Below are positions 1 through 34,409 of a DNA stretch of 34,409 nt, piece after piece; position 1 is the first letter of the stretch, and each line of letters begins with the position of its first letter. A program made the translations under genes and the position numbers. The notes beneath the pieces were generated by a model. The model did no database searches and was not told where the DNA came from. It worked only from the letters and a program-made list of their open reading frames with translations. This DNA comes from Candidatus Bathyarchaeota archaeon (GTDB taxonomy: Archaea > Thermoproteota > Bathyarchaeia > Bathyarchaeales > Bathycorpusculaceae), in assembly GCA_030626685.1 (NCBI GenBank), contig DAOUTL010000001.1, forward strand, positions 1-34,409, given 5' to 3'.

Positions 1-73
1 CTACGGGTCTCCGAAAAAGGCTATACTCCACCTGATTGAAGCTGGGTTCTCGCCGGAGCAAATAGAATGGAAA

Positions 74-1753
74 ATGGGCGTGCCATACCATCGCATACGC
101 CTGTACATGCAGGGAATAGAACCCGAAAAAGGTGTGCCTTTCTCAAAAACGGTGGATGTCTACGAACGCCTAGCAGTCGTACGCGGGAAAAAGGGGAAAG
201 AAACGGAGCTGGCGAAATTCTTCCAAAACCCAGAGCTTACACTGGAGATTAAGGCTCGATTTGCCTTAGGCGCATTCACAGATGAAAGTTTGAAAATTGG
301 ACCTGGCTTGATAGAGAGGAGCATAAGCTTAGCCACGGGCGCTTCAATAAGTGAGGTTAGGAGGCTTCTCATAGACTATGGGGAACACGGTGAAGTCGCT
401 TATTTGCTTAAGAAGCCTAAAAACTCCGAGTTAACGGTGCAAGAGGTCTACGAAGCCATCAAGTTTCTGCCGAAACTGAGGAAGATTGGGGAACGTGAAC
501 TTCATGTTTCAAGTTTGTTGCGGGTGGGCACTCCGACGGAAGCTAAATATATTGTTAGGCTTTTGCTTGGAGACTTAAAGCTTGGCTACCGCATGCGCAC
601 AGTTATCAGAGCCGCAGCCAGAGCCTACGAGGTGCCGCCTGAACTGATTGAAAACGCGTGTGCAATATTGGGCTTAACGGAAGGTATAACACTGGCTTCA
701 GAAGGCATCCTCACACTGTCAGAGGTTAAAGTGCGTCCAGGACAGTTCGTCAGACCCCAGCTGGCTCATCTGTATGAACCCGACAAGGTTGTTTATCCGG
801 CGAGAGCGGAGTACAAACTGGACGGCAGCAGACTTCAAATTCACAGGTGGGGAACGCAGGTTTGGCTTTTCTCGAGGCGAGGTATAGAAAAATCAGAAGT
901 ATTACCCGAAATTGTTGAAATCGCCCGGAAGTTTAACGCTCAAAACTGTATTGTTGACGGCGAGTTAATAGCCGTAGACGATGCGGGAAATCCGTTGCCG
1001 TTCCAGTTGTTGCTTGAAAGAACTGTGCCGAGAAAGCTTTCACCAGAGGAACTTGAAGAAAGAAGACGGAAAGTCAAGGTCACAGTCAAAGCCTTTGACG
1101 TGTTGTTTTTGAATGGACAGGAGCTGCTTAACATGCCGCTTTCTGAAAGGCGAAAATATCTCGTGGAGGTTGTTCCAGCAGAACACGTTGTTGAGGGCGT
1201 TGACTGCCGAAGTGAAGTTGAGTTGATGCGGTTTTATGAAGAAGCGCTGAAGAAAAAGTATGAAGGGATAGTTGTCAAAGGCTTGAATGCACCGTATGAG
1301 ATAGGGCGAAGAACCTACACGTGGCTTAAGCTGAAGCCGGAACGCGACACAATAGACTGCATAATGGTGAAAGCCCTGTACGGAAAAGGAAAACGTGCAG
1401 GTTTATACTCGTCTTTTCTGCTTGCGGTCCGCGACCCATCGGAAAAGAAGCTCTACACCATTGGAAAAGTTTCAAACCTGCCGGAAGAAACGATGGATAC
1501 TCTTAGAACGATAATTGAAAGAACCAAAACAAGCGAAGATGACGAAGGAGTGTTCGTAAAGCCTTCAATCGTTGTTGAGGCGACATATCAGGAAATTCAA
1601 GAAACAGATGAATACACAAGCGGTTTCGCGTTAAGAGTGCCAAAAATAGTTAGGTTCAGAACAGAAAAAACGGTCGGTGACATAGACAGCATTAAAAAGG
1701 TTCAGAAGCTGTATGAACTGCAGTACGAAAGATATCCTGTTCAAACAGTCTAA
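74..1753 (+). CDS. lig: ATP-dependent DNA ligase
   Basis: 559-aa ORF. Adenylation motif I EYKLDGSR (Lys codon 815-817), motif III FDVLFLNG, motif IV EGIVVK, motif V WLKLK. The frame stays open upstream to base 2. Confidence 0.93.
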   Translation: MGVPYHRIRLYMQGIEPEKGVPFSKTVDVYERLAVVRGKKGKETELAKFFQNPELTLEIKARFALGAFTDESLKIGPGLIERSISLATGASISEVRRLLIDYGEHGEVAYLLKKPKNSELTVQEVYEAIKFLPKLRKIGERELHVSSLLRVGTPTEAKYIVRLLLGDLKLGYRMRTVIRAAARAYEVPPELIENACAILGLTEGITLASEGILTLSEVKVRPGQFVRPQLAHLYEPDKVVYPARAEYKLDGSRLQIHRWGTQVWLFSRRGIEKSEVLPEIVEIARKFNAQNCIVDGELIAVDDAGNPLPFQLLLERTVPRKLSPEELEERRRKVKVTVKAFDVLFLNGQELLNMPLSERRKYLVEVVPAEHVVEGVDCRSEVELMRFYEEALKKKYEGIVVKGLNAPYEIGRRTYTWLKLKPERDTIDCIMVKALYGKGKRAGLYSSFLLAVRDPSEKKLYTIGKVSNLPEETMDTLRTIIERTKTSEDDEGVFVKPSIVVEATYQEIQETDEYTSGFALRVPKIVRFRTEKTVGDIDSIKKVQKLYELQYERYPVQTV

Positions 1754-1799
1754 AGGGTGAGGAGACAACTCTGTTTTTCAAACACCCTGAAAAATTGCT

Positions 1800-2273
1800 T
1801 TAGCTTTCTCCTTCCTCAAGTATTATTGGTGGACGATGGGTTGGGTCGACTCTTCGGAAGTCTGTTATTTTAAGCATGTTTTCGTCGTGGGTTGCTATGG
1901 TGTCTGCTTTCCATTTTATCATAGTTGCCAGTATTGTTGCGTCTCGACCTCCGATTCCGTACTCGTAGTATCTTTCAAACGTGTGCATGCTGAGGTGGAG
2001 TAGTTCCCTGTCGAGGGGCGCCACCATCATGTTTTTTAACGTAACAATTTTTAAAGCGTAGTCGTAGACTGGTGTCGGCGGAAGCTGCGCCTTCCTTCTT
2101 AGGTTATGAATAACTTCCATGACTATCACGGTGTTGACCAGTAGCTCTTCCCGGTCGATTACGCCTCCGCCTTTGTTTTTTCCCTGAAGCCATAGAAGCA
2201 CGTTCTCGTGTTCAGGGGCGTGGACGTCGCAGTTGTAGATCCATATCATAGAGTCTACGGCTATCATTTTCAT
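1800..2273 (-). CDS. vapC: PIN-domain ribonuclease toxin (VapC-like)
   Basis: 157 aa. PIN acidic residues in AVDS, VMEV, GGRDAT and THDEN. Lies 2 nt downstream of an AbrB-type gene. Confidence 0.85.
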   Translation of the reverse strand: MKMIAVDSMIWIYNCDVHAPEHENVLLWLQGKNKGGGVIDREELLVNTVIVMEVIHNLRRKAQLPPTPVYDYALKIVTLKNMMVAPLDRELLHLSMHTFERYYEYGIGGRDATILATMIKWKADTIATHDENMLKITDFRRVDPTHRPPIILEEGES

Positions 2274-2275
2274 CC

Positions 2276-2497
2276 TTAAAAGAGCTTCTCGAAACCTATT
2301 GGCTTACGTCTTTTCTTAGCGATCTCTTCAGCAAGTCTTCGCGAGGCCTTCTTAAACTCTTCAGCTGAAGCAACACTGCAAACTATGAGGTGATCTTCCT
2401 CAAGGATGAGCGTAACCTCCTCTCCTAAGCCAAGCTTCCTCTTGTACTCTGCGGGTATGGTCAGTCTTCCCTTCTTGTCTAACTTAACCCTCTCCAT
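2276..2497 (-). CDS. vapB: AbrB/SpoVT-type antitoxin (VapB-like)
   Basis: MERVKLDKKGRLTIPAEYKRKLGL is a SpoVT/AbrB swapped-hairpin motif. The internal Met at 2497 is preferred over the ORF-track start at 2554. Confidence 0.8.
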   Translation of the reverse strand: MERVKLDKKGRLTIPAEYKRKLGLGEEVTLILEEDHLIVCSVASAEEFKKASRRLAEEIAKKRRKPIGFEKLF

Positions 2498-2617
2498 GAA
2501 GCCCACACCGTTATTCCCACATGGTGGGAAACTATAAAAAGGTTTCGACGGCAAGCCGGTTTTAGCATACTGAAAACTTGCGCGGAATCTTTTTGAAATG
2601 TAAAGACCGAAGTCCTT

Positions 2618-3421
2618 TCAAGCAAACATTGCCGTAAAATTAATTCTCATCTCATCGATCATTTGTTCTAAAGATGGTGTTGGTTCTGAACTTAGCCTTG
2701 TGAGTCCTATTCGCAGGAATGCTTCCAGAGTCTTGATGATACCTTCGGGAAAGAATTGTTCTACATCATGGAATGTTATTTCTTTGGTCTTACACTTTTT
2801 AATGAAAAATTCTTTGGTTCTTTCAACATTAATATCACCAACCTTCAAAAGCTTCCACACATCGTAGTAATCTCTGATTCTTTTCCTTTCAAGAATCGAC
2901 CTCATCTTCTCCGCCAAGATGTTCTCAAGAGTGTATGTGAGGACGCTAAATTCTGGGTAATCGTATGCTTTGGGAGCTTTAACTTTTCTAACATCACCGA
3001 TGAAGCCTTCTTTCGAAACCTCTATCTTGATCGTGTTCTTGCCTAGCAGACCAGTGTATTGTACCCTAACCTGTAAGTAACTTGGATTTATGAAGGGTTT
3101 GTCTTTGACGTTCAGAAGCAACCCACCACTTGCCTTCTCGACGATACCAGAGAGTTCCTCTATTAATTTAATGGAAATATTTTCCAAGTTAGAACGTTCG
3201 GAGATCGTGAAATCCAAGTCTTCCGAAAGTCTCCAACCCGAAGGAAAGTAAACCTTTGATAGGGCAGTTCCGCCCTTAAAGACGAGTTTATCGGAAAGTG
3301 AACTCGAAGAGATTCCGAAGAGAATCCAGCCAATGGCATAATCTTTTTCTATTAGGTCCAGTGCTAATTTTCTCTCCCTGGATATCCTTCTCAGTTCAGG
3401 TAGCGGAATCATCTTGTCCAC
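2618..3421 (-). CDS. abiEii: AbiEii/AbiGii-family nucleotidyltransferase toxin
   Basis: 267 aa. N-terminal signature IEKDYAIGWIL...LVFKGGTALSKVYF...RLSEDLDFT is typical of DUF1814/AbiEii. Overlaps the upstream partner by 13 nt. Confidence 0.85.
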   Translation of the reverse strand: MDKMIPLPELRRISRERKLALDLIEKDYAIGWILFGISSSSLSDKLVFKGGTALSKVYFPSGWRLSEDLDFTISERSNLENISIKLIEELSGIVEKASGGLLLNVKDKPFINPSYLQVRVQYTGLLGKNTIKIEVSKEGFIGDVRKVKAPKAYDYPEFSVLTYTLENILAEKMRSILERKRIRDYYDVWKLLKVGDINVERTKEFFIKKCKTKEITFHDVEQFFPEGIIKTLEAFLRIGLTRLSSEPTPSLEQMIDEMRINFTAMFA

Positions 3422-4803
3422 TGTTCAGGATCTATTTTTATGTTCACACGTAACTTCCATCTCTCTTTAATCTTACCTCTTTTAGGAAGCTTAGGGTCTA
3501 AGCACGAGTATCCCTTTGAAATTTTAAGTCCAGTCAATAAACCATCGTATTCATGGAGTCCTAGTTTCTCTAACAGGTAGCCAAGTCTTTTTATTATCGT
3601 TCTGTTTCCCATTTTCTCCGCCATGTCCACGATTTTCTTGAAGTCCAAGTTTTCGTGTTCAAAGTAGATGGCCTTCGCAACTTCCTCTATCCCCACACAG
3701 TGTTCGGGATGGTCCAAGCAGTCAACTATTGTCTTTTCTGGAGTTGATATCTTGACAGGGATGTTCTCGATCTTGACCTCGGTGGTGCCGAACATCTTCC
3801 TCTCGGGAACTGTTACAAAGATGAATTCTACATTGAGAATTTTTTTTCTGTTCCTTGGTTTTGTTGTCGTTATGTAGACTGCAGGAGGGGTCTGCTCAGT
3901 GAGTCCGTGATAGTTCAACGCGCTCCAATGGCTTATGTAGTAAGGCCTGACCATATGCGATGCTATCATGAAGCTGTGGACAGTATAACTTCTTGCTCCC
4001 AACTCACCAGCTTCCAAGGGAGCTATCATGTACAATCCCTTCTTTATCTTTAGAATCCAGTTCTTTTTGGAGAGGTTGTACAGAAGACTTTTAGGGTTTT
4101 TATCATATTCTTTGACATCTTCAAGAGTAAAGATTCCTTTACCCCTGTAGCTGAGGTCTGATAGGATTCTCGCCTCTCTTGCAGAAAGACTTTTCCTCCC
4201 CGCTTCTTTTAATTCTACGACTCCTATCTCTTTAGGAGCAATTGGCTCAATTTTAACATCGATCCCGTATTCTTTTTTTAACTTCGGCAATTCATCCCTT
4301 ATTCTTTTTATCTCAGGTATTTTTTCAGCTACTGGCATCAATACAAATGTTTTGCTGTTCTCTGTGGTTAAGTAATAGATTGAACGTGCATATTTCGTTA
4401 ATATCGGGATAACCGTTCTATTCAAAGGCCTTTTTAGCTTGGGGTGGGGAATTTGCGTTAAATCGTCTGTACAAAGAATTCTCTTATATTCGATGTTATA
4501 GAGCCTACATGCTTCCTTTGCCTCTTCTCTCATTTCAGGTGAAAGTACCATACATCTTATCGAGGACGGATCTAACCCCTTTTCCTTGGACAATAAAAAT
4601 CTATATTTGATTACCTGGTCGAAGATGTCAAATGAAACAGGAACGCTCTTTATCTCAATGATCAAATATCTTTTGTTTCTATCCAGAAATAGCAAGTCTA
4701 TCTTAGAATCATTAATCGCTACTTCTTTTCCAATCCTCTCTAACCCTTCCTCTATTAATCCTGGATACTTTGAAAGCACCTCTTCAATAACGCTTTCTTT
4801 CAT
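3409..4803 (-). CDS. AbiEi-like antitoxin/regulator fused to an N-terminal NucS/DUF91-like PD-(D/E)xK nuclease domain
   Basis: 464 aa. The N-terminus LSKYPGLIEEGLERIGKEVAINDSKIDLLFLDRNKRYLIIEIKS...VIKY resembles the DUF91/NucS core. The C-terminal half (FTLEDVKEY...KKGLYMIAPLEAG...YYISHWSALNYHGLTEQ...VYITT) resembles AbiEi. Confidence 0.75.
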   Translation of the reverse strand: MKESVIEEVLSKYPGLIEEGLERIGKEVAINDSKIDLLFLDRNKRYLIIEIKSVPVSFDIFDQVIKYRFLLSKEKGLDPSSIRCMVLSPEMREEAKEACRLYNIEYKRILCTDDLTQIPHPKLKRPLNRTVIPILTKYARSIYYLTTENSKTFVLMPVAEKIPEIKRIRDELPKLKKEYGIDVKIEPIAPKEIGVVELKEAGRKSLSAREARILSDLSYRGKGIFTLEDVKEYDKNPKSLLYNLSKKNWILKIKKGLYMIAPLEAGELGARSYTVHSFMIASHMVRPYYISHWSALNYHGLTEQTPPAVYITTTKPRNRKKILNVEFIFVTVPERKMFGTTEVKIENIPVKISTPEKTIVDCLDHPEHCVGIEEVAKAIYFEHENLDFKKIVDMAEKMGNRTIIKRLGYLLEKLGLHEYDGLLTGLKISKGYSCLDPKLPKRGKIKERWKLRVNIKIDPEQWTR

Positions 4804-5141
4804 TCAAATCATCTCTATTCTTTTGGCAATTACCTCTCCTAATCTAATACTTCTGATAAAATAATGTAGGTTCATAAATAAATATCCTTCTACAATGTGG
4901 CTTTGGATTGAAAGAGGAACTACCGAACTAAGGGCATGGATTCTAAGGCTATTGCTGAGCTTGTGAGGTTCGGCCTCTTCCACCTTAGCCTCGCCTTTCC
5001 GAGCTTCTCTAATTTCTCCCTTACGGTCTTGTTTATGAACCCTTCGGAACAATACCCGTCTTGCGGAGTTAAACGGGCAAAAACTCAGAAAAGACATGGG
5101 ATGCGTGAAAGTGAAGGTGTGCTTAGCCGTTGGGTGAGCTG

Positions 5142-5576
5142 TTAGTTCATGTGCGTATACGTTTTAAGGTCTTCGGTGGGAATTTCTTTGGCTTTTAAGA
5201 GTTTTGAGTCCGTAGTTACTAGGGGATTGCCGGTTGCTATGGCGGCTGCTGCGTGAAATGAATCGAAGTATGTGAGGTTTCCTCCAAATTTCTTGTAAAG
5301 TTTTACGTGGTTTTCATAAATGTTGCTGTCTATTTCTATCTTGTTTAGAACGGGATTCGTGATTATGTCCGATATGAATGAAAGCCACTCTGTTAACGGG
5401 ACATCAACTTTTTGCGCTAACCAAACTGCTTCTGCCTCTAAAATTATGGGAGTAACAACGAAGATTTCCGCTTTTTCTTTTTCTGCTGAGTTGAAGAAGG
5501 CTTCGGCGTTCTGGTGGTGGGGGTCTTCTTCGAATGCGTATGCCATTAATAGTCGAAGATCGGCTATAAATTTCAT
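5142..5576 (-). CDS. vapC: PIN-domain toxin (VapC-like)
   Basis: 144 aa. Motifs FIADLRLL, ILEAEAVW, YFDSFHAAAA and LVTTDSKL. Directly follows an AbrB gene. Confidence 0.8.
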   Translation of the reverse strand: MKFIADLRLLMAYAFEEDPHHQNAEAFFNSAEKEKAEIFVVTPIILEAEAVWLAQKVDVPLTEWLSFISDIITNPVLNKIEIDSNIYENHVKLYKKFGGNLTYFDSFHAAAAIATGNPLVTTDSKLLKAKEIPTEDLKTYTHMN

Positions 5577-5578
5577 GG

Positions 5579-5827
5579 TTATCCTGACCGGACACTGGAT
5601 TCTTTCATGAAGACTTCTTCTACTTCTTCTTTATCTTTCTCTGTTTCATATTTTGGTTTGCCTAGAAATCGTTTATGGAACATTTTGAATGATTTTGGAG
5701 TGAGGATTATCTTTCCTTTCTTAACGGTCCAGAAAAGTTCCATTCCTTCCTCTACATGAATTTTTTCTCTTATGGATTTGGGGATGGTTAGCGTGTATCT
5801 CCGTTGAATGGATGTTTTTTCCGTCAT
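5579..5827 (-). CDS. vapB: AbrB/SpoVT-type antitoxin
   Basis: 82 aa. RRYTLTIPKSIREKIHVEEGMELFW. Confidence 0.8.
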   Translation of the reverse strand: MTEKTSIQRRYTLTIPKSIREKIHVEEGMELFWTVKKGKIILTPKSFKMFHKRFLGKPKYETEKDKEEVEEVFMKESSVRSG

Positions 5828-5933
5828 TTTTGATTTCCACCAAAATTTAAATAATCGTCGGAAATATAAGTGTTTTGCTGGCTAAATTTCATCAGATAGT
5901 TAGAAGAAATTAGTTAACACGTTATTAAGATGC

Positions 5934-6326
5934 TTACTTTTCAAGTTCCATGAGTTCTTCAGGTGAAATAACTCTGTCCTTTGGTAGCCATTGGAAATCT
6001 TTCTTGTTATATGTTGCGAGTTTAGCTTCACATATTATTGCGGTGGCACCTATCGTGTAATCTCTAGCTTTTTCTTTGAAATCCCATTTTCCAACAGCGG
6101 AGCAAGCTGAGATTTTTGCAATCTCCGTGTCGAAAGGAACCACATTGATTTTGTGAAGTTTCAGAAAGGCGTCTGTGTAGTTTTCAGTTCGTCCCCTCTT
6201 CAAATGATGATAAACCAGCTCCATGTAGGCGATGCACGGAATCACTTTTTCAATGTTTGCATGAGCTCTCAGCCAATTGCAGAAAGCTAAGTTGCTGAAG
6301 ATGTTGGTGTCAAGCACAATTCTCAT
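5934..6326 (-). CDS. vapC: PIN-domain toxin (VapC-like)
   Basis: 130 aa. MRIVLDTNIFSN start, then conserved Glu and Asp positions. Confidence 0.85.
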   Translation of the reverse strand: MRIVLDTNIFSNLAFCNWLRAHANIEKVIPCIAYMELVYHHLKRGRTENYTDAFLKLHKINVVPFDTEIAKISACSAVGKWDFKEKARDYTIGATAIICEAKLATYNKKDFQWLPKDRVISPEELMELEK

Positions 6327-6335
6327 TGAAACACT

Positions 6336-6569
6336 CTAACCTCTCTGCTTTTCAATTCCTTTTCCAATTCCCTCACGGGTTTCAGCTATCGTTTTTTCTA
6401 TGTCTTTGCATCCTTCGCAGAACTCTCTTGTGAAGTCTTCAACTCTGAAGAGGTGATATTTGCCGTCGGCTTCCTTGATGAAAACCACGTTGTCTCCAAC
6501 TTTTATTTTAAGATCTTCACGTACCTCTTTCGGAATAGTGACCTGATACTTCCTAGTGACAACTACCAT
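6336..6569 (-). CDS. vapB: AbrB/SpoVT-type antitoxin
   Basis: 77 aa. RKYQVTIPKEVREDLKIKVGDNVVF. A TATA-like TATTTAAA lies at 6606-6613, upstream on the minus strand. Confidence 0.85.
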   Translation of the reverse strand: MVVVTRKYQVTIPKEVREDLKIKVGDNVVFIKEADGKYHLFRVEDFTREFCEGCKDIEKTIAETREGIGKGIEKQRG

Positions 6570-6752
6570 CTTTCAGTCGCCACTACAATGAGAAAAATGT
6601 ACTACTATTTAAACAGTCCCCCTACTCGTTCATTCCATGCATAAAAGTAAAGGTACTTGAGAGTTTGGCGATGGAGCTTCGATGGTTTTGTTCCAATTTT
6701 CAGTGTTGTGTGCAAAGTTATGTGGATGGCGTGGGTTTCCCGCTCGCCTGTG

Positions 6753-7064
6753 TTAGAGGTTGTGTGCGAACGCGAGTTGTATTAGGTTGTTGTAGACGAC
6801 GGCTACGTATAGGCTCACTAAGGATAGCAGTAGGATTTCAAGCAGTCTTTTGGCTTTTTTGAAGTTGCGTTTTCTGCAGTATGCGTACGTTGGAATCCAC
6901 GTCGTTGCGAGTATTATTGGAGCTGAGATTTTTCCTTGAAGGTTTTGCGGGTTGTACAGGGGGTTTAGCTCTGTTGCTCCTTGGCTTAGTCCGTAGATGG
7001 TTGTCGCCGCGTCAGCCAGGTTCAGCATAAAAAGGGTTGCTAGGAGGCAGAGGTATTTCCTCAA
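6753..7064 (-). CDS. small multi-pass membrane protein, DUF5658-like
   Basis: 103 aa. LNLADAATTIYGLSQGATELNPL motif, hydrophobic segments. 4-nt overlap with the upstream gene. Confidence 0.6.
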   Translation of the reverse strand: MRKYLCLLATLFMLNLADAATTIYGLSQGATELNPLYNPQNLQGKISAPIILATTWIPTYAYCRKRNFKKAKRLLEILLLSLVSLYVAVVYNNLIQLAFAHNL

Positions 7065-7339
7065 CCTTCCTCACCTGTGAACTGCGGAATTTCTGGTACG
7101 GTGTAGTTGCCCAGGTCTGAAGGATCGTAGTTGTAGTTTGGATCTTGAAACTTTTTCGCCACATCCCACGCGCGGTCCAAGAAGTTCAGGGTGTCTGTCA
7201 TTATTTCCTCGAACTGTGTGTTCAGTTCTTCCGTTTGGCTTTGAGTAGTGGCCGAAAGCAGTATTCCGTTTACGCCTAGACTTATTGTTGTGGTTAGCAG
7301 CATTGCAGTTAGCAGCATCCCGACTAGAACGGTTTTCAA
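7061..7339 (-). CDS. small secreted or membrane-anchored protein
   Basis: 92 aa. TTG start 7 nt after a GGAGG Shine-Dalgarno (SD) sequence. N-terminal hydrophobic signal MKTVLVGMLLTAMLLTTTISLG. Confidence 0.55.
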   Translation of the reverse strand: MKTVLVGMLLTAMLLTTTISLGVNGILLSATTQSQTEELNTQFEEIMTDTLNFLDRAWDVAKKFQDPNYNYDPSDLGNYTVPEIPQFTGEEG

Positions 7340-7346
7340 ATTTCAT

Positions 7347-7500
7347 CCTCCTTTCTAAGCCTTCTCCTTTCTCTTCTCTTCGTTTCAGTTGAGGGCGTCC
7401 GTTCGCGGGTCCCTACAAGTCGTACCCGCCTGACGCCTTAACTGTCAATTTACAGTTGTTTTTTCTTATAAAAACTACGTTTCCAACCTGAGAATATTAC
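7347..7500 (-). promoter_or_regulatory. promoter (TTTTTATAAG) plus conserved structured 5' leader, copy 1
   Basis: Plus-strand block 7465-7500 matches 15860-15895 at 33 of 36 positions. Nested stems GGCGUC/GACGCC and GCGGGU/ACCCGC lie at 7394-7437. A GA-rich tract (35-40 nt) containing the SD follows. Confidence 0.55.
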
Positions 7501-7608
7501 AAATTGGATATATGTCCTTTGGAATAAGTAAAAATTTTATTGTTGAACACGGATTTTTCCGACATATTTATTAGTGTAAGGTGTTTTGTATTTTGTAAGG
7601 TGAATCAA

Positions 7609-7869
7609 ATGGTTGAGGCTGTCACGGTGACTTCGAAGGGTCAGGTAACTATTCCCTCCTGGTTGAGAAGGGAGTTAAAGATAGTGGAAGGTGAGAAACT
7701 GTTGGTTATCCGTGAGGGTGATGTGATCAAAATGATTCCTGTACCCAAACTGTCGAGGATGGCAGGTATAGACAGGGAGGTTTTTGAGGGTAGGAAGCCT
7801 TCAAAGGAGATTGAGGCGTTGAGGAAGGAGTGGACGAGGGAATTTGAAAAGCGAATCCGCCAAGCCTAA
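7609..7869 (+). CDS. vapB: AbrB/SpoVT-type antitoxin
   Basis: MVEAVTVTSKGQVTIPSWLRRELKIVEG. The ATG at 7609 is preferred to the track start at 7540. Confidence 0.8.
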   Translation: MVEAVTVTSKGQVTIPSWLRRELKIVEGEKLLVIREGDVIKMIPVPKLSRMAGIDREVFEGRKPSKEIEALRKEWTREFEKRIRQA

Positions 7870-8284
7870 AGTTGTTTTGGATACTAAGCCTCTGATCAAG
7901 CTTTTTGCACAAGAGGAAGGGTGGAATGCTGTTCAAAAGATCTTAGCTAAAGTGGAGGCTGAAGAGGTAGAGGCAGCGATAAGTGTGGTTACGCTTACAG
8001 AAATCTACTATAAGTATTTGCAGGAGAAGAGACCTGATTTGGCTAAAACTAGAATAGATAATCTTAGGTACGCTATATATCTTAAAAAGCTTGAGATAGG
8101 GGAACAAGTTGCTGTCAAGGCTGGGGAGTTTAAAGGTAAATATAACGTCTCGATAGCTGATGCTTTCATAGCGGCTTCTGCATATTTGGAAGGGTTAACC
8201 ATAATTAGTGACGATGCGGACTTTAAAAAAATAAGTGAAGTCAAAGCCTTAACCGAAAAGGAGTTTATTCGCGGTATTAACTGA
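7844..8284 (+). CDS. vapC: PIN-domain toxin (VapC-like)
   Basis: 146 aa. Motifs VVLDTKPLIKL, TLTEIYYKY, SIADAFIAASA and IISDDADF. Confidence 0.85.
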   Translation: MKSESAKPKVVLDTKPLIKLFAQEEGWNAVQKILAKVEAEEVEAAISVVTLTEIYYKYLQEKRPDLAKTRIDNLRYAIYLKKLEIGEQVAVKAGEFKGKYNVSIADAFIAASAYLEGLTIISDDADFKKISEVKALTEKEFIRGIN

Positions 8285-8582
8285 AGTTTGAAGTGTTGGT
8301 TGCAGGTGGTATAGGGTTGCTGTTTATGTTTTCTAGGGATTTGTATGTTTTGGTTAAGCGTAGGGTTGAAGGAGTGGAGCTGGAGGTCGAAAACCCCTTC
8401 ATCAATTTGCTTAGCTCTCTGTCGTGGTCAACAACCCGTTGCTTATAGACAGCTACGAATTCGCCGTTGAACTTTAAGATTCTCCGCTTGGAAACTTCAA
8501 AATGGCTGAAACGTTGTTGATGCGCATGAAAAGCATATTCTGAAGGCGTGTATGTTTCGAGTTTTCTGACGTGATGTTGCAA
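8277..8582 (-). CDS. hypothetical small protein, possibly DUF5678-like
   Basis: TTG start. ILKFNGEFVAVYKQRVVDHDRELSKLMK resembles the DUF5678 pattern. The low-complexity C-terminal tail makes the 3' part doubtful. Confidence 0.35.
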   Translation of the reverse strand: MQHHVRKLETYTPSEYAFHAHQQRFSHFEVSKRRILKFNGEFVAVYKQRVVDHDRELSKLMKGFSTSSSTPSTLRLTKTYKSLENINSNPIPPATNTSNFS

Positions 8583-8587
8583 AACAT

Positions 8588-8992
8588 TTAGAGTGGGCTG
8601 GCAGTTTTTAGCAGCTCCTTTATCTTCTTTATAAACTTCTCAGCGTTATCTACTATTGTGCTGACCTCCCCTTCTCCGTAGCTTGCATATACATCATAGG
8701 TGCTTGCCTGCCTCATCTCGAATGCTTTGCTTAAATGCCTTCCAAACTCCTTTTCCAATAGGCCGGTTTTGATAATTTCCCTTCCTAAAAGTTCCCTTAA
8801 ACCTTTGTGTGTTTTAGGAGGGCTAACTCCTTTTGAAGCCAAGATTGCGTGGGAGGCGTGAAACATGGCGTAATATGCGTTGTTTATGGCGGACCTTAGC
8901 CTCAGGTGTGTTAAGCATAGTCTGGCATCTTTAAGGAATTCATCTGCCAGTTTTAAACACTTTTTCACGTATTGTTTTGAAGGTTCCATCAT
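8588..8992 (-). CDS. hepT: HEPN-domain toxin
   Basis: 134 aa. AINNAYYAMFHASHAILASKGVSPPKTHKGL is a HEPN helix pattern. Downstream of the MNT gene. Confidence 0.85.
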   Translation of the reverse strand: MMEPSKQYVKKCLKLADEFLKDARLCLTHLRLRSAINNAYYAMFHASHAILASKGVSPPKTHKGLRELLGREIIKTGLLEKEFGRHLSKAFEMRQASTYDVYASYGEGEVSTIVDNAEKFIKKIKELLKTASPL

Positions 8993-9326
8993 CGTATAAA
9001 ATCACGCCTTCTTTCAAAATTGCGAAGATGAATGGTGAGCCTACTTTAATTCTGTGTTCAAATTCGTCTGTTGTGAGGTGGATGGGCATTATGAAGGTTT
9101 CAAAATCGTTCTCAAAGTCGATTTCATAGCCTACATCTGAAACTTTCTCTCCGACCTCATTATCCTTGCCTATCACCAGAACGTCAATGTCGCTATCCTT
9201 TGTTGCCTCTCCTCTGGCTACCGAGCCGTAGATGACCATTGATTGGATTCTGTCGCCCAACTCATTTAACACTCTACTTCTGAAAGCTGTCAGAGCCCTC
9301 TCATATCTTGTTTGAAGCTTCAGCAT
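8940..9326 (-). CDS. mntA: minimal nucleotidyltransferase (MNT) antitoxin
   Basis: 128 aa. VIYGSVARGEATKDSDIDVLVI is the GS...DxD polymerase-beta-type motif. Confidence 0.88.
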   Translation of the reverse strand: MLKLQTRYERALTAFRSRVLNELGDRIQSMVIYGSVARGEATKDSDIDVLVIGKDNEVGEKVSDVGYEIDFENDFETFIMPIHLTTDEFEHRIKVGSPFIFAILKEGVILYDDGTFKTIREKVFKTGR

Positions 9327-9442
9327 TATAGTTCCCGTTTGGACTTTTCCATGGAGTTAAATGTCAGTTCTGGTATTTATTATGTTTGAATTGGGCGTCC
9401 AACGGGATTTTATCCTCGGTTCAACCTCACCTTTCCGAACCC

Positions 9443-11500
9443 TCAACTCCTCTTTCTACTTCTCCTTATGAGGACTGCTGCTGCGGAGGCCGCTGCGATG
9501 ATGGCTATTATTGCGCCGGCTACGTAGCCTATCGGTATGGCAGGTGCAAGTGGTGCTACAACCGTGAACGTTGCTTCGAGGTCGTCAACTTTGACCGTGT
9601 AAGTTCCCGGCTCCGTCTTTGTCACTGTGAATGTTACGGTGGTTGATTCTCCGCCGGTTAGAGTTACCGTCTCAGTAGACTCAACTGCTCCGTTAACTGT
9701 TAAGGTCGCAGTGTATGATCCTTCAAGGTCTCCCACATTCGTTACCATAGCGGTGATGGTTACCGTCTCGCCGGGTCCCACTTCAGCTGGGGTGACTGAT
9801 AGGTTTGAAAGCTCAAATTCTGCTGGTAGGGCGTACTCTGTTACGGTTAAAGTATAGGTGCAGCTGTGGGTTTTCTCTCCTCCAGTGCCCGTGATGGTGA
9901 TTGAGTAGGTTCCGGTTGGTGTGGTTGAACTGGTTGAGATTGTCAGCGTCGAGTTGAAGCTTGGTGTTCCTGAAGATGGGCTGAAGTTTGCGGTCGTCCC
10001 GCTCGGAAGTCCGCTCGCCGATAGGCTGACGGTTTCGGTGAATCCTGCGACTGGTGAGACAGAGACTGTAGCGGTTGTGGATTCTCCTTGCACGATTGAT
10101 CCGGAGGTTGGGTCTACGCTTATGCTGAAGTCGGGAGCTAATGCGGTGCCTGATACCGCGAACACGGAAAGCCCTGGGGAAACTGCGGAGAAGTAAACGT
10201 ACGTGGCGTCTTCGTCGACTTTTTCAGTTGGGATGGAAGTCCATTCGCCCGCCGCGTACCGGTTCAGAGTTATGGTTGTCTCGTCTATTTCGTGCTCTGT
10301 GATCCAGGATTTTTCCACTTTGAACGTTATTGTGACGGATTCTATGTCAGCGTCCGTTATGTTTTGGGCGACCACGTTCAGGTGTTTGTAGGATATTCCG
10401 GGGGCTGCTATCTCTATTCCCAGTGGTCTCTCGGTGAGTTGCTGCACGGTTATCAGCACGTTCTCAACCGTGTTTTTGACGCTTATCGTGAGTTCGGTTA
10501 TTACAGTGTTTTCTACTTCTACTGTGGCGTTTTCTGCCGGCGTTATCGATGGAATCTCGTACGGCGGGGACTGTTTCTCTATGTTTTCCGGCGGTATCTC
10601 CGTGTATATTCCTGTAACTGTCCTCGTCTCGTCAGCTGCTAGTGTCACGCTCTCGGCTGCCGGGGTTAAGTAGCCTAGGGCGTCACCGAAAGAAATTGTG
10701 TATGTGCCCGCGTCCAACAATTTGGTTTGGGGGGCAATTCCCCATAGGATGTTATCCACGTAAACATTTGCCTTTATCGGGGTTGTGTCGACGGTTAGGG
10801 TTGCCTTTCCTGGTGGTGGCGGGGGTGGAGGGGCTAGTGTGAAGCTTAGGGAAGCGGTGTCGCCGATGTTATGTACGAAGTCTACGGCTCTCACGTAGAA
10901 GGTGTGTGAACCGTAAGCTATGGGTATGGGGGAAGTCCACGAGGTAGCTGTGGTGGATATCCAGCTTCCGTCGTCTATTCGAGTTTGGTAGCTTTCAACT
11001 CCTAGGTTGTCTGTTGCTGGGTTCCAAGCGAATGTGGGAGTGGTGTCGCTGTCAGGGGTTAGCTTGCGTAGATTTGTTGGAGTCGATGGGGATATGTTGT
11101 CTGTGACTGCTAGGTTTAGCTGAGTTGATTCTCCATGCTCGAATGTGTATGACGTGGCGCATATTTCGGCTACTAAGAAGTCTATTGTGTCACCGTCTTC
11201 TCCGCCTTCCTTCTCCGTAGTTTCGGGGTCGTCTCCTGGAACCATGAAAAGCGGGTCGTAGCCGTATCTTCCGTCCTTGGTTGTGGTTGAAGCGTACGTG
11301 ACCTCGCCTATTTTAGCTTCAACTGTTGTTCCGTCTGGTGCAGGGATTGTTCCTATAGGTCCGGAAACTTGAACGTATCCATAAAACTGATGGGGTATTG
11401 TGGGTACAGCCAGCACGTTGGCACACGTTAACATTAGCGTGGCCAACAACACTGCTATAAGCGGTTTTGCCACATTTTTTTTCAATTTCATATTATTCAC
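9443..11500 (-). CDS. multidomain cell-surface protein (PEGA-like, PGF-pre-PGF-like, Ig-like, CARDB-like) with C-terminal transmembrane (TM) anchor
   Basis: 685 aa. Signal peptide, PPPPPPP linker, PEGA-like TLTVDTTPIKANVYVDNILWG. PGF-pre-PGF-like NITDADIESVTITFKV...YVYFSAVSPGLSVFAV. CARDB-like VTNVGDLEGSYTATLTVNG. Terminal hydrophobic helix followed by RRSRKRS. Confidence 0.85.
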   Translation of the reverse strand: MNNMKLKKNVAKPLIAVLLATLMLTCANVLAVPTIPHQFYGYVQVSGPIGTIPAPDGTTVEAKIGEVTYASTTTKDGRYGYDPLFMVPGDDPETTEKEGGEDGDTIDFLVAEICATSYTFEHGESTQLNLAVTDNISPSTPTNLRKLTPDSDTTPTFAWNPATDNLGVESYQTRIDDGSWISTTATSWTSPIPIAYGSHTFYVRAVDFVHNIGDTASLSFTLAPPPPPPPGKATLTVDTTPIKANVYVDNILWGIAPQTKLLDAGTYTISFGDALGYLTPAAESVTLAADETRTVTGIYTEIPPENIEKQSPPYEIPSITPAENATVEVENTVITELTISVKNTVENVLITVQQLTERPLGIEIAAPGISYKHLNVVAQNITDADIESVTITFKVEKSWITEHEIDETTITLNRYAAGEWTSIPTEKVDEDATYVYFSAVSPGLSVFAVSGTALAPDFSISVDPTSGSIVQGESTTATVSVSPVAGFTETVSLSASGLPSGTTANFSPSSGTPSFNSTLTISTSSTTPTGTYSITITGTGGEKTHSCTYTLTVTEYALPAEFELSNLSVTPAEVGPGETVTITAMVTNVGDLEGSYTATLTVNGAVESTETVTLTGGESTTVTFTVTKTEPGTYTVKVDDLEATFTVVAPLAPAIPIGYVAGAIIAIIAAASAAAVLIRRSRKRS

Positions 11501-11520
11501 CTAACCATGATGATTTTAAC

Positions 11521-11529
11521 AAAAAAAAA
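11521..11529 (-). terminator. oligo-T tract between the two large genes (possible partial archaeal terminator)
   Basis: Nine consecutive T on the minus strand, 25 nt after the stop of the 1393-aa gene. AGGTGA and the ATG of the next gene follow. Confidence 0.3.
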
Positions 11530-11553
11530 GAGGGAGATCATTTAGTTCGCTTC

Positions 11554-14500
11554 CTAAGGAACTATTACGCCTTCCTCGGAAACGTAGATCCAGTAGCCAT
11601 AGCCAGGCATCATCGTCAATGGATCCCTAACCCATCCATAGGTCGGGATGTAGGTCAGCCTTCTAATGTAGTCAACGCCTCTCAAGTAGTACGTGCTGTT
11701 CATTTCTTGGAGCGCTTTGAAGCCCATTAGGTTCCAGCCTGTGTAGACTTTGTATGTTGGGGGTATGTTTGGTCCTGGTATGTTCTCGTAGCCGTATAGG
11801 CTGAAGGTGACGGTTTCAGTGGTTTTCGTTTTAACCCAGTATCCGAGTCCATCCCTTATGGTTGTTAGGTTGCGTGGTGCTTCGGGAGCGGGGTTGTAGA
11901 CGCTCCAGCTCTTGGATTCGGGGTTGTAGCTCCAGACGACATCAACATCATCTGAGACTGGTTGGAGCACATGGGTTATGCTTGCGTTTTCAGGTATCAG
12001 AGGTAGTGACATTAGGTTCCATTGTGGATAGAGGGTTAGGTTGTAGCTGAGCCTGTCTGAGCCTGTGTATGGGGAGCCAACATATTCGTCTTCGTATACG
12101 TATGCCCATATGATGTTAGTGTTCACGTTTACGCCTGTGTTTCTGCATCTGTGCCATGAGCCGTCTTTGAAGTAGTATAGGCCTAAAATGACTTCGTTTA
12201 GGCCTGCGACTTCCTCATCTGTGTAGTGAAGCTCAATGTATATTGGCCAGTTGACAGCGGATTTGTTTCCAACGGCGATTTCAACGTATTTTGGAAGCAT
12301 CTCATCCGGCTTAAAAGCTTCTGGATGAGGATTGGCAGTGTGGTTGGCAACGATGACTGATGTTGGAGACGTCACGTTCACCGTTATCACGACGTCAGCC
12401 ACATCAGTAGCATTGACAACATTGGGTTCTGTTATGTTTGTTACGGGCTCAACCTTCTGTTCTGACGGCGGTTGTGGATATCCTTCGGGAACTATCCATG
12501 GAGCGTAGGTGACCTCGCCTAGGGTTGAATTGTCCAGCTTGTGGTAGATCAAAGCCTCTATCTCATCGAAAGTGTAGACACCCCAATCGTTGAGGGTGGC
12601 GTTAAGAGTTCCCGTCGGGTTTTCCTCACCTAACTCGATTGCAATACCGTTTCGCGAGAAATTGTTGAAGTGAACCTGAAGACCGCTTATGTTTCCGCTG
12701 TAGACGTATATGCCTTGGTAATTATTTACGAAGTCGTTGTGAACCACTTTCCCACTAATCAAACCATTATTTTCGTTGGTAAAGTAGAGCCCCGCGCCAT
12801 GGATATCCTCCATTCCCACTGGACTGCCTTCAAAGATATTGTTTTCCACCACTACATTTTCAGCGTTTCTAATTTCGATAGCAGCCCAGAACCATTCGTG
12901 ACCTCCGTTGTTTTCAAACTTGTTGTTGCGAACCACGAAGTTGTCGGTGAAGTTGTCTCTGTTGCCATAAACGACCGATGATCCCCTGTTATCATGAATG
13001 TAGTTGTTCTCAAATGTGACTGTGGAAAGACTCGGCCCGCTAGGACCGGCTTCTAGGGTGCCCTCCCCGATATATAGGGTTCCCCAATCCGTATAGCCAG
13101 TTACTTCGTTGTTGGTAAAGGTGAAATCGCTGGCAACAGGGTTAATATAGAAGCACATGCCAACGCTGCCTTGACCGTCAAAGATGTTGTTGTCGAAAGT
13201 GAGGTCATAAAGATAGCCCTCCCCGATATGACCAATAGTGACTCCGTTACCGTATGTTCCAGCGTTTCCTTGGATGGTGAAATTAAGGATCGACACACCT
13301 ACAATGTCACCAGCACTAGTATCGAACTTTATCCCATTAGTGATAACTGTGCCAGTAGGGCTTTCCCCTTGCAACGTCAGGCTCTTGTCAATTACAACAT
13401 GCTCGTCATACGTCCCCGCCGCCACATTGATTGTGTCGCCAGGGCATGAGGCGTCAATGCCGCCTTGGATGGTGTCGGAGTAGGCGAGGACGCTATCAAA
13501 GTGTTCAACGGTGACAAACTGCCTCTCTGGAGTGGTGGTTGAGGTGGCATACCAAGGTGTGAAAGTTACGTTATCGCTTACTGCGTCTCCCTTGCCATCC
13601 GAATTCCTTGTCTCATGATATGGCCCACTTGCGTCACCCCACCAGTTCAGGGTGGCGTTGAGCGTGTACGTCTCATTAAGATTGCAGACAGCTCCTTTGT
13701 ATGTGCTTTCTTCTTCATCATTAGTCCATTCGAGACCTAAGTTGTTGACGAAGTTGTTGTAGTGGGCTACATTACCGATTCCCATCTGTTTGCCACAGCG
13801 TATGGCGAAATCATTGTCGTGTATGTCATTGTACTGAATTATGTGGTTTGCTGCACCAAACTCAATCTTGACACCAGTGTGGCAGTCGTGAATGTTGTTA
13901 TACTCTGCAATTGTTCCACTGGAATCTTTGGCAAAGCAAATAGCCATCTGGACATTGTAGATTTCGTTATGTGCGATTATTACGTCTGGTCCGGCTTCAT
14001 AAACTCCTATACCAGTGCTCAGATATTGCTCTCCGATAAATCCCAAGTCGGTTATGGTGTTGTAAGTGGCTGAGCCCTTCGCATCTCTAAGGAAGTATAT
14101 GCCATTAGGAACTTGCTTAGTTAATGCCCCTGGACCGTTAATCACGTTGTGGTGATAGTCCGCTGTCAGTGTGTCGCCTACTGCGTATATGCCTGCCCTG
14201 TTGTAACCTTGAACAGTACACTGTGTTACTTCTACCGTGGAAACAGATGATATAGCAGAAGCCCATATACCTGCGGTACGACAACTAAGTTCTGAGTTTC
14301 CAATGACTGTCAAGCCTTTTATTGTGCCACTGGTCTCAAGGTAAGCGAGACCCGCAACCCAACCATCTACTCCAATTCCTGCAGGTGCTTCCGCGATTAA
14401 CGAACCATTTATTTGCAGGTCATTTATGGTAACTTCACCAGTCGCGTTAACAAAGACTATTGCCGCCATCTGCTTGGTACCTATTCCAAGCCATGGTGTA

Positions 14501-15735
14501 GTCTTTACCGTCGTTAGGGTTCCATCAGATGGTTGAATTATGGTGCTTTCGCCTTCTCCCTCCAGTGTAAGTGCCCTATCGATAACTACTTGCTCATCGT
14601 ATGTACCCGCGTGAACCAGTATCGTGTCGCCTGGGTTAGCGGCGTCTATGGCGGATTGAATTGTGTAGTATCCCTTTGTATCTATGGTTACTGAAGCTGG
14701 TGTAGCTGCTAACGCTTGAATTGCCTCTGAATCGATTTCGGAGTACTCGGTTGGAGAACACAGCCATCCGCCGTTTTCTTCCTGATTCGATACGAGCCAG
14801 TGTGCTCCTTTCCTAGCAGTTTCCAATTCACCAGCTGCATTCAATCCCACAATCACATAAGCTGTGTCTTGGACAATGCCCTCTGGATTCTCTCCTGAGC
14901 CCCAGCTTCCATTGTCATTCTGACTGTCTGTCAGGTTGCTGATTATGGCTGCAATTTCGGTCGCGTAAGTTGTTGGGTCTACTACTTGGAACATCTCTAG
15001 ACCTTTGCCCCATCCGATGTACCTGTAATCGTCGGTTCCGTCTATTTTGGTTAGATTGCTTTGTATGACGCTGGCCATGTTTTCTGCCCATGCTGTGTCA
15101 TCACAGGTAAGGGCTGCCAATGCGTAGTCTGCAGATTGCCATATGGCACCGCCGTGGCTGCTGCCGAAAGCGCTGTACAGATAATTGTACATATTCGTTT
15201 GGTTTCCGTCACCGTAGTTTTCGCCACGGTTTTCTGTTACCCAGTTCCATGCGTCTATAGCGTAGTCTTTGTATGTTGTATTTCCAGATATTTCTGCGAA
15301 TCGTACTAGAAATCTGTAGTCGAATGAGTGGCCAAACCGATAGCTGTCCCAGCCGTAGTAGAAGTCTCCTTCGCTTGCGTTTCCATACATTATGAAGTCT
15401 GCTACATTCTTTGCAGTTTCAAAGTAGCTTGTGTTTCCGGTTAGTTCATATGCGTCTAAGAGCCCTAAAGCCGTCACACCATAGAGGTTTGTTGAACTAT
15501 TAGCTGCACTGTGCTCGGTTAGACCTGTAACATTCCAATCCCAGCCGTAGTCCGTATTTGATTGAAGGGCTATCAACCTATCTGCTGCGTTAGCAACTAC
15601 GGTCTTATACTCCTTGACAGTCGGCGAGTTCGCCTCTACAGATGGTATAGGCATAACAATTAGAAGCATTGACAGTATGAATAGTGCTATCAGTAGTGTC
15701 GTTATTGTCTTCGCATTAACTCTTCTATGAAACAT
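11554..15735 (-). CDS. giant secreted protein: prenyltransferase/terpene-cyclase-like alpha/alpha toroid repeats, two right-handed beta-helix modules and a C-terminal WNL...GYW repeat domain
   Basis: 1393 aa. N-terminal signal/TM. NDNGSWGSG...NQEENGGW repeats. Two beta-helix entry motifs: TIQSAIDAANPGDTILVHAGTYDEQVVIDRALTLEGEG and TIQGGIDASCPGDTINVAAGTYDEHVVIDKSLTLQGES. Confidence 0.85.
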   Translation of the reverse strand: MFHRRVNAKTITTLLIALFILSMLLIVMPIPSVEANSPTVKEYKTVVANAADRLIALQSNTDYGWDWNVTGLTEHSAANSSTNLYGVTALGLLDAYELTGNTSYFETAKNVADFIMYGNASEGDFYYGWDSYRFGHSFDYRFLVRFAEISGNTTYKDYAIDAWNWVTENRGENYGDGNQTNMYNYLYSAFGSSHGGAIWQSADYALAALTCDDTAWAENMASVIQSNLTKIDGTDDYRYIGWGKGLEMFQVVDPTTYATEIAAIISNLTDSQNDNGSWGSGENPEGIVQDTAYVIVGLNAAGELETARKGAHWLVSNQEENGGWLCSPTEYSEIDSEAIQALAATPASVTIDTKGYYTIQSAIDAANPGDTILVHAGTYDEQVVIDRALTLEGEGESTIIQPSDGTLTTVKTTPWLGIGTKQMAAIVFVNATGEVTINDLQINGSLIAEAPAGIGVDGWVAGLAYLETSGTIKGLTVIGNSELSCRTAGIWASAISSVSTVEVTQCTVQGYNRAGIYAVGDTLTADYHHNVINGPGALTKQVPNGIYFLRDAKGSATYNTITDLGFIGEQYLSTGIGVYEAGPDVIIAHNEIYNVQMAICFAKDSSGTIAEYNNIHDCHTGVKIEFGAANHIIQYNDIHDNDFAIRCGKQMGIGNVAHYNNFVNNLGLEWTNDEEESTYKGAVCNLNETYTLNATLNWWGDASGPYHETRNSDGKGDAVSDNVTFTPWYATSTTTPERQFVTVEHFDSVLAYSDTIQGGIDASCPGDTINVAAGTYDEHVVIDKSLTLQGESPTGTVITNGIKFDTSAGDIVGVSILNFTIQGNAGTYGNGVTIGHIGEGYLYDLTFDNNIFDGQGSVGMCFYINPVASDFTFTNNEVTGYTDWGTLYIGEGTLEAGPSGPSLSTVTFENNYIHDNRGSSVVYGNRDNFTDNFVVRNNKFENNGGHEWFWAAIEIRNAENVVVENNIFEGSPVGMEDIHGAGLYFTNENNGLISGKVVHNDFVNNYQGIYVYSGNISGLQVHFNNFSRNGIAIELGEENPTGTLNATLNDWGVYTFDEIEALIYHKLDNSTLGEVTYAPWIVPEGYPQPPSEQKVEPVTNITEPNVVNATDVADVVITVNVTSPTSVIVANHTANPHPEAFKPDEMLPKYVEIAVGNKSAVNWPIYIELHYTDEEVAGLNEVILGLYYFKDGSWHRCRNTGVNVNTNIIWAYVYEDEYVGSPYTGSDRLSYNLTLYPQWNLMSLPLIPENASITHVLQPVSDDVDVVWSYNPESKSWSVYNPAPEAPRNLTTIRDGLGYWVKTKTTETVTFSLYGYENIPGPNIPPTYKVYTGWNLMGFKALQEMNSTYYLRGVDYIRRLTYIPTYGWVRDPLTMMPGYGYWIYVSEEGVIVP

Positions 15736-15895
15736 TCTTTCTTTTCTCCTCCTTTCTCCTCTTTTTATCAGTTAAGGGCATCCTTTTCACGGGTCCTTAT
15801 AGATCCCTACAAGTCATACCCGCTGGACACCCCAAACATTATTTTATTGTTACGTTTTGCTTATAAAAACTACGTTTCCAACTCGAGAATATTCC
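15736..15895 (-). promoter_or_regulatory. promoter (TTTTTATAAG) plus conserved structured 5' leader, copy 2
   Basis: Same TATA block at 15860-15882. Stems GGGUGUCC/GGAUGCCC (plus-strand 15825-15832 and 15776-15783) and GCGGGU/ACCCGU. GA-rich SD tract. Confidence 0.55.
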
Positions 15896-16028
15896 CAAAC
15901 AAGCCATATTTCCACGAGCGAACCAGCCCGCCTTAAAGGACAGAACTTGCGCGAGCATGTACACGAAACCTTAAGCCAGTCACAAGTTTCAAGGGAAATG
16001 CTGTAACGTGTCTAACAGCGTGCGTGTG

Positions 16029-16107
16029 CCATACACACAGAAACAACACACCCACCCAGACTCGCCACAAACACCAAGCGACAAGACCAAACCAAATGAC
16101 AATCCTT
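16029..16107 (+). repeat. AC-rich intergenic repeat, copy R1
   Basis: The 46 nt at 16029-16074 are identical to 17515-17560. Similarity continues to about 16107. Confidence 0.75.
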
Positions 16108-16280
16108 TACGGTGAAGGAGACGGAATTGTTGGAAAGCGTGTAATAGCATATGCGAGACACATAGAAGTTATGAGAATACACACATCTAAAACCCATAGG
16201 CACAGAGCCCAAGGAGCCAAACTTGACGATGCTGAATGCTACATGGTTAAACCGATTCGATGGAGACAGCGATCTCAAAC

Positions 16281-16326
16281 CCGTGGTCTCCATTAGGACC
16301 GCAGTGTTCAAATCCCACCCCTCGCA
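16281..16326 (+). other. tRNA 3'-end-like fragment (T-loop GTTCAAATCCCAC, acceptor-like CCCTCGC, then A)
   Basis: GTTCAAATC at 16306. No complementary 5' acceptor strand upstream, so it is not an intact tRNA. Confidence 0.45.
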
Positions 16327-16404
16327 CTTTCGGAATTGCACCAGCCAACGAAAATCTAAAAGTTTATTAGTTGGCTATTGACTGACTATTACTGGTGACA
16401 TCTG

Positions 16405-16653
16405 TTGCAAGCAGTTGGAAAAGTTGGAAAAAGATCAACTTTGTATCCTCCGAAAAAATTAATGAAGCAACTCGGCTTAAAAGAGGGCTACACCATTGTT
16501 TTCCGTGTTGAAAATAATAGACTTATCATTGAGAAAATCAAAGACCCCTGGACGCTTGCTTTACAAACTCGCAAATGGGCTGAAACCACCGTAGAAGAGT
16601 TTGAAAGAGAGTCCGAGGAGCTGCAGGAGGAGTACACATCTGAAAAAGACTAG
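16405..16653 (+). CDS. vapB: AbrB/SpoVT-like antitoxin
   Basis: 82 aa. TLYPPKKLMKQLGLKEGYTIVFRVENNRLIIEKI. Confidence 0.75.
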   Translation: MQAVGKVGKRSTLYPPKKLMKQLGLKEGYTIVFRVENNRLIIEKIKDPWTLALQTRKWAETTVEEFERESEELQEEYTSEKD

Positions 16654-17116
16654 AGTCGTAGTTGATTCCACATATCTGCTTCCTTCTTTAGGCATATCCG
16701 TTAAGAGTCTCGAAACTGAGGACATTCAGTTGATCAGTAAGTTCAGGGAAAATATAGAATACTGTTATCCTGCGCCTTTGTTGACGGAGCTTGTGGCAAA
16801 AGCCGCTAAAGAAGCCTCAAAAAAGAAGCTGAAGAGCCTCCCTACGGAAGCTGTAGAGGGGTTTAAAGCTCTTTTAGCGGGTTTAGGTGTTGCCGTAGAA
16901 CTCCCTGACCCAAACTGTCTAGTGCTAGCCGCAGAGCTTTGGATAAAAGGTCACAGAGACATCATGGATAACATAGCGTATGCGCACGCAGCAAAAACAC
17001 AAGCACATTTCATGACAATGGATGAAGCCTTTAAACATTTCCTTTCTGAGAAAGACTACGCATTAGACATTGTAATAACACATCTAGATCTGAAAAATGT
17101 GATAAAAAATGGTTGA
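16601..17116 (+). CDS. vapC: PIN-domain toxin (VapC-like)
   Basis: Motifs VVVDSTYLLP, LLTELVAK, HRDIMDNIAYAHA and MTMDEAF. The start is uncertain; the ATG at 16601 overlaps the antitoxin by 53 nt. Confidence 0.75.
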   Translation: MKESPRSCRRSTHLKKTRVVVDSTYLLPSLGISVKSLETEDIQLISKFRENIEYCYPAPLLTELVAKAAKEASKKKLKSLPTEAVEGFKALLAGLGVAVELPDPNCLVLAAELWIKGHRDIMDNIAYAHAAKTQAHFMTMDEAFKHFLSEKDYALDIVITHLDLKNVIKNG

Positions 17117-17120
17117 TTAA

Positions 17121-17411
17121 AACCAAGAAGACTCGTTAGGAAACAACTATGGTAACGGATACGCAGTAGTATCCGTCTACAAAGACCTTAACGGAACAAT
17201 AGGCTTCCTAATCTGGGGCTACAACGGAGAAGACACTTACTACGCAGCCAAATGGTTCCGGGAAACAGGCATCGAATACCTACAAACTGAGAACCGCGGA
17301 GTCACAGAAATCATTCTAAAAATAGACTACACGACATGCCCGTACAGCGTAGGCATAGCCCGCAACGAACGCTTAGGCACAATCAGCGAAAAAGCCTGCC
17401 ACGACCCATAA
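17121..17411 (+). pseudogene. C-terminal gene fragment without a start codon
   Basis: Open frame of 96 codons with no ATG, GTG or TTG. It encodes GNNYGNGYAVVSVYKDLNGTIGFLIWGYNGEDTYYAAKWF...EKACHDP and is followed by an oligo-T terminator. Confidence 0.45.
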
Positions 17412-17424
17412 AGCCGCTAAAACC

Positions 17425-17598
17425 TTCTCTCCCTTTTTTATTTTCTCCTTTTTTTAAACAAAGACAGCAAATCGTCTAAGCCGCTCACACCACAATCATC
17501 ACGCAAACAATTTTCCATACACACAGAAACAACACACCCACCCAGACTCGCCACAAACACTACAACACAAACACCAAGCGGTAAGACAGGCAATCCTT
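17425..17598 (+). repeat. terminator plus AC-rich repeat, copy R2
   Basis: T-tracts at 17431-17455. AAGACAGCAAATCGTCT...CCGCTCAC block at 17461-17495. A 46-nt exact match to R1 at 17515-17560, then a 14-nt tandem insertion. Confidence 0.75.
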
Positions 17599-17774
17599 AA
17601 AACAGATAAAATGGAGCATGCAGGCATAAATACACCGAAGAATGTACGTAAACATTTAATTAAAATATGCACGTTAAATTAGAGGTGAACGTACTACGTT
17701 GAGGCTGTCTGGATAAGCAACAGAAAGATTTATAGCATTGTGTGACAAATCATCACACAAAGAAGTGTGCAAAT

Positions 17775-17990
17775 ATGTCTTCCACTATCACAATTCGTAT
17801 ACCGCGAGAGCTTAAAGAGAAAATGAAGAAGATACCTGAACGATGGAGCGAAGAAATCAGAAGGTTCATTGAAGACCGAGTTAAACGTCTTGAGTTGATA
17901 AACATAATCGAAGAAGTTGAATCTAGAGCTGAGAAACGCCGATTAAAAGTGGACTCAACGTCGCTCATCAGGGAGGACAGAGAACGTTAA
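17775..17990 (+). CDS. vapB: ribbon-helix-helix (RHH) antitoxin (VapB-like)
   Basis: MSSTITIRIPRELKEKMKKIPERWSEEIRRFIE. C-terminal REDRER as in paralogues. TATA TTTATAGC and inverted repeat TGTGTGA/TCACACA lie upstream. Confidence 0.8.
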   Translation: MSSTITIRIPRELKEKMKKIPERWSEEIRRFIEDRVKRLELINIIEEVESRAEKRRLKVDSTSLIREDRER

Positions 17991-17992
17991 AC

Positions 17993-18415
17993 ATCGTTTT
18001 AGACTCCAACATCCTCGTAAAACTAGTCGCAACCGAACCCGGCTCTGACGAAGCGAGAACATACATAAAAGGCTCATTAGAAAAAGGCTACACCCTATAC
18101 ACCGTAAACATGGCGTTAGCCGAAGGCCTAAATGCCATATGGAAACACGTCAAAATACACAAAGACCTAAACTTAGAAGACGCAAACTCCACAATTCAAG
18201 ACCTAACCAACGTATACAGCAAACTGAAGATTCTAACAATACGAGAACTCTGCGAACAAGCCTCCAAAATAGCTTTTACATACAATATAACAATATACGA
18301 CGCTCTCTATGTTGCTGCAGCAGAAAAAGTAAAAGCTACACTATACACAGCCGACCAAAAATTCCACAATAAAGCAAAAAAGGTCATAAGCTCCGAGCTG
18401 CTTAAACCTTCATAA
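17993..18415 (+). CDS. vapC: PIN-domain toxin (VapC-like) lacking a canonical start codon upstream of its catalytic Asp
   Basis: IVLDSNILVKL (17993 onward) is in frame with the track ORF 18110-18415. The frame is open from 17933 with no ATG, GTG or TTG before 18110. Confidence 0.7.
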   Translation: MVLDSNILVKLVATEPGSDEARTYIKGSLEKGYTLYTVNMALAEGLNAIWKHVKIHKDLNLEDANSTIQDLTNVYSKLKILTIRELCEQASKIAFTYNITIYDALYVAAAEKVKATLYTADQKFHNKAKKVISSELLKPS

Positions 18416-18430
18416 ACATAACCAAAATCC

Positions 18431-18541
18431 CAAATCTTTTATTCTGCGAAGTTGCAAACGCGTTAAGGTATAAGCCTTACTATGGAAAATTGCAGTCGAA
18501 AGCTTACCCAATACAGCTCCTATGAACAACGCCGCAAATCA
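18431..18541 (+). pseudogene. orphan 3' fragment of a truncated PIN gene (duplicate of 22517-22627)
   Basis: About 90 percent identity over 111 nt. Encodes ...LFCEVANALRYKPYYGKLQSKAYPIQLL. Confidence 0.7.
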
Positions 18542-18559
18542 CTCTTGAAAGCCACAACC

Positions 18560-18680
18560 CATCCCTTTTCTTTTTCCCATTTTTTAACGAAAACGAAGAC
18601 AGCAAATCGTCTGAACCGCTCACGCCACAACTTCCTATATGCACAGAAACAAGGCACTCACACAAACTCACATTCACCTT
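18560..18680 (+). repeat. terminator plus AC-rich repeat, copy R3 (diverged)
   Basis: T-tracts, then GAAGACAGCAAATCGTCTGAACCGCTCACGCCACAA at 18603-18638, which matches 17460-17495 with 4 mismatches. Confidence 0.6.
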
Positions 18681-18836
18681 CCTTTAAGGTCTTTGATTAG
18701 GCTCTCGGCCTTCCACATACTCCCGCCTATCTGTTAATGTTTTGCAGCCGCTTACGATACGTAACGACGGCTTACGAATTTCTATGCGCAAGGCTTATAA
18801 ATTAGGACGGCAAACCATCTATATGGTGAACCTTAC

Positions 18837-19157
18837 ATGAGTAAAGTCAAAACAACCATCATAGTGAATGAGAAAGTATGGAACCAATTCAAGGAAACCA
18901 TATCTTCAAGATATGGAAGCCATAGAAACCTCAGCTCCGCTGTTGAACAAGCCATCAAATGTTTTAACGCCGTAGAATTGCTAAACAGTTTTTCCGATGC
19001 CATGGGGTTCGATACCAAAATCTACCCATCGATCAGAGATGTTGAAAATAGAAGACCTAAACTCAGAACATCAGCAGGAAAGATCGTCAGAGAGATGAGA
19101 GATGAACGCGAAACTCATATATCTAGATTCAAGCAGCATCGTGAAGAGATACATTGA
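18837..19157 (+). CDS. vapB: RHH/CopG-like antitoxin
   Basis: TTIIVNEKVWNQFKE...SSAVEQAIK. The 3' end overlaps the PIN gene by 56 nt. Confidence 0.7.
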   Translation: MSKVKTTIIVNEKVWNQFKETISSRYGSHRNLSSAVEQAIKCFNAVELLNSFSDAMGFDTKIYPSIRDVENRRPKLRTSAGKIVREMRDERETHISRFKQHREEIH

Positions 19158-19590
19158 AGAGACCGGTTCCGAAGTCATTGACACTGTGTATCAAAAAGCC
19201 GAAACTGGAACGTTAAAATTTACATTTTCACTTTGGAACGTAGGAGAGACGCTCGGAGCTTTGGACAGATATTTTTCAAGGGGATTAATTACTGAGAAAA
19301 TGTTTAAGGTAGCTCTAGCAGACTTCATTTCAGAATCAATAAAAATGGCCCGACTTCACTCACTCCAAATACTGCCTATAACCGCAAACTGCCTCATTGA
19401 CTCATGGCTCATCGTACTGAAAACCCACATATATGAAGCTGACGCACTTCAAATATCCACCTCAAAACAAGCTCGTTGCGACCTACTGTTAAGTGCCGAT
19501 AACAGTCTTATCCGGACAGCCATAAAAGAAGGCCTAACCGCTATAAACATAGAGAAAGATCCGCAGAAAGCATTGGATAAACTGGTTTAG
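19102..19590 (+). CDS. vapC: PIN-domain toxin (VapC-like)
   Basis: 162 aa. Motifs LIYLDSSSIVKRY, NVGETLGAL, YEADALQIS and LLSADNSL. Confidence 0.85.
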   Translation: MNAKLIYLDSSSIVKRYIEETGSEVIDTVYQKAETGTLKFTFSLWNVGETLGALDRYFSRGLITEKMFKVALADFISESIKMARLHSLQILPITANCLIDSWLIVLKTHIYEADALQISTSKQARCDLLLSADNSLIRTAIKEGLTAINIEKDPQKALDKLV

Positions 19591-19786
19591 CATGATTTCA
19601 GTCCTAGCGCGCACTGAAGGTGCCCCGTGTCTTTGGTGAAAGCGTTGTCGTTTAAAAAGTGTCCGTCTGATTTGTCTGTATTTTTGCTGGGATTCTTTGT
19701 AGTTCTTGCTCTATGTCTTTTCCTTTGTTTTCTGCTTTGTGTTTGAGGTTTGGTTGTGGCTTTTCCCCATACATCTTTGTGTAGGC

Positions 19787-20209
19787 TTAGAATGTTCTCC
19801 TTAATTGTGTGCTATCAAAGTCTTTGTCGTTTGACAATATTTCCTTTGCACCTTTTCTTAGTGCGACTGTTAAGTGTATGGAGTCCTCGTAATCGATGTC
19901 GTATTCTTTCATTAATTCGACAGCTTGAATGAGGTCTCCTGGCTTTAGCGGGTCTATCAGCAAGCCTTTTAGATGCGTCATGGAGTCGATGACGTCTTCT
20001 ACGAGACGTTTGTCCTTCAGGCTTCTACCCGTTAAACCCGCAATTATTACCAGTGTTTCGTAAAGCGTTAGGCTGGAAGTTGCGTACTTTCCTTTTGGAG
20101 CGTTCTCAATTTTTTTGATCCATTTGTATGCTGTTTTACCCAGTAAAGGATGGTTGCCAAGCCAGTAAACGAAGATGTTAACGTCTACGTATCTTGTGAC
20201 ACCCACCAT
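19787..20209 (-). CDS. vapC: PIN-domain toxin (VapC-like)
   Basis: 140 aa. Motifs YVDVNIFVYWL, TLYETLVII, DYEDSIHLTVA and ILSNDKDF. Confidence 0.85.
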   Translation of the reverse strand: MVGVTRYVDVNIFVYWLGNHPLLGKTAYKWIKKIENAPKGKYATSSLTLYETLVIIAGLTGRSLKDKRLVEDVIDSMTHLKGLLIDPLKPGDLIQAVELMKEYDIDYEDSIHLTVALRKGAKEILSNDKDFDSTQLRRTF

Positions 20210-20433
20210 TTCTTTATAACCTCAACTGCAAATTCGTCGAGATCTTCAGGCCACTTATCTATCTTAAAAGCTCCGAAGTATTTATCCGCAAATGGCTCGA
20301 GGGGCTCTATTATTATACCTTTCTCCTCTGCCATAATCTTGACGTATCCCCTCTCTCTTATCCTAGCTTTTTCCCTGATATTCTTTGGGATGACCACTCG
20401 ACCCTTCTCGTCAACCCTAACAACCACAGTCAT
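20185..20433 (-). CDS. vapB: AbrB/SpoVT-type antitoxin
   Basis: 82 aa. VRVDEKGRVVIPKNIREKARIRERGYVKI. Confidence 0.85.
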   Translation of the reverse strand: MTVVVRVDEKGRVVIPKNIREKARIRERGYVKIMAEEKGIIIEPLEPFADKYFGAFKIDKWPEDLDEFAVEVIKKWWVSQDT

Positions 20434-20501
20434 AGTTTAACCCACTGATATAAAAGAATCCCGCCTATTAAATATTCCCACCGACTTCGAAGTCAAGTCC
20501 A

Positions 20502-20560
20502 GTGAACTACCAGCCATTTTAAACCCTACGCTTGCATCTGAGTGGTACGATATAAGTTTT
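20502..20560 (+). repeat. GTGAACTACC junction element, copy X4
   Basis: Exact 10-mer at 20502-20511. The flank CGCTTGCATCTGAGTGG resembles CGCTTTGCAGGGAGTAGG in copy X1. Lies 69 nt upstream of the minus-strand vapB start. Confidence 0.55.
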
Positions 20561-20627
20561 ACAGAAGATGTTTCCAGCAAGTTTAAATATAATTTCAGTC
20601 ATATTAAATGTGACGTGGGTGACATAA

Positions 20628-20822
20628 ATGGCGCTTGTTAAAACGCGAAGGGTCGGCGGCTCCCTAGTGGTTACCTTGCCAAAAGAGCTTGTGGAGAGTG
20701 AGAATATCAAGGAAGGCGAAATCTTGGAGGTAATCGTCAAGAAGGTTAGGAAGGATGGATTCGGGGTTTTTAGAGGCATGAGATCGTTCACCGTTAGTGA
20801 TGAGTTGGCGGCTCATGAGTGA
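20628..20822 (+). CDS. vapB: AbrB/SpoVT-like antitoxin
   Basis: 64 aa. VKTRRVGGSLVVTLPKELVESENIKEGEILEV. Confidence 0.8.
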   Translation: MALVKTRRVGGSLVVTLPKELVESENIKEGEILEVIVKKVRKDGFGVFRGMRSFTVSDELAAHE

Positions 20823-21213
20823 TAAGTACGTTATAGACGCTTATGCTTGGGTGGAATATCTCATTGGAAGCGAGGTAGGTAACGAGGTTAAAGCCGTCTT
20901 AGAAGGGGAAGACAATGAGGTTTACACATGCGCGGTGACTGTTGCAGAGATTATAAGTAAAACCGCCAGGGAGGGAAGAAACCCTGAAACTGCTTATAAC
21001 ATCCTCGTCAGCGACTCGCATATAATCAATGTTGATGAAGAACTGTCAAGGGATGCTGGCATATTGCACGCCGAGATGCGGAAGAAAATAGGAGATTTCG
21101 GGTTAGCAGACGCCTACGTGCTGGCCTCTGCAAAAAAACTGAAATCAAAAATCCTCACAGGAGACCCTCACTTTAGCGGCGTCGAAGAAGCAATCTTAGT
21201 AACTACCACTTAG
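20815..21213 (+). CDS. vapC: PIN-domain toxin (VapC-like)
   Basis: MSDKYVIDAYAWVEYL, TVAEIISK, GLADAYVLASA and ILTGDPHF. The ATG at 20815 overlaps the antitoxin stop by 8 nt. Confidence 0.85.
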   Translation: MSDKYVIDAYAWVEYLIGSEVGNEVKAVLEGEDNEVYTCAVTVAEIISKTAREGRNPETAYNILVSDSHIINVDEELSRDAGILHAEMRKKIGDFGLADAYVLASAKKLKSKILTGDPHFSGVEEAILVTTT

Positions 21214-21330
21214 GCGTTTTCCGAACTATTCCCTTTTGCGGGTGTGTTTTTGAGGCTCCTTGTTGAGTTTAGGGCTTTGCCGCAATTGTGTTTACGATCT
21301 GAAGCATCATCATAAATTGCAGGGTTTTCT

Positions 21331-21774
21331 CTACAGTCTTTTGGTTGCGACTCTGCTTTCAAGGTCTGGGTAGGTTATTGTCTTCACGAACTTGCCTGCT
21401 ACTTTTTGCAGCTTTTCATCTTCTGTTACCAGGATGGCTTCTGTTCTCTCGGCGATTGCTATGTATGAGGCGTCATAAAACGTCAGCCGTTCTTTATAGG
21501 CTTTGTTGAGTGTGTGGGAGAAATCTAGCTTAGCGAAGTTTACTGGTTGAATCACATTTTTCACAGCTAAGTCTTTAAGGGTGGTGGCAACATCTACAGC
21601 GTCTTCTATAGATATGGTCCTCAATAATGTTGCAAGTTTCCAGAGACTGTTGCAGGCTTCGTATATCGCAAGGTCTGTTGTAACCAAATTTTCACGGGAG
21701 GCTTCAACTATTAACCGTTTGCCACGCCTAGTGACTAGTGGCAGGAGTGCTGACGCGTCGAGAAGATACTTCAC
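21331..21774 (-). CDS. vapC: PIN-domain toxin (VapC-like)
   Basis: 147 aa. Motifs YLLDASALLPL, AIYEACNSLWK, FYDASYIAIAE and LVTEDEKL. Confidence 0.85.
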   Translation of the reverse strand: MKYLLDASALLPLVTRRGKRLIVEASRENLVTTDLAIYEACNSLWKLATLLRTISIEDAVDVATTLKDLAVKNVIQPVNFAKLDFSHTLNKAYKERLTFYDASYIAIAERTEAILVTEDEKLQKVAGKFVKTITYPDLESRVATKRL

Positions 21775-21995
21775 CGTGTTTCCCTGTCCTCACGCACAAG
21801 CTTGGCTACCAATTCTGGATCTATTTTGCTGCTCAACCGTTCTCTCAGCGACTCTAGTTTTTCCGCAAGATTCTTCAGTTCCAACTCTACAAGATATTTG
21901 TCAAGCAGTTTTCTCACTGTTTCGCTGACGTTGACGTTGTATTTTTCCAGCTTTTCCTTGATCTCCCTCGCAACTCTGATTGTGATAACGCTCAT
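21771..21995 (-). CDS. vapB: RHH antitoxin (VapB-like)
   Basis: MSVITIRVAREIKEKLEKYNVNVSETVRKLL. C-terminal REDRETR. ATGA-type overlap with the PIN gene. Confidence 0.8.
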   Translation of the reverse strand: MSVITIRVAREIKEKLEKYNVNVSETVRKLLDKYLVELELKNLAEKLESLRERLSSKIDPELVAKLVREDRETR

Positions 21996-22007
21996 CCGAA
22001 GCACCGT

Positions 22008-22036
22008 ATTACATAATGTAATACGAGCTTATAAAA
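22008..22036 (-). promoter_or_regulatory. TATA box (GTTTTATAAG on the minus strand) and 7-1-7 palindrome ATTACATAATGTAAT (candidate operator)
   Basis: Palindrome at 22008-22022, between the TATA (22029-22036) and the vapB start codon. Confidence 0.45.
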
Positions 22037-22049
22037 CTAATGGAACAGC

Positions 22050-22139
22050 CTGTGGAGATCAGACCCCTACTCCCTGCAAAGCGAGCAAGTCCAATCGAGG
22101 AAGCAGGAAGCCATCCCTACTTGTAGGGTGGTAGTTCAC
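22050..22139 (-). repeat. GTGAACTACC junction element, copy X1
   Basis: Plus strand reads GGTAGTTCAC at 22130-22139, preceded by hairpin CCA(T)CCCTAC-TT-GTAGGGTGG. About 90 nt are similar to copy X2. Confidence 0.6.
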
Positions 22140-22183
22140 TTAATAATAATATGTGTAAAGAATATGTAAAGAAGGGGTGTGTA

Positions 22184-22405
22184 ATGGGCAATGTCACTAT
22201 AAGAGTGCCTGAGGAGCTGAAACGTCAGATGAAACGTTTTAAGCATATTAACTGGAGTGAAGTTGCCAGAAGAGCTTTCGAAGATGCCGCCCGTCGAGAA
22301 GAGATGCTGAAAGCTGCTGAGGTCATCAAAAGGTTGCGAATGGAAAGTCAAGCTGAATGGAACGGTGCTGAGGAGATACGTAAATGGCGAAACGCCGCAA
22401 GATAG
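22184..22405 (+). CDS. vapB: RHH antitoxin (VapB-like)
   Basis: MGNVTIRVPEELKRQMKRFKHINWSEVARRAFE. ATG at 22184 is preferred. Confidence 0.8.
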   Translation: MGNVTIRVPEELKRQMKRFKHINWSEVARRAFEDAARREEMLKAAEVIKRLRMESQAEWNGAEEIRKWRNAAR

Positions 22406-22611
22406 TGGTGTTAGACTCCTCAGTTGCGGTTAAGTGGTTCAGCAAAGAGGTAAAATCGGATGAAGCCATCAAGCTCATGGACTCTCACGTGAAAGGCCCC
22501 ATAGAGCTATCAGTCTCAGATCTGTTATTCTGCGAGGTTGCAAACGCATTAAGGTATAAGCCTTACTATGAAAAATTGCAGCCGAAAGCTTACCCAATCC
22601 AGCTCCTATGA
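22384..22611 (+). pseudogene. vapC: truncated PIN-domain toxin gene
   Basis: IVVLDSSVAVKWF...LLFCEVANALRYKP, then unrelated sequence and a stop at 75 aa. The last two PIN acidic motifs are missing. The 3' part is duplicated at 18431-18541. Confidence 0.75.
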
Positions 22612-22936
22612 ACATCACCGGCAATCAGGTATAAGCTTTACACTTCCCTTTCTCTTAGCCTCCATGTATTCCTTGACGGCTTCAACCTCGTCTTTTAAGG
22701 GCTCTTCCAACCCCACAAGCCTTTCCTCAACAAGCTCCTCTAACCTTTCAACTTTTTCACGAACAAGCCCTACGGAAAACAGAAACTATACAACAAAAAG
22801 GTTATGAAAACCAACTTGGAAAGGCTTGCACATTTAATAAAAGTCTGCGGCTTGCTGATGCAAACGAAAGTTTATCTGTTCTGGTCAAAAACCGATTATC
22901 GAAAGTAACGTTTCCAAGCTACAAAAAATGGTATCA

Positions 22937-23048
22937 GGTTCAATGAAAAACTCCCACTAAAGGGAATTGAAAGTAAAGGAATGAAAGGAGAAAAGTGAAT
23001 TGTATACAAAAGTTTCAAACAGAAATCACACACAAAGGGAATTGAAAG
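22937..23048 (+). repeat. CRISPR-repeat-like direct repeat pair (2 x 37 nt, 38-nt spacer)
   Basis: 22937-22973 against 23012-23048. The 3' 15 nt AAAGGGAATTGAAAG are identical and the 5' ends are GGTTCAA and GTTTCAA. Overall identity is 25 of 37. No cas genes in the window. Confidence 0.3.
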
Positions 23049-23098
23049 GTTTGATTCCTTGCGGCAAGGGTTCGCGGGTTCAAATCCCTCGGGCCCGC
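23049..23098 (+). other. degenerate tRNA 3' portion (anticodon-stem-like CCTTG/CAAGG, T-arm, acceptor CGGGCCCG)
   Basis: GGTTCGCGGGTTCAAATCCCTCGGGCCCGCGCA resembles the common archaeal tRNA 3' end GGTCGAGGGTTCAAATCCCTCCGGGCCCGCCA, with indels. There is no 5' half. Confidence 0.55.
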
Positions 23099-23105
23099 GC
23101 ACCTA

Positions 23106-23127
23106 ATCTTCATTGCGCAATGAAGAT
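23106..23127 (+). other. perfect 9-bp hairpin ATCTTCATT-GCGC-AATGAAGAT
   Basis: Read directly. Lies between two tRNA-like fragments. Confidence 0.6.
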
Positions 23128-23142
23128 ACATCGCCAAATAGG

Positions 23143-23163
23143 GTTCAAATCCCACGAAGCCCA
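23143..23163 (+). other. tRNA 3'-end fragment GTTCAAATCCCAC-GAAGCCC-A
   Basis: The first 17 nt are identical to 24166-24182. Confidence 0.5.
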
Positions 23164-23404
23164 TGGTGTTTTCTCGGTTGCCCTAAAAACAATGGGGTTT
23201 TAGATGTTCATTAAGGTTTACTATTGAGAGTTACTCTTTAATCCCTCTAGAACCTAATGAGTGCACATTAAGGCAGACCTTAAAGACTTTTGTCTGTATC
23301 CATGGGTACACCTAGGATTCTAGAGTGACTGTTACATGAAGCAGAAAAAGAAATTAAGATCTATTAGTGTTCATGAATAAGAATAATAGAAGGAGTTGCC
23401 GAGA

Positions 23405-23875
23405 ATGCCTACTAAGAAATATCCTTTCAAAAAAATTGGGGAAAGAATGAAAAAGCTAAAGATAGAGCCTAGTGAACGATATGGATTTGTTGAAAACTCT
23501 GTTTGGTACCCTACTGAAATCTTTGTAGAGGAAGCTCATGAAATAATGCTTAGAGAATATGGAGGTTACACAGGATACGAAACGGGGATTGACTTATTCA
23601 AAGTAATTCTCAAAAAAGCTAAAGAAATAGAAGGTATTTACAAGAAAGCAGCGATCCTTTTGTATGAAATGGCAACAAGCCCTCGCATCTATAAAGATGG
23701 AAACCATAGAACAGCAATTGTGACAACCGAGACTTTTCTAATCATGAATGGGAAAAAAATCTGGACAGAAAATTCACAAGACATATATATATTTATTAAA
23801 GACCTCTTACATTATAGTATTGACGAAATAGCAAAGTGGCTTGAAAATGGACCCCCGAAAAGACCATCCGATTGA
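23405..23875 (+). CDS. doc: Doc (death-on-curing)/Fic-fold toxin homologue with no adjacent antitoxin
   Basis: EEAHEIMLREYGG... and YKDGNHRTAIVTTETFLIMNG align with the P1 Doc HIFNDANKRTA region. ATG at 23405 lies 9 nt after AGGAG. Confidence 0.8.
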   Translation: MPTKKYPFKKIGERMKKLKIEPSERYGFVENSVWYPTEIFVEEAHEIMLREYGGYTGYETGIDLFKVILKKAKEIEGIYKKAAILLYEMATSPRIYKDGNHRTAIVTTETFLIMNGKKIWTENSQDIYIFIKDLLHYSIDEIAKWLENGPPKRPSD

Positions 23876-24023
23876 GATTCTGGAATCAGTAGTGAAGAAA
23901 AGACATGAGTGCCTAAAGAAACTCAATGGTGGAAGCAAGAAAGTCCGCGTCAAATAGTTTTTAACTATGTTTGTTTTAGGCTAACTGTGATTTCTAGCTG
24001 TAAAAAGTGTAGGTAAGGCAACA

Positions 24024-24182
24024 AAAAGTGAAAGGTGGGTTCAAATCTCGCCCTAGAATATGCCTAAATTAAACTACTTTAATTCAGTCATATCAGAGAG
24101 TTCAAATCTCTCCGGGCCCGTCATGTTCACTTTAATCTATAATCATGTGGCACGTGCCACACCGCGTTCAAATCCCACGAAG
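24024..24182 (+). other. cluster of three tRNA T-arm/3'-end-like fragments
   Basis: GTTCAAATC at 24039, 24100 and 24166. 24096-24120 is a perfect T-arm GAGAG-TTCAAAT-CTCTC followed by CGGGCCC-G. Palindrome GTGGCACGTGCCAC at 24147-24160. Confidence 0.5.
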
Positions 24183-24363
24183 GAATTTTAATGTTTTCAA
24201 CCGGTAATTACCTCCAAGTCCTGTCTAACCGTGAACTTTGCAAGTGTAATCTTCTTCCCTGTAGCCCGCGCTATCTGCTCAGCTACCGGCTTCAACGACT
24301 TCACACGCTCTTTATCAGCTCCAACTAAAGGAATCCACGCACCACCGAGTATGCTTTCCCATG

Positions 24364-24711
24364 TTAACTTTTAGTGGAATTTTGCGTCTCTTTTTTCTCT
24401 TCTTTTAGTTTAAGCCAAATTCGCATAAGGGGGATGTCATGTTCTGGAGGAGGATACTTAAAATGCCATATTCCTACTTCAGGATTTGGAAGCTCCAATT
24501 CTTTAGGTGAATAATACTCAAAACCTATTTCGAGCAATTTGTCAGCAACTTTAATGGCTTTATTAATAAAAAGTCCTCTTGCCAGCAGAACTGCTGTGCG
24601 TCTTTTTTCAAGAGCTTTGTCTACATAGTTTTGAACAGGGGCTTCTCCGATTCTGATCACAGTTATATCCATTTTGACGAGTTTTTTTACCAGTGTCGAA
24701 AATTCTTTCAT
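24364..24711 (-). CDS. Alba-like nucleic-acid-binding protein (alternative: contains a DUF3368-like C-terminal motif)
   Basis: ITVIRIGEAPVQNYV...AVLLARGLFINKAIKVADKL...IPLMRIWLKLK parallels Alba NVVLIGKKPVMNYV...IKARGRAISKAVDTVE...VSTIEIAIRKK. The frame stays open upstream to about 24850 with no start codon. Confidence 0.4.
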   Translation of the reverse strand: MKEFSTLVKKLVKMDITVIRIGEAPVQNYVDKALEKRRTAVLLARGLFINKAIKVADKLLEIGFEYYSPKELELPNPEVGIWHFKYPPPEHDIPLMRIWLKLKEEKKETQNSTKS

Positions 24712-25146
24712 GTCGCTTGTTGATGGTTTTCCTTTGCATTTTCTGAATCGGATAATGGCTTCATCGAGTATTATGGCCGTTAGCTTGCCTTCATCATATA
24801 GTTTCTCTATGACACCATATTCATCAGGATATTCGTTTATAAGAGCCTCGCAAGAAGACCTCTGGTTTTAACCAGAGGATGAATTGCGTAAACCTTTTAA
24901 ACATGTTCAACTTACTCCTTTTTGATGAAGCCGAAGGCTTGTAGCCTCTCAGACGGAAGCAACTGCAAACGATGAGCATTGAACCTCTGAAACGAGGGAA
25001 CATCCAACTGCTCTGCACACTCATGGATGGTGCGAGCATGCTGTAAGTGGCATAGGCCACCTCTATGGTATGTAGGGGTTGCAGGTGAACCAGCCCAGAA
25101 CTTCTCCTACGGATAGCCTGAATCCGATGATGAGAGGAGAAGCCAC
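24712..25146 (-). pseudogene. decayed DUF3368-type PIN-like toxin gene
   Basis: A GTG at 25146 directly follows the UPF0175 stop. VASPLIIGFRLSVGEVLGWFTCNPYIP then hits a stop at 25063. A later frame (24712-24850) encodes GVIEKLYDEGKLTAIILDEAIIRFRK, resembling TIVAAKELGGTAIIDDEEARVIAK of the intact paralogue. Confidence 0.5.
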
Positions 25147-25170
25147 TCAACTTGTTGAGTGGTAGTTCAC
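25133..25170 (-). repeat. GTGAACTACC junction element, copy X2
   Basis: Plus strand reads GGTAGTTCAC at 25161-25170, preceded by hairpin CCACTCAA-CTTG-TTGAGTGG. Spans the UPF0175 stop and the DUF3368 pseudogene start. Confidence 0.6.
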
Positions 25171-25455
25171 AAGTCTTCTCGCGTGTTTTCTGTTTTCTTT
25201 TGCTTGTTCGGCTGTTGAACCCGTCTCTAATTCATAGGTTTTCGTTAGACTTAGGACGTCATGGACTGATAGGTCGAGTATCTCAGCGGTTTTTGAGAGC
25301 GAGATTTTTCCTTTAGCGTAGAGGTTTAGAACGTAGGGTTTTATTCCTTCATAGAGCAGTCTTCTCAGAGCAGTCTTTTCATCTATGTATTCCTCCTTAG
25401 CTAAAGTTTCCACTACATATCTCATGCTTTCCGGTATCTTCAGATTAACTTCCAC
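25147..25455 (-). CDS. UPF0175-family HTH antitoxin
   Basis: 102 aa. LYAKGKISLSKTAEILDLSVHDVLSLTKTYELE is similar to the paralogue at 27503-27808. Confidence 0.75.
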   Translation of the reverse strand: MEVNLKIPESMRYVVETLAKEEYIDEKTALRRLLYEGIKPYVLNLYAKGKISLSKTAEILDLSVHDVLSLTKTYELETGSTAEQAKENRKHARRLVNYHSTS

Positions 25456-25588
25456 CTTCCATCACCCTCTTAGCTGCCAAGCAGTTCTCCCCATTAATAT
25501 CGTTCTCCTCGTTACATATTTAAACTTCTTAATCCTCTTCCCTTGCTTTTTTTTAGTCATTTCAACAGTCCCTCTGGACAGTGTGTTT

Positions 25589-26056
25589 TCAGGTACGCAA
25601 ATTCCTTGGTGGCTTTGATGTATTCACAGTTTTAATCTTAAAGTAGTCTTTGACTCTTGCAGTCTGGAAATATATCAGACAACCTATACTACACGCTAAA
25701 GGAAACAATGTGAAATGCCCAAGATAGTGGAAAACATAGTTCCAGACAACAGAGTATTCCCACCAAGAGGAGAATGCTATAGTCGTTAACCAAAGCAACA
25801 TTGATGCATACCATACATACTTTGACGTTCTACTAAACATAACAATTGAAAGGAAAAATGCATAAACTGACAGTATGAAAGAAACAGGTATAGAAGGATA
25901 AGATAACATCACATATAGCCAATTAACACCAACTCCAGCAACACTACCTCCAACAAAAAGAAGACCAACATTCATCACAAAGAGCATGAATAATGCACCA
26001 GAACTCAACAATGTTAATATTGCTACCAATGTCACGCCTAAAGGTCTTTCATTCAT
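25589..26056 (-). CDS. multi-pass membrane protein, function unknown
   Basis: 155 aa with four to five hydrophobic segments. Confidence 0.6.
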   Translation of the reverse strand: MNERPLGVTLVAILTLLSSGALFMLFVMNVGLLFVGGSVAGVGVNWLYVMLSYPSIPVSFILSVYAFFLSIVMFSRTSKYVWYASMLLWLTTIAFSSWWEYSVVWNYVFHYLGHFTLFPLACSIGCLIYFQTARVKDYFKIKTVNTSKPPRNLRT

Positions 26057-26152
26057 TTTCTCATATCACTATTTCACTTTTCTTAGTATCCTCAATCAGC
26101 TATGGTGAACACGCACAGATAACTCTTCCATTCTCCTTACTAAGGGCAGTCT

Positions 26153-26602
26153 TCACGTATTTTTCCTTTCTTTCCGTTCTGCAACATATCGATATGTTAT
26201 GTTATTCTCCGTGACGAAGAATGCGTCGCCTTCAGCTGTTTTTGTATAGAACATTCTTAGGTCGTAGTCGTCTGCCAATTTCTTGAGGGCTTCCATTGAA
26301 CCGAGCGTTTGCGTTTTCAGTTCCGGCACGTCTTTAGATTCTATCATTATCCTCTCCGATTCGGGAAGCTCGTCAAACTCTGCTTTGCCGACTTTGTACC
26401 TCCACGCAGTCAGCGAAGACCCCACAATTATCCAAGCGATCAACGCAACAATCATCGTAGCGAGCCTCAGTGGCAGTGCAGATGCTATTTCCTCCTCTGT
26501 CGGCATACCCACACAACACAACGCCGTGTAGTAAACCCCATAGGAAAGCAGAGCGGTGACTATCACCGTTAGAACAGCCATTATCTTCCATGAAAACTTC
26601 AA
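26153..26602 (-). CDS. membrane protein with cytoplasmic C-terminal domain, function unknown
   Basis: 149 aa. Two N-terminal TM segments. The start overlaps the upstream relic's stop by 4 nt. Confidence 0.6.
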   Translation of the reverse strand: MKFSWKIMAVLTVIVTALLSYGVYYTALCCVGMPTEEEIASALPLRLATMIVALIAWIIVGSSLTAWRYKVGKAEFDELPESERIMIESKDVPELKTQTLGSMEALKKLADDYDLRMFYTKTAEGDAFFVTENNITYRYVAERKERKNT

Positions 26603-26765
26603 TCCTCCATCACCACCAAGGTTGTACTCCCTGAACTCGCCCCAAAGTAGCTATCATCACCCTTCCAGCTTGCTTTGATCTCATATGACACGCTTTCTGT
26701 AGGTTTCCATTTATATCCATATCTTCCGTATGCGTTTGAGGTTACTGGTCTACCGATGGGCACAC
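26599..26765 (-). pseudogene. C-terminal relic of an Ig-like adhesin or surface protein
   Basis: SVSYEIKASWKGDDSYFGASSGSTTLVV is the typical last strand pattern of Big/Ig-like repeats. Sequence upstream of about 26765 is not protein-like in this frame. Confidence 0.45.
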
Positions 26766-26992
26766 ACGTAGGGTTCACGAACCGCGACAGAGAACTCGTC
26801 GAGGCTCTAATCAAACACATGAACCTTGGACGTAAAGACCCCTTAAGACCTGCTGCTGAAGAAGTCAATATGGACTATCAAAGCGCAAGGAACCGCCTTT
26901 ACAGGCTTAGGAACCGATACGACAAGGCCGTGCTTTTCATTAAGGAGTACAGGGGCTACGAGAAAAAGATTAAGGGGAGACGCTACCTGTGA
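26756..26992 (+). CDS. small HTH protein (LuxR / sigma-70 region 4-like)
   Basis: FTNRDRELVEALIKHMN...AAEEVNMDYQSARNRLYRLRNRYDKA. The internal ATG at 26756 is preferred. Confidence 0.5.
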   Translation: MGTHVGFTNRDRELVEALIKHMNLGRKDPLRPAAEEVNMDYQSARNRLYRLRNRYDKAVLFIKEYRGYEKKIKGRRYL

Positions 26993-27537
26993 GACTGGAG
27001 GCGCTGCTCTATCCTCCTGTATGCTTGGAGGAGTGTTTCAGGATCTAAGTGTAGACCTGATTTTATGAGTCGCTCTAGCATGTTCTTAGCTTCGCTTGTA
27101 TCTATCTTCCTTAATTTAAGTAGGCGAAAGAGTAGGAACAAGCAGCCTGGCGCTGCCTTGACATTGTAGACTTTGGCTATCACCCTAGCCTCTTCGTCAT
27201 CTATGATGGCTGTTCCTCCCAGCTCCTTAGCAGCAACTATGGTTTCACCTTCCCCTTTGTGGATTTCCCCGTGTTTAAGAAGGGTTTTAACAGTGTTCCC
27301 CATTTTAACTTCATAAACCTTCAACCTTCCACTCTTCACAGCCTCCTCAATGGCTAAAGAGTCGGGAAAATTTTCTCCTCTGGTCACGGTTTCTAAGTAA
27401 ACCTCTGTAGTTATGAACGCATCACATATTTCTAAAATGAGGTTTAGGCTGCCTATTTTTGAGAAGTGAATAACTGGTGTAGCGTTGAAAACGTATATGG
27501 GTTTACTGCTTCTCAAAGGCTCTTTTCCAAGCTTCAT
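26983..27537 (-). CDS. DUF3368-type PIN-like toxin
   Basis: 184 aa. ATPVIHFSKIGSLNLILEI, GEGETIVAAKELGGTAIIDDEEAR, and C-terminal AKNMLERLIKSGLHLDPE. Confidence 0.8.
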   Translation of the reverse strand: MKLGKEPLRSSKPIYVFNATPVIHFSKIGSLNLILEICDAFITTEVYLETVTRGENFPDSLAIEEAVKSGRLKVYEVKMGNTVKTLLKHGEIHKGEGETIVAAKELGGTAIIDDEEARVIAKVYNVKAAPGCLFLLFRLLKLRKIDTSEAKNMLERLIKSGLHLDPETLLQAYRRIEQRLQSHR

Positions 27538-27808
27538 CTACATCCTCTGCTGAAAGGTGCACAGGTATTTTCTCAGCCTTGGCTATATCGATCATTTCTC
27601 TAAGCGATACGCTGGCTATTTGAGCCGCCTTCCATAAAGTGCACTTGCCAGTCCTATAGAGTTCAACAGCTCTTTCCCTCCGCAAATCCTGAAGGCCTCT
27701 TGCCAAAAGCTTTCTCGCAACTGTAGACTTATCTGATTTCTCGAGCGCCGTTAACTCTTCAATGTCTTTAAACATTTCATCATCGACTCTTATCGTCACG
27801 TTCTTCAT
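27503..27808 (-). CDS. UPF0175-family HTH antitoxin
   Basis: 101 aa. ELYRTGKCTLWKAAQIASVSLREMIDIAKAEKIPV. Confidence 0.8.
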   Translation of the reverse strand: MKNVTIRVDDEMFKDIEELTALEKSDKSTVARKLLARGLQDLRRERAVELYRTGKCTLWKAAQIASVSLREMIDIAKAEKIPVHLSAEDVDEAWKRAFEKQ

Positions 27809-27841
27809 CGCACCACCGTATACAAAATACTGAAATGCATA

Positions 27842-27890
27842 TTTAACTCTGTCGGCGGGAAGTCTCCATCCGAAAGTGTAGATGAAAGGG
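27842..27890 (-). repeat. junction element, degenerate copy X5
   Basis: 27842-27864 is the reverse complement of 31734-31756 with one mismatch (block GACTTCCCGCCGAYAGAGTTAAA). The 10-mer end is degenerate. Confidence 0.5.
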
Positions 27891-28080
27891 TTTTGGCGTA
27901 AAATTTTGTTAAGGTTTATTTTAACCGGCAGTCAATTAGTCGTTAACCACGTTAACGCAGACTGGAAGTGTAATTTTGAACACTTACGTAAACTCCGAGA
28001 TGAAGTTAGAAGACGCTTGAGAGTCAAAGGGGCAAGATTTAAGTAATACTTTTATATTTGGTATTAATTCGGTGGATGTA

Positions 28081-28341
28081 ATGACTAGGGTTGTTAGCGT
28101 TACTAAGAAAGGGCAGGCAACCATCCCCAAAGATTTGAGGGAGAAGTTTGGGGTAGGGGATAGGGTTCTCGTCGTTGAGACGGATGAGGGCATACTTTTC
28201 AAGCCTCTGCCCAGACCCGAAGACGACTTCGGCTCTCTAAAGGGGGTCTTCAAGGGAAAGACGGCGAGGGAGATTCTCGAAGAGGCTAGGACGCAGGATC
28301 GGATGAGAGAGAAAAAGATGCTAGAGGGAGCCAAGAGGTGA
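28081..28341 (+). CDS. vapB: AbrB/SpoVT-type antitoxin
   Basis: MTRVVSVTKKGQATIPKDLREKFGVGDRVLVVE. TATA TTTTATATT lies about 25 nt upstream of the ATG. Confidence 0.85.
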   Translation: MTRVVSVTKKGQATIPKDLREKFGVGDRVLVVETDEGILFKPLPRPEDDFGSLKGVFKGKTAREILEEARTQDRMREKKMLEGAKR

Positions 28342-28733
28342 GCGTCGTCTTCGACACCGAGGCCCTCCTAGCCTTCTACTTAGGAGAACCTGGCGGAAAA
28401 AACGTTGAGACGTACCTGACAAAGATAATGAAAGGAGAAATAAAGGGCTACCTGAACATTATCAACCTCACAGAACTTTATCATATTCTGTACCGTAGGA
28501 GCCCTGACCTCGCCGAGGAGAAGGAACGGAACCTCAGGGACTACGGGTTGAAAATAGTTCCCGTTGACGACAACGAACTCTGGAAAGAGGCAGCGAAGAC
28601 TAAGGGAACACACGCGCTCTCCTTAGCTGACGCATTCGCGGTAGCGACCGCAAAGGTGAAGAAGGCGAATCTGCTGGTAGGTCGAGATGCTGAATTTCAC
28701 AACATGGGCGTCTCCGTAGAGCGAATAAGCTAG
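28338..28733 (+). CDS. vapC: PIN-domain toxin (VapC-like)
   Basis: 131 aa, GTG start. Motifs VVFDTEALLAFY, NLTELYHIL, SLADAFAVATA and LLVGRDAEF. Confidence 0.85.
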   Translation: MSVVFDTEALLAFYLGEPGGKNVETYLTKIMKGEIKGYLNIINLTELYHILYRRSPDLAEEKERNLRDYGLKIVPVDDNELWKEAAKTKGTHALSLADAFAVATAKVKKANLLVGRDAEFHNMGVSVERIS

Positions 28734-28795
28734 AACACCCCAAACTCTTATAACGGCGGTTGTATATTCTGTATTACGTGTATAAGGTGGGCGTG

Positions 28796-29131
28796 ATGCA
28801 GAAAACCGTTGAAAAAGGCTCGGTTGTTCCGGTTCGCTTCTCAAAAGGCGAGGTCGAGAACATCGAGAAGGCTGTGGAGAGGCTTGGGTTAAAGTCGAGA
28901 AGCGCGTTAATCAGAGAAGCGGTGGAGAAGTACATTCAAGAAGCTGGAGGCATCAGAGTCATTGAGATCAGGGAAAACGTTAACCTGCAAGATGTAAAGA
29001 AGGAGATTCTCTCATACTTGGAGCAGCACGAAGAGGCTGAAACCTTCGACATAGCCAACGACCTCAGGTTAGATTTAAACTTCACCGTTAAGGCGTTAAA
29101 AGAACTGTGGGAAGAGGGCAGGGTGAGTTGA
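28796..29131 (+). CDS. RHH (CopG-like) domain fused to a C-terminal winged-helix-like domain
   Basis: SVVPVRFSKGEVENIEKAVERLGLKSRSALIREAVEKYI, then ILSYLEQHEEAETFDIANDLRLDLNFTVKALKELWEEGRV. Confidence 0.6.
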   Translation: MQKTVEKGSVVPVRFSKGEVENIEKAVERLGLKSRSALIREAVEKYIQEAGGIRVIEIRENVNLQDVKKEILSYLEQHEEAETFDIANDLRLDLNFTVKALKELWEEGRVS

Positions 29132-29304
29132 TGGGCAAAGAGACAGGCGACAGAATCGTCGGAGAACAGATCGTCTGTGAATGTCGCAAGATTAAGGGGC
29201 CAGTCCTGACACGTAAGGGCGCACACAGAGCCCAAAGGTACGCGCTTTACGGATTTCCCACAGAAGCCATTATAACAAAGAAGTGGAGAATCAAACGCGC
29301 GTAG
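29131..29304 (+). CDS. small basic protein, function unknown
   Basis: 57 aa. TGATG overlap with the preceding gene. CECRKIKGPVLTRKGAHRAQRY. Confidence 0.35.
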   Translation: MGKETGDRIVGEQIVCECRKIKGPVLTRKGAHRAQRYALYGFPTEAIITKKWRIKRA

Positions 29305-29312
29305 CCAATGGT

Positions 29313-29666
29313 TTAACCTTTTCTTTGTTGTTCAAAGCTTTTCCTGGCAGCAACCACGTACTCGGTGAATGTGAGGTCTTTCTTCTTTTTCAATGGTAAA
29401 GGTTTTCGAATCTTTCTGTGCAGGCTTTTCATAATCTGGATTTCAAGAAGCCTCGCTCCAGAACCAAACATGCTTTCTAACGCCTTTGCAAACTCTTCAA
29501 CCTGTTCATGGATGTTCTCTCTTTTCACGTTAAACCCCTTCTCCAGGTGATAGTATACAGCCTGCCTTGCAGGGTCTCCTAACGCAAGCAAAGTCTCATC
29601 AACCGCCTCACGAAGTTTTTCTCCAAAAAGCGATTTTTCAGTCACTATGCAGTCTTTCTGTTTCAC
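29313..29666 (-). CDS. hypothetical helical protein
   Basis: 117 aa. LALGDPARQAVYYHLEKGFNVKRENIHEQVEEFAKALESMFGSGARLLE. No family recognised with confidence. Confidence 0.5.
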   Translation of the reverse strand: MKQKDCIVTEKSLFGEKLREAVDETLLALGDPARQAVYYHLEKGFNVKRENIHEQVEEFAKALESMFGSGARLLEIQIMKSLHRKIRKPLPLKKKKDLTFTEYVVAARKSFEQQRKG

Positions 29667-29787
29667 GGATCAGCCTCCTTAGAGCCTTAAAAACAACGTT
29701 AGAACATAAATTACTTATGAACTCCCAATTAAGATTTCCATGCACAAAACGTTAAAATAACGTGGAAACCAATAGGTTAGAGGGAGA

Positions 29788-30117
29788 GTGATAGAAGTGA
29801 CAAACAAAGAAAAGGAAAAGCTCCTAAAACCTAAAATTGTTAAGAGCCCAGACTACAAAGCCATCTACACCACCGGTGTCTTTGGTTCATTGACCCCCTT
29901 GGAGGGACGTATGATTTTCTATTTAGATAGGATGATACCTAGAATTAAAGAAGAACCTCCCGGAGATATGGAAACAGGTGAAATCGAACGAGAACTGTTA
30001 GTAGAGGTACATATGTCCCCAGCGGAGTGGATATCTATTTCAAACTGGATGCAAAGCCACATCAAAAGATTTAAGGAGGAAGGCGCCTTAATTAAAGAGG
30101 AGAAAACCTCTGAGTAA
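29788..30117 (+). CDS. hypothetical protein, DUF3467-like
   Basis: 109 aa, GTG start. PDYKAIYTTGVFGSLTPLEGRMIFYLDR resembles the DUF3467 core. Confidence 0.45.
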   Translation: MIEVTNKEKEKLLKPKIVKSPDYKAIYTTGVFGSLTPLEGRMIFYLDRMIPRIKEEPPGDMETGEIERELLVEVHMSPAEWISISNWMQSHIKRFKEEGALIKEEKTSE

Positions 30118-30133
30118 AGGAGAAAACCAAGCA

Positions 30134-30400
30134 ATGTCCACGCAATTTCAATCAAAGAGTTTCTGGGATTGTTCAAACGTTTCAGTAGAACCAGAAAGTG
30201 AAACTAGCCGATTAGCACAGAACGATGTTGAGTTTCAAAGGCAACCATTGATTAATATCATCTTCGTGCCGAGCTCAAGACTTCTACCTGTCTCAGATGA
30301 CAACAAGTCAAAATACTTTGAAGAGTTTATATTTGGCATTGTTGCAAAGAGGGTTCTTGATAGAAACAAAAAACTATTCGATGAGTTGTCTAAGTACTAG
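30134..30400 (+). CDS. hypothetical protein, candidate antitoxin of the downstream Doc
   Basis: 88 aa. AGGAG lies 12 nt upstream. C-terminus RVLDRNKKLFDELSKY. Ends 12 nt before the doc gene. Confidence 0.4.
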   Translation: MSTQFQSKSFWDCSNVSVEPESETSRLAQNDVEFQRQPLINIIFVPSSRLLPVSDDNKSKYFEEFIFGIVAKRVLDRNKKLFDELSKY

Positions 30401-30412
30401 TCTTGTGGACTT

Positions 30413-30802
30413 ATGTACTTTCTGACAGAAGATCAAATCCTTCGACTTCATGCAACGTTCGATGTGGTCGCCTCTGGCATGCGTTACAAAGGTGCTCTCA
30501 CTGAATGTAGAGAGAAGCCACAAATCGATATTTTTGGATATCAGCCCTACGTTGACATTTATGAAAAGGCAGCGATTTTACTACAATGTATTGTTCAGCA
30601 AACCCCTTTCAATGACGGTAACAAAAGAACGGGTCTCGTGGCATGCTTCACTTTCTTAGAAATCAATGGGTACGTAGTTAAAATAACTGTAGAAGAAGGA
30701 TTATCTTTTGCACTCAAAATCGCTAACAAGGAAGTTAAATTTGCTCAAATCGTTAATTGGCTTAAAAGTAATTCTTACTCAATTACAACATGCATCGTTT
30801 AA
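30413..30802 (+). CDS. doc: Doc (death-on-curing) family toxin
   Basis: 129 aa. AAILLQCIVQQTPFNDGNKRTGLVACFTFLEINGYVV aligns residue for residue with P1 Doc SATYLVATARGHIFNDANKRTALNSALLFLRRNGVQV. Confidence 0.85.
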   Translation: MYFLTEDQILRLHATFDVVASGMRYKGALTECREKPQIDIFGYQPYVDIYEKAAILLQCIVQQTPFNDGNKRTGLVACFTFLEINGYVVKITVEEGLSFALKIANKEVKFAQIVNWLKSNSYSITTCIV

Positions 30803-31050
30803 CCTTCTCTTTTTTGTTAAGTTAAGGGAAATTTTTGCGACCTACATGGTACGGCGTCCCTTTTCATTTTTGCAGGGGAGAAAACGTTAAAGTAATGTGG
30901 AAAACAAATGAATAAAGGTGTATGGGAAGGTTTGGTTTCTTCGGAGATTGATGTTGGTTGTTTTTGAGTTGTTGGAGTAGGGTGTAGGCGGCGTAGATGT
31001 TTTGTCTGACATTGCGAAAAATTTTGTTGGACACATTCTATGGATTTTGT

Positions 31051-31431
31051 TTAGGGGAAGAGTTTGAGTCCGAGGGGTTCTAGTGGCTTGAAGTGTTTTA
31101 GGTCTAGTGTGTAGAGGCTTGCGTTGTTGTTGATGGTTATTGCGGCTATCATTGCGTCTGTTCTGCGGATTGTTGTTCCTGTTTTTTCAATTTTTAACTC
31201 GAGTTCGGCGGCTAGTTTGGCGTCTTTTTTTGTGTAGTTTAGTACGGGTAGTTGTAGGATTTCTTTTATTGGTTTGGCGTATTTTTGGAGGCCGTATAGG
31301 ATTTCGTGGAGGTTTATGGCTGTTATGATTATGTTTTCGTTGCTTTCAATTATTTTGTTTAGGGCTTCGTCGCCCTTCTGGGATTTTTTGTCGAAGATTT
31401 CTATTAGCACATTGGTGTCTATTACTATCAT
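31051..31431 (-). CDS. vapC: PIN-domain toxin (VapC-like)
   Basis: 126 aa. MIVIDTNVLIEIF, NLHEILYGL, RRTDAMIAAITI. Confidence 0.88.
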   Translation of the reverse strand: MIVIDTNVLIEIFDKKSQKGDEALNKIIESNENIIITAINLHEILYGLQKYAKPIKEILQLPVLNYTKKDAKLAAELELKIEKTGTTIRRTDAMIAAITINNNASLYTLDLKHFKPLEPLGLKLFP

Positions 31432-31640
31432 ATTCGGCGTTCAGCTCTTGAAGCGTAGATTTCTGAGAGGATTTTGTCTTTGTCTTTGAATTCAACGCAT
31501 CCTCTGAGTTTCTTTAGGGTTTCAATGGGGTTTATGCCTTCTACTAGTCTTTCGAAGAGTTCGCTGAAGCTTTCTTTTTTTTGTTTTACTTCTAGGAGTT
31601 TTTTGTAGACTTCTTCTCTTATGGTTATGGTTTTGACCAA
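31428..31640 (-). CDS. vapB: VapB-type antitoxin
   Basis: 70 aa, TTG start. VKTITIREEVYKKLLEVKQKKESFSELFERLVE. 4-nt overlap with the PIN gene. Confidence 0.8.
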   Translation of the reverse strand: MVKTITIREEVYKKLLEVKQKKESFSELFERLVEGINPIETLKKLRGCVEFKDKDKILSEIYASRAERRI

Positions 31641-31705
31641 TCTTTTTCACTTAGAGAAAGTAGTGTTTAAACACGCATTTAAACATTTCTTGTGGGTGAT
31701 TAATG

Positions 31706-31756
31706 TGTGAACTACCCCCAGCTAACGCAGGGGGACTTCCCGCCGATAGAGTTAAA
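31706..31756 (+). repeat. GTGAACTACC junction element, copy X3
   Basis: 10-mer at 31706-31715. Hairpin CCCCC-AGCTAACGCA-GGGGG. Block ACTTCCCGCCGATAGAGTTAAAC is shared with X5. Lies 66 nt upstream of the minus-strand vapB start. Confidence 0.6.
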
Positions 31757-31776
31757 CGTTTTGGTTTTTTGTGTGG

Positions 31777-32013
31777 TTATGATTTTTCTTTTAGAAACTG
31801 AAGGAATTTTTCTCTGCTTATTCCAGCTTCCCTTATTATTGCTCTGATTAGTCCGGGTTTAATATCTTTCCCGGGATGAACTGGTATCACTATCCTTGTT
31901 TTTCTGGTGTTCATCATAATAACGTGTGAGCCTTTCTGACGGATAACTTGAAAACCCTTCTTTTCAAGGATTTTAATTAGTTTGCGAGGGTTTAGAGGCG
32001 GGATTTTAGGCAA
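31777..32013 (-). CDS. hicA: HicA mRNA interferase toxin
   Basis: 78 aa. LNPRKLIKILEKKGFQVIRQKGSHVIMMN. Confidence 0.88.
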   Translation of the reverse strand: MPKIPPLNPRKLIKILEKKGFQVIRQKGSHVIMMNTRKTRIVIPVHPGKDIKPGLIRAIIREAGISREKFLQFLKEKS

Positions 32014-32230
32014 GCGTCTTCACTTTTTGTATTCCAACCACTCTTTGCCGCAAAACATCTTTCTTTTCTTCTTCTGTTAGGGTTTCCATGTAAAGTTCAA
32101 TGCACTCTTTCATGTTTTTCATGAGTTCTTCTAGCGTGTCTCCTTGGGTGTGGCATCCAGGTAAAGCCGGAACAAATGCTATGTACCCTCCTGTTTCATC
32201 TTCAAGTATTATCATGTCGAACTCGTACAT
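32006..32230 (-). CDS. hicB: HicB-like antitoxin (UPF0150)
   Basis: 74 aa. GGYIAFVPALPGCHTQGDTLEELMKNMKECIELYME. Confidence 0.85.
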   Translation of the reverse strand: MYEFDMIILEDETGGYIAFVPALPGCHTQGDTLEELMKNMKECIELYMETLTEEEKKDVLRQRVVGIQKVKTLA

Positions 32231-32506
32231 TACATAGTCCTTCTATATCAGAACTTGCAGTAATTGATATAAGAGTTTTGATCCACTCTTCAGAAGTGTG
32301 AGAGAGGTTGAAAGGCAGGAGTTTTCTTCTGTCGTGAACCGAAATGTTGGAAAGGGCTCTTCTATATACGTTTTGTGTGTACAAGTTGTAAAGGCGTTTT
32401 GGAAATGTGTACAATTTCTAATGCACGTTAGCATTTGTTCACATAAGAAATAAATACTTAAGCCACGATAGAAAGGACACGCAAAAATTTAAAAGGAGAA
32501 AAGAAA

Positions 32507-34409
32507 ATGCAAAGTCAAAAGAAATTGTACACAGTAGCAATTACAGCTTTTCTAATGCTATCACTGGTTTTTGCGGTGATGCCACTGGCAAGCGCAATTG
32601 AGGCACCAACTGTCGAGCCTGATACGGGACCTGTAGGAGAAGAGGTGAAGGTAAACGGAACTTCCACTACGCCTGGTGGCAAAATCGAGGTGTACTGGGA
32701 TGAAGTTCACGCTTGGGATGCTGAAGCTGGAACGGGCCTACTCGGCTACAAATATGCAAAAGCAGATAAGTCCTATGAGTTCAATTTCACAGTGCCTGAA
32801 GCTGTCGCCGGATCTCACGGCGTTATCGTAAAGGACGTTGAAGCTGCTGAAATAAACGGCACAGCAACGTACACCGTTACATCTAAAATTGAAATATCGC
32901 CTGAGGTTGGTCTGCCAGACGATACGGTGGACGTTGAAGGCACAGGCTTCGATGGAGAAGCAGACATCACGATAATCTTCTGGAACGGGACTTCCTGGCC
33001 TAGTGACGCCGGTATAAATAAAACAGTTGCTACAACTACTTCGAACTCCCTCGGTTCATTCACTAAATCCTTTGAGGTTCCCACCTGTGACGACAGAGAT
33101 TACAACGTTACGGCTTGGGACGGTACACATGCGGCTAATGCAACATTCACGGTTTCGCATTTGTTCATCACTTTGGATCCAACCAAGGGATCTGTAGGCA
33201 CAGAAGTAACCGTTAAGGGAAGAGGCTTCACGAAAAGTAGCACAGTTGACATATACTTCGGAACACACGTGTATCCGGCAGGCTTCTACACAAAGGTTAA
33301 GAGCGACGTGGGAACAACCAGTGCTGGAGAGTTCACGACGACGTTCTATGTTCCATCATGCGCGGCAGACGACTACGTTGTGACCGCGTTTGACGCTGAA
33401 GAAGTTTATGCTAATGCAACATTCACAGTTAGCCCCGAGCATGCAATAGAGCTGGACAAGAAGACTGGTTTTCCTGAAGCAGAGGTGGAAGTAACAGGTT
33501 ACTGGTTCACGGAAGACAGCACAGTTGACATATACTTCGACTTGGAAGTTTTAGCTGAAGACGTAGAAACAGATGAAGACGGCAACTTCACCGAGACTGT
33601 CACTATTCCTGAGGATGCTGCTAAAGGCGCTCACACCATTAAGGTTGTGGACGCGGAAGGTCTAACAGCCACCGCCAAATTCACCGTCACCGAGAAGGTA
33701 ACCTTCATTGGACCTCGCCGTTCAGGAGCTTCACCTCCAATATACCGACAAGGCGAAACTGTTAGCTTCTACGTAAACAGCACAGTAGACTTCGATACCC
33801 CCATAACACTTAAAATTTCTGATCCGGACGGCTACCCGTACGACACACTAACACTAGTATCAGGAGAGATTGAGGGCGACGGCTTTTACGTTGTGCCCTA
33901 CTCGAACGCAACCTTCACGTTGCCAAGTGACGCCTTGCTTGGAGACTGGAACTGGACAGCAACCTACGAGATGGAAGGAGAGGAGTTTGAGGACACCGGC
34001 CTCTTCACAGTAGCAGTGATGCCTTACGACGCCATGCTAACTAAGCTTGATGAACTTGACGCTAGCCTTGTAAGCCTCGACGATGACGTAGCAATACTCA
34101 GCACGGATGTTGGAGACGTCAAGGTAAGCGTTGACGCCATAGGGTTGGAAGTTGTCGACATCACGGATGGCATAGCAACGATAGAGACGAAAGTAGGCAC
34201 AATCGAAGGCAAAGTCACATCCATAGACGGAACAGTAGCAACAATCAAAACTGACATAGGCACAGTCAAAGCAGACGTTTCAACCGTAAAGGGATACTTC
34301 CCCGTAACCGTAGCCGTTGACATGACACCAGCATGGATCGCCGTAGTCCTATCACTGATAGCCGCAATAGCGGCAATAGCAGCCGTATTCACCATAACCA
34401 GAAAAATAG
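32507..34409 (+). CDS. cell-surface protein with four tandem Ig/TIG-like modules, an 11-residue-repeat stalk and a C-terminal TM anchor (3' end truncated by the window)
   Basis: Translated by hand. ATG at 32507 follows AAGGAG. Signal MQSQKKLYTVAITAFLMLSLVFAVMPLASA. The frame is open to the last base. Absent from the ORF track because no in-frame stop lies in the window. Confidence 0.85.
   Translation, partial: MQSQKKLYTVAITAFLMLSLVFAVMPLASAIEAPTVEPDTGPVGEEVKVNGTSTTPGGKIEVYWDEVHAWDAEAGTGLLGYKYAKADKSYEFNFTVPEAVAGSHGVIVKDVEAAEINGTATYTVTSKIEISPEVGLPDDTVDVEGTGFDGEADITIIFWNGTSWPSDAGINKTVATTTSNSLGSFTKSFEVPTCDDRDYNVTAWDGTHAANATFTVSHLFITLDPTKGSVGTEVTVKGRGFTKSSTVDIYFGTHVYPAGFYTKVKSDVGTTSAGEFTTTFYVPSCAADDYVVTAFDAEEVYANATFTVSPEHAIELDKKTGFPEAEVEVTGYWFTEDSTVDIYFDLEVLAEDVETDEDGNFTETVTIPEDAAKGAHTIKVVDAEGLTATAKFTVTEKVTFIGPRRSGASPPIYRQGETVSFYVNSTVDFDTPITLKISDPDGYPYDTLTLVSGEIEGDGFYVVPYSNATFTLPSDALLGDWNWTATYEMEGEEFEDTGLFTVAVMPYDAMLTKLDELDASLVSLDDDVAILSTDVGDVKVSVDAIGLEVVDITDGIATIETKVGTIEGKVTSIDGTVATIKTDIGTVKADVSTVKGYFPVTVAVDMTPAWIAVVLSLIAAIAAIAAVFTITRKI
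33134..33539 (+). repeat. intragenic DNA repeats with 276-279 nt period (recent Ig-module duplication)
   Basis: GCTAATGCAACATTCAC at 33134 and 33410. AGCACAGTTGACATATACTTCG at 33239 and 33518. Confidence 0.8.

Follow-up and report, generated by a model that had tools for sequence, protein, structure and literature searches.

A promoter and structured 5' leader found twice, upstream of two unrelated envelope gene sets, in a Bathyarchaeia genome

In DNA from a Candidatus Bathyarchaeia MAG, two minus-strand regions, 7498-7340 (copy 1) and 15893-15736 (copy 2), are homologous to each other, and each lies upstream of secreted-protein genes that are unrelated to those downstream of the other. The organism is also found in SRR1971620, JGI 3300031919 and JGI 3300035494. 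Positions refer to the window, i.e. the whole stretch of 34,409 nucleotides that was analysed. The best explanation we can offer, and still a tentative one, is a lineage-specific promoter-plus-leader expression module, of which one Bathyarchaeia genome has two copies, each preceding a different and unrelated set of envelope genes, and in which a 5' hairpin probably binds a protein or stabilizes the mRNA. A regulatory role of this module is plausible, if unproven.

Block-wise conservation of two homologous upstream regions

Homology of regions that precede unrelated genes had been claimed in an earlier note on this DNA, and alignment of the two copies confirms it. The homology starts upstream at an AATATT edge (7498 in copy 1, 15893 in copy 2) and extends all the way down to the start codons (TTG 7339 and ATG 15735, respectively). 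The shared minus-strand parts listed in the note, i.e. BRE/TATA, a leader core, an outer stem, CCCTYAACTGA and a GA tract with the SD, are all present (table 1). Two sequence elements, GGAAACGTAGTTTTTATAAG (7484-7465 and 15879-15860) and GCGGGTAYGACTTGTAGGGA (7429-7410 and 15823-15804), each have exactly two matches in the window, where none would be expected by chance. The downstream coding sequences, by comparison, are 48% identical in an optimal alignment, i.e. at background level, with unrelated flanks giving 41-48% identity under the same alignment procedure.

Within the homologous regions, conservation comes in blocks. The two promoters are identical in 32 of 34 bases and the hairpins in 45 of 54 (24/28 in the 5' half and 21/26 in the 3' half), whereas the spacer between promoter and hairpin is at background with 15 of 28 (Fisher p = 3e-4 for the contrast between blocks). 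With spacer and flanks at background and promoter and hairpin at 83-94%, positions free of constraint have been randomized and promoter and hairpin have been kept, and this block conservation argues for selection or constraint and not for a fresh duplication.

Table 1. Positions of promoter, leader and gene features in the window.
Feature	Positions	Strand	Remarks
Copy 1 promoter block, AATATTCTCAGGTTGGAAACGTAGTTTTTATAAG	7465..7498	-	BRE/TATA part 7484-7465
Copy 2 promoter block, AATATTCTCGAGTTGGAAACGTAGTTTTTATAAG	15860..15893	-	from alignment with copy 1
Copy 1 spacer, TATA to hairpin	7438..7464	-	A/T-rich TAAAT at about -10
Copy 1 extended hairpin, leader 5' end	7386..7444	-	minimum-energy fold
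Copy 2 extended hairpin, leader 5' end	15771..15837	-	minimum-energy fold, same as centroid
Copy 1 candidate kink-turn / k-loop, GCGGG UAC GA CU-UGUA-GG GA CCCGC	7405..7429	-	sequence and k-turn descriptor
Copy 2 candidate kink-turn, GCGGG UAU GA CUUGUAG-GGAU-CUAUAAG GA CCCGU	15789..15823	-	sequence and k-turn descriptor
Copy 1 purine-rich tract, predicted unpaired	7340..7385	-	SD GGAGG 7351-7347, 7 nt before TTG 7339
Copy 2 purine tract	15736..15770	-	AAAAAGAGGAGAAAGGAGGAGAAAAGAAAGAA (15767-15736), 32 consecutive purines; GGAGG 15752-15748
92-aa protein, signal-peptide-like N-terminus	7061-7339	-	served by copy 1 (genes 6753..7339)
DUF5658 membrane protein	6753-7064	-	served by copy 1; 4-nt overlap with 92-aa gene
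1393-aa protein	11554..15735	-	served by copy 2; signal-peptide-like N-terminus, beta-helix, terpene-cyclase/TED-like domain
685-aa CARDB/PEGA surface protein	9443..11500	-	downstream of 1393-aa gene; likely start ATG 11491

The TATA element ends 27-28 nt before the outer stem of the hairpin (P1) in both copies and 26 nt before it in a related leader from another lineage (L002, see below). From TATA to GGYGT, all three leaders have a fixed spacing of 26-28 nt, and they also have the AATATT upstream edge in common. Given this spacing, transcription would start 3-6 nt before P1, probably at about A7443 in copy 1 and at about G15837 in copy 2, positions that are set solely by the usual archaeal TATA-to-start distance. 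The leaders would then be alike in length, with approximately 104 and 102 nt, despite the insertion in copy 2. The entire 160-nt promoter-leader cassette is a candidate for a strong expression module.

Between hairpin and start codon, a GA-rich tract had been described as 35-40 nt long; it measures 45 nt in copy 1 and 32 nt in copy 2, with GGAGG present. The reading frames 7061-7339, 6753-7064 and 11554-15735 are uninterrupted, with no in-frame UGA. As to the proposed operon of the 1393-aa and 685-aa genes, these are indeed adjacent on the minus strand, but a run of ten T lies between them, which leaves co-transcription uncertain, and they may represent two transcription units.

The leader hairpin and its kink-turn motif

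The earlier note had proposed a structured leader in the sense (minus-strand) RNA, and for both copies a stable extended hairpin is indeed predicted, in the same orientation as the downstream genes. In copy 1, its stems P0 (CAGUU/AACUG) and P1 (GGCGUC/GACGCC, 7437-7432 with 7399-7394) are followed by an internal loop (AG / GAACG) and then by the inner hairpin; in copy 2, the stems are GUU/AAC and GGGGUGUCC/GGAUGCCCU (15833-15825 with 15783-15775), and the internal loop is A / GAAAA. The outer stem of copy 2, GGGUGUCC/GGAUGCCC, is as it had been described, and so is that of copy 1. P1 together with the inner hairpin reaches -21.1 kcal/mol (z = -3.07) in copy 1 and -24.7 kcal/mol (z = -4.10) in copy 2, with 0 of 200 shuffles being as stable in either case, and the minimum-energy fold of copy 2 reaches -29.2 kcal/mol (z = -3.2). 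A covariance model (R1) scores 88.3 bits on copy 1 and 75.3 bits on copy 2. In the folds predicted for the two leaders, the SD region stays single-stranded, and an alternative fold that sequesters the SD is absent from the minimum-energy and centroid structures.

Standard pairs occupy 39 of 42 pair cells, a proportion that falls to 27-48% when the 3' partners are slid by 1-3 columns. The two substitutions previously noted in the outer stem (column pairs 13/64 and 14/63) are C-to-U changes that result in U.G and G.U pairs, and, over the whole hairpin, pairing of the sense strand is kept in seven of the eight transitions within paired columns (p = 0.035). To this extent the 'strand-specific covariation' of the earlier note holds, but the term is too strong: the evidence consists of two paralogous sequences only, the 21 pairs show no compensatory double change, seven one-sided wobble-compatible changes and three pairs that are broken in one copy, and the plus-strand (antisense) fold of copy 1 is as good as its sense fold.

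In both copies, the inner hairpin is an exact fit to the kink-turn consensus (GCGGG UAY GA...GA CCCGY). It has a C helix of 5 bp (GCGGG/CCCGC in copy 1, GCGGG/CCCGU in copy 2), a 3-nt bulge and a GA on each strand, which at the sequence level are placed for tandem G.A/A.G pairs, and a helix on the non-canonical (NC) side, which is formed by C-G and U.G pairs with a UGUA loop in copy 1 and by 7 bp with a GGAU loop in copy 2. In both kink-turns, -1b:-1n is G:C and 3b:3n is C:G, and the sole difference between the copies within the motif is bulge position L3 (C/U). A second k-turn within the internal loop was considered and dismissed, because there is no GA at the required position.

The insertion in copy 2 had been thought to be an 11-nt loop extension. 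Instead, the extra 10-11 nt pair with the preceding sequence and thereby build the new 7-bp helix, with UCUAUAAGGA (15803-15794) contributing the 3' arm of the NC helix as well as its own GA beside the C stem. A tandem duplication is a plausible origin of the extra UCUAUAAGGA, and retention of the GA could follow automatically from such an event or from a deletion between two GGA repeats. That UCUAUAAGGA differs from the preceding CUUGUAGGGA by transitions only had seemed to prove this origin, with subsequent wobble-to-Watson-Crick repair; this argument was withdrawn, because CUUGUAGG is self-complementary in its purine/pyrimidine pattern, such that any complementary arm would look alike.

L7Ae is the universal kink-turn binder of archaea, and the exact fit to the consensus makes the inner hairpin a candidate L7Ae site. 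The earlier reading of the leader as a cis-acting RNA element can be narrowed down accordingly in its options: protein binding would be the specific one to favour, via a kink-turn that had been missed, and the riboswitch-like option is unsupported. Kink-turns with G:C and C:G at the two positions given above belong to a class that does not fold with metal ions alone and folds on binding of L7Ae (Huang et al. 2019, PMC6298567).

The kink-turn motif in these leaders was recognized after the fact. Its bare hairpin descriptor yields about seven chance matches per 69 kb. Kink-turn hairpin, outer stem and purine tract are combined nowhere else in 1.27 Mb, apart from two further matches that look like chance (block shuffles, approx. 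0.4).

Distribution of promoter and leader

In all data searched, the module is restricted to one lineage and present in two copies. An exact-pattern scan for GCGGGTAYGACTTGTAGGGA in 185,579 species genomes gave no match, and neither did a JGI metagenome scan with a pattern that combined the promoter and the leader start; run locally, the latter pattern finds the window, L001, L002 and L003, which means that this lineage is absent from the JGI collection. A second metagenome scan, with the k-turn pattern, gave 18 matches, all of them by chance in G+C-rich unrelated DNA. There were no matches in viral contigs and no blastn hits to phages and plasmids. Running a covariance model on relatives, a check that the earlier note had suggested, did not add to the two copies, with 1.23 Mb of DNA from related Bathyarchaeia searched. 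The note did not recognize the leader as a known family, and this is borne out by Rfam 15, which has no match in the window at the gathering threshold and nothing but noise at E up to 10 for both leaders.

The genes themselves lead to a similarly narrow distribution. At 76 Bathyarchaeia loci located by synteny via the neighbouring DNA ligase, neither the DUF5658 operon nor the leader was found, and homologues of the 1393-aa protein (L004-L009, L087, L088, L107 and L108) have upstream regions that are unrelated to the leader. For the 92-aa protein there is one homologue cluster only, which leads to L002, L109 and L110. This is the sole other lineage with a homologous leader, and here it is located upstream of a 61%-identical orthologue of the 92-aa gene. 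Promoter and first approximately 30 transcribed nucleotides are conserved in all three (TAAAATA..GGTTTGGGTGTYCAGGCGGG.ATGAC), with L002 carrying AATATTTCCTTTTTAAACATGTAGCTTTTATAGG in the same register as the copy 1 promoter block, but the hairpin is not: its kink-turn motif, kept in both window copies and with a descriptor that is frequent by chance, is absent from these leaders, which have a 2-nt bulge, AA in place of the GA on the opposite strand and, in L109 and L110, CCCAT in place of CCCGC, and the L002-type leader folds with a z near 0. A 13-nt stretch at L109 7899-7911 that matches UGACUUGUAGGGA exactly has no flanking stem and, with p approximately 0.05 after sub-window correction, was put down to chance. 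Judged from these sequences, the loss of the hairpin in this lineage and the lack of any further copy would count against a conserved RNA family.

How the module may work and what else it could be

We propose that the conserved archaeal promoter, consisting of an AATATT...GTTGG upstream block, BRE/TATA and an A/T-rich -10, would drive transcription from a start that precedes the hairpin by a few nucleotides. Over its first 60-70 nt, the mRNA would then fold into one extended hairpin, in which P0 and P1 are followed by an asymmetric internal loop of the A / GAA type, a G+C-rich stem of 5 bp and, at the apex, the kink-turn, and the unpaired purine-rich tract of 32-45 nt that follows with the SD would hold the ribosome-binding site open. 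Most likely, the hairpin, at the 5' end of the transcript, would serve in cis to bind a protein or to stabilize the message. L7Ae or a paralogue could clamp the kink-turn, and the complex of RNA and protein formed in this way at the 5' end would shield the mRNA or adjust its translation, in whichever direction, for both gene sets in parallel. If transcription starts inside P1, however, the hairpin would be truncated.

L7Ae has been shown experimentally to bind kink-turns within the 5' UTRs of archaeal mRNAs (Daume et al. 2017, PMC5539422); known cases are the autoregulatory l7ae leader, nop5-fibrillarin and other Sulfolobus mRNAs (Daume 2017, PMC5539422; Huang, Ashraf & Lilley 2019, PMC6298567). 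Like these, the hairpins described here are found in archaeal 5' leaders, presumably act in cis and contain a standard k-turn with a 3-nt bulge followed by tandem G.A/A.G, which is predicted to be of the protein-requiring class. Unlike these, they precede genes for secreted or envelope proteins and not l7ae or genes for components of k-turn RNA-protein complexes, their bulge is UAY instead of GAU, and they are predicted to be stable on their own, whereas the known RNA is unstructured without the protein. Moreover, the known k-turn resides in a weak stem-loop that occludes the SD when L7Ae is bound, whereas here it is part of a stable, G+C-rich hairpin that does not overlap the SD (the hairpin ends at 7386, with the SD at 7351-7347, and at 15771, with the SD at 15752-15748). 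As the kink-turn is 30-45 nt upstream of the SD, the known mechanism of SD occlusion by L7Ae does not apply.

Could the hairpin do without a specific protein partner? As a plain stabilizer at the 5' end of the mRNA, it would slow down 5'-end-dependent decay and the open purine/SD tract would allow strong translation, with the kink-turn being coincidental. The module would then be a high-expression cassette for abundant envelope proteins. Bacterial 5' stabilizer stem-loops with SD-like purine tracts are found in ompA, aprE, cryIIIA (STAB-SD) and S-layer gene leaders, and the likeness includes the stable hairpin with which a long leader begins, the open SD-rich purine tract and the abundant envelope or secreted proteins, whereas an archaeon has other decay machinery and the leaders here conserve a k-turn signature and an internal loop and not pairing alone. 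A stable hairpin within a few nucleotides of the putative 5' end, the unpaired SD region and the commonness of the kink-turn descriptor are all in line with this explanation, as are the purine-rich GGAGAAGGGAGAAGG leaders without a hairpin of related surface-protein genes in archaeal contigs L107 and L108. A stabilizer needs pairing only, however, and this leaves the invariant bulge and GA nucleotides unexplained, as well as a loop-proximal sequence that is as conserved as the stems (24/28 in the 5' half). We regard a plain stabilizer as possible but rather unlikely. It is less likely still that conservation acts at the DNA level, i.e. on a strong promoter and a transcription factor operator over the start site, with the RNA hairpin being a by-product of inverted repeats. 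Such an operator would account for L002, L109 and L110 keeping the promoter and the first approximately 30 transcribed nucleotides though the 3' half of the hairpin is lost, as well as for the TATA-to-GGYGT spacing and the AATATT edge shared by the three leaders, but not for the conservation of this 3' half between the two copies (21/26) or for a wobble-only substitution pattern that is specific to the sense RNA. In addition, the indel takes the inverted-repeat arms from 13 to 23 nt and from 32 to 43 nt apart, a change that would be hard to reconcile with a dimeric operator. Both spacings shift by about one turn of the DNA helix, yet in the RNA the helix is extended and the GA is still beside the C stem, such that an RNA element fits better than a DNA operator for a dimeric protein.

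A neutral remnant of a duplication or gene conversion that copied the promoter-leader cassette, i.e. structure without function, is improbable in our view. Just two copies in one genome, none at the 76 related loci and a hairpin that was lost in the L002-type lineage would be expected of such a remnant, but the strongly non-uniform divergence and stem substitutions that avoid breaking pairs would not. We give very little credence to a metabolite riboswitch or to a separate small RNA (box C/D, H/ACA or another k-turn RNA) whose position upstream of these genes would be incidental. In their favour, the leader is structured, it has a kink-turn, which some riboswitches also contain, and a CUGA follows immediately 3' of the hairpin; against them stand an Rfam search without a match even when E was relaxed to 10, a lone hairpin whose internal loop has 1-2 / 5 nt and which lacks a multi-helix aptamer, an SD that is not sequestered, no conservation beyond one lineage and the absence of an oligo-T terminator between hairpin and gene. 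Bacterial riboswitch and T-box leaders (SAM-I, T-box, c-di-GMP-II; YbxF/YlxQ binding) do have a k-turn inside a cis-regulatory leader, but as part of a large and widely conserved aptamer, whereas here it is the apex of a lone hairpin in one lineage, with no aptamer or expression platform. A riboswitch was rejected for its single hairpin, the free SD and the lack of a homologue in the 1.23 Mb of Bathyarchaeia DNA or the public pattern scans; a box C/D sRNA, because there is no RUGAUGA, the CUGA has no C-box partner and no snoRNA-type Rfam match was found; and an archaeal H/ACA sRNA, because the internal loop, with 1-2 nt on its 5' side and 5 nt on its 3' side, has no pocket of guide size and no ACA follows P1. 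The asymmetric A / GAA-containing loop flanked by G-C pairs also resembles methanogen SECIS elements, which have a kink-turn-like GAA/A internal loop between G-C clamps (PMC11881835) and can work in 5' UTRs. Here, however, the loop has 1-2 nt opposite 5 nt and is thus larger than GAA/A, the genes do not encode selenoproteins, and their reading frames are free of in-frame UGA, which led us to reject an archaeal SECIS as well.

If the kink-turn is unbound, what remains is a duplicated, lineage-specific promoter and 5' UTR of an ordinary kind, with a stabilizing hairpin. If L7Ae binds, its control would extend past l7ae and the few tested Sulfolobus mRNAs to envelope genes, and it would do so with a geometry, at the 5' end and distant from the SD, that departs from the known SD occlusion. 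Very few archaeal cis-regulatory mRNA elements are known to us, and we know of none described for Bathyarchaeia, a major uncultured lineage of sediments and hot springs. At its most far-reaching, and at present an unlikely prospect, the module may be part of a small post-transcriptional regulon of Bathyarchaeia, in which L7Ae or a paralogue of its family acts on 5'-end kink-turns of envelope mRNAs, far from the SD, and couples surface-protein synthesis to the pool of free ribosome/snoRNP protein via mRNA protection or ribosome handover and not by occluding the SD. Such a regulon, if true, would be a novel way in which L7Ae controls non-ribosomal targets.

Two promoter–leader regions and their genes

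The two regions (copies 1 and 2), as the earlier note had recognized, are homologous and precede unrelated coding sequences: they align from a sharp upstream onset at AATATT down to the start codons, and share the 20-mer GGAAACGTAGTTTTTATAAG and the leader core GCGGGTAYGACTTGTAGGGA, each present at just two places in the window against an expectation of none (from shuffles, for the 20-mer). Compared with one aligner throughout, the copies are 41% identical in the 40 nt upstream, 94% (32/34) in the promoter block, 54% (15/28) in the TATA–hairpin spacer, 86% (24/28) and 81% (21/26) in the 5′ and 3′ halves of the hairpin, 60% in the purine tract (with indels) and 48% in the first 60 nt of coding sequence. 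The spacer is at background level, and promoter and hairpin form islands of conservation (Fisher p = 3e-4), a sequence pattern that indicates constraint on these two blocks. A young uniform duplicate as the source of the similarity is at odds with this non-uniform divergence.

Features in the window
Feature	Position	Strand	Remarks
Copy 1	7498-7340	minus	
Copy 2	15893-15736	minus	
k-turn candidate, copy 1	7429-7405	minus	GCGGG / UAC / GA / CU-UGUA-GG / GA / CCCGC
k-turn candidate, copy 2	15823-15789	minus	GCGGG / UAU / GA / CUUGUAG-GGAU-CUAUAAG / GA / CCCGU
92-aa protein gene	TTG 7339 (start)	minus	downstream of copy 1; signal-peptide-like N-terminus
DUF5658 membrane protein gene			copy 1 side; 4-nt overlap with 92-aa gene
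ATG 3′ of copy 1 SD	7346-7344	minus	opens out-of-frame 91-aa ORF, 7071-7346
1393-aa beta-helix protein gene			downstream of copy 2; signal-like N-terminus
Ten-T run	approx. 11525-11534	minus	
685-aa CARDB/PEGA gene	ATG 11491 (likely start, not listed GTG 11500)		downstream of 1393-aa gene; own SD AGGTGA
DNA ligase gene	74-1753		
AbiEi/AbiEii	2618-4803		
HEPN + nucleotidyltransferase pair	8588-9326		
CA-rich repeats	16029-16087, 17456-17587, 18591-18680	plus	
114-nt direct repeat	18428-18541, 22514-22627		89% identity; intergenic
GCCAnAnnGnGTTCAAATCCCACGAAG	23133-23159, 24156-24182		

That the leader serves an operon of the 1393-aa and 685-aa genes is in doubt: copy 2 does precede the 1393-aa gene, but a ten-T run lies directly past its stop, ahead of the 685-aa gene. 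Oligo-T is a termination signal in archaea, and since the 685-aa gene also has its own Shine–Dalgarno site (SD), co-transcription is uncertain and the two surface-protein genes may not form one operon. Behind copy 1, a homologous protein (P0002) backs the TTG start of the 92-aa gene, as do the gene calls of two assemblies. The ATG directly 3′ of the SD, whose ORF encodes no signal peptide, may be a decoy or rival start.

The window spans an entire contig (34,409 nt) of an NCBI MAG, and its sequence is also present in Logan SRR1971620 and JGI 3300031919. Its DNA ligase gene shows 58-87% identity to 76 loci, and almost all of these carry the label Candidatus Bathyarchaeia or Bathyarchaeota. Both envelope gene sets sit in an unusually dense toxin–antitoxin/defence array of VapBC-type, HEPN/nucleotidyltransferase and AbiE modules with many AbrB/MazE-PIN pairs, and this stretch resembles a variable genomic island. 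Between toxin–antitoxin-type genes lies a CA-rich intergenic repeat family (a 46-nt block 100% identical at 16029 and 17515, a 40-nt block 90% identical at 17456 and 18591), one copy of which is found ~130 nt upstream of the copy 2 promoter. The 114-nt direct repeat, alignable over about 150 nt, contains TTAAGGTATAAGCCTTA-type palindromes. The paired GCCAnAnnGnGTTCAAATCCCACGAAG resembles a tRNA T-arm plus 3′ end and may represent attachment-site remnants bordering a ~1-kb insertion; ARAGORN found no tRNA genes in the window.

Predicted leader hairpin and kink-turn candidate

The predicted fold of each leader is a single extended hairpin; the purine tract downstream of it, which carries the SD, is left unpaired. 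The outer stem (P1) plus inner hairpin reaches -21.1 kcal/mol in copy 1 (z = -3.07) and -24.7 kcal/mol in copy 2 (z = -4.10), with 0/200 shuffles as stable in either case. In a model-guided alignment of both copies, 39 of 42 pair cells hold standard pairs, against 27-48% when the 3′ partners are slid by 1-3 columns; seven pairs carry a one-sided change that wobble pairing tolerates, three are broken in one copy and none shows a compensatory double change. What had been described as strand-specific covariation thus shrinks to a modest wobble bias (7/8 transitions in paired columns keep sense-RNA pairing; binomial p = 0.035), because double changes are absent. The plus strand of copy 1, too, folds as well as the minus strand.

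The inner hairpin of both copies, as recognized after the fact, fits the kink-turn (k-turn) consensus: the C helix has 5 bp and the bulge 3 nt, both strands carry a GA in position for tandem G.A/A.G, and an NC helix follows. Its determinants are G:C at -1b:-1n and C:G at 3b:3n, and k-turns of this kind kink upon binding of L7Ae, not with metal ions alone (Huang et al., PMC6298567); all archaea have L7Ae, which binds k-turns of several mRNA leaders (PMC5539422). In copy 2, the additional 10-11 nt are not confined to the loop as first thought: a 7-bp NC helix draws its 3′ arm from them, and they bring their own GA adjoining the C stem. This retention of GA could, however, be automatic, by tandem duplication of CUUGUAGGGA or by deletion between two GGA repeats. 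A simple k-turn-hairpin descriptor matches 11 times in the window and ~7 times per 69 kb of shuffled sequence. Within 1.27 Mb of Bathyarchaeia DNA, the complete arrangement (k-turn hairpin, an outer stem of 5 bp or more, and purine tract) is limited to the two leaders, bar two chance-like matches, with about 0.4 expected from block shuffles.

The k-loop core UGACUUGUAGGGA is matched exactly over 13 nt directly past the stop of a 404-aa gene, without flanking stems, at L109 7899-7911 and L110 2311-2323 (minus), ~2 kb from the L002-type leader discussed below; this match is probably due to chance (about p = 0.05 after multiple sub-window correction). A perfect k-turn-type hairpin (GCGGG/UAC/GA/CUC-CUCG-GAG/GA/CCCGU) at L095 313-342, also in L096, L097 and L104, falls on the GTG start codon of an ORF whose product has a lipoprotein-like signal peptide, immediately past a terminator, on a G+C-rich bacterial metagenome contig; it was found solely through its match to the k-turn search pattern and has no homology to the element in the window.

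Searches for relatives

As the earlier note had suspected, the element matches no known RNA family: Rfam gave 0 matches at gathering thresholds and noise alone at E up to 10. The covariance-model search that it had proposed (model R1 of both copies; 66 positions, 21 pairs; 88 bits for copy 1, 75 bits for copy 2) found no third copy, either in the window or across 1.23 Mb drawn from 76 related genomes and further loci. Nor was a homologue found by exact-pattern scans of the species-genome collection, viral contigs and JGI metagenomes (18 matches in the second JGI scan, all chance in G+C-rich DNA) or by blastn against phages and plasmids.

The leader is absent upstream of the 1393-aa homologues, whose upstream regions are unrelated to it. 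Two archaeal homologues (L107, L108) nevertheless carry a short purine-rich GGAGAAGGGAGAAGG leader, so that genes of this kind seem to have an open purine/SD tract in general, with the hairpin apparently added in the window lineage alone. Two of the 1393-aa homologues, L004 (3150-3460) and L009 (1560-1860), have their own conserved upstream region of ~300 nt, unlike the window leader, in which a hairpin resembling a terminator and a long inverted repeat rich in G+C precede a purine-rich SD. This region may represent another structured surface-protein leader; the neighbouring genes in L004 (MutS, DXS, YbeY) look bacterial.

The 92-aa protein has one homologue cluster only (61% identity; L002, L109, L110). 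Upstream, the promoter of these loci is in register with that of the window copies (AATATT-N14-GTAG-YTTTTATARG), and they also keep the A/T-rich -10 element and the first ~30 leader nt (GGTTTGGGTGTTCAGGCGGGATGAC, closer to copy 2 than to copy 1), but beyond that their leaders, about 200 nt long, do not retain the hairpin. The P1 partner is absent, the k-turn site has a 2-nt bulge and AA for GA on the opposite strand, CCCGC has become CCCAT in L109 and L110, L002 and L109 differ in ways that disrupt predicted pairs, and the folds do not surpass shuffled sequence (z = -0.03 to -0.27). It is this lack of the hairpin that speaks most strongly against a conserved RNA family.

RNA-level and DNA-level readings

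Because the L002 lineage kept the first ~30 nt without the hairpin, a DNA-level role of the +1 to +30 region is a live alternative. The indel in copy 2, however, shifts the spacing of the inverted-repeat arms by ~10 bp and yet lengthens the RNA helix, which favours a reading at the RNA level over an operator for a dimeric protein. With 27-28 nt between the TATA end and P1 in both copies (26 nt in L002), transcription should start 3-6 nt before P1, which would place the hairpin right at the 5′ terminus of the mRNA in a leader of about 102-104 nt. The predicted fold leaves the SD, 30-45 nt past the hairpin, free of pairing, so the known mechanism of SD occlusion by L7Ae is not applicable. The riboswitch-like reading of the earlier note is not supported. 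The element belongs to no Rfam family and is not box C/D, H/ACA, SECIS or any riboswitch; the l7ae feedback-leader class was also rejected, as neither its SD overlap nor its gene context nor its weak helices were found.

In its working the element most resembles a combination of an L7Ae-type k-turn leader and a 5′ stabilizer hairpin. On the basis of two paralogous copies and one divergent relative, the leader hairpin is most likely a putative 5′ structure, either bound by an L7Ae-type protein or plainly stable, which would protect the mRNA or tune initiation, and the common promoter would place the two envelope gene sets under shared transcriptional control.

Follow-up and report, generated by a model that had tools for sequence, protein, structure and literature searches.

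CIMEs are cis-mobilizable segments that derive from integrative elements, are flanked by att sites and lack an integrase, as known from the literature on the streptococcal element ICESt1, and split or permuted tRNA genes occur in Nanoarchaeum and Caldivirga. Fragments and partial copies of tRNA genes are a known product of mobile-element integration (PMC9897764), and mobile elements are able to scatter such fragments (PMC3293823). Integrases of the SSV family target the 3' end of tRNA genes, where the T stem-loop has been put forward as the core site; their genes run antiparallel to the tRNA, and they show promiscuity in the choice of tRNA (PMC7253208). In Caldiarchaeum subterraneum, a 5' tRNA fragment lies beside a 1.8-kb element encoding a recombinase (PMC3293823), and a spacer consisting of a T-arm and one acceptor strand has been described beside CRISPR repeats in Thermococcus nautili (PMC9897764).

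Here we describe a locus in a 34-kb window (the whole stretch of DNA analysed, 34,409 nucleotides) in which six fragments resembling 3' parts of tRNA genes, designated F1 to F6, accompany a gene for a Doc-like protein. The locus is probably a mosaic of tRNA T-loop att scars in which doc now forms a mini-element, devoid of an integrase, between direct repeats. Scars of tRNA-directed integration are a known kind of genomic feature, present here at unusual density. As in SSV, in pT26-2 with its 'suicidal' integrase and in other tyrosine-integrase elements, direct repeats of tRNA 3'-end sequence, T stem-loop included, lie around foreign DNA, and the SSV-type arrangement of an integrase frame running through the att site, antiparallel to the tRNA (PMC7253208), is also found in one relative of this locus, L003. 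The locus differs from SSV and pT26-2 in that no repeat pair includes an intact tRNA, that neither an integrase nor an int(N) or int(C) portion is present, and that at least three tRNA types occur within 1.1 kb at a spacing of 61–66 nt. The bracketing repeat measures 17 bp, of which 13 nt are tRNA-like, compared with cores of 44–51 bp in the SSV/pT26-2 integrase family.

Judged by sequence alone, the architecture fits that of a CIME: the cargo is short (doc and its partner), the direct repeats are att-like, the segment has no recombinase of its own and the tandem sites resemble accretion. In contrast to described CIMEs, however, the segment is archaeal, its repeats are very short, additional unrelated scars and hairpins are present, and mobility is hypothetical. 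With Caldiarchaeum subterraneum the locus shares orphan tRNA fragments that sit away from the parent gene and near mobile DNA in an uncultivated archaeon, but here several fragments from the 3' end are found and no recombinase. F2 abuts a CRISPR repeat, which recalls the Thermococcus nautili spacer, although only two repeats are present here and none flanks F3 to F6.

T-loop fragments and their tRNA parentage

The T-loop nonamer GTTCAAATC occurs exactly six times in the window, always on the plus strand (starts at 16306, 23078, 23143, 24039, 24100 and 24166), against an expectation of 0.48 (s.d. 0.64), and six or more copies were obtained in none of 100 shuffles. This bears out the claim of an earlier note on this DNA that at least six plus-strand copies are present, far above chance. 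When one mismatch was tolerated, 16 copies were found against 12.3 expected, which is no enrichment, so that the signal lies in the exact nonamer. Start-to-start distances are 65 nt (23078 to 23143), 61 nt (24039 to 24100) and 66 nt (24100 to 24166); the first and last of these, given earlier as the spacings left and right of doc, were reproduced on re-measurement. A genome-wide scan for tandem T-loops, with the pattern set to 58–73 nt apart, returned 36 loci at which a tRNA is followed by a nearby repeat of its 3' end, mixed with CRISPR arrays and tandem repeats; as the pattern itself imposed the range of spacings, the scan does not mark 65 nt as special.

Comparison with tRNA genes indicates that at least two of the fragments are tRNA-derived, with an exact correspondence for F5 and a resemblance of F1 and F2 to class II (tRNA-Leu-type) 3' ends. 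F5 (GAGAGTTCAAATCTCTCCGGGCCC, 24096–24120, plus strand) represents positions 49–72 of archaeal tRNA-Ile(GAU), with 24 of 24 nucleotides identical over 24096–24119 and a G at the discriminator position, where tRNA-Ile(GAU) has A. Matching metagenome contigs number more than 120; in 39, ARAGORN directly predicted a tRNA-Ile(GAU), and among the rest are intron-containing versions. The perfect T-arm previously reported right of doc was found within F5 (5 bp, GAGAG/CTCTC, 24096–24112). F1 (GTTCAAATCCCACCCCTCGCA, 16306–16326, plus strand) is an orphan tRNA 3' fragment at the left edge of a VapBC cluster and is composed of a tRNA-Leu/Met-type T-loop, the 3' strands of T-stem and acceptor stem, and A73. 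This 21-mer is the 3' end of tRNA-Met in one viral contig, and 3' ends of archaeal tRNA-Leu(GAG) are near-identical to it; an 8-bp hairpin (16260–16267 / 16286–16293) lies upstream. F2 (23049–23097, plus strand) is a degenerate 3' third of a class II-like tRNA, in which a hairpin (CCTTG-CGG-CAAGG) is followed by GTTC, a T-arm with one mismatch (GCGGG/CCCTC) and GGGCCCG. When F2 was aligned with tRNA-Leu(GAG), the variable-arm hairpin, GTTC and T-arm all corresponded, and a local match to the T-arm was also obtained.

F3 (23143–23163, plus strand; GTTCAAATCCCACGAAG, then CCCA) and F6 (24166–24182, plus strand; GTTCAAATCCCACGAAG, truncated relative to F3) are the left and right copies of the repeat that brackets doc. 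As had been stated, the outer 17-mer is identical on both sides (23143–23159 and 24166–24182), and similarity extends to 23 of 27 nt. The 17-mer is tRNA-like in its first 13 nt only, a stretch (GTTCAAATCCCAC) common to F1, F3 and F6. The 21-nt form of F3 had no parent in 185,579 GTDB genomes or in IMG/VR, and none of the matches to the 17-mer in IMG/VR viral contigs lay inside called tRNA genes. The tRNA 3'-end origin proposed in the earlier note thus stands for F5, for F1, which is a real tRNA 3' end, and for F2 with its class II layout, but not for F3 and F6 beyond 13 nt. F4 (24035–24053, plus strand) contains a T-arm-like GTGGG-TTCAAAT-CTCGC, with two G-U pairs, followed by CC, and has no acceptor-like tail. 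Orphan fragments of tRNA-Ile and tRNA-Leu also occur elsewhere, in contigs of archaea and of archaeal viruses.

ARAGORN, with introns allowed or not, found no tRNA in the whole 34-kb window, and Rfam gave no tRNA match there even at E ≤ 10, in agreement with the earlier view that the fragments are not functional tRNAs. A complete cloverleaf with 5' acceptor strand, D-arm and anticodon arm was not found; as candidates for a functional, intron-containing or permuted tRNA, ARAGORN at relaxed thresholds returned noise only, and a search for 5' acceptor or D-arm sequences was negative. Matching 5' halves were likewise missing, in that GGGCCCG, GGGCTTC and GCGAGGG never stood in a tRNA-like context within the window. 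The GGGCCCG of F2 was rejected as a 5' exon for F5, having no D-arm downstream, and a cloverleaf-like fold of F4 and F5, with four G-U pairs needed, no anticodon loop and a z-score of only -2.6, was judged to be chance. The fragments are stand-alone tRNA 3' pieces as in split or permuted tRNA genes; unlike these, they have no 5' halves in the window, incomplete T-stems in F1, F3 and F6, a wrong discriminator in F5 and no bulge-helix-bulge leader.

The 5' strand of the T-stem is missing from half of the fragments (F1, F3 and F6), and several begin abruptly at tRNA position 49 or 53 while their nonamer is intact, which points to recombination junctions rather than to slow decay of whole genes. 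Alternatively, complete tRNA genes once arranged in tandem, for example on a virus, might have decayed to these fragments; dense same-strand tRNA arrays are known in virus contigs, and the fragments too are regularly spaced on one strand. We find this hardly credible, however, given that their spacing of 61–66 nt is shorter than any complete tRNA and that the doc module lies inside the array. Moreover, six perfect nonamers out of six, together with sharp edges and the entire loss of the 5' two-thirds, are not the pattern of neutral decay.

Hairpins, spacers and a CRISPR remnant

Between F2 and F3 lies a perfect 22-nt palindrome, ATCTTCATTGC followed by GCAATGAAGAT (23106–23127), which ends 16 nt before the F3 nonamer. 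A 9-bp hairpin had been noted at this place; it exists, but is longer than stated, with arms of 11 bp. On the other side of doc, an imperfect hairpin (24058–24093), its 16-nt arms 88% complementary around a loop of 4 nt, stops 2 nt before the T-stem of F5, and the palindrome GTGGCACGTGCCAC (24148–24161), the 14-nt palindrome already recognized there, ends 5 nt before the F6 nonamer. For four of the six nonamers a hairpin ends 5–16 nt upstream, the hairpins being unrelated in sequence (P ~1e-6, or 2e-4 when compared with local background). The spacers between the fragments are not homologous between the left and the right composite, and a recent duplication of the whole composite was rejected on this ground. 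The description of the flanks as composite direct repeats accordingly applies to their tRNA-like parts, which are common to both sides, but not to the unrelated spacers, and the presumed att scars, earlier termed nested, are interleaved in the order A-B...A-B.

Compared with shuffled sequences, folding gave z = -2.8 for 23049–23170, z = -2.6 for 24030–24125 and z = -0.17 for 24085–24190. It is highly improbable that the fragments are expressed as tRNA-like RNAs, either as RNase P and RNase Z processing signals on both sides of the doc mRNA or as T-arm mimics that serve as decoys or regulators of the island's many tRNA-directed toxins, even though every fragment lies on the doc strand, PIN toxins abound in the island and the first two regions fold somewhat better than shuffled sequence. 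The third region does not stand out, folding is equally good on the minus strand, no Rfam family matches, and fragments beside doc are kept in no relative. Lacking a 5' acceptor strand, the fragments would offer no acceptor/T-arm minihelix that RNase P, RNase Z or the CCA-adding enzyme could recognise, and the loss of the T-stem 5' strand from three of the six fragments likewise speaks against such RNAs.

The remnant of a CRISPR array, consisting of two 37-nt repeats and a 38-nt spacer, precedes F2 (22937–23048, plus strand) and was recognized by its repeat family and its likeness to the array of another contig, L240. The repeats (22937–22973 and 23012–23048) both carry the 3' end GGGAATTGAAAG, agree with the repeat of the real array in L240 at 28 and 25 of 37 positions (counted by eye) and gave weak Rfam CRISPR-DR matches. 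In a CRISPR array, near-identical repeats of constant length surround every spacer; here there are two repeats only, and neither a position-matrix scan nor gapped alignment found others, all candidates being within background. A decayed array running through the fragments, suggested by an apparent 75–79-nt period of hairpin ends, was rejected as having no repeat support.

The genuine repeats immediately upstream, the last one touching F2, raise the question of whether the fragments are tRNA-derived or off-target spacers of a decayed array continuing from 22937–23048. This would account for their 61–78-nt periodicity, a length that one repeat and one spacer could span together, and for their location on a single strand, and the spacer of Thermococcus nautili (PMC9897764) provides a precedent. 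We nevertheless consider it very unlikely: neither the matrix scan nor the alignment showed anything repeat-like between or after the fragments, the hairpins between them are mutually unrelated, the right-hand fragments are 1 kb away, past doc, and Pfam scans of the window ORFs revealed no cas gene.

The Doc-like module and its relatives

The Doc-like gene (23405–23875, plus strand) is predicted to encode a Fic-fold protein of 156 amino acids, based on Pfam, a structure match and a family alignment. Doc and Fic toxins are defined by the Fic fold together with the motif HxFx(D/E)GNGRxxR, or HxFxD(A/G)NKR in Doc. The Pfam Fic model scored E = 0.01 and 17.1 bits, below its cut-off of 24, and a solved Doc-family structure matched with E = 5e-4; a precomputed match to PF02661 exists for four more distant homologues. 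In alignment with P1 Doc, HIFNDANKR stands opposite a non-canonical RIYKDGNHR, and among 17 family members none has His at the motif position while DGNHR is invariant. The assignment to Fic/Doc is weak. A 36-amino-acid ORF (23847–23957, plus strand) overlaps the 3' end of doc; each of the 11 loci examined has it, with its peptide sequence conserved even in a relative whose Doc is 45% identical. It is presumed to be the partner or antitoxin of doc, and the earlier description of Doc as solitary consequently fails. A type III toxin-antitoxin system, in which near-identical tandem RNA repeats precede the endoribonuclease toxin that processes them, was not indicated, the repeated units sharing 9–13 nt only and the toxin candidate being Fic-like.

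In blastn searches, the doc loci of eight relatives aligned with the window over 23402–23965 (plus strand) only: the two-gene module is conserved, and the flanks outside it are unique to this locus. No T-loop fragments were found beside doc in these eight relatives within the 300–800 nt of flank covered, and the module occurs in differing contexts among them. In two relatives a tyrosine integrase is its neighbour. In L003 the module adjoins an SSV-type integrase that is antiparallel to tRNA-Pro and whose frame is open through tRNA-Pro, and in L324 it lies 200 nt downstream of an integrase of 429 amino acids. In relatives, the Doc-like module is thus cargo of integrating elements; it was not found in viral contigs. 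The region 23001–24000, which includes most of the ~1-kb segment between the repeats, has the lowest GC content of the window (0.376). A search around doc for attC-like sites, terminal inverted repeats or ends of IS200/IS605 type showed neither inverted cores nor terminal inverted repeats. Two contigs recovered, L001 and L002, were identical to the window, L002 ending at 24094; database searches found no close homologues of the neighbouring proteins of 115 and 1393 amino acids and no close relative of the locus.

Probable integration scars and possible gene cassettes

Repeats in the same orientation around DNA that related genomes lack are expected of att sites, and direct repeats are present here around a segment of which 23402–23965 alone is common to other doc loci. 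Sequence from the 3' part of a real tRNA is found in F5 and F1 but not in the F3/F6 pair. In textbook attL/attR pairs, one copy forms part of a complete tRNA gene bordering the element; no repeat pair here has such a member, the 34-kb window being free of tRNA genes. Nor does the bracketed segment contain an integrase, whole or split, of the kind that L003 and L324 carry beside doc; Pfam searches of about 50 window ORFs and tblastn with the L003 integrase were negative, so the earlier statement that the window has no integrase is correct. Further points count against scars. The order A-B...A-B with non-homologous spacers requires a multi-step history, the regular spacing of 61–66 nt and the association of hairpins with four of the six fragments are not predicted by a simple scar model, the bracketing 17-mer has no tRNA parent past 13 nt in a window that lacks even a fragment of an integrase, and the flanks of the relatives' doc modules, over the 300–800 nt covered, are free of T-loop fragments.

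The favoured explanation remains that the six fragments are att scars, that is, non-functional remnants of the attachment sites of mobile elements. The tyrosine integrases of these elements would have recombined in the T stem-loop or at the 3' end of tRNA genes, and the setting would be a toxin-antitoxin island of an uncultivated, Thermoproteota/Bathyarchaeia-like archaeon. Several integrations may have taken place, their scars stemming from no fewer than three tRNA types (Ile, Leu-like and one with a GGGCCCG acceptor), with doc and the 36-amino-acid ORF brought in as cargo. The doc gene would now reside in an integrase-free segment of ~1 kb that ends in the 17-bp direct repeats (23143–23159 and 24166–24182), F4 and F5 being older scars that ride within it. 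Given an integrase in trans, the segment might in principle still be released as a circle of 1023 bp. The order of events, the role of F3 and F6 as recombination junctions and any remaining mobility are what we infer from this arrangement.

A different explanation takes up the hairpins found before four of the nonamers, which simple scars do not predict: hairpin, T-arm and short tail would together form working recombination sites for gene cassettes. Genes would be captured singly, each with a promoter of its own, and shifted from one T-arm-like site to another by an integrase encoded elsewhere, as integron cassettes are at attC sites, and doc would be one such cassette. In integrons, too, small units of one or two genes alternate with sites in which a variable hairpin is followed by a short conserved motif starting with GTT. 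Some other archaeal contigs contain single co-oriented genes tightly enclosed by tRNA-Leu-type fragments and missing from syntenic relatives. In L077 a membrane protein of 216 amino acids lies between 26-nt repeats that differ at one position, the right-hand fragment having a 9-bp hairpin immediately before its T-stem; in L089 the bracketed single gene encodes an MPG glycosylase. TATA-like sequences were read directly after the left fragment in both.

These examples, however, number only three or four and were met incidentally, and no clean empty site was seen, relatives holding other genes at the positions concerned. In contrast to attC sites, the fragments lack inverted cores (RYYYAAC...GTTRRRY), with no inverted nonamer near any of them; GTTCAAA does not fit GTTRRRY, the motif lies outside the hairpin, and the window encodes neither an IntI-like protein nor any other integrase. 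The hairpin of F2 is accounted for by its tRNA parent as a class II variable arm, that of F1 perhaps too, though less clearly, and such sites are missing from the doc modules of the eight relatives. We therefore regard working cassette sites as unlikely. The broader proposition, that uncultivated archaea have a cassette system in which mimics of the 3' third of a tRNA, built of hairpin, T-arm and short acceptor-like tail, serve as insertion points outside tRNA genes for a T-loop-specific integrase encoded elsewhere, has a slimmer chance still; candidate cassettes would be the Doc-like module, the L077 membrane protein and the L089 MPG glycosylase.

If the fragments are att scars, the locus is an ordinary yet compact record of repeated tRNA-targeted integration and shows how toxin-antitoxin genes build up in archaeal islands after loss of the integrase. 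For annotation, it is a warning that T-arm fragments can accumulate where no tRNA gene is near. The unrelated hairpins tied to the fragments and the recurrence, in other archaeal contigs, of single-gene cassettes between tRNA-Leu-type fragments deserve attention: recombination at such sites, if true, would be a new route of gene capture in archaea, and a cassette system of this kind would give archaea a tRNA-based equivalent of integron cassettes.

An ORF of 50 codons on the minus strand was considered as a possible integrase remnant and set aside, being too short as evidence and negative by tblastn. Its frame crosses F3 and F2 in antisense, and its product includes ...RDLNP..., which the L003 integrase also has across its T-loop.

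T-loop fragments and their tRNA parentage

The nonamer GTTCAAATC was found six times in the 34,409-base window, always on the plus strand (16306, 23078, 23143, 24039, 24100 and 24166), against 0.48 copies expected by shuffling, and none of 100 shuffles reached six; no excess in the window was seen once one mismatch was permitted. These copies mark six T-loop fragments, F1 (16306), F2 (23049-23097), F3 (23143-23163), F4 (24035-24053), F5 (24096-24120) and F6 (24166-24182), with start-to-start distances of 65, 61 and 66 nt around the Doc-like gene (doc). Positions 23143 and 24166 carry identical copies of the 17-mer GTTCAAATCCCACGAAG, with a likeness that reaches 23 of 27 nt; a perfect T-arm is formed by 24096-24112, and palindromes are present at 23106-23127 (left side, arms of 11 bp) and 24148-24161 (GTGGCACGTGCCAC). 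No tRNA was identified anywhere in the window by ARAGORN, with introns allowed or not, or by an Rfam search, confirming that the fragments are not functional tRNAs. The earlier note had described the plus-strand copies, the 65 and 66 nt spacings, the shared 17-mer, the T-arm, the palindromes and the lack of an intact tRNA, and on re-inspection its description proved accurate. The arrangement is not nested as it had proposed, since on both sides the type A fragment comes first and the type B fragment second, which is an interleaved order. The tRNA-like parts are the sole homology between the left and right composites, with none found between their spacers. The interval 23001-24000, which takes in the greater part of what lies between the B cores F3 and F6, has the lowest GC content in the window (0.376).

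Genomic tRNAs with matching 3' ends were identified for three fragments. The F5 core (24096-24119, plus strand), GAGAGTTCAAATCTCTCCGGGCCC, corresponds to positions 49-72 of archaeal tRNA-Ile(GAU), with the discriminator base (G for A) as the sole difference. This sequence is present in more than 120 metagenome contigs, 39 of which were called tRNA-Ile(GAU) outright by ARAGORN, and further ones contain versions of that gene with an intron. The F1 21-mer coincides with the 3' end of a genuine tRNA on a viral contig and differs little from archaeal tRNA-Leu(GAG) ends. F2 aligns to the variable arm, GTTC linker and T-arm of tRNA-Leu, so that its hairpin, despite its resemblance to an anticodon arm, is accounted for by the variable arm of a class II parent. 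F3 and F6 have only the 13-mer GTTCAAATCCCAC in common with F1. The 21-nt form of F3 was not found in 185,579 species genomes or in IMG/VR, and none of the viral-contig matches to the F3/F6 17-mer lay inside a called tRNA gene. The tRNA origin on which the earlier att-scar interpretation was built thus stands for F5, F1 and F2; taken as complete tRNA ends, F3 and F6 do not bear it out, the 21-nt F3 having no parent in the genomes and IMG/VR contigs searched. It is very improbable that the fragments are expressed tRNA-like RNAs, and slightly more so that they are a decayed tRNA gene array.

Many archaeal tRNA-Ile genes on contigs of ~52% GC (for example L079, L086, L087 and L091) were missed by ARAGORN; these genes appear to carry an intron within the 5' strand of the T-stem (...GGGGTCG[TGAACCCGGACGACGTCCAGTCGAC]AGAGTTCAAATC...).

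The doc module and the surrounding island

The ORF at 23405-23875 (156 aa) has a weak match to Fic in Pfam (E = 0.01) and its product matches a solved Doc-family protein (E = 5e-4), with RIYKDGNHR aligned to HIFNDANKR of P1 Doc. Among 17 members the family motif is R/T-[IVM]-[YF]-x-DGNHR, in which DGNHR is invariant and the position of the catalytic His of the Fic/Doc motif is never His, so the chemistry of this family may differ from that of Doc or Fic. A basic ORF of 36 aa (23847-23957; MDPRKDHPIEILESVVKKRHECLKKLNGGSKKVRVK) overlaps the last 29 nt of doc; its peptide is conserved at each of the 11 doc loci examined, among them that of a relative whose Doc identity is 45%. The gene is therefore not the solitary toxin it had been taken for, and the small ORF probably encodes its partner or antitoxin.

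Nucleotide homology to eight relatives is confined to 23402-23965, and the flanks of their modules were unrelated to those in the window and, over the 300-800 nt available, lacked T-loop fragments. The contexts of related modules vary. In L003 the module comes after an integrase antiparallel to tRNA-Pro(GGG) whose frame is open through that tRNA, the signature of SSV-type 'suicidal' integrases (PMC7253208); in L324 a 429-aa tyrosine integrase precedes it by 200 nt; in L005 a tRNA-like 3' fragment is found 1.1 kb upstream; and in L201 it is surrounded by housekeeping genes. These contexts mark the module as typical cargo of integrating elements. The integrase and tRNA region of L003 (3300-4500) also contains a second integrase C-terminal remnant (...DMDGVKLFRKCK*) ending 30 nt from the other side of tRNA-Pro(GGG).

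The window is archaeal and codes for an ATP-dependent DNA ligase as well as a NucS-domain protein; where homologues are named, they belong to genome bins of Thermoproteota, Bathyarchaeia or Thermoprotei. In essence it forms a single large island of toxin-antitoxin and defence genes, in which at least 10 PIN genes are accompanied by MazE or ribbon-helix-helix partners, next to a HEPN/nucleotidyltransferase pair and AbiEi/AbiEii. A second, canonical Fic/DOC gene (30413-30802, 129 aa; Pfam E = 5.8e-10) follows an 88-aa ORF without Pfam match, and the two (30134-30802) probably make up an antitoxin-Doc pair of their own. Upstream of three successive VapBC-like pairs there are recurrent C/A-rich repeats of 40-46 nt (16029-16074, 17515-17560 and 18635-18680; also 17456-17495 and 18591-18630), and a segment of 114 nt is present twice with 89% identity (18428-18541 and 22514-22627), so the toxin-antitoxin cluster grew in part through duplication of cassettes plus their upstream regions. 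No integrase, transposase or cas gene was found in the window, and tblastn against it with the integrase of a relative was negative, in line with the earlier observation on integrases. Two public contigs that also encode the 23405-23875 product match the window exactly, and no close relative of the flanking genes was found in the databases. One independent assembly from another sample (L002, covering 22100-24094) ends 2 nt before F5, which may reflect an assembly break at a repeat or a variant junction.

CRISPR remnant, hairpins and the origin of the fragments

Two genuine 37-nt CRISPR repeats, each ending GGGAATTGAAAG and separated by a 38-nt spacer, are located directly upstream of the fragments (22937-22973 and 23012-23048), the second abutting F2. 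A real array in an IMG/VR contig (L240, 1-470) has a repeat to which they are identical at 28/37 and 25/37 positions, counted by eye; in the window, which contains no cas genes, 22937-23048 stands as an orphan mini-array. No further repeats were detectable in the window, so the fragments were rejected as spacers of a recognisable array. A CRISPR-related origin of the fragments is decidedly unlikely.

Of 31 perfect hairpins of at least 7 bp in the window, four end 5-16 nt upstream of a nonamer (P ~1e-6; 2e-4 against local intergenic background): 16260-16293 (F1), 23106-23127 (F3), 24058-24093 (F5) and 24148-24161 (F6). Their sequences are unrelated to one another. The F1 hairpin may also derive from a class II variable arm, although the likeness is less clear and concerns an inner stem smaller than the one counted; for those of F3, F5 and F6, unlike that of F2, tRNA parentage gives no explanation.

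The best-supported reading, which we consider probable, is that the fragments are att-site remnants and the doc module an integrase-less mini-element bounded by direct repeats. The elements behind such scars would have had tyrosine integrases acting on the T stem-loop or 3' end of tRNAs. In one consistent history, a circle bearing doc, the earlier scars F4 and F5 and a B-type core recombined with a chromosomal B-type core that was itself located downstream of an older scar, F2. This reading agrees with published work: mobile-element integration yields partial tRNA genes (PMC9897764), tRNA fragments are scattered by mobile elements in archaeal populations (PMC3293823), and SSV-family integrases, which are promiscuous among tRNAs, target tRNA 3' ends, the conserved T stem-loop being the proposed core (PMC7253208). 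Such promiscuity could explain the hybrid cores F3/F6 and fragments of different tRNAs sharing just a generic T-loop. Against a simple version of the att-scar reading, no repeat within an intact tRNA and no integrase remnant was found, the spacing is regular, and the hairpins are not predicted. The interpretation in the earlier note thus finds partial support. As a case of tRNA-derived att scars plus a CIME-like remnant the locus is of a known kind; it stands out for its fragment density and the unexplained tie to hairpins.

Comparable arrangements in other genomes

When 185,579 genomes were scanned for pairs of T-loops at a distance of 58-73 nt, 61 loci were returned, of which 36 (among L010-L068) have a real tRNA followed, 59-73 nt on, by a repeat of its own T-loop-to-3'-end segment. 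These 36 are spread over many lineages, bacterial as well as archaeal, and their spacers often hold a hairpin; the remainder were CRISPR arrays or tandem repeats. The spacing range was fixed by the search pattern itself, so the scan shows just that close tRNA-end repeats occur in many lineages.

Two cassettes located between housekeeping genes consist of a single co-oriented gene tightly flanked by tRNA-Leu(GAG)-type 3' fragments, with a TATA-like sequence right after the left fragment: a 216-aa membrane protein (L077, 1075-1831) and an MPG DNA glycosylase (L089, 4949-5610). Both genes are missing in syntenic relatives, where other genes occupy those positions. It is unlikely that the fragments in the window are working cassette recombination sites; a tRNA-mimicking cassette system in archaea, likewise unlikely, would if true raise the importance of the locus.

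Across 370 kb of archaeal contigs with low GC, tRNA-Ile- and tRNA-Leu-type orphan fragments were met with repeatedly. L100 has a fragment of another tRNA 67 nt beyond an intact tRNA-Ile. A 1-kb unit in L128 (1507-2566), which may be a minimal integrated element, comprises a variant tRNA-Ile, a 309-aa ORF without Pfam match that overlaps its 3' end on the opposite strand, and an orphan canonical tRNA-Ile 3' end. Orphan ends of tRNA-Leu are also borne by archaeal virus contigs, in one example 56 nt beyond a terminase gene.
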